64,000 nt of DNA. Source: Dyella sp. (GTDB taxonomy: Bacteria > Pseudomonadota > Gammaproteobacteria > Xanthomonadales > Rhodanobacteraceae). Positions 1 to 64,000 of the stretch are shown here, piece by piece. The position numbers and the translations under genes were made by a program. Numbering within the stretch: position 1 is the first letter of the stretch; every line of letters starts with the position of its first letter. The notes beneath the pieces were generated by a model, which was not told the origin of the DNA, searched no databases, and saw only the letters and a program-made list of their open reading frames with translations. The stretch spans positions 16,952 to 80,951 of the forward strand of contig NZ_JBQCHP010000065.1 of assembly GCF_051954575.1 (NCBI RefSeq). The letters are read 5' to 3'.

Positions 1-2
1 TA

Positions 3-152
3 CTGGCGTCGATTCTTACCCCGTTCTTCGATACGCCCTTGCGTGATGCCGTGGCGGGGCGCGTGAATCTGGTCGCCTATGTGGGGCGATTGATGGCGCG
101 CTATTACCCGCAGCATGAGTGGAAACCGTTGCGGGAGGTGGAGACGGTCTGA
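3..152 (+). CDS. 3' end of glutathione S-transferase family (metaxin-like) protein, partial
   Basis: Frame 3 reads LASILTPFFDTPLRDAVAGRVNLVAYVGRLMARYYP...ETV* (TGA 150-152); resembles a GST/metaxin C-terminal domain. Not in ORF track (no start in window). Confidence 0.6.
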   Translation: MASILTPFFDTPLRDAVAGRVNLVAYVGRLMARYYPQHEWKPLREVETV

Positions 153-211
153 CAGGATCGGTGCTCGGCGAGAACCGTTCCCTCGGACCATAGCGGTAAG
201 GCTCGATACAT

Positions 212-288
212 CGTCGTTCCGGCGAAAGCCGAGACCCAGTAACTTGCAACCTGACAGGCGCTGAGCCCCGGCGTTCGCCGGGGCGACG
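212..288. repeat. CGTC-type REP inverted doublet, divergent copy
   Basis: CGTCGTTCCGGCGAAAGCCGAGACCCAG ... CTGAGCCCCGGCGTTCGCCGGGGCGACG; same layout as 9247-9316. Confidence 0.7.
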
Positions 289-400
289 AACAGGTAAGGA
301 AAGAACGCATACCCCAGGTGAACGACCCCATCGGTGCCTACACAGAATTGATCGGCACACCCCTAGGCTGTAGACGTCTCCCCGAACCCAGGAGCCCGTC

Positions 401-718
401 ATGGAAGTCAGCTTCAATAACTGGGGCGAAGCTGTGGCGTTCCTTTCCGAGCGCACCGATATCGCGCTCGAAGGCCTGATGGCATTGAGCGCGCAGCAGA
501 TGGTGGATCAGCAGGTCATCGCCGCGCTGCTATCGTCCCATTCCCACTTGAGAGCCGCCGCGGACGCCTGGCGGCAGATGGCCTCGGCTACCTTGCCGAT
601 CACCCATGTGCGCAGCCTGCAGAACGACCAGCCCGAATCGGTGCGCGAAGCCTATTCGGAACGCATGGCCTATTGGGAGGAAATTTTTCGCCGGGCCATT
701 CCGCAGGAAAGTGAATAA
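401..718 (+). CDS. hypothetical protein (105 aa)
   Basis: GGAG 7 nt before ATG; no overlap with neighbouring genes; helical-looking sequence. Confidence 0.55.
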   Translation: MEVSFNNWGEAVAFLSERTDIALEGLMALSAQQMVDQQVIAALLSSHSHLRAAADAWRQMASATLPITHVRSLQNDQPESVREAYSERMAYWEEIFRRAIPQESE

Positions 719-806
719 ACGCGGCAAATTCGCGTGAAAGGGATGCGAAGAGGGCACCGGCGTGCAACCATAGGGCGCCCAAGTTCTTCACATCCCATCG
801 CGCCTC

Positions 807-1625
807 ATGATCACGCGTTTATTCCGATGCGCCGCCGCAGGTGTCGCGCTTGCCATGGCCGCGCAGGCTTCGTTCGCACAGGCACCGCAGACCGTTCAAC
901 TGCAAAATCTTACCTGGACCGAGCTGCGCGAGCAGATCCAGGCCGGCAAGACCACCGTCATCATTCCCATCGGCGGCACCGAGCAGAGCGGTCCGTATAT
1001 CGCTGTGGGCAAGCACAACGTGCGCGCCCAATACCTTGCCGATCGCATCGCGCAGAAACTCGGCAATGCGCTGGTCGCGCCAGTGGTGGCCTACGTGCCG
1101 GAAGGCAGCTATGCGCCGCCCACCTCGCACATGCGTTTTCCCGGCACCATCACCGTGCCCGATGACGTATTCGAAAAATTGCTGGAATCGGCAGCGAACA
1201 GTTTCGCCGTGCATGGTTTTCGCAACATCGTCTTCCTGGGCGATCACGGCGGCTACCAGAAGGATTTGCAGCAAGTGGTAGCGCATTTGAACAAAACCTG
1301 GGCCGGCACCAAGGCGCGCGCGATTCTGCCAGCGGTGTACTACGCCACCTCGTCCGATGGCTATGCGCAACTGCTGCGCCAGCATGGCATCCGCGACGAT
1401 GAAATCGGCACGCATGCCGGTTTGGCCGATACCTCCTTGCAGTTGGCCGTGGCACCGCAGATGGTGCGGCAAAATCAATTGCGCAGTGCGCCCAAGCCGA
1501 GCGCGGCCGACGGCGTGTACGGCGGCGACCCGCGGCGTTCCACCGCAGAGCTCGGCCAACTAGGCGTGGATGCTATAGTTTCGCGCACCGTCGACGCTAT
1601 CCGCCAAGCCACCGCGGCGCGTTGA
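807..1625 (+). CDS. creatininase-family protein with N-terminal signal peptide
   Basis: IIPIGGTEQ-GP, GDHGG and HAG-x-x-DTS motifs; Ala-rich signal peptide. Confidence 0.85.
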   Translation: MITRLFRCAAAGVALAMAAQASFAQAPQTVQLQNLTWTELREQIQAGKTTVIIPIGGTEQSGPYIAVGKHNVRAQYLADRIAQKLGNALVAPVVAYVPEGSYAPPTSHMRFPGTITVPDDVFEKLLESAANSFAVHGFRNIVFLGDHGGYQKDLQQVVAHLNKTWAGTKARAILPAVYYATSSDGYAQLLRQHGIRDDEIGTHAGLADTSLQLAVAPQMVRQNQLRSAPKPSAADGVYGGDPRRSTAELGQLGVDAIVSRTVDAIRQATAAR

Positions 1626-1675
1626 CGCAAGCATCGAAGTGAATCGAACGTTTTCTCCAAATACGGGAATTTGCC

Positions 1676-2839
1676 GTGAAATCTGATCGTTTTGGGCGTC
1701 TTGCCTTGCGTGCCGGCATCGTGCTGGCCAGTTTGTGTGCCACGGCCGCTGCAGCGGCGCAAACCGTGCAGACCGTGGCGGGCATGCCGCCGGTTACCAA
1801 CCCCAGCAACATGTACAGCAACGCGGGCTACGACATGCTCAGCCCGGTCGTGGCGAACGATCCGGCGCGCATCTACGTGCCGAACCTGCGCTCCAACGAC
1901 GTGTACGTGATCGATCCGACCACCTTCAAGGTGGTCGACAAATTCCCGGTCGGCCGTAGCCCGCAGCACGTGGTGCCGGCGTGGGACCTGAAAACGCTGT
2001 GGGTGACCAACAACGCCGAAGGCCGCAACGACGGCAGCCTCACCCCGATCGATCCGAAGACCGGCAAGCCCGGCAAAGCCGATCCGGTGGATGATCCGTA
2101 CAACATGTACTTCACGCCGGACGGCAAGGAAGCGATCGTCGTCGCCGAAGCGTTCGCGCGCCTGGATTTCCGCGATCCGCATACGATGGCGTTGAAGTCC
2201 CGCCTGTCGGCGCCCGAATGCAAGGGCATCAACCACGCCGATTTCTCGATCGACGGCAAGTACGCCATCTTTACCTGCGAATTCGGCGGCAAGCTGGTGA
2301 AGATCGACATGGTCAACCGCAAGGTGCTCGGCTACCTGTTGCTCAACAAGCGCGGCATGCCGCAGGACATCCGCGTGTCGCCGGACGGCAAGGTGTTCTA
2401 CGTGGCCGACATGATGGCCGACGGCGTGTACCTGATCGATGGCGACAGTTTCAAGCAGATCGGTTTCATCAAGACCGGCATCGGCACGCACGGCCTGTAT
2501 CCCAGCCGCGACGCCACCAAGCTGTACGTCGCCAATCGAGGTTCGAACAAGGTGCATGGCCCGCACGGCGGTCCGGGCAGCGTGTCGGTGATCGATTTCG
2601 CCACGCGCAAGGTCGTTGCCAACTGGCCGATTCCGGGGGGCGGCAGTCCCGACATGGGCAACGTCACGGCTGACGGCAAGTGGCTGTGGCTGTCGGGCCG
2701 CTTCGATGATGTGGTGTATGCGTTCGATACCGCGACCGGCAAGGTGAAGATCATCAAGGTCGGCATGGAGCCGCATGGTTTGGCGGTGTGGCCGCAGCCG
2801 GGGCGGTTCTCGCTGGGGCATACGGGCATCATGCGGTGA
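1676..2839 (+). CDS. YVTN/YncE-type beta-propeller protein, exported
   Basis: Repeated YVPN/WVTN/YVAN...V-vID blades; signal peptide; GTG start. Confidence 0.85.
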   Translation: MKSDRFGRLALRAGIVLASLCATAAAAAQTVQTVAGMPPVTNPSNMYSNAGYDMLSPVVANDPARIYVPNLRSNDVYVIDPTTFKVVDKFPVGRSPQHVVPAWDLKTLWVTNNAEGRNDGSLTPIDPKTGKPGKADPVDDPYNMYFTPDGKEAIVVAEAFARLDFRDPHTMALKSRLSAPECKGINHADFSIDGKYAIFTCEFGGKLVKIDMVNRKVLGYLLLNKRGMPQDIRVSPDGKVFYVADMMADGVYLIDGDSFKQIGFIKTGIGTHGLYPSRDATKLYVANRGSNKVHGPHGGPGSVSVIDFATRKVVANWPIPGGGSPDMGNVTADGKWLWLSGRFDDVVYAFDTATGKVKIIKVGMEPHGLAVWPQPGRFSLGHTGIMR

Positions 2840-2842
2840 TGC

Positions 2843-2871
2843 AAAAAGGCCGGCATTGCCGGCCTTTTTTT
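2843..2871. terminator. intrinsic terminator
   Basis: A5-GGCCGGCA-T-TGCCGGCC-T7 just after the stop at 2839. Confidence 0.8.
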
Positions 2872-2922
2872 GTTGGTGTCTGCTCATGCTTTGGCTCGGA
2901 ATTTCAGCTCACCAGGATGCGT

Positions 2923-3043
2923 CCCTTCCCCTGCTTGCAGGGGAGGGCTAGGGTGGGGTGAAGCAACCTCGCGATACATTTCAATAGTGCAGCAAGCCCA
3001 GACAACCCCACCCCCGACCCTCCCCTGCAAGCAGGGGAGGGAG
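2923..3043. repeat. CCCTCCCC-type ~120 bp palindromic element, copy 1
   Basis: CCCTTCCCCTGCTTGCAGGGGAGGG...GGGTGGGGTG, spacer, CCCCACCCCCGACCCTCCCCTGCAAGCAGGGGAGGG. Confidence 0.85.
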
Positions 3044-3104
3044 CTACGGTTCGCACAAGCGAGAGTCAACGCTATCGACCAACGGTGAGAAGAGACAGGC
3101 GCGG

Positions 3105-4310
3105 TTACAACTGCACCACGTCGAAGCTCACATCCGGATTCACATCCGCGTTGTAATCCACGTCCTTGCGATCGAAGCCGAACAGGCGCAGGAACTCGTG
3201 CTTGTAGCCGGCGTAGTCGGTCTTCTCCCACAGGTTTTCCGTGTTGACCTGCGGCCATAGCGCCTTGCAGGCCTGCTGCACGTCCTCGCGCAGTTCCCAA
3301 TCGTCCAGGCGCAGGCGGCCTTCCTCGTCGATGGCCGGTGCGGTGCCGTCGGCGCGATAAAGAAAATCGTGGAACAGGCGGTTGGCCTGTTCGATGGTGC
3401 CTTCGTGCAGGCCTTTCTCCTTCATGATGCGGAACACCATGGAGACGTACAGCGGAATTACCGGGATGGCCGAGCTGGCCTGCGTCACCACCGACTTCAT
3501 CACACCCACATAGGCGTGCAGCTTCTGCGCGGCGAAGCGCTGGTTGAGTTCGTGCGCCGTGTTGTCCAGATGCTGCTTGGCCTGGCCGATGGTGCCGTGC
3601 CAGTAGATCGGCCAGGTGATCTCGGTGCCGACGTAGCTGTAGGCCACGGTGGTGGCGTTGTCGGCCAGTACGCCGGCCTTGCTCAGCGCGTCGATCCACA
3701 GCGCCCAGTCCTCGCCACCCATCACGGCGACGGTGTCCTTGATTTCCTGCTCGGTGGCCGGTTCCACCGTGACCTGCACGACGGCGTCTTTATTGGTATC
3801 CACCGAGGAGGCGGTGAACGGCTGGCCGATCGTCTTCAGCGAGGAACGCACCACCTCGCCGCTGTCCGGCAGCTTGCGCACCGGCGAGGCGAGCGAATAG
3901 ATCACCAGGTCGATCGGACCGCCCATCTCGTGCTTGATCAGCTCGATCGCGCGCGCGCGCGTTTCGTTCGAGAACGCATCGCCGTTGATGGAGCGCGCAT
4001 ACAGGCCCGACTGCTTGGCGAGCTTGTCGAATGCGGCGGAGTTGTACCAGCCGGCGGTGCCCGGCTTGGCTTCGGTGGAAGGCTTCTCGAAGAACACGCC
4101 CAGCGTCGCCGCGCCATAACCGAAGGCGGCGGTGACGCGCGAGGCCAGGCCGTATCCCGTGGAAGCGCCGATCACCAGCACGCGCTTGGGACCTGCGGCG
4201 GCGCCGACCTTGGCCTTGGTGATGCCGATCTGCTCGCGCACGTTCTGCTCGCAACCGACCGGATGCGCCGTGATGCAGATAAAGCCGCGAACCTTGGGAT
4301 GGATGACCAC
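3105..4310 (-). CDS. fabV: trans-2-enoyl-ACP/CoA reductase FabV
   Basis: I[15 protein letters not shown] N-terminus; [14 protein letters not shown]; YSLASP; typical length. Confidence 0.95.
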
Positions 4311-4416
4311 GAAGAACCCTCACGTCTTGAGCACAAGGACGCCATTCTAAACGGGGTGGGGCTCCATTCGCTGCCGCAGGGAGACGCTGGATACGCATCG
4401 CCGGGGCGATCTCCTC

Positions 4417-4489
4417 GTAGGTTGGGGTGCAAACCCCAACATCGCCATGTCGATCAACATCCAATGTTGGGATTTGCACCCCAACCTAC
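4417..4489. repeat. GTAG REP doublet, family B
   Basis: GTAGGTTGGGGTGCAAACCCCAAC and inverted partner ending CCAACCTAC. Confidence 0.9.
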
Positions 4490-4569
4490 GTTCCTTTAAC
4501 GCTACCGGTACCGGATCTTCGTCATGCCCGTCGCATAGTGGAGCCGTTACCATGCGAGCGAGGTGCACC

Positions 4570-4740
4570 ATGCCTACCGGACGCAATGATTCCAAGGACA
4601 CCAAGTCCCCGCCCGTCACCCAGCCCTACGATCCGCACACCAAACGCGGCCCGCCGCAGCGGCTGGAAGACACCAACGACGCCGGCGACGCGCTGAACGA
4701 TACCGGCGAAGACAACCAGCGCTGCAAGGACGAGAAGTGA
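4570..4740 (+). CDS. small hydrophilic hypothetical protein (56 aa)
   Basis: GAGG before ATG 4570; stop abuts the convergent gene; charged, disordered composition. Confidence 0.5.
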   Translation: MPTGRNDSKDTKSPPVTQPYDPHTKRGPPQRLEDTNDAGDALNDTGEDNQRCKDEK

Positions 4741-6717
4741 TCACGCGCCGTCGGCGCTGAACCCGACCTTGGCGTGACTGCCATCGCAGAACGGCTTGTT
4801 CTGGCTTTGCCCGCAGCGGCATAGATAGGTGCTGGTGACGCGCGCCACCATGCGGCCTGTACCGCTGACGATTTCCAGGTTGCCGCGCACGCGCAGCGGG
4901 CCGTTCAACTGCGGATCGATCTGCAGCGGGCCGTCGCGTACGTCCAGCGCATCGGTCGCCGTCCCGGTGGGCGGTTCGCCGCTGGCGCTGAAACCCGCCT
5001 CGTGATGCGAGCCATCACAGAACGGCTTGTTCTTCGAGGCGCCGCAACGGCACAGCGTAGCGCGGAAGCCGGCGGACTGGCCGCTGAGGCGCAGATCGCC
5101 GCGGAATGCATACGGCCCCGCCTCACGCGTCGCGGCCAGGTTGACCGGCGGCGCTGTTTCATCCGCGCGTCCATCGCGGCGGCGGTACTGGATAGCGCCG
5201 GATGGGCAGGCGTGCGCGATATCCACCAGGCGTTCGACATCCATCGCGTCGGGATAAAGCCACGGCCCCTGCACGTTGGCGAGGAACACCTTGGGCGCGC
5301 CGGTCACACAGAAGCGCGCGTGGATGCAGCGCTTGGCCTCGAAGCGCAGCGTAAGCTTTTCGCCTTCGACCTCTTCGATGCCGTCCTGCACGTTGGACGC
5401 CGGCGCAGCTGGCGCAGGCTCCGCGACAGGCGCAGGCGCTGCGGTCGACGGTGCGGGACGCGACAGATCGAAACCCTGCTCGGCCTGCTGCGCAAGACGC
5501 TTGAGCACGGAGGCCGCGGCGATCGTGCGCGGATCGCCCGCGGCGCTCAGGCGTTCCGCCGCTTCGCTCAGTTGTTGAAAACGCTCGCGGAAAAAGCGGC
5601 GTGCAGCAGGACCGGGCGGCAGCGGCGAGGTATCGCGCAGGGTGATGAAGGTGATGCCCGCGTGGCAGTCGGGATTGGAAGGCCCAGCCGGCAAGCGCGC
5701 CGCGCGTTCGGCCAGCGGCGCCAAGGCGTGCATCAGTCCGATGCCCAGATCGAGCGACAGTGCTTTGTCCGGATCCGGCGCCGGTACGGCGTAGGTATAG
5801 GCAAGCAGGCGCTGCATCAAACCGTAGGCGGCATTGGCCAGGTCGACGGTCGCGATCGCATCCTCGTTTTCCAGCCACACACGGCCTTCGGGACGCGGCG
5901 GGCGGCGCAGCACCGGATTGGTGGCCGCCGGGAACGCCGGCTTGAACGACGGATCGGCAGCCAGCAAGGCCTGGTATTCCGCGCGGATTGCGGCGAAGCG
6001 CTGGTAATGCGAGTTCTCGGTGTTTTCCTGCGCGCCTTCGCCCTGCACGATGATGTATTCGAACGCGGCCAGCGCCGTCTTCAGGCAGATCACCTTGTTC
6101 GCGCCGGGCAGCGATACTTCCGCATTGGACAGCTGCAGCGCAGGATTGCCGCACAGGGCGCCGGCCTCGCCGTGCATCTCGGCCAGGCGGCGCAGGCCAT
6201 TGGCCAGGGTCTGGTAGAACGCGCCCACCGTGTCGTAATCGATGCCCATCGGCGTCAGTCGCGGCCCGGTCGCGCCGCGCACGAAATGGCGTTCGGGCTC
6301 GAAGCCTTCGCCATCCGGCTCGGCGGAACCGGCCGGGCGTTCCAGGTAGATGAAATGCTGCAGCGTGGCCATGTTGAACGGCGCCAGCTTCACCACCACG
6401 CCGGCCGGCAAATAGCCCGGATCGAGCGGAAAATTCACCCGCCCCACGCGCGGTGCGCCGCCGAGCGCCACGGTGATGTTCCACACCGACATCAAGTGGC
6501 CCATCTCCTCGATCGCTACCTGCAGCATGCTGCGCTTCCAGCGCGTGATCGCTTCCAGTTGCGCGGGCGTGACGCCTTCATCCACCGATGTCTTCAATGA
6601 AAACGCTGCGTAGAGATAGGTGCACATCAGGCAGTGTTCGAGTTCCGCCGCCTCGTACAACGCATGCAAGGCCTGCTCGCGACTGGGAACCGAATGCGTA
6701 GGGGTGTAGCTGACCAC
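4741..6717 (-). CDS. ferritin-like domain fused to Fer4_19-type and two CDGSH iron-sulfur domains
   Basis: EAAELEH..Y, EEMGH, QGEG, SHYQRF; CIHARFC...CPSGAI; CRCGASKNKPFCDGSH and CRCGQSQNKPFCDGSH. Confidence 0.85.
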   Translation of the reverse strand: MVSYTPTHSVPSREQALHALYEAAELEHCLMCTYLYAAFSLKTSVDEGVTPAQLEAITRWKRSMLQVAIEEMGHLMSVWNITVALGGAPRVGRVNFPLDPGYLPAGVVVKLAPFNMATLQHFIYLERPAGSAEPDGEGFEPERHFVRGATGPRLTPMGIDYDTVGAFYQTLANGLRRLAEMHGEAGALCGNPALQLSNAEVSLPGANKVICLKTALAAFEYIIVQGEGAQENTENSHYQRFAAIRAEYQALLAADPSFKPAFPAATNPVLRRPPRPEGRVWLENEDAIATVDLANAAYGLMQRLLAYTYAVPAPDPDKALSLDLGIGLMHALAPLAERAARLPAGPSNPDCHAGITFITLRDTSPLPPGPAARRFFRERFQQLSEAAERLSAAGDPRTIAAASVLKRLAQQAEQGFDLSRPAPSTAAPAPVAEPAPAAPASNVQDGIEEVEGEKLTLRFEAKRCIHARFCVTGAPKVFLANVQGPWLYPDAMDVERLVDIAHACPSGAIQYRRRDGRADETAPPVNLAATREAGPYAFRGDLRLSGQSAGFRATLCRCGASKNKPFCDGSHHEAGFSASGEPPTGTATDALDVRDGPLQIDPQLNGPLRVRGNLEIVSGTGRMVARVTSTYLCRCGQSQNKPFCDGSHAKVGFSADGA

Positions 6718-6780
6718 GGCTGCTTCCCTCTTGATGTAAGGATGGAAAGGTACACCGATTGGATGGCCGTGACCCCTCCC

Positions 6781-6856
6781 GTAGGTTGGGTTAGCGCAGC
6801 GTAACCCAACAGTTTTCGCGAAGCTCGTTGGGTTACGCTGCGCTAACCCAACCTAC
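6781..6856. repeat. GTAG REP doublet, family A
   Basis: GTAGGTTGGGTTAGCGCAGCGTAACCCAAC plus its exact inverted copy. Confidence 0.9.
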
Positions 6857-6862
6857 GGGTGC

Positions 6863-7621
6863 TCAAATAAACATCCCGCCCGAAGCTTCCACACGCTGCC
6901 CATTGATCCAGCCGCTCTCCTTCGACAGCAGCATCGCCACGGCGCCGCCGATATCGTCCGGCAGGCCCACTCGCCCAAGTGCGGTCTGCGAAGCGATATA
7001 GGCATTCACATCCTTGTTGTCGCGCACTACGCCGCCGCCGAAGTCGGTCTCGATGGCGCCGGGTGCGAGCGTGTTCACGGCGATGCGGCGCTCGCCCAAT
7101 TCCTTGGCGAGATAACGCGTAAGCACTTCGATGCCGCCTTTCATCACGGCATACGCCGAGTAGCCGGGCAGGGCGAAACGGGCCAGGCCGCTGGAGATGT
7201 TGAGAATGCGTCCGCCATCGGCGATCAGCGGCAGCAGGGTCTGGGTAAGAAAGAACGCGCCCTTCAGGTGCACGTTCACCAGTTCGTCGAACTGCGCCTC
7301 GGTGGTTTCGGCAAAGCTGGCGTGCACGCCGATGCCGGCGTTGTTGACCAGATAATCGAAACGGTCGCGTTGCCAGTGTTGTCTCAGCGTCGCGCGCAGT
7401 TGCTCTGCGAATGAGGCGAAGCTGCCCACCTTGCCCACATCCAGCGGCAGCGCGACGGCGCGGCGGCCTTGTTGCGTGATGGCCTCCACCACCGCCTGCG
7501 CCTCGGCCTGGTTGGAACGATACGTCAGCACCACGTCGGTGCCATGCCCGGCCAGCGTCAGCGCCATGCTCTTGCCCAGTCCGCGGCTGCCGCCAGTGAT
7601 GAGGGCGATCGGGGTATTCAT
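6863..7621 (-). CDS. SDR family oxidoreductase
   Basis: TGGSRGLG, NNAG, YAVMK; start placed at MNTPIA behind CAGGAG. Confidence 0.92.
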   Translation of the reverse strand: MNTPIALITGGSRGLGKSMALTLAGHGTDVVLTYRSNQAEAQAVVEAITQQGRRAVALPLDVGKVGSFASFAEQLRATLRQHWQRDRFDYLVNNAGIGVHASFAETTEAQFDELVNVHLKGAFFLTQTLLPLIADGGRILNISSGLARFALPGYSAYAVMKGGIEVLTRYLAKELGERRIAVNTLAPGAIETDFGGGVVRDNKDVNAYIASQTALGRVGLPDDIGGAVAMLLSKESGWINGQRVEASGGMFI

Positions 7622-7762
7622 GAGTGTCTCCTGTGGCAACGTGGACGATCACTGAATTGTGGAGGAAGTTCGCGGGAAACTGTCACCGCAATTGACTAAG
7701 GTAGCCGCAGTCACGCGCAGGCATGCGTCATGACGTTTCCTTCACACACGAGGCTGCATGGC

Positions 7763-9205
7763 ATGGCGACTTCCGGTACAGGGCTGTCCGCGATCAACCA
7801 CATCGTTGTGCTGATGCTGGAGAATCGTTCATTCGATCACATGCTTGGATTCCTCTATGCCGACGCCGGCAATGTGTCGCCGGCCGGACAAGCGTTCGAA
7901 GGCCTGACCGGCAAGGAATCCAACCCGGGCGGTGTCGGCGGCAATGCGGTCACCGTGTTCAAGATCCAGCCCGGCACCACCACCTATTACATGCCCGGCG
8001 CCGATCCTGGCGAAGGCTACACGGCCACCAATGCGCAACTGTTCGGCAGCAACACCGCACCGACGCCGCCGGTGGCGAAAAACCAGGGCTTCGTCAGCAA
8101 CTTTGCTGCCACCCTGAGCTGGGAATCGAAAAACAAAAGCTATTCGATCGTGCCCGGCACCACCGCCAACGACATCATGGGCGTGCACACGGCCGATACC
8201 TTGCCGGTGCTGTCCGCCCTGGCGCGCGGCTTTGCCGTGTGCGACCACTGGTACGGCTCGGCGCCCACCGAAACCCTGCCCAACCGCGCCTTCGTCCATG
8301 CAGCCACCTCGCAAGGACACATGGACGACAAGACCAAAAGCTTCACCGCGCCGACCATCTACAGCGCACTCGGCAAGCAGAACATCAGCTGGAAAATCTA
8401 CGGCTACGACGCCGACCCGCTCACGCGCCACAGCTTCAGCGACATCACCAACCTGTCCGACAGCTATTTCGGCCAGTTCAAGGATTTCCAGGCGGAGGCC
8501 GCGAACGGCACGCTGCCTTCGTATGCGTTCCTGGAACCGAGCTGGGGTTCGAAGGGCAACAGCCAGCACCCCAATTACGACGTCGCGCTGGGCGAGCAAT
8601 ACATCCACGACCTGTATTACGCGCTGCGCAACAGCCCGCAGTGGAGCCAGACGCTGTTGATCATCACCTACGACGAGCACGGCGGCTGCTATGACCACGT
8701 GCCGCCACCGACCAACGCAGTACCGCCGGACAACTCGGCCGGCGAATACGGTTTCGACTTCAAGCGCTTCGGTCCGCGCGTACCGACTGTGCTGGTCTCG
8801 CCGCTGATTCCGGCCGGCACCGTGTTCCGCGCCAGCGGCGATACGCCGTTCGACCACACCTCGATCCTGAAAACCGTGCAGCAGCGGTGGGGGCTTTCCG
8901 CCCTGACCGCGCGCGATGCGGCGGCTCCCGATGTGGGCAGCGTGCTCAGCCTGGCGACGCCGCGCACGGATGATCCGTTGTCGGGTGTAGTAGTGCCTGC
9001 ATCGAAAGGCGCCAATCCTTCCGCCAACAAGCCTTCGCATTTGCAGGAGGTGTATGCAGATCTCGTCTCGAGCTTGCCGGTGCCCGATGCGGATGGTGAC
9101 ACGCATCGCTTGCCGCCGCGGCTGGAGACGGATTACGACTATGACCGGTATATCAGGGAGCGGGTGGCGGCGTGGAAGGCGAGTCGTGCTGGGTTGAAGA
9201 AGTAA
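7763..9205 (+). CDS. phosphoesterase (phospholipase C/acid phosphatase family)
   Basis: HIVVLMLENRSFDH, T-PNR, TYDEHGG-YDHVPPP, G-RVP; alternative start 7730. Confidence 0.9.
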   Translation: MATSGTGLSAINHIVVLMLENRSFDHMLGFLYADAGNVSPAGQAFEGLTGKESNPGGVGGNAVTVFKIQPGTTTYYMPGADPGEGYTATNAQLFGSNTAPTPPVAKNQGFVSNFAATLSWESKNKSYSIVPGTTANDIMGVHTADTLPVLSALARGFAVCDHWYGSAPTETLPNRAFVHAATSQGHMDDKTKSFTAPTIYSALGKQNISWKIYGYDADPLTRHSFSDITNLSDSYFGQFKDFQAEAANGTLPSYAFLEPSWGSKGNSQHPNYDVALGEQYIHDLYYALRNSPQWSQTLLIITYDEHGGCYDHVPPPTNAVPPDNSAGEYGFDFKRFGPRVPTVLVSPLIPAGTVFRASGDTPFDHTSILKTVQQRWGLSALTARDAAAPDVGSVLSLATPRTDDPLSGVVVPASKGANPSANKPSHLQEVYADLVSSLPVPDADGDTHRLPPRLETDYDYDRYIRERVAAWKASRAGLKK

Positions 9206-9246
9206 ACGCAGGTGACATACAGAGAGATCGCGACCGAAAACCGAGT

Positions 9247-9316
9247 CGTCATTCCGGCGAAGGCCGGAATCCATGCTTCGTACTGGCGATGGATTCCGGC
9301 CTTCGCCGGAATGACG
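9247..9316. repeat. CGTC REP doublet, short spacer
   Basis: CGTCATTCCGGCGAAGGCCGGAATCCAT-GCTTCGTACTGGCG-ATGGATTCCGGCCTTCGCCGGAATGACG. Confidence 0.92.
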
Positions 9317-9346
9317 ATCAGGACACTCTAAAAATTACGCGCAACT

Positions 9347-10255
9347 TCATGCACCCAGATACTTCCGCATAAACAACGTCGCCTGCGGATTATCGTTGTA
9401 ACGCGCGCACCGCTCGTAGCCGCGCTTTTCGTAAATCGCAATCGCTGCTTTCAGGTCGTCGTAACTATCGAGATAAATCCACTCGACGCCCTGGCTGCCC
9501 GCATATGCTTCCTGCGCATCGAGCAGCAGATCGGCGATGCGGTTGCCGCGTGCGGACGGCTTTACATAGAGACGCTTGCACTCGCTGGCGCGCGGTATGG
9601 ATTTCAGCTTGCGCAGTGCCACGCAACCCACAGCTTCATCGCCGAGGTAGGCCAGCCACAGACCGGAAGCAGGCGCATCGATAAGTTTCTGCACGCTTCC
9701 GGGCGAATCACGCTGCACGACGTGCACCGCTTCGTAATATTCGCGCAGCAAGGCAAGCGCATCGTCGTTGACCTCGTCGAGGCGCACGACGCGCACCGGT
9801 TTCGGCCGGTCTTCGAGCAAGTTGCGGATCGTCGCCAGCGAGGTCAGCAGCGCAGTCCGATCGGTGGCGTTGAGTTTCGCAAGCAGTTGCTGGATCTGCG
9901 CCGAGGATTGCTGGTTCAAGCGCGCCACCGCTTTTTCGCCCGTAGCGGTAAGCATCAGCGGTTTTTCCCGCGCATCGGTCTTCGAAGCCACCCGACGAAG
10001 CAACTTGCGTTTGATCAATCCGGCCAGCAAGCGGCTGAGATAGCCCGCATCGAGCTCCAGCGTCTCCTGCAACGACGATGCGGTGAGCTTCGGGTTGGCG
10101 CTCACCTCATACAGGATGCGCGCCTCGGTCAGGGCAAATTCGCCATCGAGATGCTTGCGGCGCAGCAGGCCCAGCCTGGCGGTGTAAAAGCGGTTGAACT
10201 CGCGCACCGCGGAAACCTGCTGTGCGATCTGCGGTTGGATGCTGTGGGTGTCCAT
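9347..10255 (-). CDS. MarR-type HTH fused to GNAT acetyltransferase
   Basis: VREFNRFYT..G.L N-terminus; C-terminal E-KRLYV-P-ARG GNAT motif A. Confidence 0.9.
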   Translation of the reverse strand: MDTHSIQPQIAQQVSAVREFNRFYTARLGLLRRKHLDGEFALTEARILYEVSANPKLTASSLQETLELDAGYLSRLLAGLIKRKLLRRVASKTDAREKPLMLTATGEKAVARLNQQSSAQIQQLLAKLNATDRTALLTSLATIRNLLEDRPKPVRVVRLDEVNDDALALLREYYEAVHVVQRDSPGSVQKLIDAPASGLWLAYLGDEAVGCVALRKLKSIPRASECKRLYVKPSARGNRIADLLLDAQEAYAGSQGVEWIYLDSYDDLKAAIAIYEKRGYERCARYNDNPQATLFMRKYLGA

Positions 10256-10354
10256 GCAGTGCAGTCTAGATCCACATAGTTGCTTTTAGCAACTAATGTG
10301 TCGGGGCGGCTGCGGGCGGAAGCAAAGCCCCGCGAGCATTGAAAACCGATGCCT

Positions 10355-11089
10355 TCAGGCCTTGGCGCGGAACGTCACCACCAGCACATCCCGGTGCGCC
10401 GGCTGGCCCGGTACCAGCGGCGTCACCGGCGTTACGCCATGGAACACGCGCGGGTCATGGATCAGCGCCGCATCGAATGCGTGCGTCAAGGTGAAATCGC
10501 CCAGCAGTTGTCCGTCCGGCGTGTGGATGGTGGTGGTACCGCTGGCGATGTTTTGGCGGTCGATCAAGAGCACCAGCACGAAATCCACGCCATCGCGATG
10601 ACTGCCTTCGGGCGTGGGTTCGCCGGCCGCGTCGGAACTCGCTTCGATGCGAAACTGATGCACTTCCACGTGCCAGCGCGCGACAGCGGGCGCCAGCGAG
10701 CTGAAGAAGCCGTTGCAGAAGCCGAGCACGGCGCGCAGGCTGGCGCCGTTCGCCACCTGGGTCTCGATGGGCTCGAACCAGCGCTCGATATCGCCTTGCA
10801 GCCGGTTGTATTGCAGCGCCTGGTAATGCGGCTGGTGCGCCATGAGTTCGATGCCGGCATGCGGTGTAGCGGTGTAGCTAGCATGGCGGCGCCGGCGCAA
10901 GCGCCCGGTGGCGGCAAGATACGGATCGGGACCCAAGTGGTTCCAGCTTTCGACAAACGCATCCCAGTCGGACAGCTCACCCGACGATTGCAGCAATGGC
11001 CGCATGACATCGGCGATGACGAAGGAGAAGCCGTCGCGCGTGAGGGCGTCGAACAGTGCGGGAACGGGCGAAGCGATGCGATTTTGCAT
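10355..11089 (-). CDS. 2OG-Fe(II) dioxygenase family protein
   Basis: PTPEG-HRDG (HxD), distal H in VFHGVTP, RDVLVVT. Confidence 0.88.
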   Translation of the reverse strand: MQNRIASPVPALFDALTRDGFSFVIADVMRPLLQSSGELSDWDAFVESWNHLGPDPYLAATGRLRRRRHASYTATPHAGIELMAHQPHYQALQYNRLQGDIERWFEPIETQVANGASLRAVLGFCNGFFSSLAPAVARWHVEVHQFRIEASSDAAGEPTPEGSHRDGVDFVLVLLIDRQNIASGTTTIHTPDGQLLGDFTLTHAFDAALIHDPRVFHGVTPVTPLVPGQPAHRDVLVVTFRAKA

Positions 11090-11230
11090 GGCGCATTATA
11101 GCGCCGGCCATTCGACAGCTCGCCGGCTGGAATGGAGCTCAGCCGGCGAGTGGACTACTGCATGCCGAGCACGTCGATCTTGGCCAGCCCTTGTGCCTTG
11201 GCCGATAGACAGCCTGGGCGGAGATGCCCC

Positions 11231-11307
11231 GTAGGTTGGGTTAGCGCAGCGTAACCCCACGTCTTCAAAGCGATATCGTTGGGTTACGCTGCGCTAACCC
11301 AACCTAC
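11231..11307. repeat. GTAG REP doublet, family A
   Basis: Same arms as 6781-6856. Confidence 0.9.
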
Positions 11308-11331
11308 ATGGACATTCCGGCGAACACCGCC

Positions 11332-12444
11332 TCAAGGGCTGAAGATCAACACCACGAACACCGCAAACAGCGATAGATGCACCGCGCCATCGAGCATGGT
11401 GGTGCGCGAGCTGGAGAAGGTCATGCCGCCGAGGATCAGCGTGGCGACTAGCATCACCATACTCGATGGCGGCAGACCGAGTAGCACGGATCGCCCGGTG
11501 TAAAGGCTGATGGCCAGCACCGCCGGTACCGTCAAACCCAGCGTGGAGGCCACCGAGCCCAGGCAAAGATTGATGGCGCGCGTCAGTCGATCGGTGCGCG
11601 CCGCGTTCAGGGCGGAAATGCCTTCCGGCGCGAACACCAGCATGGCGATCACCACGCCGCCGAGCGCCTTGGGCGCACCAGTGGTTTCGATGCCGTGGTC
11701 GAGCAGTTTCGCCAGGCTCTTGGAAAGAATGATGATCGGCAGGATATGGACCAGCAGCAGCGCGAAGTGCCGCAGTAGCAGCTTCTTGTCGATCGCCACC
11801 TCGGCGCGATGCGTTTCCTTCGGCTCCGCCGGCTGTGCGTCGGGCGCGACGAAATGGCCGCGATGCCTTCCGGTCTGCAGCCACAGGAAAATGCCGTACA
11901 AGGCGATGGTGAGCAGCGAGAACGCGATCGCCTGCGGCGGCGCCAGCGAACCGTCAGGCGTGGAGGTGGTGAAGTTCGGCAGCACCAGCGCAATGATGGT
12001 CAGCGGGATGATTACCGACAGATACGCCGACGCGCCCTTGAGGTTGTACGTCTGCTCGTAGTGCCGGAGGCCGCCCATCAGCAGGCCCAGCCCCACCACG
12101 CCGTTGAGCACGATCATGAACACCGCATACATGGTGTCGCGCGCGAGTGTGGCATTGCCGGTCGAACCGAGCATGGCAGCCGAGATCAGCGCCACCTCGA
12201 TCACCACGATGGAAAGCGTGAGCACCAGCGTACCCAGCGGTTCGCCCAGCATGTCCGCCAGCGTTTCCGCTTCGTGCACCACGCCGAAGGCGACCCACAC
12301 GATCATCAGGAACAGCCACGCGAACAGCACGAGCATCAGTGCGGGATGGGCGTAGCCATCGATCCATTGCGCGCCGAACAGCAGGAACAGTGTAACGGTG
12401 AGCCAGCCGGCCCATGGGCGCACTGTCGTCAGGGTTTTATGCAT
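11332..12444 (-). CDS. chaA: Ca2+:H+ antiporter (ChaA-like)
   Basis: GEPLGTLVLTLSIVVIEV alpha-1 and PEGISA..A alpha-2 repeats; multiple TM helices. Confidence 0.85.
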   Translation of the reverse strand: MHKTLTTVRPWAGWLTVTLFLLFGAQWIDGYAHPALMLVLFAWLFLMIVWVAFGVVHEAETLADMLGEPLGTLVLTLSIVVIEVALISAAMLGSTGNATLARDTMYAVFMIVLNGVVGLGLLMGGLRHYEQTYNLKGASAYLSVIIPLTIIALVLPNFTTSTPDGSLAPPQAIAFSLLTIALYGIFLWLQTGRHRGHFVAPDAQPAEPKETHRAEVAIDKKLLLRHFALLLVHILPIIILSKSLAKLLDHGIETTGAPKALGGVVIAMLVFAPEGISALNAARTDRLTRAINLCLGSVASTLGLTVPAVLAISLYTGRSVLLGLPPSSMVMLVATLILGGMTFSSSRTTMLDGAVHLSLFAVFVVLIFSP

Positions 12445-12781
12445 GCGTTGCCTCGATCGGATCTTCCGTGCCGATCTGGATATTACCCAACGATGGCCGC
12501 TACGGACGTTTTCGTTAGTTCGATCTGTCCCCGTTTTTTGCAGCCCGCCGCACCGATTCTTCCATCACGGTTTTTACACCGCGGCGGGAGCTAGGCTTGC
12601 CGAGGCAACATCCAGGAAGGCTTGTTCCGGAGGGATATCAAAGGGAACGAGCGGCTATTCGATTTCGATCCACGCAAAACCGCTGCATGACGCGACGTTG
12701 GGCGTGCCACGGTCTGGAATCACGCGGGCTGCATCTTCAATACATCGACCGCATCACGCATCGCCGCAGGGAGGCTACACG

Positions 12782-13561
12782 ATGCCACGATCGCCACGGT
12801 TCGACCTTGCCCATGTGCCGCAGCACATCATCCAACGCGGACATGACGGCGAGGAATGTTTTCGCCTACCGGCCGACTGCCGCTGCTATCTAGCGCAATT
12901 GCTGCATGCCAGCCGGCGCTGGGAATGCAGCGTGCATGCGTACGTGTTGATGCGCAATCACGTGCACCTGCTGGTGACGCCCTCGCGCGTGGGTGCGCTG
13001 GCCGGCATGATGCAAGCGATCGGTCGCAATTACGTCAGCTACTTCAACACCATGTACCGGCGTTCTGGCACGTTGTGGGAAGGGCGCTACAAATCCTGCC
13101 TGATCGGCACCGAATACGTGCTCACCTGCCAGCGCTACATCGAGTCCAATCCGGTGCGCAGCGGTTGGATGCCGAGGCCGTTGTCGTATCCGTGGTCGAG
13201 CTACGGCAGCAATGCGCTGGGCGCGTCCGATCCGGTGGTGGTGCCGCATGCGCAGTATCTGGCTCTGGGGCAGTCGTCGGAGCAGCGCGCGCAGGCGTAT
13301 CGCTGCTTGTTCGAGCTGGATATCGATCCTGTGATGCTGCGGGACATCCGCGCCTATGTGCAGCAACAACGTGCGCTGGGTTCGCCGGTGTTTCAGAGCT
13401 GGGTGGAGGCGACCTTCGGCCGGCATGCCAAGGTGCGGCCGGCGCATCGGCCGCGGCGGCAGGTGGAGGTGATGGAGCAGAGCGTGCCGGATATGGACGC
13501 TTGCAGAACCTATCCAAGTGAGTCCCTCTCCCTGCGGGAGAGGGTGCCGAGAGGCGGGTGA
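12782..13561 (+). mobile_element. Y1 HUH transposase of RAYT/IS200-like type (QRG...YIExNPVR clade)
   Basis: HIIQRG, AYVLMRNHVHLL (HUH), LWEGRYKS, YIESNPVR (catalytic Tyr); GGGAGG RBS before ATG 12782. Confidence 0.88.
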
Positions 13562-13650
13562 GGGTCCGAGCGAAGCACGATGCCAACGTCTGGCGCAAGG
13601 TGTGTTCATCGTCCCTGATCGTACCCTCATCCACCCCACCAAAGGGGGCC
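13524..13650. repeat. CCCTCTCC-type palindromic element, right half truncated
   Basis: CCCTCTCCCTGCGGGAGAGGGTGCCGAGAGGCGGGTGAGGG ... CCCTCATCC; supplies the transposase stop codon. Confidence 0.7.
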
Positions 13651-13691
13651 GCCGAATCGCAGCTGAGGATGGCAAACAAAACTACGAAACC

Positions 13692-14054
13692 TCACTGCTC
13701 CAGCCGCGCCTTCAGCCGCAACAATGCCTGATCCCATTGCTGCGCAATCGCATCCAGCGAACGCCGTGCTTCCTCCAGTCGCGACGGTTCGAATTCCCAC
13801 AGGCGTTCGCGCCCCTGTCGAACATCGCGCACCAATCCCGCCTCGGCCAGTACATGCAGATGCTTGGTCACGGCCTGCCGCGTGATGTCGGTGCCGGCGG
13901 TAAGCTGCGCGATGGAAAGCGCGCCGCCGGCGCAGAGCAGGGCGACCAGGCTCAGGCGCGTTTCATCGCCCAGTGCTGCGAACACAGGCACCGCTTTGCG
14001 CAGCAAGGGATCTTGGGTGCCGGCGTGGCAGGCCGGGCTAGTGCGTGGCGACAT
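13692..14054 (-). CDS. ArsR/SmtB family transcriptional regulator
   Basis: VFAALGDETRL, TRQAVTKHL-VL-EAGLV. Confidence 0.92.
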   Translation of the reverse strand: MSPRTSPACHAGTQDPLLRKAVPVFAALGDETRLSLVALLCAGGALSIAQLTAGTDITRQAVTKHLHVLAEAGLVRDVRQGRERLWEFEPSRLEEARRSLDAIAQQWDQALLRLKARLEQ

Positions 14055-14499
14055 AACTGTCGATGTTCTTCATCTGCTCGTCCCAGCCGCCGCTGTTCAT
14101 GCGGAAGGCTTCGGCGCGGCGATGCGCGGGAATCGCGTCGAAACCCGATTCCACCAGGCGCAGCAAGGTGCCCTCGGCGGTTTCTTCCAGCTCGAACGTC
14201 ACCAGCGTGGTGGGTTCGTTGGAATAATCCACCTTGGGGTCCACCGCGTAGGGATGCCAGCGGAACGAAAGCAGGCGTTCGGGCTCGACGCGCTCCACCA
14301 CCACGCTCCACGTAAGGTGTTCGTAGCCCGGATAGGTGATGTTGCCCGCGCAGGGTTCGCCGGTGACGAAGCGCTTGCCTTGCAGCGCGACGCCGAACCA
14401 CTCGCCGAAGGATTCGGCATCTGCCAGCGCTTGCCACACTTTCGTGCGCGGGGCCTTGATGTGGATGTGACGCTCGATACGGTCAGTCGATGTATTCAT
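14038..14499 (-). CDS. SRPBCC/AHSA1-like protein
   Basis: IER-I-IKAP-x-KVWQAL, LSFRWHP, T-L-LVESGF, NSGGW; coupled to the ArsR gene. Confidence 0.9.
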   Translation of the reverse strand: MNTSTDRIERHIHIKAPRTKVWQALADAESFGEWFGVALQGKRFVTGEPCAGNITYPGYEHLTWSVVVERVEPERLLSFRWHPYAVDPKVDYSNEPTTLVTFELEETAEGTLLRLVESGFDAIPAHRRAEAFRMNSGGWDEQMKNIDSYVATH

Positions 14500-14669
14500 G
14501 GGCAACCTCCTGGTTGCATATTAGTCGCGCTGGTGGAGTCATGCAACCGTTTGGTTGCATTTTCGCGGAAGGCTATGCTCGCGCAGGCAGATGTCCGATG
14601 GACGGTGGCCCGCGCGTCATCGATATGGGCGGCGCATCCTGCCCGCCTCGACCTTACGGAGAATTCCCT

Positions 14670-15062
14670 ATGCAATACCTATTGATGCTCTTTGCCGACG
14701 AAACCGCCTGGCACCGCATGTCCAGTGCCGAACAGCAACGCGGCGTGGCCGCCTACCAGGCGTACACCGAAGCTTTGAAAGAAGCTGGCGCCTGGGTGGG
14801 CTCCAACCGGCTGCAGAACACCAACACGGCCACCACTGTGCGCGTGGCCGACGGCAAGTCGCAGGTGCTCGATGGCCCGTATGCCGATTCCAAGGAACAG
14901 CTCGCCGGCTATTACTTGATCGAGGCCGCCGATCTCGACGCTGCGCTCAGCTGGGCCGCACGCTGTCCTGGCGCCAGCCACGGCACCATCGAGGTGCGTC
15001 CGGTATGGCCCACCTACGGTGCGACATCCGGCAGTCCGGCGGCGGCCGCGACCGCCGCGTGA
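14670..15062 (+). CDS. YciI family protein
   Basis: MQYLLML, VLDGPYADSKEQLAGYYLIEA, IEVRPV. Confidence 0.92.
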   Translation: MQYLLMLFADETAWHRMSSAEQQRGVAAYQAYTEALKEAGAWVGSNRLQNTNTATTVRVADGKSQVLDGPYADSKEQLAGYYLIEAADLDAALSWAARCPGASHGTIEVRPVWPTYGATSGSPAAAATAA

Positions 15063-16330
15063 ACCGCCAGGCTTCCGCCCGCGACATCGCCAGCGCGGTG
15101 GCGCGCCGCAGCTACGGCAAGCTGCTGGCCTATCTCGCCGCCGACATGCACGACGTGTCGGCGGCGGAGGACGCCCTGGCCGAAGCCTTCGCCGCCGCAC
15201 TGGCGGATTGGCCGGCGCATGGATGCCCGGACAATCCGGAGTCGTGGCTGATGACGGTCGCGCGCCGCAAAGGCATCGACGGCGTGCGTCGGCGCCGCAG
15301 CGGCGAGGCTGCCGCGGTGCAACTGGAGACGATCGCGCAGATGCAGGCCGAATGCGTCGAGGCGGATGATGCGGAGTCTTTTCCCGATCGGCGCCTCGGC
15401 TTGCTGTTTGCCTGCGCGCATCCGGCCATCGACGCGGGCATACGCGCGCCGCTGATGCTGCAGACGGTGCTGGGCCTGGACGCGAAGGTCATCGCTTCGG
15501 CTTTTCTGGTTTCGCCCGAGGCGATGTGCAAGCGGCTGGGCCGCGCCAAGCAGAAAATCCGCGAAGCGCGCATTCCCTTCGCCATCCCCGAGCGCGAGGC
15601 CTGGCGCGAACGCCTGGATGGCGTGCTCGCCGCCGTTTACGCCGCCTACGCCGAAGGCTGGAGCGATCCGGACGACGCCGACCTGCTGCACCGCGATCTG
15701 GTCGAGGAAGCGATTTTTCTTGCCCGCCTGCTGGTGGAATTGCTGTCGCAAGAGCCGGAAACCCTCGGCCTGCTCGCCGGCATGCTGTACGCCGAAGCGC
15801 GCCGGCGCGCGCGACGCAATGCGCAGGGCGAATACGTGCCGTTCGACGAACAGGACATGCTCCTGTGGGACGCGCGCATGATCGAGGAAGCCGAAGCGCT
15901 GCTGCTGCGCGCCGGCGCTTTGGGACGTATAGGCCGCTATCAGCTCGAAGCTGCGCTGCAGTCGGCGCATGTCGAGCGGCGGCGTTCCTATCGCAGCGAT
16001 TGGACGCCGGAAATGCAGCTTTATGATGCCTTGTATGCGTTGACCCGCTCACCCGTGGTTGCGCTCAACCGTGCGCTGGCGATCGCGGAAGTGCAGGGCG
16101 CCGAGGCGGCGATCAACGTGATCCGCGAATTGGCCGCCGACAAACGTCTTGCCGAGTATCAACCGTACTGGGCTGCACGCGCGGCGTTGTTTGCGCGCGT
16201 GGGCGATGATCGCGAGGCGATGCACGCCTACGAGATGGCGATCGGCCTGGCGCGCGATCCGGCGGTGCGCCGGTTTTTGCAGCGACGGCAGGAAGAAACC
16301 GGCGCGAGAAGCTCCCGTAGGTTGGGTTAG
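15059..16330 (+). CDS. ECF sigma-70 factor with C-terminal extension (YciI-associated type)
   Basis: GTG overlaps the yciI stop; AEDALAEAF, PE-WL-T-ARRK, FACAHPAI, GRYQL-AA, SPVVALNRA. Confidence 0.9.
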   Translation: MNRQASARDIASAVARRSYGKLLAYLAADMHDVSAAEDALAEAFAAALADWPAHGCPDNPESWLMTVARRKGIDGVRRRRSGEAAAVQLETIAQMQAECVEADDAESFPDRRLGLLFACAHPAIDAGIRAPLMLQTVLGLDAKVIASAFLVSPEAMCKRLGRAKQKIREARIPFAIPEREAWRERLDGVLAAVYAAYAEGWSDPDDADLLHRDLVEEAIFLARLLVELLSQEPETLGLLAGMLYAEARRRARRNAQGEYVPFDEQDMLLWDARMIEEAEALLLRAGALGRIGRYQLEAALQSAHVERRRSYRSDWTPEMQLYDALYALTRSPVVALNRALAIAEVQGAEAAINVIRELAADKRLAEYQPYWAARAALFARVGDDREAMHAYEMAIGLARDPAVRRFLQRRQEETGARSSRRLG

Positions 16331-16389
16331 CGCAGCGTAACCCAACAATGTCGCTTCGAGGACGTTGGGATTAGCCCCGGATCAAGTCC
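16317..16389. repeat. GTAG REP family A plus truncated chimeric partner
   Basis: 16317-16346 full REP; 16364-16389 GTTGGGATTAGCCCCGGATCAAGTCC. Confidence 0.75.
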
Positions 16390-16448
16390 ACGCGAAGCCC
16401 CAGCATCTGGCAGAATCCGGGACTCCCGCACCCCTCGGAAGCCTGTGC

Positions 16449-17711
16449 ATGCGTGATGCAGTCACCACCCCGGTCAATTCGCCCGGCCGGGTTTTGTTCG
16501 CCAGCCTGATCGGCACCACCATCGAATTCTTCGATTTCTACATCTACGCCACCGCGGCTGTGCTGGTGTTCCCCAAGCTGTTCTTTCCGGCGGGCGATCC
16601 TGCCACAGCGACGCTGCAATCGTTCGCCACCTTCGCGCTGGCGTTTATCGCGCGACCGATCGGTTCGGCGCTGTTCGGGCACTTCGGTGACCGCATCGGC
16701 CGCAAGGCGACGTTGGTGGCGGCCTTGCTCACCATGGGCATTTCCACGGTGGTGATCGGCGTGCTTCCCACCTACGCGCAGATCGGCCTGGTCGCGCCGG
16801 CGCTGCTGGCGCTTTGCCGCTTGGGTCAGGGGCTTGGGCTTGGCGGCGAATGGGGCGGCGCGGTGTTGCTGGCGATCGAAAACGCACCGCCGGGCAAGCG
16901 CGCGTGGTACGGCATGTTTCCGCAGCTTGGGGCGCCGCTCGGCTTTCTCGTCGCGACCGGCTTGTTCCTGTTCCTTACTGAAAAAATGGGCGATGCCGCG
17001 TTCTATGCCTGGGGCTGGCGCGTGCCGTTCCTGGCCAGCTCGGCGCTGGTGCTGATGGGCTTGTGGATGCGACTGCGGCTCAACGAGACCCCTGCGTTCG
17101 CACGCGCGATGGCGCAGCACGAGCGAGTGAAGGTACCGATGTTCGATGTGTTCTCGCGTCATCCGCGCGCATTGATCTGCGGCACGTTCGCCGCGCTCGC
17201 CACCTTCGTCATCTTCTACCTGATGACGGTGTTCGCGTTGAGCTGGGCTACCTCCAGGCTGGGTTATTCGCGCGAATCGTTCTTGATCGTGCAGATGGTG
17301 GGCGTGCTGTTCTTCGCCCTGTTCATTCCGGCGTCGGCCTGGCTGGCCGATCGCCGCGGCGGGCGCTTCACCATGCTGCTGGCGACCGTGCTGATTTTTG
17401 CGTTTGGTATCGCGTATGCGCCGCTGCTCGCGCATAGCGGCATGTTGTTCATGGTGGTGGGCATGTGCGTGGTCGGTATTACGTACGGGCCGCTGGGCAC
17501 GGTGCTGGCGCAGATCTTTCCCACCGCCGTGCGCTACACGGGCGCGTCGCTGGCGTTCAACCTGGCCGGCATCTTCGGTGCGTCGTTGGCGCCATACCTG
17601 GCGACGTGGCTGGCCAAAACGTATGGATTGGCGTACGTGGGTTATTACCTTTCCGCCGCTGCGGTGTTGACGTTGCTGGCGCTGCTGGCGAAACCGCGCG
17701 AAGCGATGTGA
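16449..17711 (+). CDS. MFS metabolite:H+ symporter (MHS family)
   Basis: GTTIEFFDFYIY, RPIG..FGH-GDRIGRK, GGEWGGA. Confidence 0.93.
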   Translation: MRDAVTTPVNSPGRVLFASLIGTTIEFFDFYIYATAAVLVFPKLFFPAGDPATATLQSFATFALAFIARPIGSALFGHFGDRIGRKATLVAALLTMGISTVVIGVLPTYAQIGLVAPALLALCRLGQGLGLGGEWGGAVLLAIENAPPGKRAWYGMFPQLGAPLGFLVATGLFLFLTEKMGDAAFYAWGWRVPFLASSALVLMGLWMRLRLNETPAFARAMAQHERVKVPMFDVFSRHPRALICGTFAALATFVIFYLMTVFALSWATSRLGYSRESFLIVQMVGVLFFALFIPASAWLADRRGGRFTMLLATVLIFAFGIAYAPLLAHSGMLFMVVGMCVVGITYGPLGTVLAQIFPTAVRYTGASLAFNLAGIFGASLAPYLATWLAKTYGLAYVGYYLSAAAVLTLLALLAKPREAM

Positions 17712-17728
17712 TCAACCAGCCGTCGCCT

Positions 17729-17760
17729 AAAAAAGCCCTGGCAATGGCCAGGGCTTTTTT
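17729..17760. terminator. bidirectional intrinsic terminator
   Basis: A6-GCCCTGGC-AATG-GCCAGGGC-T6 between convergent genes. Confidence 0.85.
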
Positions 17761-17771
17761 GTTGCGGCATC

Positions 17772-19007
17772 TCAACCACCACCCGGAGGATGCTGTTCCT
17801 CGGGCTTCCTGCGATTTTCCTGCGGCGGTGCCGGATGCGGTCTTTCGACAGGGTGCTCGGCCGGCGCAGGGCGCGGCGCCATCGGATGGGCCTCCTGCGG
17901 AGGCGGCGCGCTGCGGAAAGCTGGCTCATGCGGCGCGGCAGGATGTTCCTGCTGCGGCATCATTTCGCGCGGGGCAGGTTCCTCGCGAGGACGCGGTGCC
18001 GGTTCTTCGCGCGGCACAGGCGCAGCTTCGGGATGCGGCCTATGCGGTGCGACGTTTTCCGGCGCGTTTTCGGATCGGTTGAACGGATGGTTCGCCGGTT
18101 CGCGCGCGGGCGTCTCGTTCGGGTTCGCATTCGGATGCGGTGCGAAACCGGATGAACGCAAAGGCTGATGTTCGGGCTGACGCTCAGCCGGTTGCGGATG
18201 CCCGCCAGGTCCAGGACGCGGGCCTTCGCCGACCGCCGGTGCGCCACGGGCGTGGACTACCGCCGCGCCGGTAAACGCCGCAGGCCGTGTGGTGGCAGCG
18301 ATCGGCGGTGCGCCATGGTTGTTCGTCACACGCAACTCCGGGTTCTGTCGCGCCATAGCCAGGTGTTGCTGTTGCGCGGCCACCGGCGGCGTGTGATGCG
18401 CATGCGCGAAAGCCACCTGCTGCGGTGTCGGCTGCGCACGCAAGCCACCGTTGCCGCCGTTGTAGCTGACGCGGTTCTCGGTGACATTGTTGATGACGGT
18501 CTTGTTGTACACATTGGTGATATGCACGTTGCTGATGTTGTTCACTGTGCGGTTGTAATAGAAACCGCCATGATCCCACCGACCGCCTTCGTAACCTTCG
18601 CCGGTGTAGCCGTAGCCGTAGTTGATGCCGCCGTAGAAGCCGACCTCGGTACCCCAGTAGCCTTCGTGGAATCCGTAGACGCCGTCGTTCCAACCCCAAT
18701 AAGGCGGCGTCCACAGCGCGCCGGTGAAGGGCGCTTCCACCCAGGTGCCCGGTACCCAGTAATACTCCGAGCCATCCCATGCCCAATAACCCGGCACCCA
18801 GATATAGCCGGGCGCGGGAATCGGCGGCTGGTCATATACCGGCAATGGTGGTGGCGGCGAGCCGACCGTGATGGATACGCCGACGGAAACCTGCGCTTGC
18901 GCCGGCACCGCGGTGAATGCGGACGCCGCAGCGAACAGCACGCCTACGCCAAGCGCCCATGCGCTGCAGCGCGTTACGGCCTTTCGCAAAAAATCGTGGC
19001 ATTTCAT
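17772..19007 (-). CDS. YXWGXW (WxxGxW) repeat protein, exported, with Pro/His/Glu-rich tail
   Basis: YIWVPGYWAW, YYWVPGTW, LWTPPYWGW; signal peptide; GAGGG RBS. Confidence 0.85.
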   Translation of the reverse strand: MKCHDFLRKAVTRCSAWALGVGVLFAAASAFTAVPAQAQVSVGVSITVGSPPPPLPVYDQPPIPAPGYIWVPGYWAWDGSEYYWVPGTWVEAPFTGALWTPPYWGWNDGVYGFHEGYWGTEVGFYGGINYGYGYTGEGYEGGRWDHGGFYYNRTVNNISNVHITNVYNKTVINNVTENRVSYNGGNGGLRAQPTPQQVAFAHAHHTPPVAAQQQHLAMARQNPELRVTNNHGAPPIAATTRPAAFTGAAVVHARGAPAVGEGPRPGPGGHPQPAERQPEHQPLRSSGFAPHPNANPNETPAREPANHPFNRSENAPENVAPHRPHPEAAPVPREEPAPRPREEPAPREMMPQQEHPAAPHEPAFRSAPPPQEAHPMAPRPAPAEHPVERPHPAPPQENRRKPEEQHPPGGG

Positions 19008-19357
19008 GAAGAGTTCCCTCGCCTGACAAACGTCGTGCAAGGACCGTAACGCATGCCGTGCGATGAAACACACCGCGCAGCGTTGGCTGTTTTCGTTCAA
19101 TTAATGCGCGTAGCCACCGCTCGCCCTGGCGTTGACACGCAAACACTTGTAGGGCCTGCGCAATCGACAAAATAAATATCGAATGAAGGGCCGAAACAGC
19201 GACGACGTCGTTTTCGCGAAGCTTACGGAGAACGGAAACGCGGCGTGAAAACGATCTGGTCTGGACGTACACACATGTGCTTTGCGCAATAAGCGGAGTG
19301 TCGCAAATGCGTGCGTCGGGTAACGTGGTTTTTTTTGAGACAGCTTGGGAGATCACG

Positions 19358-20074
19358 ATGAAGACGGCAGCGCAACGCGCACTCGATGCGAGCGGCGACG
19401 CGTTCAAGCTGGGCGATGCGCTGGATCGCTACGGCGTCGCTCGCGTACCAGGTCTGCTGCGCGCCGACGAATGCCGTGCGCTGGCCGCGCTGTACCAGGA
19501 CGATCATCGCTTCCGCAGCCGCGTAGTGATGGCGCGGCACGGGTTCGGCAGTGGTGAATACAAGTATTTCGCCTATCCGCTGCCCGATGTCATTCAACAG
19601 CTACGCAGCCGTTTCTATCCGCACCTGGCCGAGATCGCCAATCGCTGGAACCAGGCGATGGCCGTCGACGTGCGTTATCCGGGGTCACATGCGGAATACC
19701 TCAAGCGCTGTCATGCCGCTGGCCAGACGCGTCCCACGCCCCTGCTGCTGCAATATGCCGCCGGCGATTACAACTGCCTGCACCAGGATCTTTACGGCGA
19801 ACACGTGTTTCCACTGCAGATGGCAATCCTGCTGTCGCAGCCTGGCAAGGATTTCACCGGCGGCGAGTTCGTGCTGACCGAGCAGCGCCCGCGCATGCAG
19901 TCGCGGGTGGAAGTGGTGCCGCTGGAGCAGGGCGATGCGGTGGTTTTCGCAGTCCATCACCGACCGGTGCAGGGCACGCGGGGTATTTATCGGGTGATGA
20001 TGCGGCATGGGGTAAGCCGCATCCGCAGCGGGCGGAGGCATATGCTGGGGATCATCTTTCACGATGCGCAGTGA
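19358..20074 (+). CDS. 2OG-Fe(II) oxygenase (Oxygenase-NA type)
   Basis: GSGEYKYF-YPLP, DYNCLHQDLYGEHVFPLQ, EQRPRMQSR, RHGVS, GIIFHDA. Confidence 0.92.
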   Translation: MKTAAQRALDASGDAFKLGDALDRYGVARVPGLLRADECRALAALYQDDHRFRSRVVMARHGFGSGEYKYFAYPLPDVIQQLRSRFYPHLAEIANRWNQAMAVDVRYPGSHAEYLKRCHAAGQTRPTPLLLQYAAGDYNCLHQDLYGEHVFPLQMAILLSQPGKDFTGGEFVLTEQRPRMQSRVEVVPLEQGDAVVFAVHHRPVQGTRGIYRVMMRHGVSRIRSGRRHMLGIIFHDAQ

Positions 20075-20100
20075 GTGGATGGCTTTCCTGCGCATGCATG

Positions 20101-20129
20101 AAAAAAAACCGCGCATCGCGCGGTTTTTT
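20101..20129. terminator. bidirectional intrinsic terminator
   Basis: A8-CCGCGC-AT-CGCGCGG-T6. Confidence 0.8.
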
Positions 20130-20131
20130 CT

Positions 20132-20809
20132 TCAAGTCTGCGCCGCCGTACGCGCCCGATGATGCATCGGCGGTGGCGAGGACGGTGCCCGGAACGGCAC
20201 CACGCCAGGATCGATCGGCAATTGCGAATCGCTCAGCATCGCCAGCAGGGTTTCGCCATAGATCAGCTCGAACGGCTTGCCGGCGACGAACTTCCAGGCG
20301 TCATCCGTATAGTCGCCGCACGCGACGATCTTTACCGCCGACGCGTGATGGAACTTCATCAGGTTGTACATCTCGCGCACGTCTTTCACTTCCACGTTGC
20401 GATGTTGCCAATGCCGGCACTGCACCAGCGTGGTCATGCCGTGCTTGTGCAGAAGAAGATCCAGGCCGGCGTCGGCGTCCGCCTGCGCCGCGCGCTCCAC
20501 GGTGTAACCGCGAAAGCGGAACGCCTGCGCCACGCGCTCCTCGAACGTGCGCCAATGCAGCTTGCACAATTGCGCCAGCTCGTCGCGAACCAGCAGGCGG
20601 CGCATGCGCTTGCGATAACCCAGGCAGGTGGAGAACGCGCAGCCGACGCAGGCGATCAGGGCCATCCATACCAGCACCATGACATTGGCGCTGTGCGTGC
20701 CGCGTGCATAGTGAACGCCCACGCACGCGCTCACGCCGAGCAATAAACCGGCTGGCCAATGCACCCGAACCAGATGTTCGAGGCGATGTGTTCTGTGCTT
20801 CGCCATCAA
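20132..20809 (-). CDS. membrane-anchored Mrr-like restriction endonuclease domain protein
   Basis: Two N-terminal hydrophobic segments; W..FE..VA..F...GY.V, DAGLDL, VQCRHW, V.VK.VRE. Confidence 0.82.
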   Translation of the reverse strand: MMAKHRTHRLEHLVRVHWPAGLLLGVSACVGVHYARGTHSANVMVLVWMALIACVGCAFSTCLGYRKRMRRLLVRDELAQLCKLHWRTFEERVAQAFRFRGYTVERAAQADADAGLDLLLHKHGMTTLVQCRHWQHRNVEVKDVREMYNLMKFHHASAVKIVACGDYTDDAWKFVAGKPFELIYGETLLAMLSDSQLPIDPGVVPFRAPSSPPPMHHRARTAAQT

Positions 20810-21162
20810 CTCCCCCGAGCTGTGAACGCTGCTTCCGAACCGCTGATCGACCTTAGCGCGGACGGTTCAGGAGATCAGCGTGCAGCGCGGCATTCAGCCG
20901 CAGCGCTGTTCTGCCGCAGTATCACGTGCCAAAGCGGGATGGTTTTGTGCGATGCAGCGAGGCGTTCGACGACAAGCAAAGGGTGAAGGCCTTCACGTCG
21001 GGTGATCTTCGCCTTGCCATCCCCGGCAAAGGGCAAATGTCGATGCAGGCACGCCCTACACCGACGAACGAAAACAACATGATATTTCCACCATTCCTTC
21101 ACGATAGACGTGCCAAACCGGAGCCATCTTTCTCACCTGCCTGCACAAAGAAGAAACCTCTT

Positions 21163-21546
21163 ATGCGCCGTAAAGAAGGTTCGCTCGCCAGCAACACCCA
21201 GATCGACTGGGACGATCCGAAGCTGGTGTCCCTGCTGCAGCGAAGCGAGCAATGGAGCATCGACAACCGCGGCGGCTTTTCGCCCCAGAGCGTGGAAGTC
21301 TATTTCGGTTGGAGCGGTTCGGTGGGCAAAACCGCCACCCTGGTATGGGAACGCGAAAACGCGGTGGTGCTGGAAACCACCTTTCCGATCGGGCAGGGCG
21401 AACAGGTGCGCGTGGACAAGCATCTGGGCGATCGCATCCGCACGCTGTGGGGCGTGGTGGTGGACGGGCGCGAAGGCGTTCGCGAGGAAGATCGCGAAAA
21501 CGGCATCCACATCTATTGGCTGCAGCTACTGAACAAGCACCGCTAA
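21163..21546 (+). CDS. hypothetical protein, paralog 1 (PilZ-barrel-like, inferred)
   Basis: Clear paralog of 21669-22043 (shared DW.DP.L..LL..SE.W..DNRG.F and DGREG.REED.ENG). Confidence 0.75.
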   Translation: MRRKEGSLASNTQIDWDDPKLVSLLQRSEQWSIDNRGGFSPQSVEVYFGWSGSVGKTATLVWERENAVVLETTFPIGQGEQVRVDKHLGDRIRTLWGVVVDGREGVREEDRENGIHIYWLQLLNKHR

Positions 21547-21668
21547 AGAAACCCCGGCGCCGGCCGATGCAGGGCCTGTGGCGCGCCAGTCAGTCAACAG
21601 CGCATGCTTTTTTGCCAACGCGGCAAAACAGCTGTGCGGCTGCGCAGCCCATGGGAGCCACACGCCGC

Positions 21669-22043
21669 ATGAGCCATTTCAAGCCTACGTCCAAGATAAC
21701 CGGCAACCAGGTGGACTGGAGCGATCCGCGACTGGAAGCGCTGCTGCGCAAGTCCGAGGACTGGAAGCTCGACAACCGCGGCGCCTTTGCCGAGCAGCAG
21801 GTGCACGTGCATATCGGCTGGGGCGCCGGTGCGCCACGCAAGGCGACGCTGGTATGGGAAAGCGATCGCGTCATGGTGCTCGCCACCCAGTTCCTGATTC
21901 CGCAAGGCGAGCATGTACGCGTGGACCGGCTTTATGGCGACGGCATGCGCACCGTATGGGCGGTGGTGGCTGATGGGCGTGAAGGATTCCGGGAAGAAGA
22001 TAAAGAGAACGGCGTGTATGTGCATTGGTTGCACATGAGCTGA
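21669..22043 (+). CDS. hypothetical protein, paralog 2 (PilZ-barrel-like, inferred)
   Basis: Protein-level conservation with the upstream paralog supports both being coding. Confidence 0.75.
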   Translation: MSHFKPTSKITGNQVDWSDPRLEALLRKSEDWKLDNRGAFAEQQVHVHIGWGAGAPRKATLVWESDRVMVLATQFLIPQGEHVRVDRLYGDGMRTVWAVVADGREGFREEDKENGVYVHWLHMS

Positions 22044-22060
22044 AAATGCCGGATAGCCAA

Positions 22061-22145
22061 GGTTGGGTTACCCCGGACTTGATCCGGGGGTAACCTAACT
22101 TATTCATGAAGCACCGTTGGGTTACGCTGCGCTAACCCAACCTAC
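22061..22145. repeat. GTAG REP doublet with chimeric left unit
   Basis: GGTTGGGTTACCCCGGACTTGATCCGGGGGTAACCTAAC plus family A unit 22116-22145. Confidence 0.8.
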
Positions 22146-23917
22146 GACTCACCTGCAAGCAGATAGAAGCCCACTTGCGCCCGCTTCGCATGTCGTTTCG
22201 CGCGTGCCGCCAAGGTCGCCAATGTTTCAGGATGTCCAGGAAATGGCGGCATGACACGCACTGCACCGATCGCCACGGTGGTCAGTGGAAAGAACTGCGT
22301 ATTTCCATGCCGATCTTCGCCGACGATGCCCTTGCGCGCGATGTCTTCTTCGGCGAACAAGCCGCGCGAGCGCTGGTTGAACAAGGCAACCATATGGCGG
22401 CAGCGCGCTTCCCAGTCGTCGCTCTGCAATACCAGTAGAAAATCGTCGCCGCCGATATGCCCGACGAAATCGCAGCGCGGATTCACTTGCGTCGTCAGCG
22501 TGTTGGCCAGCAGGCGGATCATTTCGTCGCCGCGAAAGTAGCCGTATTGATCGTTGAACGGCTTGAAATGATTCAGGTCCACATATGCTACGGTGAACGG
22601 CACCTCGGCCCGCAGCAGGCGCGCAACGTGCTCGGTGACTGGAATGTTTCCTGGCAAGAAGGTCAGCGGATTGGCGTAGCGCGCCGCTTCGATGCGCAGT
22701 TCGGTCACGCGCCGCACCAGCGATTCGCCGGTGCCAAGACCCAGATACAGACCTTCGCGCGTGATCACAAAACCATCGCTGAGATAGCGCTGGTCCTGCC
22801 CGCGCAGGATGTCGGCCATGCTTTCCAGTGACTGGCGCACCTCGCACAGCAGCGGCACCTCGTGCATGAAGGCGGTGCAGCTTTTGCGGCCGTAAAGCTC
22901 GCGCGTATACGGTTGTGCCATGCGCTCGCTGAATACGCGGCGATTGATCAAGCCGATCGGGCGGCTTTCTTCATCTACCACGGCCAGCGCGTGCAGTTCC
23001 GATTGCAGCGCGAAGATTGCGCTGACTTCATGGTTGGTGTGGCGCGCAGTCAGTGCGGGAGCTTCGATCACCAGGTGGCCCAAATGCATCGGCCGTTGCG
23101 TCACCGGTCCGCGCGGACGCGGCGGCACGGCGATCACGGTGCCGTCCAGGGCGGCGCGCACGCCGTCGTCGATGGTCTCGATGGTGTGCGGCACTGGCCG
23201 GCCGAGCAGGAAACCCTGCGCGAACGGAATGCCCAGTTCACGCAGCATGTTGAGGTCGTCGAGTTCTTCCACGCCTTCGCCGACCAGGTCGGCGCCCAGC
23301 GTTTCGGCCACCTGGCACAGCGCACGCACGATGGCGAGACGCTCGGCGCTCTTGGACAGGCCGTGAATGAGATAGCGGTCGATCTTCACCACTTCCGGAT
23401 GAATCTCGTTCCACATCTCGAAATTGGAATGGCCATTGCCGAAATCGTCCAGCGCGAAGCGCACACCGTGTGCGCGCAGATAACCCAGCGCATGCGCAAG
23501 GCGCGCCGGTTCCTCGACGATGTCGCGCTCGGTCAGCTCGATGGTGATGCGGCTCAAATCCATGCCACCCGCGCCGAGCGCGGCTAGCAGGTCGTCGGGC
23601 TTGATCGATTCCTGCATGAAGGCTTGCGCGCTCAGGTTCACCAGCAGGCGGCCGGCGGTTTTCTGCGCAGCGAAGGCGCCGCATACCGTGCGCGCGGCGG
23701 TCAATTCGAATTCGCCCAGGCGGCCTTCCGCCCGCGCCAGGTTGAGCAATTCCGGCGTGCTGATATTGCCGAGCGTTTCGGTGGAGCGAGCCAAGCCCTC
23801 ATGCGCGACCACGTCCATGGTGTCCAGCCGGATCAGCGGCTGGAACATCGCCGTCAGTCCGCTTTGCGCGCGATCGAGCAACGAGGTGAAGCGGGCCTGG
23901 TCGCGAAACAGGATCAT
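22142..23917 (-). CDS. EAL - CBS-like - GGDEF c-di-GMP turnover protein
   Basis: FQP...HEGLAR, IELTE, ALDDFG, KIDR, EGVE, QG; D-NHFK-FND-YG...GD, GHIGGDDF. Confidence 0.92.
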   Translation of the reverse strand: MILFRDQARFTSLLDRAQSGLTAMFQPLIRLDTMDVVAHEGLARSTETLGNISTPELLNLARAEGRLGEFELTAARTVCGAFAAQKTAGRLLVNLSAQAFMQESIKPDDLLAALGAGGMDLSRITIELTERDIVEEPARLAHALGYLRAHGVRFALDDFGNGHSNFEMWNEIHPEVVKIDRYLIHGLSKSAERLAIVRALCQVAETLGADLVGEGVEELDDLNMLRELGIPFAQGFLLGRPVPHTIETIDDGVRAALDGTVIAVPPRPRGPVTQRPMHLGHLVIEAPALTARHTNHEVSAIFALQSELHALAVVDEESRPIGLINRRVFSERMAQPYTRELYGRKSCTAFMHEVPLLCEVRQSLESMADILRGQDQRYLSDGFVITREGLYLGLGTGESLVRRVTELRIEAARYANPLTFLPGNIPVTEHVARLLRAEVPFTVAYVDLNHFKPFNDQYGYFRGDEMIRLLANTLTTQVNPRCDFVGHIGGDDFLLVLQSDDWEARCRHMVALFNQRSRGLFAEEDIARKGIVGEDRHGNTQFFPLTTVAIGAVRVMPPFPGHPETLATLAARAKRHAKRAQVGFYLLAGES

Positions 23918-24144
23918 GCGCAGTCAGGCTGGCCTTGGCCGAGCGGGCGCGCGTGGCTCGAAGCGGGAATGGGCGGCAGTGGGGGAAGCACAGTGCACCT
24001 TGGACGGCGGGACTACTTTGCTATTCGGCGGGCAATGCTTCGACTTGAGCCCAGGAAATCGTAAAAAATATTACATTTCAACCGTTTGACAGAGATGTTG
24101 CAGTTGACCCGAACGCCATGCCGCGGCAATGGCAGGGCCTGCCG

Positions 24145-25377
24145 TCAGCCGCCTTTCGCCCCTGCGTGCACCAGCGTTTTCTCCCGCATCGCCTGCGCCT
24201 GCAAGACCAGCGCCAGCACTACCGAAGCCATCGCGGCGAGTGCGGCAAAACCATAGATCGCGTTATAGCCCATGCCGCCGGCCACCCAGCCGCCGAGCGG
24301 GCCGGTGAGCGCCATCGCCACATCCATGAAGACCGAATACACGCCCAGCGCCGCGCCGCTGCTGTGCGCAGGCACGCGTTGCACGGCCTCCACGCCGAGC
24401 GCGGGGAACACCAGCGAAAAGCCGAAGCCGGCGATGGCAGCGCCGACACCCGCCATGGTGGGGCTGCTGGCCAGGCACAGGACGATCAGGCCGATCGCCT
24501 CGACGGATAGCGAGGCCATCGCCACGCGATAGCCGCCGAGCTGGGGAATGCTGCGCGCGAACACGAAGCGCACGCCGACGAAGACCACGCCGAAAATGGT
24601 GAGCGCGAGCGCCGCGTTCGTCCAGCCGTGCGCGGCGTAGAACAAGGTGATGAAGGTGGCGATGCAGCCGAAGCCGATCGAGCCGAGCGCCAGTCCGATG
24701 CCGTACGGCACCACGCGCGCGGCCACGGTGCGCAAGGGCGCGCGCTCGCCGGCCACCACGGTGGTGGCGCGCTTCAATCGCGCCAAAGGCAGCGCGGCCA
24801 GCGGCAGCAGCAAGGTGGTCAGTCCGATGGCCGCAAAACCGAAACGATGATCGAGCACCACGCCCAGCGGCGCGCCTGCGGCCAACGCGCCATAGGTGGC
24901 CACGCCGTTCCAGGAAATCACGCGCGCCGTATGGCGATGCCCGACCTGGCCCATGCCCCAGGTGATGGCGCCGGTGCCTACGCAGCTTTCCGCGCAACCG
25001 AGGGCGAGGCGCGCAATGAAGACCAGGCCCAGGCTGAGCCAGGGCAGGCCGCTGGCCAGCGCGGCGAGCAACAGCAGCACGCCGCTGGCCGCGCACATCG
25101 CAAGACCCGTCATCACGGCGCGCTTGGGGCCTTTGCCGTCGGCCATGCGTCCGGCTTGCGGGCGGCTGATCAAGGTGGCCACGTATTGCATGCTGATCGC
25201 CAGCCCCGCCAGCATCGCGCCGAAACCGAGGTTGGTGTTCACGAAACCTGGCAGTACCGCCAGCGATAGCCCGATGGTCAGGTAGGCGATGAAGGTAAAG
25301 GCGACGGTGCTCAAGATCGACAGCAACACGCCGGCGGGGCGACTCTCGACGGTCGCGGAATGGGAGGCATCGGCCAT
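24145..25377 (-). CDS. MFS transporter (YhhS/YfcJ-like)
   Basis: F...Y..IGL.LAVLP.FV, SRP.AGR.AD..GPK, SWNG.ATYG, FSL.FPALGV. Confidence 0.9.
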   Translation of the reverse strand: MADASHSATVESRPAGVLLSILSTVAFTFIAYLTIGLSLAVLPGFVNTNLGFGAMLAGLAISMQYVATLISRPQAGRMADGKGPKRAVMTGLAMCAASGVLLLLAALASGLPWLSLGLVFIARLALGCAESCVGTGAITWGMGQVGHRHTARVISWNGVATYGALAAGAPLGVVLDHRFGFAAIGLTTLLLPLAALPLARLKRATTVVAGERAPLRTVAARVVPYGIGLALGSIGFGCIATFITLFYAAHGWTNAALALTIFGVVFVGVRFVFARSIPQLGGYRVAMASLSVEAIGLIVLCLASSPTMAGVGAAIAGFGFSLVFPALGVEAVQRVPAHSSGAALGVYSVFMDVAMALTGPLGGWVAGGMGYNAIYGFAALAAMASVVLALVLQAQAMREKTLVHAGAKGG

Positions 25378-25500
25378 GGGGCTCTTACAGGACTGCCGGA
25401 CAAAGACGGCCATTGTAAGTCATTATGTTGCACTGCGTCATGGCCGATGATGCCAGGTTGGGGCTGATCCCCAACCTGGATCGCTACGGCCGGTTGCGGC

Positions 25501-25779
25501 TCAGCCTTCGTCCTCGGCGTCTTCTTCCTCGTCTTCTTCGTCCTCGGAGAATTCGGCCAGTTCTTCCACGCGCAGGAAGTTGGCGATCTCATCGGCGAAC
25601 ACGATGCGCTTGCCGTCGGCGCACATCGGACGCACGTGCTGTTGCCGCGCACCGTTGTCGAGCGTTTCCACCAGGGCGAAGCACACCAGGGTCGAGGCAC
25701 TTTCGTCGCCGCTTTCGTCGTACACGGCCACCCAGCCGTTGGCGGGAAGGATCTGCAGGATATTCGTTTGCTTGGACAT
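25501..25779 (-). CDS. small hypothetical protein with acidic C-terminal tail (92 aa)
   Basis: Beta-rich N-terminal part and EDEEDEEEDAEDEG tail; fills the intergenic space with typical GC3 bias. Confidence 0.65.
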   Translation of the reverse strand: MSKQTNILQILPANGWVAVYDESGDESASTLVCFALVETLDNGARQQHVRPMCADGKRIVFADEIANFLRVEELAEFSEDEEDEEEDAEDEG

Positions 25780-25991
25780 GGCGGTTCCGCGTGGTGAAAA
25801 CGCGCAAGCTTGCCCGGCGTGCACGACGATCGCAAGCGCGATCATTTGCTGATCACCAAAAACTTGTCATGTATCTCCGACATGATGGCCGATGCGCCAA
25901 GCCAGTCACCATAAGCAAGGTCGCGCGATGCCGGAAGGTTGCGCGGTCATGGTGTACTTTCGTGCGCAGGCGTTTTTCGAAGGAGCCTTCG

Positions 25992-27734
25992 ATGCAAGGG
26001 ATCGATTTCGTGCAGGGCGAGGTGCGCATCACCACGCATCGCGAGCATGACGACCTGCTCAGCGCGGGGCTTGGCCTCGATGGTTTGAAGGGAGCGCTGG
26101 CGCCGTTCGTGAATCCCGCGCATCCCGCCGCGCAGGAACTGCGCCGGCGCGCGATCCAGACAAGCTGGAAAGGCATCGCCGATCTTGGTCCGCTGGGTGG
26201 ATATGGCACGGTGTATGGCGCGGTTCCCCCCGTGCCGGGACGCGAATATCAGGCGTTCGCGAAGCTGGCCGGCGCGCAGCAGCCGCATCGCGTGCTGGTG
26301 CAGGTGCCCGATGGTTTCGACCATGCGCATCGTTGCCTGGTGGTGACGGCGTCGTCCGGTTCGCGCGGCATTTATGGCGCGATAGCCTTGGCGGGCGCCT
26401 GGGGGTTGCCGCGCGGTTGCGCGGTGGCGTACACGGACAAGGGCGCGGGTACCGGTTATTTCGACTACGCCGACGATAGCGGCGTGGCGCTGAGCGGCGA
26501 ACGTGCGAAGCGTGGCACGGCGATGCTGGAATTCGAACCCGCCGCGAATGGCGAAGGCATCGCCTTCAAGCATGCGCATTCCGGTGACCATCCGGAGGCC
26601 GACTGGGGCCGTCATGTCTTGCAAGCGGCGCAGTTCGGGCTGGCGATGCTGGATCGCGCGTTTCCGGAGCAGGCGCCGTTCACGCCGCAGAATACGAAGA
26701 TCATCGCAACCGGCCTGTCCAATGGCGGCGGTGCGGTGCTGCAGGCAGCCGGGTTGGACGAGCAACACATGCTGGCCGGCGTGGTGGCGCTCGAACCGAA
26801 CGTGCATGTGGCGCAGCACGGCCGCGCGCTGTACGACTACGCGACGGAAGCGGCGCTCTGGCTGCCGTGCGCATTGACGGATGCACGCTTCGCCGCCGCG
26901 CCGTTTGCGCGCGATGCGAACGGCGCACCGCATGCTGCATGGGCGGCGCGTTGTGCAAGCCTGCATGCGCAAGGTCTGCTGAAAGCGACCGAGCTTGAAC
27001 ACCAGGCGATCGAGGCTTACGAACATCTGCACGGTAGCGGCTGGACCGACCAGGCGCTGGCGACGGCCGCCTCGTCGACGATTCTGGATGTGTGGCGCGT
27101 AATTGCCGTCGCATATGGATCGGCCTATTTGCGTCGCGATGCGAATGCCATGCCGTGCGGCTATCGCTATACCACGCAGGTCAACGGCAAGCCGGGCGTG
27201 GTCGACGACGCCACGCGCGCAAAATGGTGGACGGATGGTTCGGGCATTCCGCCCGATATCGGCATCGGCCTGCTGGGCGGTACGGACGACAGCGCCGATC
27301 CGCAGCTTCCCGGCATCAGCGGCTTGCGCAAGCTATGGACGGCGGAGGATGCCGATGCGCGCGTCTTGCAGGCATCAGTGCACGCGCTGGCGGCGAGCTT
27401 GCCGCGCAAGGAGCTGCCGCTGTGGGTGCTGCACGGCGCGGACGATGGCTTGCTGCCGACGGCGTTCACTTCCGAACCGTATATCGCCTGGCTGCGTGCC
27501 GAAGGCCGCCGGCCGTTGTATTGGAAGCTGCCGCACGCCCAGCATTTCGACGCCTTCCTCGCGCTGCCCGGCTTTGGCGACCAGCATCTGCCGTTGTTGC
27601 CGTATGCCTACGTGGCGCTCGATCGGCTGTGGGCGCATGTGTTTCAAGCACAGCCGTGGCCGGAGGAACTGCCGACGCCGGTGGGAACCGCCCGCGGCGC
27701 CGGAGCCCTGCAAGCGAGCATGCTCGGCATGTAG
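25992..27734 (+). CDS. D-(-)-3-hydroxybutyrate oligomer hydrolase family protein
   Basis: DDLLSAGLG, SSGSRGIYGAI, CAVAYTDKG, FKHAHS, SNGGGA nucleophile, HAQHFD; AGGAG RBS. Confidence 0.88.
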   Translation: MQGIDFVQGEVRITTHREHDDLLSAGLGLDGLKGALAPFVNPAHPAAQELRRRAIQTSWKGIADLGPLGGYGTVYGAVPPVPGREYQAFAKLAGAQQPHRVLVQVPDGFDHAHRCLVVTASSGSRGIYGAIALAGAWGLPRGCAVAYTDKGAGTGYFDYADDSGVALSGERAKRGTAMLEFEPAANGEGIAFKHAHSGDHPEADWGRHVLQAAQFGLAMLDRAFPEQAPFTPQNTKIIATGLSNGGGAVLQAAGLDEQHMLAGVVALEPNVHVAQHGRALYDYATEAALWLPCALTDARFAAAPFARDANGAPHAAWAARCASLHAQGLLKATELEHQAIEAYEHLHGSGWTDQALATAASSTILDVWRVIAVAYGSAYLRRDANAMPCGYRYTTQVNGKPGVVDDATRAKWWTDGSGIPPDIGIGLLGGTDDSADPQLPGISGLRKLWTAEDADARVLQASVHALAASLPRKELPLWVLHGADDGLLPTAFTSEPYIAWLRAEGRRPLYWKLPHAQHFDAFLALPGFGDQHLPLLPYAYVALDRLWAHVFQAQPWPEELPTPVGTARGAGALQASMLGM

Positions 27735-27749
27735 GTTGGGGTGCGGACC

Positions 27750-28056
27750 CTGATATATCCCCACGTTTTTGCTTAGCGCTTCTTGTCTCTGCAAAAACGA
27801 AAACGTTCATGCTGGAGGGCCGCCCAAAAAGCCCAAAAGTCATTCCGGCGAAGGCCGGAATCCATGCTTCGTACTGGCGATGGATGATTCGCTTCGCTCA
27901 CCCCTTCGGGGCCGTCCTTCGGACGTTCTCCGCGCTGCGCGCTACGTCCGGCCTTCGCCGGAATGACGGTGAGGCGATATGAGCGATTGCGCACAGAAAT
28001 GGTTAGTCCGCTGATTTCGCTCAACATATCAGGTGAAAAACGTGGGGATATTTCAG
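27750..28056. mobile_element. 307 bp transposase-less element (MITE or IS remnant) with 21 bp terminal inverted repeats
   Basis: CTGA(T/A)ATATCCCCACGTTTTT at 27750-27770 and inverted at 28036-28056; flanked by GGTGC(G/A)GACC direct repeat. Confidence 0.75.
27838..27968. repeat. CGTC REP doublet carrying a 61 bp insertion
   Basis: Same arms and same 14 bp spacer as 9247-9316; extra sequence 27886-27946 inside the right arm. Confidence 0.85.
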
Positions 28057-28199
28057 GGTGCAGACCCCAACATTCCCCACCCCGCGTTGTGACGATGTTG
28101 GGGTTCGCACCCCAACCTACGCCTTCTGCGGGTATTCTTGCGCGTTCGGCGCCTGGCGTTTTCCGGGCGTGTGTTTGTTCAATACCACAAGGAATAGCC

Positions 28200-28709
28200 A
28201 TGGCCATCCAAGTCACGATCACCACCAACCGCGGCCCGATCCACCTGCGCCTGCATGACGACAAGACCCCGGTGACGGTGGCGAGCTTCGTCAACCTGGC
28301 GCGTCGCGGCTATTACGATGGCCTGTCCTTCCATCGCGTGATCAACGATTTCATGATCCAGGGCGGTTGTCCCGAAGGCAGCGGCCGCGGCGGCCCGGGC
28401 TACCGCTTCGAAGACGAATTCAATCCCTCGCTGAAGCACGACAAGCCGGGCGTGCTGTCCATGGCCAACGCCGGCCCGCGCACCAACGGCAGCCAGTTCT
28501 TCATCACGCACGGCCCCACGCCGTGGCTGGATGGCAAGCACAGCGTGTTCGGCGAAGTGATCAGTGCGGAAGACCAGAAAGTGGTGGACGCGATCAGGCA
28601 GGGCGACGCCATCGAGAAAGTCACGGTGGAAGGCGATGCGGATGCGCTGCTGGCCGCGCAGGCGGAGCGTGTGAAGGAGTGGAACGAGGTGCTCGATCAG
28701 CGCGGTTGA
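28200..28709 (+). CDS. cyclophilin-type peptidyl-prolyl isomerase, cytoplasmic
   Basis: [41 protein letters not shown]. Confidence 0.95.
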
Positions 28710-28797
28710 TCGCGCGGTTTCACGCGACGGTTACGATTGTGTAGCCGACGTCGACATAGAATCGCCGGGCTTGGATCTTTCTCAAAGGAGTACAGCC

Positions 28798-29229
28798 ATG
28801 TCGTTACTCGATAGTTTGGGCAGTTTGCTGGGTGGCAGTCAGGGCGAGGGCGGCAATTCGCTGGTATCGATTGCAGGCCAGCTGATTCAGCAGGCCGGTG
28901 GCGTGCAGGGCCTGGCCGAAAAGCTGCAGCAGCACGGGCTGGGCGATGCGGTGCAATCGTGGATCGGCACCGGCGCCAACCAGGCCATTTCCGGCGACCA
29001 GCTCAATAACGTGCTGCAGAAGGCCGGCCTGGATTCGGTGGTGAACAACGCAGCCGGCAAGCTTGGTGTGGATCCTGGCCAGTTGCTCGGCCAGCTTGCG
29101 CAGGTATTGCCGCATGCGGTGGATCACGCCACGCCCAACGGCGAAGTGCCCACAGGCGGCAGTGGCGGTTTCGATCTGTCGATGCTGAGCGGCCTGGCCG
29201 AAAAGCTGCTTGCGGCAAAGCCGGCCTGA
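28798..29229 (+). CDS. YidB (DUF937) family protein
   Basis: GG..GL..KLQQ.GLG..VQSWIGTG.N..IS, LA..LP..VD..TP.G. Confidence 0.9.
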   Translation: MSLLDSLGSLLGGSQGEGGNSLVSIAGQLIQQAGGVQGLAEKLQQHGLGDAVQSWIGTGANQAISGDQLNNVLQKAGLDSVVNNAAGKLGVDPGQLLGQLAQVLPHAVDHATPNGEVPTGGSGGFDLSMLSGLAEKLLAAKPA

Positions 29230-29239
29230 GCAGCGTTAT

Positions 29240-29277
29240 AAAAAAAGCACGGTGGATTGCTCCACCGTGCTTTTTTT
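29240..29277. terminator. bidirectional intrinsic terminator
   Basis: A7-GCACGGTGGA-TTGC-TCCACCGTGC-T7. Confidence 0.85.
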
Positions 29278-29287
29278 GCGCCCTAGT

Positions 29288-29311
29288 GTTGGGGTTTGCA
29301 CCCCAACCTGC
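29288..29311. repeat. GTAG REP family B singlet
   Basis: GTTGGGGTTTGCACCCCAACCTGC. Confidence 0.75.
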
Positions 29312-29318
29312 GTGCACA

Positions 29319-29579
29319 TCAATGCTGGATGAAGCGCAACAGATACAGCAGGACCACCGCACCGACGATCGACATCAAAAAGCCTGCCGTGTGGAATTTC
29401 TGGCCCGGCGCCGGCTTCTTGAACAAGCTGCCGATGAAGCCGCCGATGACGGAGCCGACAATACCCACGATCGTGGTCATGATGAATCCGTAATGCTCGG
29501 CGCCCGGCACGATCCAGCGGGCGATGACGCCAATGATGAAGCCGACGATGATCGACCAGATGATATGGAACATGGACAT
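29319..29579 (-). CDS. GlsB/YeaQ/YmgE family membrane protein
   Basis: IIVG.I.G.IAR.I.PG, TI.GIVGS.IGG, SI.GAV.LL. Confidence 0.92.
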   Translation of the reverse strand: MSMFHIIWSIIVGFIIGVIARWIVPGAEHYGFIMTTIVGIVGSVIGGFIGSLFKKPAPGQKFHTAGFLMSIVGAVVLLYLLRFIQH

Positions 29580-29776
29580 CCCCTTGTCTTGGGCAGTGAT
29601 GATTGATTACTACAAGACACCCCTCCGCCCGGTTTTGCAGCGGCCGGCGACATCATGCCAGGGGCGTAGGGCAGGGCAATAGGAATTTTCTGGGTCTGGT
29701 CCGCAATCGCTCCGGTTGACGCAGCGCCGCATGCTAAAATCGCCCGGTTTGCTGTCCCGCCCCCAACGAGGAAGCC

Positions 29777-30976
29777 ATGCCCCAGCTCGCCCAGCGTATC
29801 GGCCGCGCCAAGCCCAGCGCGATCATGGTCATCGCCGAAACGGCCAAGCAACTCAAGGCCTCCGGCCGCGACATCATCAGCTTCTCCATCGGCGTGCCGA
29901 ACTTTCTGCCGGGCGAACACGTATACGCCGCTGCGCGCGAAGCGCTGTCGCACGACAGCGGCCAGTACGGCAGCAACCGCGGTTCGGATGCGCTGCTCGA
30001 TGCCTTCCTCAAACACATCGAAGCATTGGGCTTTACCGGCTACGGGCGCTTGAACCTGTCGGTGGGCATCGGCGCCAAGCAGATCCTGTACAACCTGGCC
30101 GAGGCGCTGCTCAATGACGGCGATGAAATCTGCTTCCCCGCGCCGTACTGGACCACTTATCGCGACATCGCCGACATCGTCGGCGCGAAAGCCAACGTGC
30201 TGCACTGTGGGCCGGATCAAAACTACAAGCTCACGCCGCAGCAGTTGGAAACGGCGCTGGCGCGCAAGCCGAAGGTGTTCCTGTTCAACAATCCGTCCAA
30301 TCCCACCGGCATGGTCTATACGCGCGAGGAAATCGCCGCGCTGGCCGCCGTGCTGGTGCAATATCCGGATACCTGGATCATCACCGACGACATCTACAAC
30401 ACGATGGTGTTCGATGGCATCGGCTATCACAACTTCGTGTTCGCCCGGCCGGAATTGCGTGAGCGGCTGATCTTCGTCGATTCGATTTCCAAGACCTACG
30501 GCATGCCGGGCTGGCGCGTGGGCCTGATCGCCGGGCCGGAGAACGTCGCCAAGGCGGTGACCACGCTCAACTCCAACCACATCACCAGCGTGCCGGAAGT
30601 GATCGCCGCCGCGGCGATTGCCGCCTTCAGCGGTCCGCAGGACGTGCCGCAGGCCAAATGCAAGGAGTTCGCGCAAAAACGCGACGTGGTGCTGGCCGCG
30701 CTGGCGAAGATTCCCGGCGTGGTGTGCCCGCGTCCGCAGGGCGCGTTCTACGCGTTTCCGGATATCTCGGTGGCGTTCGGCAGGAGCCACAACGGTACGC
30801 GCATCGAGAACGATGTGGATTTCTGTGCCGCGCTGCTGGGCGCCAAGGGCGTGGCCTGCGTGCCGGGTTCGGCCTTCGGCGAGGCGCGCGCCATGCGCAT
30901 TTCCTACACCTGTCCCAGCGCACAGTTGGAACCCGGCCTTGCACGTATTGCCGAGTTCTTTGCCGAGCTGACTTGA
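29777..30976 (+). CDS. PLP-dependent class I/II aminotransferase (aspartate aminotransferase-like)
   Basis: [33 protein letters not shown] (PLP Lys). Confidence 0.93.
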
Positions 30977-31043
30977 TTTCTTTACGGCCCGCGTCGCTGC
31001 GATGCGGGCCTTGTCGTTTTATGCACCTGAAGGAGTTGCCACG

Positions 31044-32030
31044 ATGAAAGCCCCCGTTCGTGTTGCCGTGACCGGCGCAGCCGGCCAGATCGGTTACGCC
31101 CTGCTGTTCCGCATCGCCGCCGGCGACATGCTCGGTCCGGATCAGCCGGTGATCCTGCACCTGCTCGAAATCACGCCTGCGCTGCCTGCGCTGCAGGGCG
31201 TGGTGATGGAACTCAACGATTGCGCCTTCCCGACCCTGGCCGGCGTGGTTGCCACCGACGACGTGAACGTCGCTTTCAAGGACGTCGATTACGCCCTGCT
31301 GGTCGGCGCGCGTCCGCGTGGCCCGGGCATGGAGCGCAAGGATCTGCTCGAAGCCAACGGCGCCATCTTCGCCCCGCAGGGCAAGGCGCTGAACGATCAC
31401 GCCAAGCGCGACGTGCGCGTGCTGGTGGTGGGCAACCCGGCCAACACCAATGCGCTGATCGCGCAGCAGAATGCGCCTGATCTGGATCCGAAGTGCTTCA
31501 CTGCAATGGTGCGCCTGGATCACAACCGCGCGCTGTCGCAACTCGCCGAGAAGACCGGCAAGCACACCACCGAAATCAAGAAGGTCACCATCTGGGGCAA
31601 CCACAGCTCCACCCAGTATCCGGACCTGCACCACGCCATCGTGGGCGGCAAGCCGGCGCTCGGCCTGATCGACCAGGCCTGGTACGAGAAGGACTTCATT
31701 CCTACCGTGCAGCAGCGCGGCGCGGCCATCATCAAGGCGCGCGGTGCTTCGTCGGCTGCTTCGGCGGCATCGGCGGCGATCGATCACATGCGCACATGGG
31801 CGCTGGGTACTGCCGAAGGTGACTGGGTGTCGATGGGCATTCCGTCGGACGGTTCGTACGGCATCGCACCGGGCGTGATCTACGGCTATCCGGTAACGGT
31901 GAAGGGTGGCAAGTACGAGATCGTGCAAGGTCTGGAAGTCAATGACTTCTCGCGCGCACGCATGGATGCGACCGACAAGGAACTGCGCGAAGAGCGCGCG
32001 GGCGTCGAGCATCTGTTTGCGAAGAAGTAA
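31044..32030 (+). CDS. mdh: malate dehydrogenase
   Basis: [45 protein letters not shown]. Confidence 0.97.
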
Positions 32031-32050
32031 GACACATCTTTCGCTGCGGG

Positions 32051-32088
32051 AAAACAAACGGCCATCCGCAAGGGCGGCCGTTTGTTTT
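32051..32088. terminator. intrinsic terminator
   Basis: AAAACAAACGGCC-ATCCGCAAGGGC-GGCCGTTTGTTTT. Confidence 0.8.
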
Positions 32089-32126
32089 ATGCCCGCACTT
32101 GCGGGATAAGCGCGTTCTTGCCCAGC

Positions 32127-32245
32127 CGTCATTCCGGCGAAGGCCGGAATCCAGTCTCAATACACGTCCGAAGGACACGACATCTTTATGCGGTGTGCTG
32201 CGCACATCGTATTTAAACTGGATTCCGGCCTTCGCCGGAATGATG
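32127..32245. repeat. CGTC REP doublet with long structured spacer
   Basis: CGTCATTCCGGCGAAGGCCGGAATCCAG ... CTGGATTCCGGCCTTCGCCGGAATGATG; a degenerate family B REP follows at 32264-32283. Confidence 0.9.
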
Positions 32246-32285
32246 GTGAGGAAAGATGACGACGTTGAGGTTTGCACCCCAACGT

Positions 32286-33986
32286 TCAGCGCAACTGATA
32301 GCTGAAAGTGAAATTCACCCGCGGCGAGCGATGCGTAGCGCCCAGCGGCTTGTCGCCCACCGGCTGCGCTACGGTGAGATCGAACGCGTAGTAATGCTTG
32401 TCCGTCCATCGCACGCCGAGCCCGGCGCTGCCCAGTTTCGCCGGTGCAGGCGTGCCGACGTTGAGATACGCGCGCGCAAACTGTGTCACCACGTAAGGCG
32501 TGACTTGCCTCACCCAGCGATTGGACAAGTCGTAGTGCTGGTTCACTTCGAATGACGCGCCCCAGCCGCTGTCACCGGCCGTTTCGCCCGGATCGTAGGC
32601 CAGTCCATAGCGCGGTCCGCCGAAACTTATCTGCTCGGTGGTCGGCAAGGTGCTGTGGCTGTATTGCCCGGTGATGTTGAAAACCGTGCCGAAGCGATGG
32701 GGCCATGCATCGCTTTGCAGAAAGCTTGCGTCGTAGCGCGTAAAGGTCGGGTCCGCGGGCGAGACCAACACCAGATGGCCGAACCGCGTTACCACGCTGG
32801 CATTGGCGCCCAGGCCATCGATGCCGCGCGCGATCTCCAGGTTGATCTTCTGCACGCGGGTGTCGCCGGCCTTGAGGTAATCCAGCTTGCCGTTGAACAC
32901 GCGCAGGCCATCGTGCTGGATCAATCGCGCGCCGGTGATGGTGTTGGTGTACGTCTGCGTCAGCGTGGTGACGTAGCCGCCGCCCGTCGCGGTAAGGTTG
33001 GTGTGGTTGTCCAGCAGCAGCGGATAGCTGACGGAAAGCGCGAACTGGTCCTGATGCAGGGCTTGCTTCAGGTAGTAAGGCAGCTGGTTGTCGGTATTCG
33101 GGCTGCCCTGGTAATGCGAGCCGTTGAAGTGCAGCATCGCGCCGTCCGCGGCCAGCGGCTGCAGGAAGCTCAGCGAATACAGGTGTTGATGACCCGGCCC
33201 GGGCGGAAGCAGGGTGGAGAAACCGATCTGTTCGGCGAACGACAGCAGACCGTTTTCCGTCACGCTGGTCAGGCCTTGCACGCCGGGGTGATCGAAATCG
33301 ATACCGGTGCTGGCATTGAAGCGCGTGCGCTTCACCGTCAACAGCAGTCGTGTAGCGCCATCGGTAGTGGTGGGCGCCGGTACGTTCGCATCGATATGCA
33401 GGCCCGGCAGCATGCCCAGTACTTGCAGATAACGTTCGAAGGTTTTTTGCTGCAACGGGCGTTCTTTGGCGATGTGCGCGGCGATGGCGCGGATCTTCGG
33501 CTCCATGTTGCCGGCATCGCCGCTGATGTTCACGTCGGCCACGTAGCCTTCCACGACGGTGACGTGCACCACGCTATCGGCGAAATCCTGCGTGGGTACA
33601 TAGCCGAACGCGAGCGCGTAACCGTGCTTTTGATAAATGACGGCGATTTTCGCGGCAGCATCGAGCACGTCGGAAACGTGCACGGTCTTGCCGGTCATCG
33701 GGCTGAACAGCGCGGCGACTTCCTTGAACGGCACCGCATGCACGCCGACCACGTCGAAGCGCCGCGGTGTGATGGATGTTGCGAGCAACGCAGCCAGGCG
33801 CGGATTGGCGGCGTGCGCCTCCACTTCCGTATTCACCTTGGGCGCCACCGGCGTTTCCACGCGCGGCAGATTCTGCAGCGGATTTGCCGTGGCCGGCGGG
33901 CGCACCTGCGCCGCCACCTGCAACGAAACCATGCTTGAAACACCGAACACTGACGCACCGAGCGCCGGGCCGATCCATGCCTTCAT
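32286..33986 (-). CDS. ShlB/FhaC/HecB (TpsB-type) outer-membrane translocator
   Basis: POTRA pattern Y...GY..AFGYVPTQ....V.VTVVEGY; EQISFGG; SAGLGVR; C-terminal aromatic (FSYQLR). Confidence 0.9.
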   Translation of the reverse strand: MKAWIGPALGASVFGVSSMVSLQVAAQVRPPATANPLQNLPRVETPVAPKVNTEVEAHAANPRLAALLATSITPRRFDVVGVHAVPFKEVAALFSPMTGKTVHVSDVLDAAAKIAVIYQKHGYALAFGYVPTQDFADSVVHVTVVEGYVADVNISGDAGNMEPKIRAIAAHIAKERPLQQKTFERYLQVLGMLPGLHIDANVPAPTTTDGATRLLLTVKRTRFNASTGIDFDHPGVQGLTSVTENGLLSFAEQIGFSTLLPPGPGHQHLYSLSFLQPLAADGAMLHFNGSHYQGSPNTDNQLPYYLKQALHQDQFALSVSYPLLLDNHTNLTATGGGYVTTLTQTYTNTITGARLIQHDGLRVFNGKLDYLKAGDTRVQKINLEIARGIDGLGANASVVTRFGHLVLVSPADPTFTRYDASFLQSDAWPHRFGTVFNITGQYSHSTLPTTEQISFGGPRYGLAYDPGETAGDSGWGASFEVNQHYDLSNRWVRQVTPYVVTQFARAYLNVGTPAPAKLGSAGLGVRWTDKHYYAFDLTVAQPVGDKPLGATHRSPRVNFTFSYQLR

Positions 33987-34003
33987 GCCATGCCCCTGTT
34001 CAT

Positions 34004-34032
34004 CCCAACCCTCCCCTGCGTGCAGGGGAGGG
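34004..34032. repeat. CCCTCCCC-type half element
   Basis: CCCAACCCTCCCCTGCGTGCAGGGGAGGG between lipoprotein and TpsB genes. Confidence 0.7.
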
Positions 34033-34058
34033 CGCGATATGTCGCAAGAAGTCGCCGC

Positions 34059-35549
34059 TTACAGAGTGTGCTTGCCGAGCAATCCGAGCAGGCTCGCCTC
34101 CTTGTTGCTGCTGGTCGATGAGGACGAGCTGCCGGTAACAGCGCCGACGATGCCACCCGTACCGCTGGTGCCGGTAAGGTTGGCCACGCCGTTGACCACG
34201 TTGCTGACGGTTTGCGTGACCGGCTGCAATACCCCGCCGACGCCGGTCGTGCCAGTGCCGCCTACCGCTGCCACCGTGTTGCCGGCGGCCGTGACGGTGT
34301 TGCCGACCAGGCCGGTTACCGTGCCGAGTCCCGCAGTGGGACCGGAGCCGGTCGCACTGGTGATGGCCTGCCCGGTGCTTGCCAGGGTCTGGCCGATACC
34401 GGTGATGGCATTGGTGCCGCCGGTAGCCGTGACGCCCACCGGATTGCCGATGCTGCCCGATTGGCCGAGGCCGGCCGTAACGCCATTGCCTAGCGTGGTG
34501 ACGGCATTGCCCGCGCCTTGCACGACGTTGCCCACCAGCTGTGTGACCGGCGCTGCGCCCGGCACGGACGCACCGGTGCTGGCCACTTGCGCGCCCATCG
34601 ACGAAACGATGCTGCCCACGCCGCTGGTGGCATTGCCGCCGACCTGCGATACCGTTGCAACGAGATTGCCGCCGCCATTGCTGCTGCTTTGGCCCAGCGT
34701 GGACAGTGGCGTCACCGTATTGCTGGCCGCCTGCGTGATCGTCTTCACCAGCCCGGTGCTGAGGGTGTGATCGAGCGGCGTGCTGCCGGCCGATACATCG
34801 TTGCCGACAGTGGATACCACGCCGCCGAGCGCGGCGGTGATCGGCTGGATCGGCGAGCCCTGGAACGAACCGACGCTGGCGACCGCCTGGCCGAGATCGT
34901 TCACCGCCTTGCCCGTGTCGTCGACGACACCGCCCAGGCTCTGCACGGTGGTGCCGACCGGATCCTTCGTATTGCCGAGCTGGCCCAGTCCGCTGACCAC
35001 GCCGTTGCCCAGCGCCGTTACCGCATCGCCGGTGTTGGTCACCACGCCGGCAAGCCCTTGCGTGAGGCCGTTGTTCCCCAACGGTGTACCGGTGAGTTGC
35101 GAACCGATGGTGCTCACCGCACCGCCTAAGCTGGTTACTACACCGCCCGCACCGGTCGCCACGCTACCAAGCAGGGTGCTGGGCGCTGGGGTCGGAGTAG
35201 GTGTTGGAGTTGGAGTTGGAGTCGGAGTAGGTGTTGGAGTCGGACTGGGCGTTGGGCTCGGGCTCGGTGATCCACCACCGTCGCCACCCGTTCCACCGGT
35301 GCCGCCAATGCCGCCGCCAGCAGAACCGCTGTTGCCGCTGCTCCCGGAAGTGCCCGAACCATCCGAGCCGGAGCCGCCTGAGCCACTGCTGCTCGATCCG
35401 CCTGATGGACTGACCGACAGACCGCCTCCCGATGAACTGCGGACCGAGCCCGATCCGCTGCATGCCGTCAAGGAGAGCACGCATGCGGCGATCAGACTGG
35501 CCAGAAGGGTTTGCTTGATGATGATGTTGCCCGAAGCAATGCTACGCAT
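34059..35549 (-). CDS. Gly/Thr/Val-rich repeat lipoprotein with (PT)n linker
   Basis: AAAGGAG RBS; LTAC lipobox (Cys30); GS-rich then PT repeats, then GxxVxxxG repeats. Confidence 0.8.
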   Translation of the reverse strand: MRSIASGNIIIKQTLLASLIAACVLSLTACSGSGSVRSSSGGGLSVSPSGGSSSSGSGGSGSDGSGTSGSSGNSGSAGGGIGGTGGTGGDGGGSPSPSPTPSPTPTPTPTPTPTPTPTPTPAPSTLLGSVATGAGGVVTSLGGAVSTIGSQLTGTPLGNNGLTQGLAGVVTNTGDAVTALGNGVVSGLGQLGNTKDPVGTTVQSLGGVVDDTGKAVNDLGQAVASVGSFQGSPIQPITAALGGVVSTVGNDVSAGSTPLDHTLSTGLVKTITQAASNTVTPLSTLGQSSSNGGGNLVATVSQVGGNATSGVGSIVSSMGAQVASTGASVPGAAPVTQLVGNVVQGAGNAVTTLGNGVTAGLGQSGSIGNPVGVTATGGTNAITGIGQTLASTGQAITSATGSGPTAGLGTVTGLVGNTVTAAGNTVAAVGGTGTTGVGGVLQPVTQTVSNVVNGVANLTGTSGTGGIVGAVTGSSSSSTSSNKEASLLGLLGKHTL

Positions 35550-35845
35550 GACCCATCTCCTTTGAGCGCGAGCGCACCTCACCGCAGGCGTTGCGCCTGT
35601 TTCGGTGCGCCGATGAAGGTAGACATCAATTTTCCCGACCGGCCCATGCATGCCGGTGACATTTGCGACTTGAAACCCCTGATGCGAGTACCTGATGGCC
35701 TACATGAACGGGGATCGGGCAATTTGATGTTGCGTGGACATAAGTGAAGACGCTGTGCACGATGTGCGGCTATTCGTCACAGTTTCCGAAAACGGGTAGG
35801 GTTGGCCGAAAACGGGTAGATGTCGGCGGCCGCGGCTGGCACGTT

Positions 35846-36571
35846 TTATTCCCGCACAGCGCGCAATTGGCGGTTTTTCGCGGTGACGCGCAGTACCGAG
35901 CCCTGCTCGTACCAGTCGCCCAGCACGATGCGTTCGGCCGTATGGCCGTCCAAATCGAAATGGTGGATGGCGGGGCGATGGGTGTGGCCGTGGATCAGGT
36001 GCGTCACGCCCGCGTGGCGCATCGCTTGCGCCACCGCTTTGGCGTTCACGTCCATGATGTCTTCGTGCTTGATGCTGTTCTGTGCGCGGCTTTCCGCGCG
36101 CGCCTTCGCCGCCAGCGCGCGGCGCGCGTCCAGCGGCATGGCCAGTACCTGGGCCTTCCATTCCGGCGTGCGCACCTGGCGGCGGAAGGCCTGGTAGGCC
36201 AGGTCGTCGGTGCACAGAACATCGCCGTGCATCAGCAGGGTCGGGGTGCCGTAAAGATCGTGCACGGTGCCGTCTTCGAGCAAGGTAAAACCGGCGCGCT
36301 CGGCGAAGGCTTGGCCCATCAGAAAATCGCGGTTGCCAGCGATGAAATACACCGGCACGCCAGCATCGCACACCGCCCGTGTGGCATTGGCGATACGTTG
36401 CGGCAGCTGCGCATCGTCATCATCGCCGACCCAGGCCTCGACCAGGTCGCCGAGGATGTACAAGGCATCGGCCTTGCGCACTTCGTCGCCGGACAGGTAA
36501 TGCTCAAACAGCGTAGTGATCTGCGGGCGGCTGTCGTCCAGGTGCAGGTCCGAAATGAACAGCGTGCTCAT
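35846..36571 (-). CDS. lpxH: UDP-2,3-diacylglucosamine diphosphatase
   Basis: FISDLHL, LGDL.E.W.GDD, GNRDFL, HGD.LCTDD, HGHTHRP, LGDW. Confidence 0.96.
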   Translation of the reverse strand: MSTLFISDLHLDDSRPQITTLFEHYLSGDEVRKADALYILGDLVEAWVGDDDDAQLPQRIANATRAVCDAGVPVYFIAGNRDFLMGQAFAERAGFTLLEDGTVHDLYGTPTLLMHGDVLCTDDLAYQAFRRQVRTPEWKAQVLAMPLDARRALAAKARAESRAQNSIKHEDIMDVNAKAVAQAMRHAGVTHLIHGHTHRPAIHHFDLDGHTAERIVLGDWYEQGSVLRVTAKNRQLRAVRE

Positions 36572-37251
36572 TTGGATTTGCGCGGCGCAGGGGTAACTGG
36601 CGGCTTGGCGGCCGCAGCAGATGCCGGCGCGGGCGCGGGCGCGGCTTCGCCTTCGACGCTCACGCTCTGGATCACCACCAGCGGGTTGGGCACGTCGGCG
36701 GCGAAAGGACCTTGCGCACGCGTGGGCAGCGCGGCGATCTTGTCCACCACGTCCATGCCCTTGGTCACCTTGGCGAACACGGTATAGCCCCAGGTAAGGC
36801 CGTTCTGGTTGCCGACGTAGTCCAGGCGGCGATCGTCCACCAGGTTGATGAAGAATTGCGAGGTGCCGGAGTTCGGATCCGCGCCGCGCGCAACGGCCAC
36901 CGTGCCGCGCAGATTGGAAAGCCCGTTGTCGGCCTCGCTGGCCACCGGCGAATGCGTGCGGCGTGGCTGCAGCTCGGCGGTGTAGAGGCCGCCCTGGATG
37001 AGATAGCCGGGAATCACCCGATGAAACACCGTGCCGGCGTAGAAGCCTTCGTGCACGTAGCGCAGGAAGTTGGCGACGCTCTTGGGCGATTTGTCCGCGT
37101 ACAGCTCCATCGTGATGTCCCCTTGCGAGGTATGCACGGTCACTGTGGGATTGGCCACCGCCGGCGCGGCGGGCGCAGCGGCCGGCTTGCTGGTCTGCGC
37201 CACGGCAAGCGGAGCGATGAGGAAGAGGGCGGTCAGCAGGTACTTGGGCAT
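36568..37251 (-). CDS. cyclophilin-type peptidyl-prolyl isomerase with signal peptide
   Basis: FHRVIPG..IQGG, NLRGTVA.AR...P.S.TSQFFIN; coupled to lpxH. Confidence 0.93.
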   Translation of the reverse strand: MPKYLLTALFLIAPLAVAQTSKPAAAPAAPAVANPTVTVHTSQGDITMELYADKSPKSVANFLRYVHEGFYAGTVFHRVIPGYLIQGGLYTAELQPRRTHSPVASEADNGLSNLRGTVAVARGADPNSGTSQFFINLVDDRRLDYVGNQNGLTWGYTVFAKVTKGMDVVDKIAALPTRAQGPFAADVPNPLVVIQSVSVEGEAAPAPAPASAAAAKPPVTPAPRKSK

Positions 37252-37387
37252 GTTGGGAAACGTACGGCTGAAATATCCGCGCATGATACGCGGGTGAAGC
37301 CTGCTTATGGCTGATTGGCGATGTCGTGCTTGGCCGTGCATCTGTAGAGCGTCCGATTGGCGCTACGTTTCAGCTGTGCGGCACGCG

Positions 37388-37510
37388 CTCCCTCCCCTGC
37401 TGGCAGGGGAGGGCTGGGGTGGGGTTGTACGAGCTTGCCGTAGTGTTTGAATTCATCGCGAGGTTGCTTCCCCCCACCCCGACCCTCCCTACTACACGTA
37501 GGGGAGGGAG
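37388..37510. repeat. CCCTCCCC-type ~120 bp element, copy 2 (reverse orientation)
   Basis: Reverse complement aligns with 46316-46436, spacer included. Confidence 0.85.
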
Positions 37511-37541
37511 CAATAGGCGGCAATTGCGAGGCCGATTCGCT

Positions 37542-39059
37542 TTATTCCGTCCCGATCGACAACGTCAAACCCAATTCCGCCATCGGCGTGATTTCCTGCT
37601 CCAGGTCCGCCTGGGTCAGCGGATGCTGTTCCACCCACGCTGCGGGCAGACGCAAGCCGAGGCGTTGCGCGCTGGCGGCCAGGCGCATGGGCGGTAGCGA
37701 TTCGGGACGGCGCGCGCGGCGGAACAGCACGGCCAGGCGCAGCAGGGCGGTGATGTATTTGGCGAGTTGGCGGTAGCGCTGCGGCAACGAGGAGAACGCG
37801 GCCTTGTCCGGCTTGCGCCGATGCGCCTGCACCACCGCGGCGAGCAGGTGCTGCTCCTGCTTGGAGAAGCCGGCGAGGTCCGCATTGCGCAGGATGTACG
37901 CGCCATGCTGGTGATGTTGGCTGTGCGCGATGGCCAGCCCGATCTCGTGCACTCGCGCGGACCATGACAGCCATTCGCGCGCCTCGGCATCCAGTTTCCA
38001 GGCTGGCGCCACCTGGTCGAACAGCATCAGCGCGGTGGATTCCACGCGGCGCGCCTGCGCGCGATCCACGCCGTAGCGGTTGGCCAGGGCGTCGATGCTG
38101 GCGGTGCGCGGATCGGTGCCGCCGGCGCGGCCGATCAGGTCCCACAGCAAGCCTTCGCGCATCGAGCTTTCGCACACTTGCAGGCGCTCGATGCCGAGCG
38201 CGGCGAAGGCCGCTTCGAAGATCACCACCGCGCCGGCGAACACCGGCGCGCGTTCTTCGCCCAGGCCGGGCAGCTTCAGCGCACCGATCTGGCCCTGGTC
38301 GAGCACGGTATCGCGTAGCGTGGCCAGCGAGGCGGGCGTCACGCCGTGATCGGACAGCTTCATGGCCTGCACCACCGCACCGATCGCCTTGGCGCTGCCG
38401 GAGGAGCCGAAGGCTTCGGTCCAGCCGGCTTCGAGGTATTCCTCGGAGAACTGCTGCAGCAGCACGCCGATTTCGCCGCGCGCCCGCTGCCAGCGCTTGC
38501 GCGTGAGCTTGCCGGCGGGAAAGAAGCGCTGCGTGGTGGCGATGCAGCCGACTTGCACGCTTTCGGTATGCAGCGGCGCCAGCCCGCGACCGATGATGAA
38601 TTCGGTGCTGCCGCCGCCGATGTCGATCACCAGCCGCGGCTCGCGCGACGTCGGCAGATCATGTGAGACACCAAGGAAGATCAGGCGACCTTCCTCGCGG
38701 CCGGACACCACTTCCACAGGATTGCCGAGTGCCGCTTCCGCCGCAGTGAGGAATGCCTGCGGCGAAGCAAGGCGGCGCACGGTATTGGTAGCCACGGCGC
38801 GCACGCGGGCGGAGGGAATGCCGGCGATGCGCTGGCCGAAGCGGGCCAGGCAATTCAGCGCACGCGCGCGATGCTCGGCATCCAGCGTACCGTCGGCACG
38901 GAGGCCGGCCGCCATGCGCACGGTTTCGCGCAGGCGATCGATCACGCGCGGCTCGCCATGCTCCATGCGTGCGACGACCATGTGAAAACTGTTTGAGCCA
39001 ATGTCGACGGCGGCCATCAGCTCGCCGTCCTTGATCTGCATCTGGTCACCGAGGCTCAC
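37542..39059 (-). CDS. ppx: exopolyphosphatase Ppx/GppA
   Basis: AAVDIGSNSFHM, AVAT...R, SG.EE.RLI, DIGGGSTE, LREG-like MREG, HEIG. Confidence 0.95.
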   Translation of the reverse strand: MSLGDQMQIKDGELMAAVDIGSNSFHMVVARMEHGEPRVIDRLRETVRMAAGLRADGTLDAEHRARALNCLARFGQRIAGIPSARVRAVATNTVRRLASPQAFLTAAEAALGNPVEVVSGREEGRLIFLGVSHDLPTSREPRLVIDIGGGSTEFIIGRGLAPLHTESVQVGCIATTQRFFPAGKLTRKRWQRARGEIGVLLQQFSEEYLEAGWTEAFGSSGSAKAIGAVVQAMKLSDHGVTPASLATLRDTVLDQGQIGALKLPGLGEERAPVFAGAVVIFEAAFAALGIERLQVCESSMREGLLWDLIGRAGGTDPRTASIDALANRYGVDRAQARRVESTALMLFDQVAPAWKLDAEAREWLSWSARVHEIGLAIAHSQHHQHGAYILRNADLAGFSKQEQHLLAAVVQAHRRKPDKAAFSSLPQRYRQLAKYITALLRLAVLFRRARRPESLPPMRLAASAQRLGLRLPAAWVEQHPLTQADLEQEITPMAELGLTLSIGTE

Positions 39060-39118
39060 GCGGGACTCCTGGTTCGTATCGCGGCCAATTCTCGCATGTT
39101 CGAATCATGCGAAACACC

Positions 39119-39232
39119 GTGGGTTGGGCCGAGGCGCAGCCGAAACCCAACATCGTCATGCCACATCTGGATGTTGGGGTTTGCACCCCAACCTACGATC
39201 TGCGCGTCGTAGGCTGGGGTGCGAACCCCAGC
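39119..39232. repeat. cluster of three GTAG-class REP units with different loops
   Basis: 39119-39151, 39173-39196 and 39209-39232. Confidence 0.85.
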
Positions 39233-39247
39233 GTCGCATTGCCAAAT

Positions 39248-41419
39248 CTACCCTTCTTCGCGCAGCTTGGTGGGCAGCGGCGAACGCGCCGATGCCGTCA
39301 CCGCCGCATTGCACAGCTTCGCCAGCAGCGTGTCCTGCGCCGAATGCGGCGGGTCCTCGCCGGGCGTGGCGCGAGTGTAATGACCGTCGCTTTCCAGCAG
39401 CCAGGCCTGGGTGTTGTCGGCAAGATAATTGGCCAGTGTTTCCTCGTACACGCGTGCGGCCAGTTGCGGGTCGAGAATGGGAAAGGCCACCTCGATGCGG
39501 CGCATCAGGTTGCGCTCCATCCAGTCCGCGCTGGCGCAGTAGATTTCCGGCGTGCCGTCGTTGGCGAACCAGTACACGCGGCTGTGTTCGAGAAAGCGCC
39601 CTACGATCGAGCGCACGCGGATGCGTTCGGAAACGCCTGGCAATCCCGGCCGCAAGGTGCAGGCGCCGCGCACGATCAGGTCGATTTCAACGCCCGCCTG
39701 CGCCGCGGCGTACAGCGCTTCGATCACGTGCGATTCGTTCATCGCGTTGAGCTTGGCGACGATGCGCGCCGGCTTGCCGTCGCGGGCGTGCGCGGTTTCG
39801 CGCTCGATCTTTTCCACCACGCTCTTGTACAGCGTGAAGGGCGAGTGCAGCAGGCGCTTCAAGTTGATTACCGGCCCCAATCCGGAGAGCTGCTGGAAGA
39901 TCTTGTGCAGGTCTTCGCCGATTTCCGGGTTGGCCGTCATCAGGCCGATGTCGGTATAGAGGCGGCTGTTGGTCTGGTGGTAATTGCCGGTGGACAGGTG
40001 CACGTAGCGTCGCAGATGACCGTCCTCGCGCCGCACGATCAGCATCATCTTGGCGTGCGTCTTGAAGCCCACCACGCCGTACACCACCTGCACGCCGGCT
40101 TCCTGCAGGCGCGTGGCGAAGCGGATGTTGGCCTCCTCGTCGAAGCGCGCGCGCAGCTCGATCACCACGGTGACGTCCTTGCCGGTGCGCGCCGCCTCCA
40201 CCAAGAGATCCACCAGTGGCGTGTCCTTGCCGGCACGGTACAGGGTCTGCTTGATCGCCAGCACGTCCGGATCCTGCACCGCTTCGCGCAGCAGGTCGAC
40301 CACGGCGTTGAACGATTCGTAAGGGTGATGCAGCAGGATGTCGCGCTGGCCGAGCACGTCGAAAATCTTGCGCCCGGTGCTGAGCGCCGCCGGCAGGGCG
40401 GAGGTGAAGCGCGGAAATTTCAGCGCGGGGCGATCGAGATCGTCATAGACCAGGCCGGCGCGGATGATGTTGACCGGGCCGTGGCAGCGGTAGACGTCGG
40501 TTTCTTCCAGTTCGAAATTGCTGATCAGCATCGACACGATCGACTGCGGACAGTCGGCGCCGATCTCCAGGCGCACCGGACGCGCATAGCCGCGGCCATG
40601 CAGTTCTTCCGCCAGCGCGCGGGCAAGATTTTCGACTTCTTCTTCCTCGACGATCAGCTCGCTATTGCGCGTGACGCGGAACTGGTACGAGCCGGCCACT
40701 TTGAAGCCGGGGAACATCATATCGACGAAGGCCTGCAGCAGCTCGGCCAGGAACACGTAGTGATCGCCTGACCCGCTCACCTCGTTGGGAACGCGGATGA
40801 TGCGAGGCAGCGAGCGCGGTGCGCGCACCAGCGCCATATGGCCTTCGTGGCCGAACGCGTCGCGGCCTTGCAGCACCACCGCGATGTTCAAGGTCTTGTT
40901 GAGGATGCGCGGGAACGGATGGGCGGGGTCCAGCCCCAGTGGCGAGAGCACCGGCAGCACTTCGTTCTCGAAGTAGCCGTGCAGCCAGCGGCGCTGGCGC
41001 GGCGTCCACTGCTTGCGGGTAAGGAAGTGGATGTCCTCGGCGGCGAGCGCAGGCCCGAGTTCCTCCTGCCAGGTGGTGTACTGCGCGCTGACCAGGTCCA
41101 GCACGCGTTCGCGGATGCGCGCCAGCAACTCGCCCGACAGCATTCCGTCGGGGCCGGGCGCGGCGGAGCCGAACTGGTGGTGATGCTTGAGCATGGCCAC
41201 GCGCACCTCGAAGAATTCGTCGAGGTTGTTCGCCACGATGCTCAAGTAACGCAGGCGTTCCAGCAACGGCATGCTGGTGTCACGCGCTTGCGCCAGCACC
41301 CGGAAGTTGAATTCAAGCGTGGCCAGCTCGCGGCTCAGGAACAGCTCGGGCTGGGAGGTTTCGCTCTGGACGGCAGGTTGGGTGGCTTGGCGGCGTGGCA
41401 TTCGCACATTCTTACTCAT
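39248..41419 (-). CDS. ppk1: polyphosphate kinase 1
   Basis: RELATLEFN-RVL, NLDEFFEVRVA, LLHHPYESF, KQTLYR, KTHAK, HLSTGNY, RFLEHSR. Confidence 0.97.
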   Translation of the reverse strand: MSKNVRMPRRQATQPAVQSETSQPELFLSRELATLEFNFRVLAQARDTSMPLLERLRYLSIVANNLDEFFEVRVAMLKHHHQFGSAAPGPDGMLSGELLARIRERVLDLVSAQYTTWQEELGPALAAEDIHFLTRKQWTPRQRRWLHGYFENEVLPVLSPLGLDPAHPFPRILNKTLNIAVVLQGRDAFGHEGHMALVRAPRSLPRIIRVPNEVSGSGDHYVFLAELLQAFVDMMFPGFKVAGSYQFRVTRNSELIVEEEEVENLARALAEELHGRGYARPVRLEIGADCPQSIVSMLISNFELEETDVYRCHGPVNIIRAGLVYDDLDRPALKFPRFTSALPAALSTGRKIFDVLGQRDILLHHPYESFNAVVDLLREAVQDPDVLAIKQTLYRAGKDTPLVDLLVEAARTGKDVTVVIELRARFDEEANIRFATRLQEAGVQVVYGVVGFKTHAKMMLIVRREDGHLRRYVHLSTGNYHQTNSRLYTDIGLMTANPEIGEDLHKIFQQLSGLGPVINLKRLLHSPFTLYKSVVEKIERETAHARDGKPARIVAKLNAMNESHVIEALYAAAQAGVEIDLIVRGACTLRPGLPGVSERIRVRSIVGRFLEHSRVYWFANDGTPEIYCASADWMERNLMRRIEVAFPILDPQLAARVYEETLANYLADNTQAWLLESDGHYTRATPGEDPPHSAQDTLLAKLCNAAVTASARSPLPTKLREEG

Positions 41420-41497
41420 GCGCGGGGGCAGCGCCTATGCGTGTGTCACGCGGCGTTCAATGTTTTGTAATGCGACGCACGGCGAGGCGACAAGCAC

Positions 41498-41566
41498 GTA
41501 GGTTGGGGTGCAAACCCCAACCGGCATGCTAAGCATCCCAATATTGGGGTTTGCACCCCAACCTAC
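41498..41566. repeat. GTAG REP doublet, family B
   Basis: GTAGGTTGGGGTGCAAACCCCAAC and inverted partner. Confidence 0.9.
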
Positions 41567-41567
41567 G

Positions 41568-42854
41568 TCATTCTGGTTTGGAATCGTGCACTTCCGGCGC
41601 CATCAGCCGCTCGCGGCCGAAGCAGCAGGTGAAGGTGGAGCCCTGGCCGGGCGTGCTGCGGATATCCAGGCGCGCCTGATGCAGGCCCAGCACGTGCTTG
41701 ACGATCGACAACCCCAGGCCGGTGCCGCCGCTGTCACGCGAGCGGCTGGACGATACGCGGTAGAAGCGTTCGGTCAGGCGCGACAGGTGATCGGCCGGAA
41801 TGCCGTAGCCGGTGTCGGTCACCGAATAATTGGCGCCGTCGGCGGTGCGTTCCCAGCGGATGGTGATGCGCCCGCCGGTGGGCGTGTAGCGCACCGCGTT
41901 GCTGACCAGGTTGGACAGCGCGCTGTGCAGATCCTTGGGCGAGCCGAGCAGGTCGATGTTGGCGACGTTTTCCACCGTGACGGTATGGCGGCCCTGGCTC
42001 AGCGCTTCGGCTTCCTTGCGCAAGGTGGCCAAGAGCGGCGCCATCTGCACGCGCTCTTCGCTGACGTGGTCCTGCGTTTCCAGGCGCGACAGCGTGAGCA
42101 GGTCTTCCACGATCTGGCCCATGCGCTTGGATTGCGCGCGCATTTCGCTCAGCACCGGCGCCAGATGCGGCACGTCTTCCGGATCGAGCAGTTCGAGATA
42201 ACCGTGGATCACGGTGAGCGGCGTGCGCAGCTCATGCGAGACGTTGGCGACGAAGTCGCGGCGAATCTGCTCCAGCCGCGACATGTGGCTGATGTCGCGC
42301 GCCAGCAGCAGGCGCTGGCGCTGGCCGAACGGCAGCAAAGTGACGTTGATGTGGCGGCTGGGCGCGCCAGGTGCGCTCACATCGTTCAGCGGCTCGGGTG
42401 AGGGTTCTTCCAGCCAGCCGGCCAATTCGGAGTTGTGCAGTTTTTCCTTCAGCACCACGCCGCGGTCCTGTGGGCGGCGCAGGCCGAGCAGGCTTTCGGC
42501 GGCGTGGTTGAACCAGCGCACGTGCTGGTCCTGGTCGAGCAGCACGATCGCGTCCGGCAGGCTGCCCGCGGCACGGCGTAGATCATGCAGGTTGGCGGCT
42601 AGGCGTCGGGAGCGCATCATGAATCGGTCGTGCCGGGGGTCGGAGGAAATCTCGCCCGGCGTTGTGGTCGGTAAGCTCATGATGGGCTTAGCAATGTGAC
42701 GCAAATGCGTCAGCAGCAAGACAATCTCCGCTATCGCGACGAGCGCCACGCCAGTCGCCACGTGGCCATGCGCCAACCAGCCGCCGACGCCGCCCGCGAG
42801 CAGCCCTGCCGCGAGGGCAAGAGGGAGTTTCCAGGCGCTTTGCGCTGCTGGCAT
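41568..42854 (-). CDS. phoR: phosphate regulon sensor kinase
   Basis: RRDFVANVSHELRTPLTVI-GY, NL.SNA.RY, D.G.GI, GGTGLGLSIVKH; downstream of phoB. Confidence 0.95.
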   Translation of the reverse strand: MPAAQSAWKLPLALAAGLLAGGVGGWLAHGHVATGVALVAIAEIVLLLTHLRHIAKPIMSLPTTTPGEISSDPRHDRFMMRSRRLAANLHDLRRAAGSLPDAIVLLDQDQHVRWFNHAAESLLGLRRPQDRGVVLKEKLHNSELAGWLEEPSPEPLNDVSAPGAPSRHINVTLLPFGQRQRLLLARDISHMSRLEQIRRDFVANVSHELRTPLTVIHGYLELLDPEDVPHLAPVLSEMRAQSKRMGQIVEDLLTLSRLETQDHVSEERVQMAPLLATLRKEAEALSQGRHTVTVENVANIDLLGSPKDLHSALSNLVSNAVRYTPTGGRITIRWERTADGANYSVTDTGYGIPADHLSRLTERFYRVSSSRSRDSGGTGLGLSIVKHVLGLHQARLDIRSTPGQGSTFTCCFGRERLMAPEVHDSKPE

Positions 42855-42953
42855 GAGGCTCACCGGCAATCGAGGAGCGCGAATCGTAACCGGTGAAGCG
42901 GGGGAAGCCGCGGTGTTTTTGCGATTCCCGACTCCCGATTCACGATTGACGCC

Positions 42954-43643
42954 TCAAGTGCTGGCCGAGAACCGATAACCCGCGCCGCGCACCGTCTGCA
43001 CCATGTCCTCGAGCTTCCATGGCTCGAGCGTCTTGCGCAGGCGGCGGATGTGCACGTCCACGGTGCGCTCTTCCACATACACGCTGCCGCCCCACACGTG
43101 ATCGAGCAGTTGCGCGCGCGAGTAGACGCGTTCCGGATGGGTCATGAAGAAGTACAGCAGGCGGTATTCGGTGGGGCCGATCGGCACCGGTTCGTCGCCG
43201 GCGAATACGCGATGCGCGGGACCGTCGATGCGCAGCCGGCCCAGTTCCACCATGCCGGAACCATCGTCGCCCTGGCTGCGGCGCAGCACCGCCTTGATGC
43301 GAGCGATCAGCTCGCGGGTGGAGAAGGGCTTGACCACGTAGTCGTCCACGCCGGCTTCCAGGCCGTTGACGCGATCCATTTCCTCGCCGCGAGCGGTGAG
43401 CATGATGATCGGTATCTCGCGGCTGAGCTCTTCCTTGCGCAGGCGGCGGGCCAGGTCCAGGCCGCTGGTGCCGGGCAGCATCCAGTCGAGCAGGATCAGG
43501 TCGGGCACCTGTTCGGCGATCGACATCTGCGCCGTGCGCGCATCGGCGGCTTGTGAGGTGTCCATTCCGGCCTTGCGCAGGGCGAAAGCGACCATGTCGC
43601 GGATGGAAGCTTCGTCTTCAACAATCAGGATGCGTTTGTGCAC
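42954..43643 (-). CDS. phoB: phosphate regulon response regulator
   Basis: [58 protein letters not shown]. Confidence 0.97.
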
Positions 43644-43693
43644 GCGAAGGTCCGGTTGGGTGGCCTATGACGCAAATATTGCAGCGGTCAAAT

Positions 43694-43711
43694 GTTACGC
43701 GGCAATGACAG
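43694..43711 (-). promoter_or_regulatory. candidate PHO box upstream of phoB
   Basis: Minus strand CTGTCAT-TGCC-GCGTAAC (11 bp periodic repeat), followed about 10 nt later by TGCAATAT. Confidence 0.55.
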
Positions 43712-43773
43712 TGCGCGAAAAAGCTACGCAGGGAAGGAATGCAGGATGACCGGAATCCCGCAGAAGGCGAACC

Positions 43774-43832
43774 GTAGGCTGGGATGAAATCCCAGCACGA
43801 TCATACATATAAGCCGGGATTTCATCCCAGGC
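43774..43832. repeat. GTAG REP doublet, family D
   Basis: GTAGGCTGGGATGAAATCCCAGC plus degenerate inverted partner. Confidence 0.75.
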
Positions 43833-43836
43833 TGGG

Positions 43837-45519
43837 TTATTTCTCGGCGCTGAAACAAAGCCGTCCGCTGCAGCCAGGCCCGAACTGCTGCTGCGTCTGG
43901 CTGGTGCCATCCGGGTTGTCATCGGTGGCCACGCGGCGCTTGCGCAGTTCCAGCACCAACGGGGTGAGGTCGGCGATGTGGGCCTGGATGCGGGCGCGGG
44001 CGTAGTAGTCCAGATCGTTGCGCTTGAGCAGGGTTTTCAATTGCTCCATCGCATCGAACGGTCGACCCGAGAGAAAACTGGCCTGGGCGTAAGCCTCGCC
44101 GGCGCGGACCGCCTCGCCGGCCCGTTCGCTGGCGCGGGCATAAGCGGTGAACAGGCCCGGTTCGTCGGTGTCTTCCAGCATCGGCCGCAGCATGCTGGCG
44201 GCCTGCTCGGCCTGCGCCTTGCTGCCGCCCTGGATCAGCGCGTTGGCGTAGGCCAGGCCGATGGCCTTGTTGCGCGGAGATTCGGTGTTGAGCGCGGCGT
44301 AGAGTTCCAGTGCCGCGGCGCGCTGGCCGTCCTGCAGGTGCGCATCGGCCATGGCCAGGCGCAGCACCAGGCTGTCCGGGTGCTTGGCCAGCAGCGGCTG
44401 CAACTGAGCGATGGCCTTGCCGCCCTGGCCGCTGCGGGTCAGGGCGAGTGCGTAGCCGTAGCGGTTTTCCGGCGTGTCGTAGCGGCCGTCCTGGCGGCCA
44501 AGCAAGCCGGCGTAATAGTTGCTCATGCGGTACGCATCGTCGGACAGCACGCGCACACGCTCGCGCATCAGCAGATAGATGCTGAGATCCTTGCCGGCGC
44601 TGCCCGAGGCGAGCAGCGAGGTCGGGTCTTTCACGTAGGCGATCGGCGCCGTCTGCTGCGCCCAGCGCTCCTTGTCCAGCAGGTTGCCCTTCGGTTGCAG
44701 TTTCTGCGCAGCGATCAATGAGCCGGCGCGCGCTTTCGCATCGCTGATGCGCTGGGAGGTAACCGGGTGATCCAGCAGCAGGGAAGGCACGTCGATGCCG
44801 CCGGCGTCGGCGCTCATTTCGTCTTCCATGCGCTGGAAAAAGCCGGCCATGGCGTTGGGGTCGTAGCCGGACTTGGCGAGTGTCTCGATGCCGGTGCGGT
44901 CGGCTTCGGCTTCGTCCTTGCGGGTGAAGTTGATCTGCTTCTGCATCAGCACGCCCTGGCCGCCCAAGAGGGTGGCCGCGGCGGCCTGGCCACCGGCGGC
45001 GCCGCCCGCGGCGATGGCGCCGAGCGCGACCAATGCCAGCAGCGGCGTGTCCTTCTTCGCCGCTTCGTAGGCGCGCTGCAGGTGGTTCTGGGTGATATGG
45101 CCGATTTCGTGCGCCATCACCGCGGCCAGTTCGTCCTCGCTGCGCGTGATGACGATCAGGCCGGAATTCATGCCGATATAGCCGCCGGGCGCGGAGAAAG
45201 CGTTGATCACCGGATCCTTGGCGATGAAGAACGCGAAGTGGTCCTTCGGCCGGGCCGAGTTGGCGACCAGGCGGAAGCCCAGATTGTTGATGTAGTCGTC
45301 CAGCAATGGGTCGTCCACCACCATGTCCAGCGCGCGCATCTGCTGCAGCATCATGGCGCCGTAATCCTGCGCTTCCTGCGGGGAAATCAGCGCGTTGGCC
45401 GAGCTGCCCAGGTCAGGCAGGCGGATGTCGTCGGTGCGATCCTGGGCGCCGGCGGCAAAGGCCACGGCGGCCGAGGCCAGCGCGGTGAGCAGGCGGTGAC
45501 GGAGATGTCGATGCGGCAT
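43837..45519 (-). CDS. bepA: M48 metalloprotease with TPR-like C-terminus (BepA/YfgC)
   Basis: LPDLG, INAF..PGG.I..N.GL, HEIGH, E.EADR.G, HP....RI. Confidence 0.9.
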   Translation of the reverse strand: MPHRHLRHRLLTALASAAVAFAAGAQDRTDDIRLPDLGSSANALISPQEAQDYGAMMLQQMRALDMVVDDPLLDDYINNLGFRLVANSARPKDHFAFFIAKDPVINAFSAPGGYIGMNSGLIVITRSEDELAAVMAHEIGHITQNHLQRAYEAAKKDTPLLALVALGAIAAGGAAGGQAAAATLLGGQGVLMQKQINFTRKDEAEADRTGIETLAKSGYDPNAMAGFFQRMEDEMSADAGGIDVPSLLLDHPVTSQRISDAKARAGSLIAAQKLQPKGNLLDKERWAQQTAPIAYVKDPTSLLASGSAGKDLSIYLLMRERVRVLSDDAYRMSNYYAGLLGRQDGRYDTPENRYGYALALTRSGQGGKAIAQLQPLLAKHPDSLVLRLAMADAHLQDGQRAAALELYAALNTESPRNKAIGLAYANALIQGGSKAQAEQAASMLRPMLEDTDEPGLFTAYARASERAGEAVRAGEAYAQASFLSGRPFDAMEQLKTLLKRNDLDYYARARIQAHIADLTPLVLELRKRRVATDDNPDGTSQTQQQFGPGCSGRLCFSAEK

Positions 45520-45641
45520 GGTCATAGATGAACGACAATAGCACTCAGACCGTTCGCTGATGCGGCAGTTCAGCGTCCGGTGCTTGGTTTCGAACACCGC
45601 CACCGCCATTTACGGCGCAAGTCAGTCCGGGAGTTTCTGCG

Positions 45642-45905
45642 ATGCCCAAGATCGAAGTCTATTCCACCGCGGTATGTCCGTACTGCGTGGCCGCGAAGAA
45701 CCTGTTGAAGGCGAAGGGCCTGACTTGGCAGGAAGTGCGGGTGGACACCGATCCGGCCCAGCGAGACACCATGCTTCAGCGCAGCGGCGGCCGCCGCACC
45801 GTGCCGCAGATTTTCATCAACGATCACCACGTGGGCGGCTACGACGACCTGGTCGCCGCTGATCGCAGCGGCAAGCTGGCGCAACTGCTGGAAGCGGCCG
45901 CATGA
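45642..45905 (+). CDS. grxC: glutaredoxin 3
   Basis: CPYC, RTVPQIFI, GGYDDL. Confidence 0.95.
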   Translation: MPKIEVYSTAVCPYCVAAKNLLKAKGLTWQEVRVDTDPAQRDTMLQRSGGRRTVPQIFINDHHVGGYDDLVAADRSGKLAQLLEAAA

Positions 45906-46294
45906 GCGCCGAGAAGGATCGCGTCGCCGAATTCAGCGCATTCCGTCAACGCATGAACGAACGCATCCTGGCCGAAGACAACCAGGTCGTGCGTCGCTTT
46001 TTCGCCCTGGACACGCAGACCTACAAAGCCGGCGCGCTGGAGGTGAAAACCAAGGAGATGCTCGGCCTGGTTGCCTCGATGGTGCTGCGTTGCGATGACT
46101 GCATCAGCTACCACATCGCGCAGTGCAAGGAAGTGGGCGTGACACGTGACGAGTTCTTCGAAGTGTTCAGTGTGGGACTGGTGGTAGGCGGGTCGATCGT
46201 GATTCCGCATTTGCGAAGGGCGGTGGATTTTCTTGATCGGTTGGAAGGCGGCGCAGCAAGCGAGCAGGCGGAAGGCTGCGGCAAGCACGCGTAG
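45902..46294 (+). CDS. carboxymuconolactone decarboxylase (AhpD-like) family protein
   Basis: KTKEMLGLVAS.VLRCDDCI.YH; overlaps the grxC stop. Confidence 0.9.
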   Translation: MSAEKDRVAEFSAFRQRMNERILAEDNQVVRRFFALDTQTYKAGALEVKTKEMLGLVASMVLRCDDCISYHIAQCKEVGVTRDEFFEVFSVGLVVGGSIVIPHLRRAVDFLDRLEGGAASEQAEGCGKHA

Positions 46295-46315
46295 TTTGTT
46301 CTCACCTCAGACAGT

Positions 46316-46436
46316 CCCCTCCCCTACGTGTAGTAGGGGAGGGTTAGGGTGGGGTGAAGCAACCTCGCGGTGAGCTTCAGCACACGGCAAGCTCGAGCAA
46401 CCCCACCCGACCCTCCCCTGCAAGCGGGGGAGGGAG
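46316..46436. repeat. CCCTCCCC-type ~120 bp element, copy 3
   Basis: Arms plus spacer AAGCAACCTCGCG...GCAAGC shared with copies 1 and 2. Confidence 0.85.
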
Positions 46437-46613
46437 TTTATTTGCACATATCCATTCGAATTGAAGCGATGCTCCATACGAGCATTTGCAACGCCTGCCA
46501 CTCGTTCCAGGCTATTCGCCGACAAGCCCATCAGGGATAATTGCGCAGTTTTCAGCCAGGCGCCTCCCCCATGCGCGCCGGCCTCCCTGCTTCATTCCCA
46601 AGGAGTTTTCCCC

Positions 46614-47627
46614 ATGAGCAAGACCATTGCGGTGATCCCGGGCGATGGCATCGGCCCGGAGATCATGGCCGCCACGCTGCACGTGCTCGACGCGCTCGAT
46701 TGCGGTCTCACCTACGACACGGTCGAAGCCGGCATGATTGCGCTCGAAAAGCACGGCGACCTGCTGCCCAAGCCCACGCTGGATGCGATCGCCAAGCACA
46801 AGGTGGCGCTGAAGGGGCCGCTGACCACGCCGGTGGGCGGTGGCTTCACCTCGATCAACGTCACGCTGCGCCGTCACTTCGATCTCTACGCCAACGTGCG
46901 TCCGGCGATCAGCTTTCCCGGCACCAAGGCGCGCTACGACAACATCGACATCATCACGGTGCGCGAGAACACCGAGGGCGCATATCTCTCCGAAGGACAG
47001 ACGCTGTCCGAAGACGGCGAACTGGCCACCTCGATGATCCGCGTCACACGCAAAGGCTGCGCGCGCATCGTGCGCTACGCGTTCGAGATGGCGGTGAAGA
47101 AAGGCCGCAAGAAAGTCACGGCCGTGCACAAGGCCAACATCATCAAGACCGCCTCGGGCCTGTTCCTCAACGTGGCGCGCGAAATCGCCAAGGATTACCC
47201 GCAGATCGAGTTCAACGAGATGATCGTGGACAACGCCTGCATGCAACTGGTGATGCGTCCGGAACAGTTCGACGTGATCGTCACCACCAACCTGTTCGGC
47301 GACATTCTTTCCGATCTGTGCGCCGGCCTCGTCGGCGGCCTCGGCCTGGCGCCGGGCGACAACATCGGCGAGCACGCGGCGATCTTCGAGGCGGTGCACG
47401 GCTCGGCGCCGGACATTGCCGGCAAGGGCGTCGCCAATCCATGCGCGCTGCTGCTGGCCGCGGCCGACATGCTCGATCACCTGGGCCTGGTGGAGAAGGG
47501 CACCAAGCTGCGCGAGGCGATTCGCGACACCATGGCGAACGATCGTGACAGCGTCACGCCGGATATCGGCGGCAAGGGCTCGACGCAGAGCTTTGGCGAG
47601 GCGATCGCCAAGCGCGTGAAGGCTTGA
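46614..47627 (+). CDS. icd: NAD-dependent isocitrate dehydrogenase (isocitrate/isopropylmalate family)
   Basis: [57 protein letters not shown]. Confidence 0.85.
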
Positions 47628-47682
47628 TCCCCTCTGCATCCCCTCTCCTCTTCGGGAGAGGGGAATCTCGCCCAGAACACCC

Positions 47683-47755
47683 GTAGGTTGGGGTGCCAAC
47701 CCCAACATCGTCATGCATAGGCATCTCGAGCGTTGGGGTTGGCGCGCCAACCTAC
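47683..47755. repeat. GTAG REP doublet, family B (degenerate); CCCTCTCC half element at 47640-47663
   Basis: GTAGGTTGGGGTGCCAACCCCAAC ... GTTGGGGTTGGCGCGCCAACCTAC. Confidence 0.85.
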
Positions 47756-47765
47756 ATGCGCGTGT

Positions 47766-48224
47766 TCAACCAAACATGCCGGGCTTGTAATCACCCGCCA
47801 CGGTATGCGCCGCCAGGTTGATACGATTCCACGCGTTGATGTTGGTCACCAGCAAGGTAAGGTCGACCAGTTCCTTTTCGTTGAACTGGTGGCTGACTTC
47901 CTCATACAGCGCATCGGGTACCGAATCCCCCGGCACCAGGCGCGTGAGCGCTTCGGCCCAGGCGAAGGCGGCGCGTTCGCGCTCGCTGTAGAACGGCGCC
48001 TCGCGCCAGCCGGCCAGTACGTACAGGCGTTGCTCGGTTTCGCCGGCGGCGCGTGCGTCCTTGCTGTGCATATCCAGGCAGTAGGCGCAGCCGTTGATCT
48101 GCGAGACGCGCATCAGCACCAGCTCGATCAATGCCGGCTCCAACGTGCCGGATTTGATGTTTTTGCTCAGCGCCAGCAGCGGTTGCACGGCCTGGAAATG
48201 TTTACGCATATCGAAACGGGACAT
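47766..48224 (-). CDS. carboxymuconolactone decarboxylase/AhpD family protein
   Basis: ELV..RVSQINGCAYCLDMH, WREAPFYSERERAA, INAWNR. Confidence 0.93.
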   Translation of the reverse strand: MSRFDMRKHFQAVQPLLALSKNIKSGTLEPALIELVLMRVSQINGCAYCLDMHSKDARAAGETEQRLYVLAGWREAPFYSERERAAFAWAEALTRLVPGDSVPDALYEEVSHQFNEKELVDLTLLVTNINAWNRINLAAHTVAGDYKPGMFG

Positions 48225-48261
48225 GACGGACTCCTTGGGATGTGCGGCCGGTATTGGCCGT

Positions 48262-49158
48262 TCAATGCAAGGACGTGGAGCCCGCCGATTTCGTGACTGC
48301 TTCGATGCGCGACAGTTTTTCCGGATGGCGAATGGCGTGGATTGCCGTGATGCGCTCGCCCTCGGCCTCCACCCACATCACCGAGCTGAGTTGCTCGCCC
48401 GCCCAGATCAGCAGCGCCGGCGCGCCGTTGAGCGTGCTGAGCTGATAGCGCGCGGCGCCGTAGGAGTTGATCGCGATCTGCCGGTACAAGCGGGCCAGGC
48501 GATCGGCGCCATGCAGCGGGTGCAGTACCGCGGTGACCACGCCGCCCCCATCGGAAATATGCACCGCGTCTTCGGCGAACAAGGCGCGCAGGGAATCGAG
48601 ATCGGGCCGCTCCATCGCCTGGATGAAACGCTGCAGCATGCGCTGCTGCGCGGCGCGATCCAGATGAAAGCGCGGGCGCCCTTCGCGCAGCCGCGTCTTG
48701 GCGCGATGCACGCGCTGGCGGCAGGCTTCCTCGGTAATGCTAAGGATCGCCGCCGTTTCCGCGTGGCTGTAGTCGAACACTTCCTTGAGCAGGAAGGCCG
48801 CGCGTTCTTCCGGGCTGAGCCGCTCGAGCAGCAGCAGGAAGGACAGGCTCAGCGTCTCGGCGCGCTCCAGTTGCTCGGATGGCGCCTCTTCGATCGGTTC
48901 CAGCGGTTCGGGCAACCATGGGCCGGGATAGTGCTGGCGCTCCACCTTGGCACGTCGCAGCCGGTCCAGGGCCAGGCGGGTGGTGACGGTGACCAGCCAG
49001 GCCTCGGCGTCGTCCACCTCGCCCTTGTCCTGCGCGTGCCAGCGCAGCCAAGCATCGTGCAGCACGTCTTCGGCATCGGCCCGGCTGCCCAGCATGCGAT
49101 AGGCAAGGCCCAGCAGGCGCGAGTGGTTTTTCTGGAACAGTTCGGTGTGCGCGTCCAT
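48262..49158 (-). CDS. ECF41/SigJ-type sigma factor with SnoaL-like C-terminal domain
   Basis: L.GLAYRMLGS..DAED, YPGPWLPEP, LE.LSP.ERA.F.L..VF, SDGGG, PEKL; CMD gene adjacent. Confidence 0.92.
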   Translation of the reverse strand: MDAHTELFQKNHSRLLGLAYRMLGSRADAEDVLHDAWLRWHAQDKGEVDDAEAWLVTVTTRLALDRLRRAKVERQHYPGPWLPEPLEPIEEAPSEQLERAETLSLSFLLLLERLSPEERAAFLLKEVFDYSHAETAAILSITEEACRQRVHRAKTRLREGRPRFHLDRAAQQRMLQRFIQAMERPDLDSLRALFAEDAVHISDGGGVVTAVLHPLHGADRLARLYRQIAINSYGAARYQLSTLNGAPALLIWAGEQLSSVMWVEAEGERITAIHAIRHPEKLSRIEAVTKSAGSTSLH

Positions 49159-49217
49159 GGTCGTCTCCGTAAAGGGGCTTGTGGCCAGGACGCGCAGGTG
49201 CGCGAAAACGTGACGCC

Positions 49218-50165
49218 TCAGTGCACGAACGGCCAGGGCGCCAGGAACACCAGCCAGATGAAGATCAGCATGCCGATGTATTTCACCGTCCGGAACAGCC
49301 GCGGGTATTTCTTCTTGAACGCACGGCTGCGCTCGCGGCTGCGCTGGTTGAGCGCGAACATGCGATTGACGAAGCCGGTTTTTTCTTCCGGCGATTCGGT
49401 GTTCGGCGAGGCCGTAATCTTGCCCATGAAGGCGCCGACGCGATGGTTGATCGCGCTCATCAGGCGCGTGCGCAGCGGGCGCTCGACGTCGGCGAACAGG
49501 ATCACGCGCGTCTGGTCGGTCTTGTTTTCCACCCAGTGCACGTAGGTTTCGTCGAACACGATGTCCTTGCCGTCGCCCCAGGCGTGCTCCTCGCCGTCGA
49601 CGAAGATGCGGCAATCGCGCGAGTTCGGTGTGATCAAACCCAGGTGATAGCGCAAGGAGCCTGCGAACGGATCGCGGTGCGGATTGAGCCTGCTGTTCGG
49701 CGCGAGCGTGGCGAACATGGCCGCCTTCACGCTGGGAATCGCGTTGAGCAGCGCCACGGTTTTCGGGCACAGCGTTTCGGCCGAGGCGAGCGGTTCGCCG
49801 TACCACTTCAGATAAAAGCGCTTCCAGCCTTGCTTGAAGAAACTGTTGAAGCTGGCGTCGTTGTGTTTTTCGGCGGCGCGGATATGGCCTTCGTCGAACA
49901 ATTGCAACGCTTCCTCGCGAATGACCTGCCAGTTGTCGCGCAAGAGATCCAGCTGCGGAAAGCCGTTGCGATCGAGAATCGGCCGCGCCGGTACCGCCGA
50001 GAAGGCGTACATCAGGAGGTTGTACGGCGCGAACACGGCGGAATGATCGACCAGCTGGCGATCGAAGCGTAGTCGCGAGCGGCCGCGCAGATGCACCAGC
50101 AGCACGCACAGCACGAACGCCAGCAGCACGTAGAGGACGATGAAACGGAGGCTGAGGAAATCCAT
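49218..50165 (-). CDS. lpxO: lipid A hydroxylase (Asp/Asn beta-hydroxylase family)
   Basis: RQL.DHS...AP.N..MY.FS, FNSFFK.GWKRFYLKWY, HRDP.AGSLRYHLGL, FDETY.H. Confidence 0.9.
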   Translation of the reverse strand: MDFLSLRFIVLYVLLAFVLCVLLVHLRGRSRLRFDRQLVDHSAVFAPYNLLMYAFSAVPARPILDRNGFPQLDLLRDNWQVIREEALQLFDEGHIRAAEKHNDASFNSFFKQGWKRFYLKWYGEPLASAETLCPKTVALLNAIPSVKAAMFATLAPNSRLNPHRDPFAGSLRYHLGLITPNSRDCRIFVDGEEHAWGDGKDIVFDETYVHWVENKTDQTRVILFADVERPLRTRLMSAINHRVGAFMGKITASPNTESPEEKTGFVNRMFALNQRSRERSRAFKKKYPRLFRTVKYIGMLIFIWLVFLAPWPFVH

Positions 50166-50226
50166 CGTGGAAGCGGCCCGGGTGGCCTGAAGAAATGCCG
50201 ATGGTCGATTTTACGGCAAATCCCGT

Positions 50227-51015
50227 TCAGTGACGGAGCACGAATGCCGCACCGGCGCCCGGGCGGTAGCCGTTTTTCAGCGCGCGTTGCACATAGGCGA
50301 TGGCGCGGCGCACGGCCTGGCGCGGCGTTGAACCGCTGGCCAGTTGCGCGGCGATGGCCGAGGCCAGCGTGCAGCCGGTGCCGTGGCCTTCGCGTGCAAG
50401 GCGGGGATGGCGGATGTCCAGCGTACCTTTGGCGTCGAGGTAGCGATCGACCACCTCATGATCGCGTCCATGCCCGCCTTTCAGCAGGACGCTGCGAGCG
50501 CCGAGGGCAAGCAAGGCCTTTCCCGCGTCCGCAAGTTGCTTCGAGGTTTTCAATGGGCGTCCTAGCAGGGCTTCGGCTTCCGGCAGGTTGGGCGTCAGCA
50601 CGTCGGCGAGCGGGATCAGTTCATGGATCAGCGCATCGACCGCATCTTCGTCGAGCAGGCGCGAACCGCTGGTGGCGATCATCACCGGATCGACCACCAC
50701 CCAGGCCGGTTTGCGCTTGCGCAGTTCCCTGGCGACGAGCCGTACCGTCGCGGCGTTTCCCAGCATGCCGGTTTTTACGGACGCGATCGGGAAATCATCG
50801 AACACCGCGTCGAGCTGGCTGCGGATATGCGCAAGCGGAACCGGATGCACGGCCGTGACGTTGCGCGTGTTCTGCGAGGTGATCGCGGCGATGACGGATA
50901 GCCCATGCACGCCGTGCGCGTGGAAGGTTTTCAGGTCGGCCTGGATGCCGGCACCACCGCCGGAATCGGAACCGGCGATGGTGAGGGCGATGGGCGGTTG
51001 CTTGGAGGATGCCAC
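50227..51015 (-). CDS. thiD: hydroxymethylpyrimidine/phosphomethylpyrimidine kinase
   Basis: [43 protein letters not shown]; GTG start chosen outside the REP. Confidence 0.95.
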
Positions 51016-51026
51016 GCTTTTTTGCT

Positions 51027-51054
51027 CGTCATTCCGGCGAAGGCCGGAATCCAT
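51027..51054. repeat. CGTC REP, left flank of the GIY-YIG gene
   Basis: CGTCATTCCGGCGAAGGCCGGAATCCAT, directly abutting the TAG stop. Confidence 0.92.
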
Positions 51055-51345
51055 CTATCTCAGTGCTGGATACAGGTCGATCCAATGAGGATTTTCCTCC
51101 TCAATCAACCTGATCTTCCAGTTACGCTTCCAGTTTTTGATAGCCTTTTCGCGAAGTATGGCCGATTCCATGGTTTCATGAAGTTCGAGCCATACGAGCC
51201 GATGCACGTCGTATCGGTTGGTGAAACCCTCAACGACGTGATTTTTGTGCTGCCAGACACGCTTGATCAGGTCGCTCGTGACTCCGATGTAAAGCGTGCC
51301 TCTTCTGCCGCTGCTTAGGATGTAAACGCAAGGTTGCCGATCCAT
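51055..51345 (-). CDS. stand-alone GIY-YIG nuclease (96 aa)
   Basis: CVYIL...[30 protein letters not shown]. Confidence 0.92.
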
Positions 51346-51358
51346 GGCTAGATTCCAA

Positions 51359-51426
51359 ATGGATCCCGGCCTTCGCCGGGATGACGTTTCGCTTCGAAAG
51401 TCATCTCGGCGAAGACCGGGGTCCAT
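51359..51426. repeat. CGTC REP, right flank (51359-51386, inverted), plus a third degenerate unit (51399-51426)
   Basis: ATGGATCCCGGCCTTCGCCGGGATGACG; AGTCATCTCGGCGAAGACCGGGGTCCAT. Confidence 0.88.
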
Positions 51427-51456
51427 CACCGTGATAGGGATTGAGATGCACCGGAA

Positions 51457-52836
51457 TTACAACGCCTCCGACGCAAAATCCGCCAGGCGCGAACGTTCGC
51501 CACGCCGCAGCGTGATATGCGCCGAATGCGCCCAATGCTTGAAGCGATCCACCGCATACGTCAAACCCGAGGTGGTTTCCGTAAGGTACGGCGTATCGAT
51601 CTGCTCCACATTACCTAGGCACACGATCTTCGTGCCGGGGCCGGCGCGCGTGATCAGCGTCTTCATCTGCTTCGGCGTGAGGTTCTGCGCCTCGTCGATG
51701 ATGAGATAGCGTGAGAGGAAGGTGCGTCCGCGCATGAAGTTGAGCGAGCGGATCTTGATGCGCGAGGCGAGCAGATCGTTGGTGGCCTGGCGTCCCCAGC
51801 TGCCGCCTTCTTCCGGGTTGGCGAGCACTTCGAGATTATCGGTGAGCGCGCCCATCCACGGCGTCATCTTTTCTTCCTCGGTGCCGGGCAGGAAGCCGAT
51901 GTCTTCGCCGACCGACACGGTGGCGCGCGTCATGATGATTTCGCGATAGCGCTGCTGGTCCATCACCTGCGCCAGGCCGGCGGCGAGCGCGAGCAGCGTC
52001 TTGCCGGTACCGGCGGTGCCGAGCAGGGTGACGAAATCGACGTCCGGATCCATCAGCATGTTGAGCGCGAAATTCTGTTCGCGGTTGCGCGCGGCGATGC
52101 CCCACACGGCGTGGTTGCTATGGCTGTGGTCATCCATCAGTACCAGCGTGGCGCGCACTTCATCCACGTGCAGTACGCGCAATTCCACGCTGTCGTCGCC
52201 GGGCAGGAACAGGCACTGGTTCGGATACCAGTCTTCGTCCTTGCGCCGGTCGAACTTGTAGAAGGTGCGCCCGCGCTCGTTCCACGATTGCACTTCCGGA
52301 TGGCGATCCCAGAAATCCTCCGGCAATTGCGCCGAGCCGGTGTAGAGCAGGGCAAAATCGTCCAGTGCGCGATCGTTCTCGTAATCCTCCGCATCAATGC
52401 CGTAGATCTTGGCCTTGATGCGCAGGTTGATGTCCTTGGTGACCAGGATCACCGAACGACCCGGATTTTCTTCCTTCAGCTCGATGACCGCGGAAAGGAT
52501 CAGGTTGTCGGCCTTGCCGTGTCCGTTGGTGGTGCGCTGCTGGAAATAAAGCCGCCCAACCGCTGCGCCACGCCGGAGCGAAATGCCTTCAGGGCTTTGC
52601 AGTTCCAGGCCATTGCTGATGCCATGACCATTGCCGCGTTCGATCAGTTCATTGAGGAAGCGGCTGACCTGGCGACCGTTGCGCGAAACTTCCGAGGCGC
52701 CTTTTTTCTTTTCGTCCAGTTCCTCCAGAACCGTCATCGGAATGAAGATGTCGTGCTCCTCGAAGCGGAACAGCGACGTCGGGTCATGCAACAGCACGTT
52801 GGTGTCGAGAGCGTAGATGCGCTTGCTTCCGGTCAT
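51457..52836 (-). CDS. PIN-PhoH family protein (PhoH2/YlaK-like)
   Basis: LDTNVLLHDP (PIN), GTAGTGKT, FMRGRT, DEAQN, GN..QIDTP. Confidence 0.93.
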   Translation of the reverse strand: MTGSKRIYALDTNVLLHDPTSLFRFEEHDIFIPMTVLEELDEKKKGASEVSRNGRQVSRFLNELIERGNGHGISNGLELQSPEGISLRRGAAVGRLYFQQRTTNGHGKADNLILSAVIELKEENPGRSVILVTKDINLRIKAKIYGIDAEDYENDRALDDFALLYTGSAQLPEDFWDRHPEVQSWNERGRTFYKFDRRKDEDWYPNQCLFLPGDDSVELRVLHVDEVRATLVLMDDHSHSNHAVWGIAARNREQNFALNMLMDPDVDFVTLLGTAGTGKTLLALAAGLAQVMDQQRYREIIMTRATVSVGEDIGFLPGTEEEKMTPWMGALTDNLEVLANPEEGGSWGRQATNDLLASRIKIRSLNFMRGRTFLSRYLIIDEAQNLTPKQMKTLITRAGPGTKIVCLGNVEQIDTPYLTETTSGLTYAVDRFKHWAHSAHITLRRGERSRLADFASEAL

Positions 52837-52906
52837 ACGGAAGAAACCTCGCGAAGTGGGAGGTGGAGGAAACGAAGTACGTTGGCGGGCACGTCGGGCG
52901 TAGCGA

Positions 52907-53368
52907 TCACTTGGCAGGTATGGCGTCGAGCACCGCCTGCGCGTGGCCGGGCACTTTCACGCCCCGCCATTCCGCAGCGAGCTTGCCGTCGGGATCGATC
53001 AGGAAAGTGCTGCGCACCACGCCGAGATAACGCTTGCCGTACAACACCTTCTCGTGGATTACGTCGAAGGCCTTGCACCAGGTTTCGTCGGAGTCGGACA
53101 GCAGCGGAAAGGGCAGCTCCTGCTTGCTGGCGAAGTTGGCGTGGGATTTCACCGAGTCGCGCGAGACGCCGATGATTTCGGCATGGCGCTTCTTGAACTT
53201 CGGGTAGAGATCGCGAAAGTCTTTCGCTTCGTTGGTGCACCCGGGGGTGCTGTCCTTGGGGTAGAAGTAGACGACTACCCATTGGCCTTTCAGTGAATCG
53301 AGTTTCAGCGTACTGCCGTCGCCGGTGACGCCTTGCAGCTTGGGGACTTTCTTGCCTAGTTCGGGCAT
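52907..53368 (-). CDS. bcp: peroxiredoxin Bcp
   Basis: YFYPKDSTPGCT.EA..FRD, RSTFLID. Confidence 0.93.
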   Translation of the reverse strand: MPELGKKVPKLQGVTGDGSTLKLDSLKGQWVVVYFYPKDSTPGCTNEAKDFRDLYPKFKKRHAEIIGVSRDSVKSHANFASKQELPFPLLSDSDETWCKAFDVIHEKVLYGKRYLGVVRSTFLIDPDGKLAAEWRGVKVPGHAQAVLDAIPAK

Positions 53369-53490
53369 GGGCTCTCCGGTAGCCAGTATTGCAACTGCTG
53401 GGACGGAGACTAGCGCGTGTTATGTGACGGAAACAGGCTTGTCAGATGACACGGAGCGGAGCATTCTAGAATTTCTCCGGATCCATCGCC

Positions 53491-53566
53491 GTAGGTTGGG
53501 TTAGCGCAGCTTAACCCAACGTTCCAGGGCGGCATTGTTGGGTTCCGCGGCGCTAACCCAACCTAC
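53491..53566. repeat. GTAG REP doublet, family A
   Basis: Family A arms with a few substitutions; bracketed by a 23 bp direct repeat. Confidence 0.88.
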
Positions 53567-53592
53567 GTGGAAGTCCGCAAAAAAATGGACTT

Positions 53593-54156
53593 CTAGAATT
53601 TCACCGGATCCATGATGGCATCCAGATTCAAGCCATCGCAGAACTCCAGGAAATCGTCGCGCAAGGCGGCGATGTGCAATTTGTCCGGCACCCCGATCGT
53701 GAACTGCGCCTGGAACATCGCCGCGCCCGTCTGCATGGCCTGGTAGCGCATGGAGCTGAGCTGCTCCACGCTGATGTCGTGGCGGCTGAAGAAATCCACG
53801 ATCTTCACCAGGATGCCGGGGCGATCCGACGAGACCACTTCCACCAGGTAGGGCAGCAGATGACCGCTGGGCTCGCGCGGGCTGGTGCGGTAATGCGTAA
53901 GGCGCAGTTCCTCTTCGCGTGCCAGCTTGGCCAGTGCGGTTTCCAGCTTGGCCACCGCGTCCCACGCGCCGCTGGCGAGCAGGGTGAGGGAGGTGTCCGC
54001 GCCGATGGTCGAGACGCGTGCATCGGAAAGATTGCAGCCGGCATCGGCGATGCGCTTGGCCAGTGCGAGCAGCGGCGTACGCGTGGCCGGCGTCAGCGTC
54101 TGGATCAGCAGTTGGTGGTCGTTGCTGGATCGCGCGGAAAAAGGGTTGGTGGACAT
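53593..54156 (-). CDS. gcvR: ACT-domain regulator, GcvR-like
   Basis: Two ACT domains (GCN..D.R; V.V...DRPGI); divergent from dapA and upstream of bcp. Confidence 0.85.
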   Translation of the reverse strand: MSTNPFSARSSNDHQLLIQTLTPATRTPLLALAKRIADAGCNLSDARVSTIGADTSLTLLASGAWDAVAKLETALAKLAREEELRLTHYRTSPREPSGHLLPYLVEVVSSDRPGILVKIVDFFSRHDISVEQLSSMRYQAMQTGAAMFQAQFTIGVPDKLHIAALRDDFLEFCDGLNLDAIMDPVKF

Positions 54157-54271
54157 GGATGGCAAGCGACCCCGCGTCGTGCGGGATGACGACGAACGAT
54201 ACGCCAGCTTACTTGCCCGTCCCGCGAGGCCGCAAGTAAGATGCTGAGCTTGGTTTTGTGCGGATAGCCCC

Positions 54272-55165
54272 ATGAAGATTCACGGCAGCGTCTGCGCCCT
54301 GGTTACTCCATTCGGCTCGGATGGGGCGCTCGATCTGGCGGCTTTCGGCCGCCTGCTCGACTTCCAGATCGCGGGCGGCACCCAGGCGGTGGTCGTCGCC
54401 GGTTCCACCGGCGAAGCCCATATGCTCGAACACGACGAATACGATCGCCTGCTCGCCTTCGCGGTGGAGCATGTCGCCGGCCGTATTCCGGTGATCGCCG
54501 GCACCGGCGAGGCCGGCACCGCCAAAACCGTCGCCATCACCCAACGCGCCCGCAGCCTGGGCGCGGATGCCGCGCTGGTGGTCACGCCCTATTACGTACG
54601 CCCCACGCAGGAAGGCCTGCGCCGGCATTTCCTGGAAGTGGCCGAGCATGGCGGCCTGCCGGTCATTCTCTACAACGTACCCAGCCGCACCGGCTGCGAT
54701 CTCTTGCCCGAGACCACGGCGATACTGCGCGAGCACGACGCCATCGTCGGCATCAAGGAAGCGCGCGGCGACGCGGAACGCATCCGGCGCACGGCGGAAC
54801 TTGTGCGCTCGGATTTCGTCTATCTGTCCGGCGACGACGCCAGCGGGGCGCAAGCCATGCTGGCCGGCGCCGCCGGCGTCATTTCGGTGGTGGCCAACCT
54901 GGCGCCCAGGGCTTTCCGTGCATTGTGCGATGCGGCTGTAGCGGGCGATCGTGCCGCCACGGCACGTTGCGATGCCGCGCTCGAACCGCTGGTGCAGGCG
55001 CTCAATTGCGCGCCCAACCCGATTGCGGTGAAAGCCGGTTTGCCGGACCTGGGACTGGGCACGGCGCTGCCGCGGCTGCCATTGGTGGAACTGGAACAGG
55101 GGCCGGCACGCGAACAGCTACGCAAGGCCTTGGCGACTCTGGCATCCTTGGCGGATGCCGCCTGA
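54272..55165 (+). CDS. dapA: 4-hydroxy-tetrahydrodipicolinate synthase
   Basis: ALVTPF, GSTGE, VTPYY.RP, YNVPSRT, GIKEA. Confidence 0.96.
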   Translation: MKIHGSVCALVTPFGSDGALDLAAFGRLLDFQIAGGTQAVVVAGSTGEAHMLEHDEYDRLLAFAVEHVAGRIPVIAGTGEAGTAKTVAITQRARSLGADAALVVTPYYVRPTQEGLRRHFLEVAEHGGLPVILYNVPSRTGCDLLPETTAILREHDAIVGIKEARGDAERIRRTAELVRSDFVYLSGDDASGAQAMLAGAAGVISVVANLAPRAFRALCDAAVAGDRAATARCDAALEPLVQALNCAPNPIAVKAGLPDLGLGTALPRLPLVELEQGPAREQLRKALATLASLADAA

Positions 55166-55221
55166 ATTCAAGGCCGGTCGCCTGCTCGACTCAACTTCGG
55201 AACACAACGGACACCCCATAC

Positions 55222-55815
55222 ATGAAGAAATCTTCCCTCGCCGTCGCCCTGCCGGCCCTGGTTCTGACTGGCCTGCTACTTTCCGGCTGCGGCATCTTCC
55301 GTTCCGAAAAGGCCTGGCAGACGGCCCAGCAGCAATCGCCGCTGGAAATCCCGCCCGGCATGGATACACCCAACGCCAGCGCTGCGCTGGTGATTCCGCC
55401 GCCCGGCGCCAACCGCCCGACCGCCAATGGCGCCACCGCGCGCGTGGGCAATGCGCCCAGCTCCATCACCGACGGCTTCATCCTGGCCGACAACGTCGAC
55501 GACACCTACCGCCGCGTCGGCGAGGCGCTGAGCAACGGTGAAATCGGCACGCTGCAAAGCCATGACGATGCCGCGCACAGCTACAGCCTCAACGTGATGG
55601 CCTCCGATCAGCCGGCCGAAAAGGCGGGCTTCTTCGGCCGCATGTTCGGCCGCGGCAGCAGCGGCGCAAGCGGCCCCAACGTGGCGCCGCGCCAGGTGGT
55701 GGTCACGGTCGCCGCCAGCGGACAGGGTTCGAGCGAAGTGCGTGCGCAGGGTGAAGCGGCGGCGGTCGCCAAGGTGGTCGATAGCTTGAAGTCGCGCCTG
55801 GGTGGCAAGGGTTGA
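55222..55815 (+). CDS. lipoprotein at the bamC position
   Basis: LSGC lipobox; SPLEIPPG motif; directly downstream of dapA. Confidence 0.75.
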   Translation: MKKSSLAVALPALVLTGLLLSGCGIFRSEKAWQTAQQQSPLEIPPGMDTPNASAALVIPPPGANRPTANGATARVGNAPSSITDGFILADNVDDTYRRVGEALSNGEIGTLQSHDDAAHSYSLNVMASDQPAEKAGFFGRMFGRGSSGASGPNVAPRQVVVTVAASGQGSSEVRAQGEAAAVAKVVDSLKSRLGGKG

Positions 55816-55861
55816 TTAGATCGCGGACCGCAGGTTTGCGATAACGGCGAATTTGCCTCCC

Positions 55862-55979
55862 CGTCATTCCGGCGCAGGCCGGAATCCAGTTTCAATAAAC
55901 CGTGCGGAGCACTCGAAACCGGTTTCGTGTCCTTCGGACAGCGTATTTGACCTGGATACCGGCCTGCGCCGGAATGACG
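55862..55979. repeat. CGTC REP doublet with long structured spacer
   Basis: CGTCATTCCGGCGCAGGCCGGAATCCAG ... CTGGATACCGGCCTGCGCCGGAATGACG; spacer homologous to the reverse complement of 32154-32217. Confidence 0.9.
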
Positions 55980-56030
55980 GTGAGGCGGGATTAAATTCTC
56001 CGGCATACAGGCCGTTTTCCGCACACAAAG

Positions 56031-56062
56031 AAAAAGGCACTTGCTCGCGCAGTGCCTTTTTT
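56031..56062. terminator. intrinsic terminator (fdxA side)
   Basis: A5-GGCACT-TGCTCGCGC-AGTGCC-T6. Confidence 0.75.
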
Positions 56063-56075
56063 CGTTTCCGCAATG

Positions 56076-56417
56076 CTAGGGAGTGTGGGGCTTCTCACGC
56101 TCCAGCAGCTTCAACTTGTCCGGCTTGCCTTCCCACTCCTTCGCATCCGGCAAGGCGTCCTTGCGCACGGTGATCACGGGCCACTCCTTGGCGAGTTCCT
56201 TGTTCAAGGCGGTGAAATGCTCCTGCCCGGCGGGAACGTCGTCCTCCGGATAGATCGCATTGATCGGGCACTCCGGCTCGCACAAGGTGCAGTCGATGCA
56301 CTCGTCGGGGTTGATCGCCAGGAAATTGGGGCCTTCGTGAAAGGCGTCGACCGGACAGACTTCGACGCAATCGGTGTATTTGCACTTGATGCAATTGTCG
56401 GTGACGACGAAGGTCAT
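56076..56417 (-). CDS. fdxA: 7Fe ferredoxin
   Basis: [28 protein letters not shown]. Confidence 0.95.
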
Positions 56418-56463
56418 GCTGCCGTATGCCTCTGGACCGGAAAGACGGACCGTCTTTGGAGGT

Positions 56464-56539
56464 TGGCGCTCCCAACGAGGTTCGAACTCGTGTTCCCGCC
56501 TTGAGAGGGCGGTGTCCTAGACCACTAGACGATGGGAGC
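56464..56539 (-). tRNA. tRNA-Glu (anticodon CTC)
   Basis: GCTCCCA/TGGGAGC acceptor stem, G discriminator, encoded CCA; CCGCC-CTCTCAA-GGCGG anticodon arm; GTTCGAA T-loop; 76 nt. Confidence 0.95.
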
Positions 56540-56910
56540 GTATTGCTGCGAAGCGCGCTAGTATAGCTGAATCGCCCCGTCCGGCAACGCCTGCACGCGC
56601 GCCCTCGCATCCGCTCAAGCACTTGCAGGACAATGCTTACGACCGGTTTCGGATGGTTGCAGCATGCCAGGCATGCTCGGCCAGACCTCCGGATTTGGAA
56701 CCGCAAGGATTTCGACCGCTTGAACCTCACTCCCACAGTTAGCCCGCATTACTCGCACTCCTCCTGCTGCGGTCGCCTAGCCAGCGGCCGGTCGCGCGCT
56801 GCTTCCTCGGGTGAGTTCGACGTACTGTGGAGTACGCCTTCGCTCCCCTTGAGTGCGCATCGCACGTCCGGCCGCAGGCTAGGCCCCCTCGCTACGGAGG
56901 GGTGCGAGTA

Positions 56911-58263
56911 ATGCAGGCTGTGAACGACGCCAAGCTTGCCCTGCGCATTTTCCCGCGCGAGCAGCACACGATTTCCCGCAAGAACATCAGCAAGGCGGCC
57001 TTGCGCGTGCTCTATCGCCTCAACGAAGCCGGCTACGACGCCTACCTGGTCGGCGGCGCCGTGCGCGACCTCTTGCTGGGCGGGCACCCGAAGGATTTCG
57101 ACGTGGCCACCAACGCCACGCCGGACGAGGTGAAGAAGCTGTTCCGCAACTGCCGCCTGATCGGCCGCCGTTTCCGCCTGGCGCACGTGGTGTACGGCAA
57201 CGAGATCATCGAGGTGGCCACCTTCCGCGGCACCAGTGAGGAAGAGGGTGTCGAGGGCGATCGCCACATCGTCGACGGCCGCATCGTGCGCGACAACGTG
57301 TGGGGCAGCATCGAGGAAGACGCCATCCGCCGCGACTTCCGCGTCAACGCGATGTACTACGACATCAGCGATTTCTCGGTGCGCGACTACGTCGGCGGCA
57401 TGCAGGATCTAAAGGATCGCGTACTGCACCTGATCGGCGATCCGGCCACACGCTATCGCGAAGATCCGGTGCGCATGCTGCGCGCCGCGCGCCTGGCGGC
57501 CAAGCTGGATTTCCATATCGATCCCTCCGGTTCCGCGCCGTTTGCGGAACTGGGCCCGCTGCTCAGCGGCGTGGCGCCGGCGCGCTTGTTCGACGAATCG
57601 CTGAAGATGTTCCTGGCCGGCCACGGACGCAAAAGCTTCCGCATGCTCGAAGAGTGCGGCCTGCTCAAATACATGTTTCCGGCCACCGCGCGCGCGCTCA
57701 AGCGCGGCGACGTGGCGCTGCGTTCGCTGATCGAGCGCGGCCTGGAAAACACCGACGCGCGCGTGGTCGAAGGCAAGTCGGTGACGCCGGCGTTCCTGTT
57801 CGCGGTGCTGTTGTGGGGCGAGGTGCGCGATCTTGCGCATACCTGGATCACCCACGGCAAGGACGCCAACGAAGCGTGGGCGCGCGCGGCCGTGCACGTG
57901 GTGGCCGAGCAATGCCAGCGCGTGGCGATCCCGCGCCGCTTCACCATCACCATGGAAGAGATCTGGTCGCTGCAACCGCGCTTCGAGCAGATCCAGCGCA
58001 AGAAAGTATTCCGCCTGCTGGCGCATCCGCGTTTCCGCGCCGCGTTCGATTTCCTGCTGCTGCGCGAAGCCGAATCGCCGGCGATCGGCGAACTCGGTCG
58101 CTGGTGGGAGCACGCGCAGCAATTGCCGCATGAAACGCTTGCTGCGGCGCTGCCGCTGCACCAGGCGAATGCGGCGGGGGATATCGAGCCAGTGCGTGCG
58201 GCGGCTCCGCGCAAACGCAAGCGCCGCCGCAAGCCCGCCGCCGGCAAATCCGGAACGGCCTGA
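56911..58263 (+). CDS. pcnB: poly(A) polymerase I
   Basis: YLVGGAVRDLLLG..PKDFDVAT, CRLIGRRF.LAH, RRDF..NA.YY, EDPVRMLRA, HPRFRAA.DFL. Confidence 0.95.
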   Translation: MQAVNDAKLALRIFPREQHTISRKNISKAALRVLYRLNEAGYDAYLVGGAVRDLLLGGHPKDFDVATNATPDEVKKLFRNCRLIGRRFRLAHVVYGNEIIEVATFRGTSEEEGVEGDRHIVDGRIVRDNVWGSIEEDAIRRDFRVNAMYYDISDFSVRDYVGGMQDLKDRVLHLIGDPATRYREDPVRMLRAARLAAKLDFHIDPSGSAPFAELGPLLSGVAPARLFDESLKMFLAGHGRKSFRMLEECGLLKYMFPATARALKRGDVALRSLIERGLENTDARVVEGKSVTPAFLFAVLLWGEVRDLAHTWITHGKDANEAWARAAVHVVAEQCQRVAIPRRFTITMEEIWSLQPRFEQIQRKKVFRLLAHPRFRAAFDFLLLREAESPAIGELGRWWEHAQQLPHETLAAALPLHQANAAGDIEPVRAAAPRKRKRRRKPAAGKSGTA

Positions 58264-58739
58264 TGCGCGCCTACGTGGCGCTGGGCAGCAATCTCGGCGA
58301 TTCGCGGCAACACCTGCTGGATGCCATCGAGGCGCTGGCGGCATTGCCGCAGATCGCGGTGATCGCGCGCTCGCGCATTTACCGCACGCCGCCGTGGGGC
58401 GTGACCGATCAACCGGATTTTCTCAATGCGGTGCTGGCGCTTGAAACGACGCTGCCGCCGCACGACCTGCTGGACGCCTTGCTGGCCATCGAGCGCGCCG
58501 CGGGCCGCCAGCGCAGCGGCGAGCGCTGGGGGCCGCGCACGCTCGATCTGGATCTGCTGCATGTCGCTGGCCAGACTATCAACGATGAACGCCTGACCTT
58601 GCCGCATCCGCATATCGCCGATCGCGCCTTCGTGCTGCTGCCGCTGCACGATGTGGCGCCTGAGTTGGACATTCCCGGTCAGGGCAAGGTAGTCGAGCTT
58701 CTACGGAACGTTGATGCGCAGGGCTGTACGGCTCTGTAG
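58263..58739 (+). CDS. folK: 2-amino-4-hydroxy-6-hydroxymethyldihydropteridine diphosphokinase
   Basis: YVALGSNLG, Q.DFLNAV, RWGPRTLDLDLL, LPHP. Confidence 0.96.
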   Translation: MRAYVALGSNLGDSRQHLLDAIEALAALPQIAVIARSRIYRTPPWGVTDQPDFLNAVLALETTLPPHDLLDALLAIERAAGRQRSGERWGPRTLDLDLLHVAGQTINDERLTLPHPHIADRAFVLLPLHDVAPELDIPGQGKVVELLRNVDAQGCTAL

Positions 58740-58800
58740 GCTGGGATGCAATCCCAGCATCGCCATCCACCCCACATGCCGGGATTGCATCCCAGCCTAC
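58736..58800. repeat. GTAG REP doublet, family D
   Basis: GTAGGCTGGGATGCAATCCCAGC ... GCCGGGATTGCATCCCAGCCTAC. Confidence 0.88.
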
Positions 58801-58859
58801 CTTTCGCTTGAGCGCTGCCCGCTCAACGCCCGATAATTGTTCACCGCAACATTGAAGGA

Positions 58860-59696
58860 ATGCCCGTGTACGTGGAAAACGCCAGCGCTCCTGCCCGCAA
58901 GCCGGTCACTGTGCCGAGCCTGCATGCGATGAAGGTGGAAGGGCGCAAGATCGTGATGCTCACCGCGTACGACGCGAGCTTCGCCGCGCAACTGGAGTTC
59001 GCCGGTGTCGATATCGCGCTGGTCGGCGATTCGCTCGGCATGGTGGTGCAGGGCCAGCGCAGCACGCTGCCGGTGACGCTCGACCAGATGGCCTACCACA
59101 CCGGCATGGTGGCGCGCGGCTTGTCCGCCACGCTGCTGGTCACCGACATGCCGTTCATGGCCGATCGCAACGCCGACTACGCGCTGGAAGCCGGCGCGCG
59201 ACTGGTCGGCGAGGCGGGTGCGGCGATGGTAAAGATCGAAGGCGCAGCGCCGCACATTCTTGAATCGATCCATGCGTTGACCGAACGCGCGATTCCCGTC
59301 TGCGCCCATCTCGGGCTTACGCCACAATCCGTGCATAAATTCGGCGGCTACAAGGTGCAGGGTCGCGAGCACGAAGCGGCCGAACGCGTGCTCAGCGAGG
59401 CGCTGGCGGTGCAGCAGGCCGGCGCCGACATCCTGGTGCTGGAAGGCGTGCCGACCGCGCTGGGCCACCGCGTCACGCAGGCACTGGACATCCCTGTCAT
59501 CGGCATCGGCGCTGGCCCGCATTGCGATGGCCAAGTGCTGGTGATTTACGACATGCTGGGCATCACGCCCGGCAAGCGGCCCAAGTTCAGCAAGGATTTC
59601 CTTGCCGGCCGCGACTCGGTGCAGGACGCCATCGCCGCCTACGTCGCCGACGTGCGCAGCGGCGCGTTTCCCGCCGCCGAACACGGTTACAACTGA
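58860..59696 (+). CDS. panB: 3-methyl-2-oxobutanoate hydroxymethyltransferase
   Basis: MLTAYD, LVGDSLGM, D.PF, VKIEG, HLGLTPQS, IGIGAG..CDGQVLV; start 58860 or GTG 58866. Confidence 0.97.
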   Translation: MPVYVENASAPARKPVTVPSLHAMKVEGRKIVMLTAYDASFAAQLEFAGVDIALVGDSLGMVVQGQRSTLPVTLDQMAYHTGMVARGLSATLLVTDMPFMADRNADYALEAGARLVGEAGAAMVKIEGAAPHILESIHALTERAIPVCAHLGLTPQSVHKFGGYKVQGREHEAAERVLSEALAVQQAGADILVLEGVPTALGHRVTQALDIPVIGIGAGPHCDGQVLVIYDMLGITPGKRPKFSKDFLAGRDSVQDAIAAYVADVRSGAFPAAEHGYN

Positions 59697-59709
59697 AGAA
59701 GACTCATTC

Positions 59710-60555
59710 ATGCAAACGCTTCAAGACGCAGCAGGCCTGCGCGCCACCATTCGCGGCTGGCGCACCCAAGGGCACACGGTCGGCTTCGTGCCGACCATGG
59801 GCAACCTGCACGCGGGCCATCACTCGCTGGTGAAGCTGGCGCGCGCGCGTGCCGATCGCGTGGTGGCGAGCGTGTTCGTGAACCCCACGCAGTTCGGCCC
59901 GAACGAGGATTTCGAACGCTATCCGCGCACGCTGGCGCAGGATCAGGCCGGCCTGGCCGAATCCGGCTGCGACCTGCTGTTCGCGCCGGACGTGACGACC
60001 CTATATCCGTTCGGCGCCGACAAGAGCGTGAGCCTGCACGTGCCGGAACTCACCGATACCCTGGAAGGCGCGCACCGGCCCGGCCATTTCGATGGCGTGG
60101 CCACGGTGGTGTGCAAGCTGTTCAACCTGGTGCAGCCGGATATCGCCATCTTCGGTCAGAAGGATTTCCAGCAGCTCAAAGTGATCGAACGCATGGTGCG
60201 CGACCTGTCACTGCCGGTGAAGGTGATGGGCGCTCCGACCCAGCGCGCCGACGACGGCCTGGCGCTGAGCTCGCGCAACCAGTACCTGTCGGACGCCGAC
60301 CGCGCTACCGCGCCGCTGATCTACGAAACCTTGCAGCAGATGCGTGAGCTGATCGCCAAGGGCCACGCGCGCAAGGTAGTGGAGCAGGCGGCGGCATCCA
60401 AGCTGGAACGTGCCGGCTTCGTCCCTGATTACGCCGCTATCCGGCGCGCCGAAGACCTCGCCGAGCCGGCCGATGGTGAGCACGAGGGCCTGGTAGCGCT
60501 GATCGCCGCCAAGCTGGGCAGCACCCGGCTGATCGATAACCTGTTGTTCGACTGA
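59710..60555 (+). CDS. panC: pantoate--beta-alanine ligase
   Basis: FVPTMGNLHAGH, FVNPTQFG, RPGHFDGV, FGQKD.QQ, ALSSRN, RLIDN. Confidence 0.97.
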   Translation: MQTLQDAAGLRATIRGWRTQGHTVGFVPTMGNLHAGHHSLVKLARARADRVVASVFVNPTQFGPNEDFERYPRTLAQDQAGLAESGCDLLFAPDVTTLYPFGADKSVSLHVPELTDTLEGAHRPGHFDGVATVVCKLFNLVQPDIAIFGQKDFQQLKVIERMVRDLSLPVKVMGAPTQRADDGLALSSRNQYLSDADRATAPLIYETLQQMRELIAKGHARKVVEQAAASKLERAGFVPDYAAIRRAEDLAEPADGEHEGLVALIAAKLGSTRLIDNLLFD

Positions 60556-60667
60556 GCCTTGCGCGGCATTGGGTCGATCCCCACATACCGGCCAGGCGCC
60601 GTTGCGGCCATGACCGTTGCGGCAGGATAATAGTGAGCTATGCAGGCAGTTCCTGCTGGAAAAAGTC

Positions 60668-61054
60668 ATGCACCTGAACATGCTCAAGGCGAAGATCCAT
60701 CGTGCCACCGTGACCCACGCGGAACTGCACTATGAAGGTTCGATCGCCATCGATGGCCTGCTGCTCGACGCGTCGGGTATTCGCGAATACGAACAGATCC
60801 ACGCCTGGAACATCAACAACGGCAAGCGCTTCGTCACCTATGCGCTGCGCGCCGAAGAAGGCTCCGGCATCATCTCCGTGAACGGCAGCGCCGCGCACCG
60901 CGCCAAGCCCGGCGACCTGGTCATCATCGCGGCCTTCGTCCATCTCGACCAGGCGGAAGTGGAGCAATTCCAGCCGACCCTGGTGTACGTGGACAAGGAC
61001 AACCGCATCAGCCATACCAATCGCTCGATTCCGAAGCAGATGGCTGCCGCCTGA
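60668..61054 (+). CDS. panD: aspartate 1-decarboxylase
   Basis: [12 protein letters not shown]...LHYEG/SI.ID self-cleavage site; RF.TY, NG.AA. Confidence 0.97.
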
Positions 61055-61055
61055 C

Positions 61056-61127
61056 GTAGGTTGGGGTGCAAACCCCAACGTCATCATCTTATGCATCGGG
61101 CATGTTGGGGTTTGCACCCCAACCTAC
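61056..61127. repeat. GTAG REP doublet, family B
   Basis: Perfect inverted arms between convergent panD and queG. Confidence 0.92.
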
Positions 61128-62191
61128 GGGTGTCGTGCGAGCGCCCAGGCTACGTGCTCGCGCACCATTGCCGATGGATGCGCCGCCTGCGCCTGCAACG
61201 CGCTACGCACGTCTTCTGAGGTGGGCGCATTTCCCAGCGCCACAGCGATATTGCGCAACCAGCCTTCGTAACCGGCGCGGCGAATCGCCATGCCTTCGGT
61301 GCGCTTGAGAAACTCCTCTTCGCTCCACGCGAACAGTTCCACCAGCTTGGCGCCATCCAGGCTGTGCCGCGGCGCGAAATCCGGTTCGGTGGCGTCCTGC
61401 GCAAACTTGTTCCACGGACAGATCAGCTGGCAATCGTCGCAGCCGAAGATGCGGTTGCCCATCGGTGCGCGCAGTTCTTCCGGGATCGCGCCTTTCAATT
61501 CGATCGTGAGATAGGAAATGCAGCGGCGTGCGTCCAGCCGATACGGCGCGACGATCGCTTGCGTCGGGCAGATGTCGATGCATTTCCTGCACGTACCGCA
61601 ATGCGCGCTGGCCGGTGCGTCGACCGGCAGCGGCAGGTTGGTATACAGCTCGCCCAGGAAGAAATACGAGCCGGCCTGGCGGTGGATCAGCACCGTGTGC
61701 TTGCCGATCCAGCCGAGCCCCGCGTTGCGCGCCAGCGCTTTTTCCAGCACTGGCGCGGAATCGACATAGGCGCGATAACCGAAATCACCCACAGCTTCGC
61801 GAATGCGTTCGGCCAGCTTCTGCAGGCGGTTGCGCATCAGCTTGTGATAGTCGCGCCCCAAGGCGTAGCGCGCCACGTAGCCGGTCTCGGCATCGCGCAG
61901 CACATCCCAGGCGTGCTGGGTGCCGGGCGGCAGGTAATCCATGCGCACCGAAATCACGCGCTGTGTGCCGGGTTCGAGTTCATCCGGGCGGCTGCGCTTG
62001 GTGCCATGGCGCGCCATGTAGTCCATGTCGCCGTGGTAGCTGTCGTCCAGCCAGCGCTGGAGGTGCTGTTCGTCCTGTTCCAGCGTCACGCCGCTGATGC
62101 CGGCCTCGGCAAAGCCCAGTTCGCGCGCCCAACGTTTGATATCGCGGGCGAGTGCGAGGTAGTCGGGGGCGACGTGCGGGGACATTTGCAT
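61124..62191 (-). CDS. queG: epoxyqueuosine reductase
   Basis: YA.GRDYH, VDSAPVLE, GLGWIGK, CG.C..CID.CPT.A, RCISYLTIE, FGCDDCQLICPWN. Confidence 0.96.
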   Translation of the reverse strand: MQMSPHVAPDYLALARDIKRWARELGFAEAGISGVTLEQDEQHLQRWLDDSYHGDMDYMARHGTKRSRPDELEPGTQRVISVRMDYLPPGTQHAWDVLRDAETGYVARYALGRDYHKLMRNRLQKLAERIREAVGDFGYRAYVDSAPVLEKALARNAGLGWIGKHTVLIHRQAGSYFFLGELYTNLPLPVDAPASAHCGTCRKCIDICPTQAIVAPYRLDARRCISYLTIELKGAIPEELRAPMGNRIFGCDDCQLICPWNKFAQDATEPDFAPRHSLDGAKLVELFAWSEEEFLKRTEGMAIRRAGYEGWLRNIAVALGNAPTSEDVRSALQAQAAHPSAMVREHVAWALARHP

Positions 62192-62226
62192 AGTGTAGTG
62201 CGCTGGCTACTCCCTATAATCCGCCG

Positions 62227-63711
62227 ATGCATGCAGACCGCCACCTTCGCGATCTCTACACCGTCGAGCAGGTTCGCGCACTCGACCGGCGCGCCAATGA
62301 CGACCTCGGCGTCACCGGCTTCGAGCTGATGAACCGGGCCGCCGCAGCGGCGCTCACCTTCCTGTGCCAGCAATGGCCACAGGCGCGGCGACTGGTGGTG
62401 TTCTGTGGCCCGGGCAACAACGGCGGCGATGGCTATCTGCTGGCGAACCTGGCCTATGAAGCGGGCATGGCGGTCGAGGTAATGGAGCTTACCGATACTG
62501 CAAGCGGCGATGCGGCGCGCGCGCGTGAAACCTGGCAACGTGGCGCAGGCCTCACGCACCGCTGGCGTCAGGATGCATCGTTGCCGCCGGCCGATGTCTA
62601 TGTGGATGCGCTCTACGGCACCGGCTTGAACCGCGCGCCGGAATCCGAGGCCAGCGCCTTGATCGAGCGCATCAACGCGGCCAGCATCCCGGTGCTGGCG
62701 CTCGATGTACCGTCCGGCGTGAACGCGGATACGGGACATTGCCCGGGCACGGCGATACGTGCGCACGCTACCGTCGGTTTCATCGCGGCCAAGCGCGGTC
62801 TTTACACCGGGCAGGCCACCACCAAAACCGGCGCCGTGGTTGCCGATGCGCTCGGCTTGCCTGACATCCTGTGGCAGGGCATGCCAGCCGATGCCGTGCT
62901 GCTTGACGCCATGCATCTGGGGCCGCGTTCGCGCGATGCGCACAAGGGCGATAACGGTCACGTGCTGGCGATCGGTGGCGATCACGGCACGGCCGGCGCA
63001 ATTGGCTTGTGCAGCGAAGCCGCGCTGCGTTGCGGCGCCGGGCTGGTGAGCGTGGCGACGCGCACGGAAAACCTGTTTGCCTTGAACTGTGCGCGTCCGG
63101 AATTGATGCCGCATGGCGTGCATGGGCCGCAGGAATTGCAAGCCTTGTTGACGCGCGCCACGGTACTCGCCGTTGGACCGGGATTGGGGCAGGCCGCCTG
63201 GGGCCATGCGTTATGGCTCACCGCGCTCGACAGCGGCAAGCCGCTGGTGTTGGATGCCGACGGCTTGAACCTGCTTGCGCAGGAACAACACCGCTTCACC
63301 ACGCCTGCCGTGCTCACCCCGCATCCAGGCGAGGCGGCGCGGCTGCTCGAAAAGAGCAACGCCGATATACAACAGGATCGCTTTGCCGCGGCGCGCGAGC
63401 TGGCGCAGCGCTATGGCGCGGTGATCGTGCTCAAGGGTGCGGGCTCGCTTATCGCGCACCCAGATGGACGTCTAGACGTCTGCACCTGGGGTAATCCCGG
63501 CATGGCCAGTGGCGGCATGGGCGACCTGCTCACCGGCGTGATCGCCGCGCTGATGGCGCAGGGCAGCACCGCCTGGGATGCGGCACGCATCGGTGTCGGC
63601 CTGCATGCGCGCGCCGGCGACGTCGCCGCACGCAAGGGCGAGCGTGGCCTGCTCGCCACGGATCTCCTGGAACCGCTGCGCGCACTCGGCAACGGCATCG
63701 AGCATGAGTGA
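62227..63711 (+). CDS. nnr: bifunctional NAD(P)H-hydrate epimerase/dehydratase
   Basis: GPGNNGGDG, DVPSG, HKG..G.V..IGG, LTPH.GEAARLL, GGMGD.L.G. Confidence 0.95.
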   Translation: MHADRHLRDLYTVEQVRALDRRANDDLGVTGFELMNRAAAAALTFLCQQWPQARRLVVFCGPGNNGGDGYLLANLAYEAGMAVEVMELTDTASGDAARARETWQRGAGLTHRWRQDASLPPADVYVDALYGTGLNRAPESEASALIERINAASIPVLALDVPSGVNADTGHCPGTAIRAHATVGFIAAKRGLYTGQATTKTGAVVADALGLPDILWQGMPADAVLLDAMHLGPRSRDAHKGDNGHVLAIGGDHGTAGAIGLCSEAALRCGAGLVSVATRTENLFALNCARPELMPHGVHGPQELQALLTRATVLAVGPGLGQAAWGHALWLTALDSGKPLVLDADGLNLLAQEQHRFTTPAVLTPHPGEAARLLEKSNADIQQDRFAAARELAQRYGAVIVLKGAGSLIAHPDGRLDVCTWGNPGMASGGMGDLLTGVIAALMAQGSTAWDAARIGVGLHARAGDVAARKGERGLLATDLLEPLRALGNGIEHE

Positions 63712-64000
63712 GCAGCACTGGGAGCTGCCCGATGAAGACGCTACGCGCGCCCTGGGCGCGCAGGTTGCCGGCGCGCCCGACGGCGGCCTGGTGGTCTACC
63801 TGCGTGGCGAACTCGGCGCCGGCAAGACCAGCTTCGCCCGGGCCTTGTTGACGGCGCTGGGCGTCGGCGAGCGCATCAAGAGTCCCACCTATAGCCTGGT
63901 CGAGGGCTATCAGACCCGCGATGGGCGTCCCGCCTGGCATCTGGATCTCTACCGCATTGCCGATCCCGGCGAACTCGAATGGCTGGGCCTGGACGCGCTG
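63704..64000 (+). CDS. tsaE: tRNA threonylcarbamoyladenosine biosynthesis ATPase, partial (runs off the window)
   Basis: LRGELGAGKTSFAR, KSPTYSLVE.Y, HLDLYR; ATG overlaps the nnr end. Confidence 0.95.
   Translation, partial: MSEQHWELPDEDATRALGAQVAGAPDGGLVVYLRGELGAGKTSFARALLTALGVGERIKSPTYSLVEGYQTRDGRPAWHLDLYRIADPGELEWLGLDAL

Follow-up and report, generated by a model that had tools for sequence, protein, structure and literature searches.

A GIY-YIG nuclease gene framed by CGTC-tagged hairpins in Dyella: a probable member of the Ssn family beside its cognate repeats

Do the CGTC-tagged palindromic repeats of bacteria (CGTC REPs) have an enzyme of their own? For over a decade they were said to have none, the conclusion drawn by Di Nocera et al. 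(2013, BMC Genomics 14:522; PMC3733652), until the description of the Ssn nucleases supplied a candidate in 2025 (Chenal et al., Nat Commun 16:2388; PMC11893778). The question is raised again by a locus in a stretch of 64,000 nucleotides from a Dyella genome (hereafter the window), in which a small nuclease gene stands between two inverted copies of such a repeat. A first-pass annotation of this DNA had stated that no dedicated mobiliser is known for CGTC REPs, which matches the 2013 conclusion but not the 2025 report. A literature search pairing GIY-YIG nucleases with REP repeats returned no match, and a search for follow-up work on Ssn found none in the literature covered.

The gene, ssn (51055..51345, minus strand), encodes a single-domain GIY-YIG nuclease of 96 amino acids, very probably of the Ssn family (Pfam PF01541, E 8e-15). 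Its TAG stop touches, with no gap, the left CGTC-tagged hairpin repeat (51027..51054, plus strand), an SRM/NTS-like REP, and its ATG is separated by a leader of 13 nt (51346..51358, minus strand; read, like the stop, directly from the sequence) from the right hairpin repeat, an inverted copy (51359..51386, minus strand). On the plus strand, the left unit reads CGTCATTCCGGCGAAGGCCGGAATCCAT and is identical to the exact consensus CGTCATTCCGGCGAAGGCCGGAATCC, and the right unit reads ATGGATCCCGGCCTTCGCCGGGATGACG; the two 28-nt arms are 93% complementary, with both tags, CGTCAT in the left unit, directed outward and away from ssn. Folded as DNA, each unit forms an 8-bp stem with a GAAG loop, at -8.9 kcal/mol (z -3.65) on the left and -9.7 kcal/mol on the right. 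Ten nucleotides beyond the right unit begins a degenerate third unit (51397..51427, plus strand), which is 82% identical to the left one and does not fold alone, while paired with the right unit it gives an 85-nt hairpin of -29.9 kcal/mol. It probably represents the left half of an adjoining doublet that has decayed, and in the closest relative (G011) the third unit is intact at the same intergenic junction. This junction is formed by thiD (phosphomethylpyrimidine kinase; 50227..51021, minus strand; PF08543, E 2e-90) downstream and a PIN-PhoH ATPase gene (phoH; 51457..52836, minus strand; PF02562 and PF13638) upstream, on the same strand as ssn. A scan of 50900-51600 revealed neither a sigma-70-like promoter nor an intrinsic terminator. 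The first-pass annotation had described the reading frame between outward-tagged repeats, the abutting stop, the 13-nt distance and the degenerate third unit, and in all of these the anatomy given here bears it out.

The repeats also leave a trace in gene annotation, as they translate into spurious N-terminal extensions (for example MMDPGLRRDD...) on adjoining reading frames. The first residues of the listed thiD frame are translated repeat (repeats at 51022-51054), and the ssn frame carries a repeat-derived N-terminal extension, MMDPGLRRDDFRSETSSRRRPGSIWNLA (repeats at 51346-51429). The true thiD start is probably a GTG near 51021; in repeat-free relatives, thiD starts at an ATG where the CGTCAT tag stands here.

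What kind of nuclease does the gene encode? PF01541 spans residues 5-78 of the 96, leaving no extra domain, and an AF2 model (pLDDT 91) adopts the GIY-YIG fold, its best PDB fold matches being UPF0213 BH0048, Slx1 and the UvrC N-terminal domain. Among PDB sequences no relatives of the protein were found, nor was any NCBIfam model. The Ssn proteins are likewise single-domain GIY-YIG proteins, of about 94 amino acids (cd10448; PMC11893778). Three residues, Y8, Y19 and E66, are nearly invariant in an alignment of 42 sequences and are spaced, at 11 and 47 residues, as Y6, Y17 and E64 of SsnA, a match of spacing rather than of a direct alignment; the N. meningitidis SsnA mutants Y6A, Y17A and E64A are inactive (PMC11893778).

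The likeness extends to the DNA on either side. The Neisseria repeat NTS was defined as CGTCATTCCCGCGMAVGCGGGAATCYRG and generalised to a degenerate Ssn-related motif (SRM), HGTCWYN(0-2)YYVSBRHN(0-5)WNVSBRGN(0-2)RNCYNB, which flanks 71% of Ssn homologs and stands on both sides in 42% (PMC11893778). The left, right and third units of the window all match this pattern, and ssn has in common with ssnA a product of about 95 amino acids with a single GIY-YIG domain, an equal spacing of the two catalytic Tyr residues and the Glu, inverted hairpins of the form CGTCATTCC-stem-GAAN-stem-GGAATCC on both sides, hundreds of such hairpins per genome, and a correlation between gene presence and repeat abundance. 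The differences lie in the host, here a soil gammaproteobacterium (Dyella, Rhodanobacteraceae), and in the presence of three paralogs in one genome, each beside a distinct doublet class. We therefore consider it very likely that the reading frame is a member of the Ssn family, that the flanking CGTC REPs are its cognate SRM and that the two live in an arrangement resembling the RAYT/REPIN partnership; the placement in the family is based on the Pfam match, the protein length, the fold, the spacing of the motifs and the accompanying repeat. As such, the locus is a clear further example of the published Ssn/SRM system and no new category of element.

The repeat is a major component of this genome (G000; a draft of 5.06 Mb, 62.5% G+C), with about 345 units, nearly all of them extragenic, and a consensus of CGTCATTCC[G/C]GCGAA[N]GC[C/G]GGAATCCA. 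The bases at stem positions 9 and 18 change together, being G:C in 174/172 units and C:G in 77/78. The SRM pattern matches the genome 255 times, compared with 19-22 times in second-order Markov simulations, and 100 shufflings of the window gave no match to the repeat pattern. Most units occur as doublets. Adjacent units are arranged in the manner of the ssn cassette, with the tags outward in 129 of 132 pairs genome-wide, and they fall into three main doublet classes: one with an 18-nt spacer, GAAG loop and CCAT tail (n=10), one with a 25-28-nt spacer and the stem variant CCCGCGAAAGCGGG (n about 33), and one with a 61-70-nt spacer, mostly a GAAC loop, a CCAG tail and two small inner hairpins (n about 60). 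Within each class, the spacers are conserved and structured; the CGTC doublets are REPIN-like. The window itself holds a gene-less doublet of the 18-nt class with GAAG loop and CCAT tail, the subtype of the units flanking ssn (9247..9316), two gene-less long doublets, one with a 67-nt spacer and two inner hairpins (32127..32245) and a second at 55862-55979, and an interrupted gene-less long doublet (27838-27968), all located by the repeat pattern. Gene-less doublets in the orientation of the cassette had been listed for these four sites and for position 212, and all but the last are confirmed, as position 212 holds a degenerate single unit only.

The hairpin units, in turn, carry insertions of their own. 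Short repeat families of about 26-60 nt lie within CGTC units, right after ...GGCCGG, at C106:11696-11867, C126:24267-24397, C74:15449-15580, C78:37299-37430, C133:16387-16530 and C25:35639-35803 of this genome and at 27943-27968 of the window (examples are GGCGCTTTTCAACAGCGAAGCTGGTCAATCC, ACGTAGCGCGAAGCGCGGAGAACGTCCGAAGGACGG... and CACGCGGGGAGAGCACAGGGATGTGCTCGG...), and the same inserts are present in the relatives G016 and G018. Each of them ends in ...ATCC and thereby restores the 3' stem of the unit, and they resemble nested mini-elements for which the repeat is the target. A long doublet at C124:24351-24705 contains a MITE-like insertion of 355 nt with terminal inverted repeats of about 30 nt (AAGGCAACACTGATCAAGTATCGCCGTCGTC...).

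Is the proximity of nuclease and repeat more than chance? The genome has three ssn-type GIY-YIG paralogs: the window copy, a copy on contig C93 that is 73% identical to it, and a copy on contig C73 (C73:47271-47560) that is frameshifted in appearance and probably a pseudogene. The window copy adjoins GAAG/CCAT units, the C93 paralog stands between two complete long GAAC doublets, and the C73 paralog follows a short CCCGCGAAAGCGGG doublet, outside it, with flanking repeats that match the published Neisseria NTS consensus. The CCCGCGAAAGCGGG class with its 25-28-nt spacer, which adjoins this frameshifted paralog, still counts about 33 copies in the genome. One could argue that the flanking is coincidental, in that REPs occupy the spaces between genes and a small gene happened to receive one on each side, and the abundance of the repeat and its nearly exclusive extragenic position would agree with this. 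However, all three paralogs lie at most 67 bp from a repeat, compared with 2.8% of random 290-bp windows having one within 150 bp, which puts the joint chance at about 2e-5. Furthermore, 68 of 80 homologs collected across phyla carry the hairpin within 400 bp, and the association has been published at scale (PMC11893778), so that coincidence is hardly credible and the specific association of a dedicated GIY-YIG nuclease with CGTC-tagged repeats is real, as the first-pass annotation had supposed.

Repeat number follows the gene as well. In a set of 41 genomes from the genus and the order, those with more ssn copies tend to hold more repeats (Spearman 0.70, p 4e-7; 0.73 within the genus), with medians of 107.5 repeats per genome with ssn and 5 without, the exceptions being G004, with 169 repeats and no detectable ssn, and G003, with ssn and only 14 repeats. 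An SRM-type hairpin lies within 250 bp of 27 of the 40 ssn copies from Dyella and its related genera within the order, about 27 of the 80 cross-phylum homologs keep the hairpin(+)-gene-hairpin(-) layout of the window, and the hairpin-to-gene spacing is conserved from phylum to phylum. The expectation that repeat number tracks the gene is thus upheld, while the accompanying idea that repeat sequence varies with nuclease phylogeny holds in part. Locally, a distinct Dyella ssn clade is flanked by the repeat variant CGTCG[T/C]CCCGGCGAA[A/G]GCCGGG[A/G]CCCAG, but genome-wide the abundance of this CGTCGY variant does not follow the clade that it flanks: G002 and G001, which do not have this clade, still hold 134 and 64 CGTCGY units. 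The pairing of nuclease and repeat is therefore not strictly one-to-one.

A close analogy for such a partnership is the RAYT/REPIN system, in which, as Nunvar in 2010 and Bertels and Rainey in 2011 are said to have described, REP-associated tyrosine transposases go with GTAG REPs. Both combine a nuclease gene with its own hairpin repeats on either side; in both, the repeats mostly form inverted doublets of fixed spacing, one genome can hold several families of nuclease and doublet, and the gene descends vertically under purifying selection. The locus is no RAYT/REPIN member itself, as its enzyme is a hydrolytic GIY-YIG protein rather than an HUH/Y1 transposase and its tag is CGTC rather than GTAG. 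Moreover, the nearest CGTC repeat is 3.6 and 7.3 kb away from the genome's two Y1_Tnp matches (Pfam; IS200/RAYT type), which makes these RAYT-like genes unlikely mobilisers of it; they are located at 12905-13150 of the window (C65:29856-30101) and at C50:50555-50878. The repeats agree with the CGTC REP superfamily (PMC3733652) in their CGTC palindromes, CCA-type tail, mostly extragenic position and dimers. They differ in the enzyme, which was said to be absent there and for which the 2025 Ssn work and this locus now give a candidate.

How long has the gene been at this place? Comparison of the thiD-phoH junction in 23 Dyella genomes finds the hairpin-ssn-hairpin cassette in the same place and orientation in 7, a compact junction of 0-22 nt without repeat in 6, repeats only in 6, other repeat families in 3, and one repeat plus a 1.3-kb insert in 1. 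The three genomes with other palindromic families (G002, G004 and G013; L014, L016 and L024), for example GGTTGGGGTGCGAACCCCAAC, hold no CGTC units at the junction, which acts as a sink for repeats in general. The empty junction proposed for sister strains thus exists, in sister species, and the cassette is not fixed, since occupied genomes have unoccupied sisters at 100% support (G014/G022, G019/G006 and G016/G021); on the thiD+phoH tree, occupancy changes at least 5-6 times. Among the junction orthologs, dN/dS is 0.03-0.18, with dS above 1 and synonymous sites saturated between species, and the window ssn behaves like a long-kept gene under strong purifying selection rather than a recent insertion. 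The junction ssn of G015 has an in-frame stop, and that of G011 a Gly-to-Arg change at a nearly invariant position. The ssn tree (94 columns) is poorly resolved and compatible with one or several origins of the junction copies, and its resolved parts agree with the flank tree (G016 with G019, G000 with G011). Together with the saturated dS, this agreement allows the pattern to be explained by ancestral presence plus losses, and ancestral presence with repeated loss is probably the simplest reading of the junction. The same history is typical of RAYTs.

The junction also bears on a reading in which ssn, as a selfish and free-standing nuclease of the homing type, invaded a doublet that was already in place, the repeats being its target and not its product. 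Consistent with this, G007, G017 and G018 have a gene-less doublet at exactly the thiD-phoH junction, and doublets in the window's genome host other small elements, namely the nested stem inserts and the 355-nt MITE-like insertion. However, the protein has no DNA-binding domain such as homing GIY-YIG enzymes need, and SsnA spares duplex DNA (PMC11893778). The conserved hairpin-gene distances, moreover, fit a co-inherited unit and not repeated insertion into doublets of varied spacers, and the gene has been under purifying selection over long times. We regard this reading as very improbable. Homing enzymes of the I-TevI type, Slx1 and UvrC do share the catalytic fold, the latter two being among the best structural matches, whereas ssn is without an extra DNA-binding, zinc-finger or partner-binding domain; as a single 96-aa domain encoded in a chromosomal intergenic position, and not in an intron, intein or phage, it does not belong to the homing GIY-YIG endonucleases.

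Whether the cassette itself moves is a separate question. The first-pass annotation had proposed an autonomous mobile element in the 360-bp hairpin-ssn-hairpin cassette, from which the gene-less doublets of 70-120 bp would derive, being non-autonomous and copied in trans by hairpin nicking followed by host repair or replication. Evidence that the cassette has moved as a unit comes from G018, which has three cassette copies where the window's genome has one (C1:1957095, 2340779 and 4793732; L158-L160). They are 93-96% identical to one another, share hairpin, leader of about 20 nt, gene and abutting hairpin, and lie within a wider mosaic of repeats that again has CGTC tags at its outer ends; the three copies are recent. 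The same layout and distances (hairpin, about 13-20 nt, ATG...stop, hairpin) recur in the window and at the three G018 loci, about a third of the cross-phylum homologs keep the exact layout, and the doublets point their tags outward as the cassette does. The junction is empty (at most 22 nt, no repeat) in six species, some of them sisters of occupied ones, with the repeated changes of occupancy noted above. Cross-phylum homologs reach 77% protein identity, and all three paralogs have about 50% G+C in a genome of 62.5% (the earlier hand count of 120/240 for 51061-51300 is exact), which together point to wide horizontal transfer of ssn with its hairpins. Homologs of 68-77% identity occur in MAGs labelled Dehalococcoidia, Bipolaricaulota, Streptomycetaceae and Planctomycetaceae (L080, L084, L097, L100, L102, L106 and L146), most of them with the same hairpins. 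The idea has a precedent, as Chenal et al. likened NTS-ssnA-NTS to an insertion sequence and compared it with RAYT/REP systems in their discussion (PMC11893778).

Several observations stand against an autonomous cassette. The saturated and selected junction orthologs are sufficiently explained by ancestral presence and losses; the spacers of the doublets are unrelated to the inner ends of the cassette; and two paralogs lie outside doublets, the C93 copy between two and the C73 copy beside one. No target-site duplication is visible at occupied or empty thiD-phoH junctions, and genome-wide numbers of the repeat variant do not follow the ssn clade that it flanks. Relatives show synteny on just one side of each G018 copy, so that no clean insertion site can be defined; the copies thus mark the edges of variable regions or places of rearrangement. 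Finally, we know of no strand-transfer chemistry in hydrolytic GIY-YIG enzymes. The proposal, as first put, is thus not borne out in its claim that the doublets derive from the cassette, and we consider an autonomous cassette possible, though doubtful.

A different reading takes the nuclease as a host gene and the repeats as host-serving marks that spread by other means, the enzyme restricting incoming single-stranded DNA (in transformation, conjugation or infection by ssDNA phages) or shaping recombination, as in Neisseria. In its favour, the lowered transformation by hairpin-flanked DNA in Neisseria is the only biological effect demonstrated for an Ssn enzyme (PMC11893778), and strong purifying selection, vertical descent and the position of the G018 copies at synteny breaks also count for it. 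It leaves unexplained, however, why repeat number scales with ssn copy number and why each paralog stands beside its own doublet class, and we judge it unlikely.

How might an Ssn enzyme act on these repeats? The four purified homologs cleave single-stranded DNA only, on the tag-carrying strand only and next to the hairpin, the cut falling 5' of the CGTCATTCC...GGAATCC hairpin, and SsnA leaves duplex DNA uncut (PMC11893778). By homology, the Dyella enzyme would be expected to share this specificity for ssDNA, recognising the folded hairpin with its CGTCA tag on the strand that reads CGTCATTCC...GGAATCC and cutting it by hydrolysis a few nucleotides 5' of CGTC. Because the tags face outward, a cassette or doublet would offer one cleavable site on each strand, just outside the 5' end of that strand: at the element's left edge on the top strand and at its right edge on the bottom strand. 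A gene with a doublet on either side would be bracketed, together with one of the doublets, by two sites on a single strand. Possible outcomes include copying of the repeat, its excision or pruning, and restriction of incoming single strands. As a hydrolytic nuclease cannot join DNA alone, any mobility would presumably need host replication or repair. A selected, vertically inherited nuclease with a population of hairpins, and three paralogs beside different doublet classes, resembles RAYT/REPIN. One might propose that the Dyella CGTC doublets are still live as a REPIN-like population and rely on a hydrolytic, ssDNA-specific GIY-YIG nuclease to be copied or excised, with hairpin-ssn-hairpin as the autonomous unit. 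We offer this proposal tentatively and think it somewhat unlikely to hold as a whole.

Taken together, the locus ties CGTC-tagged repeats in Dyella to a dedicated nuclease and offers a convenient natural test bed for whether Ssn drives the spread of CGTC repeats, with three paralogs and doublet classes in one genome, sister species with and without the junction ssn, and a relative with three recent copies. If the tentative proposal is true, it would describe a transposition-like process without transposase chemistry, in which nicking outside extruded hairpins is combined with host replication or repair, and the three pairs of paralog and doublet class in this genome would constitute three parallel systems.
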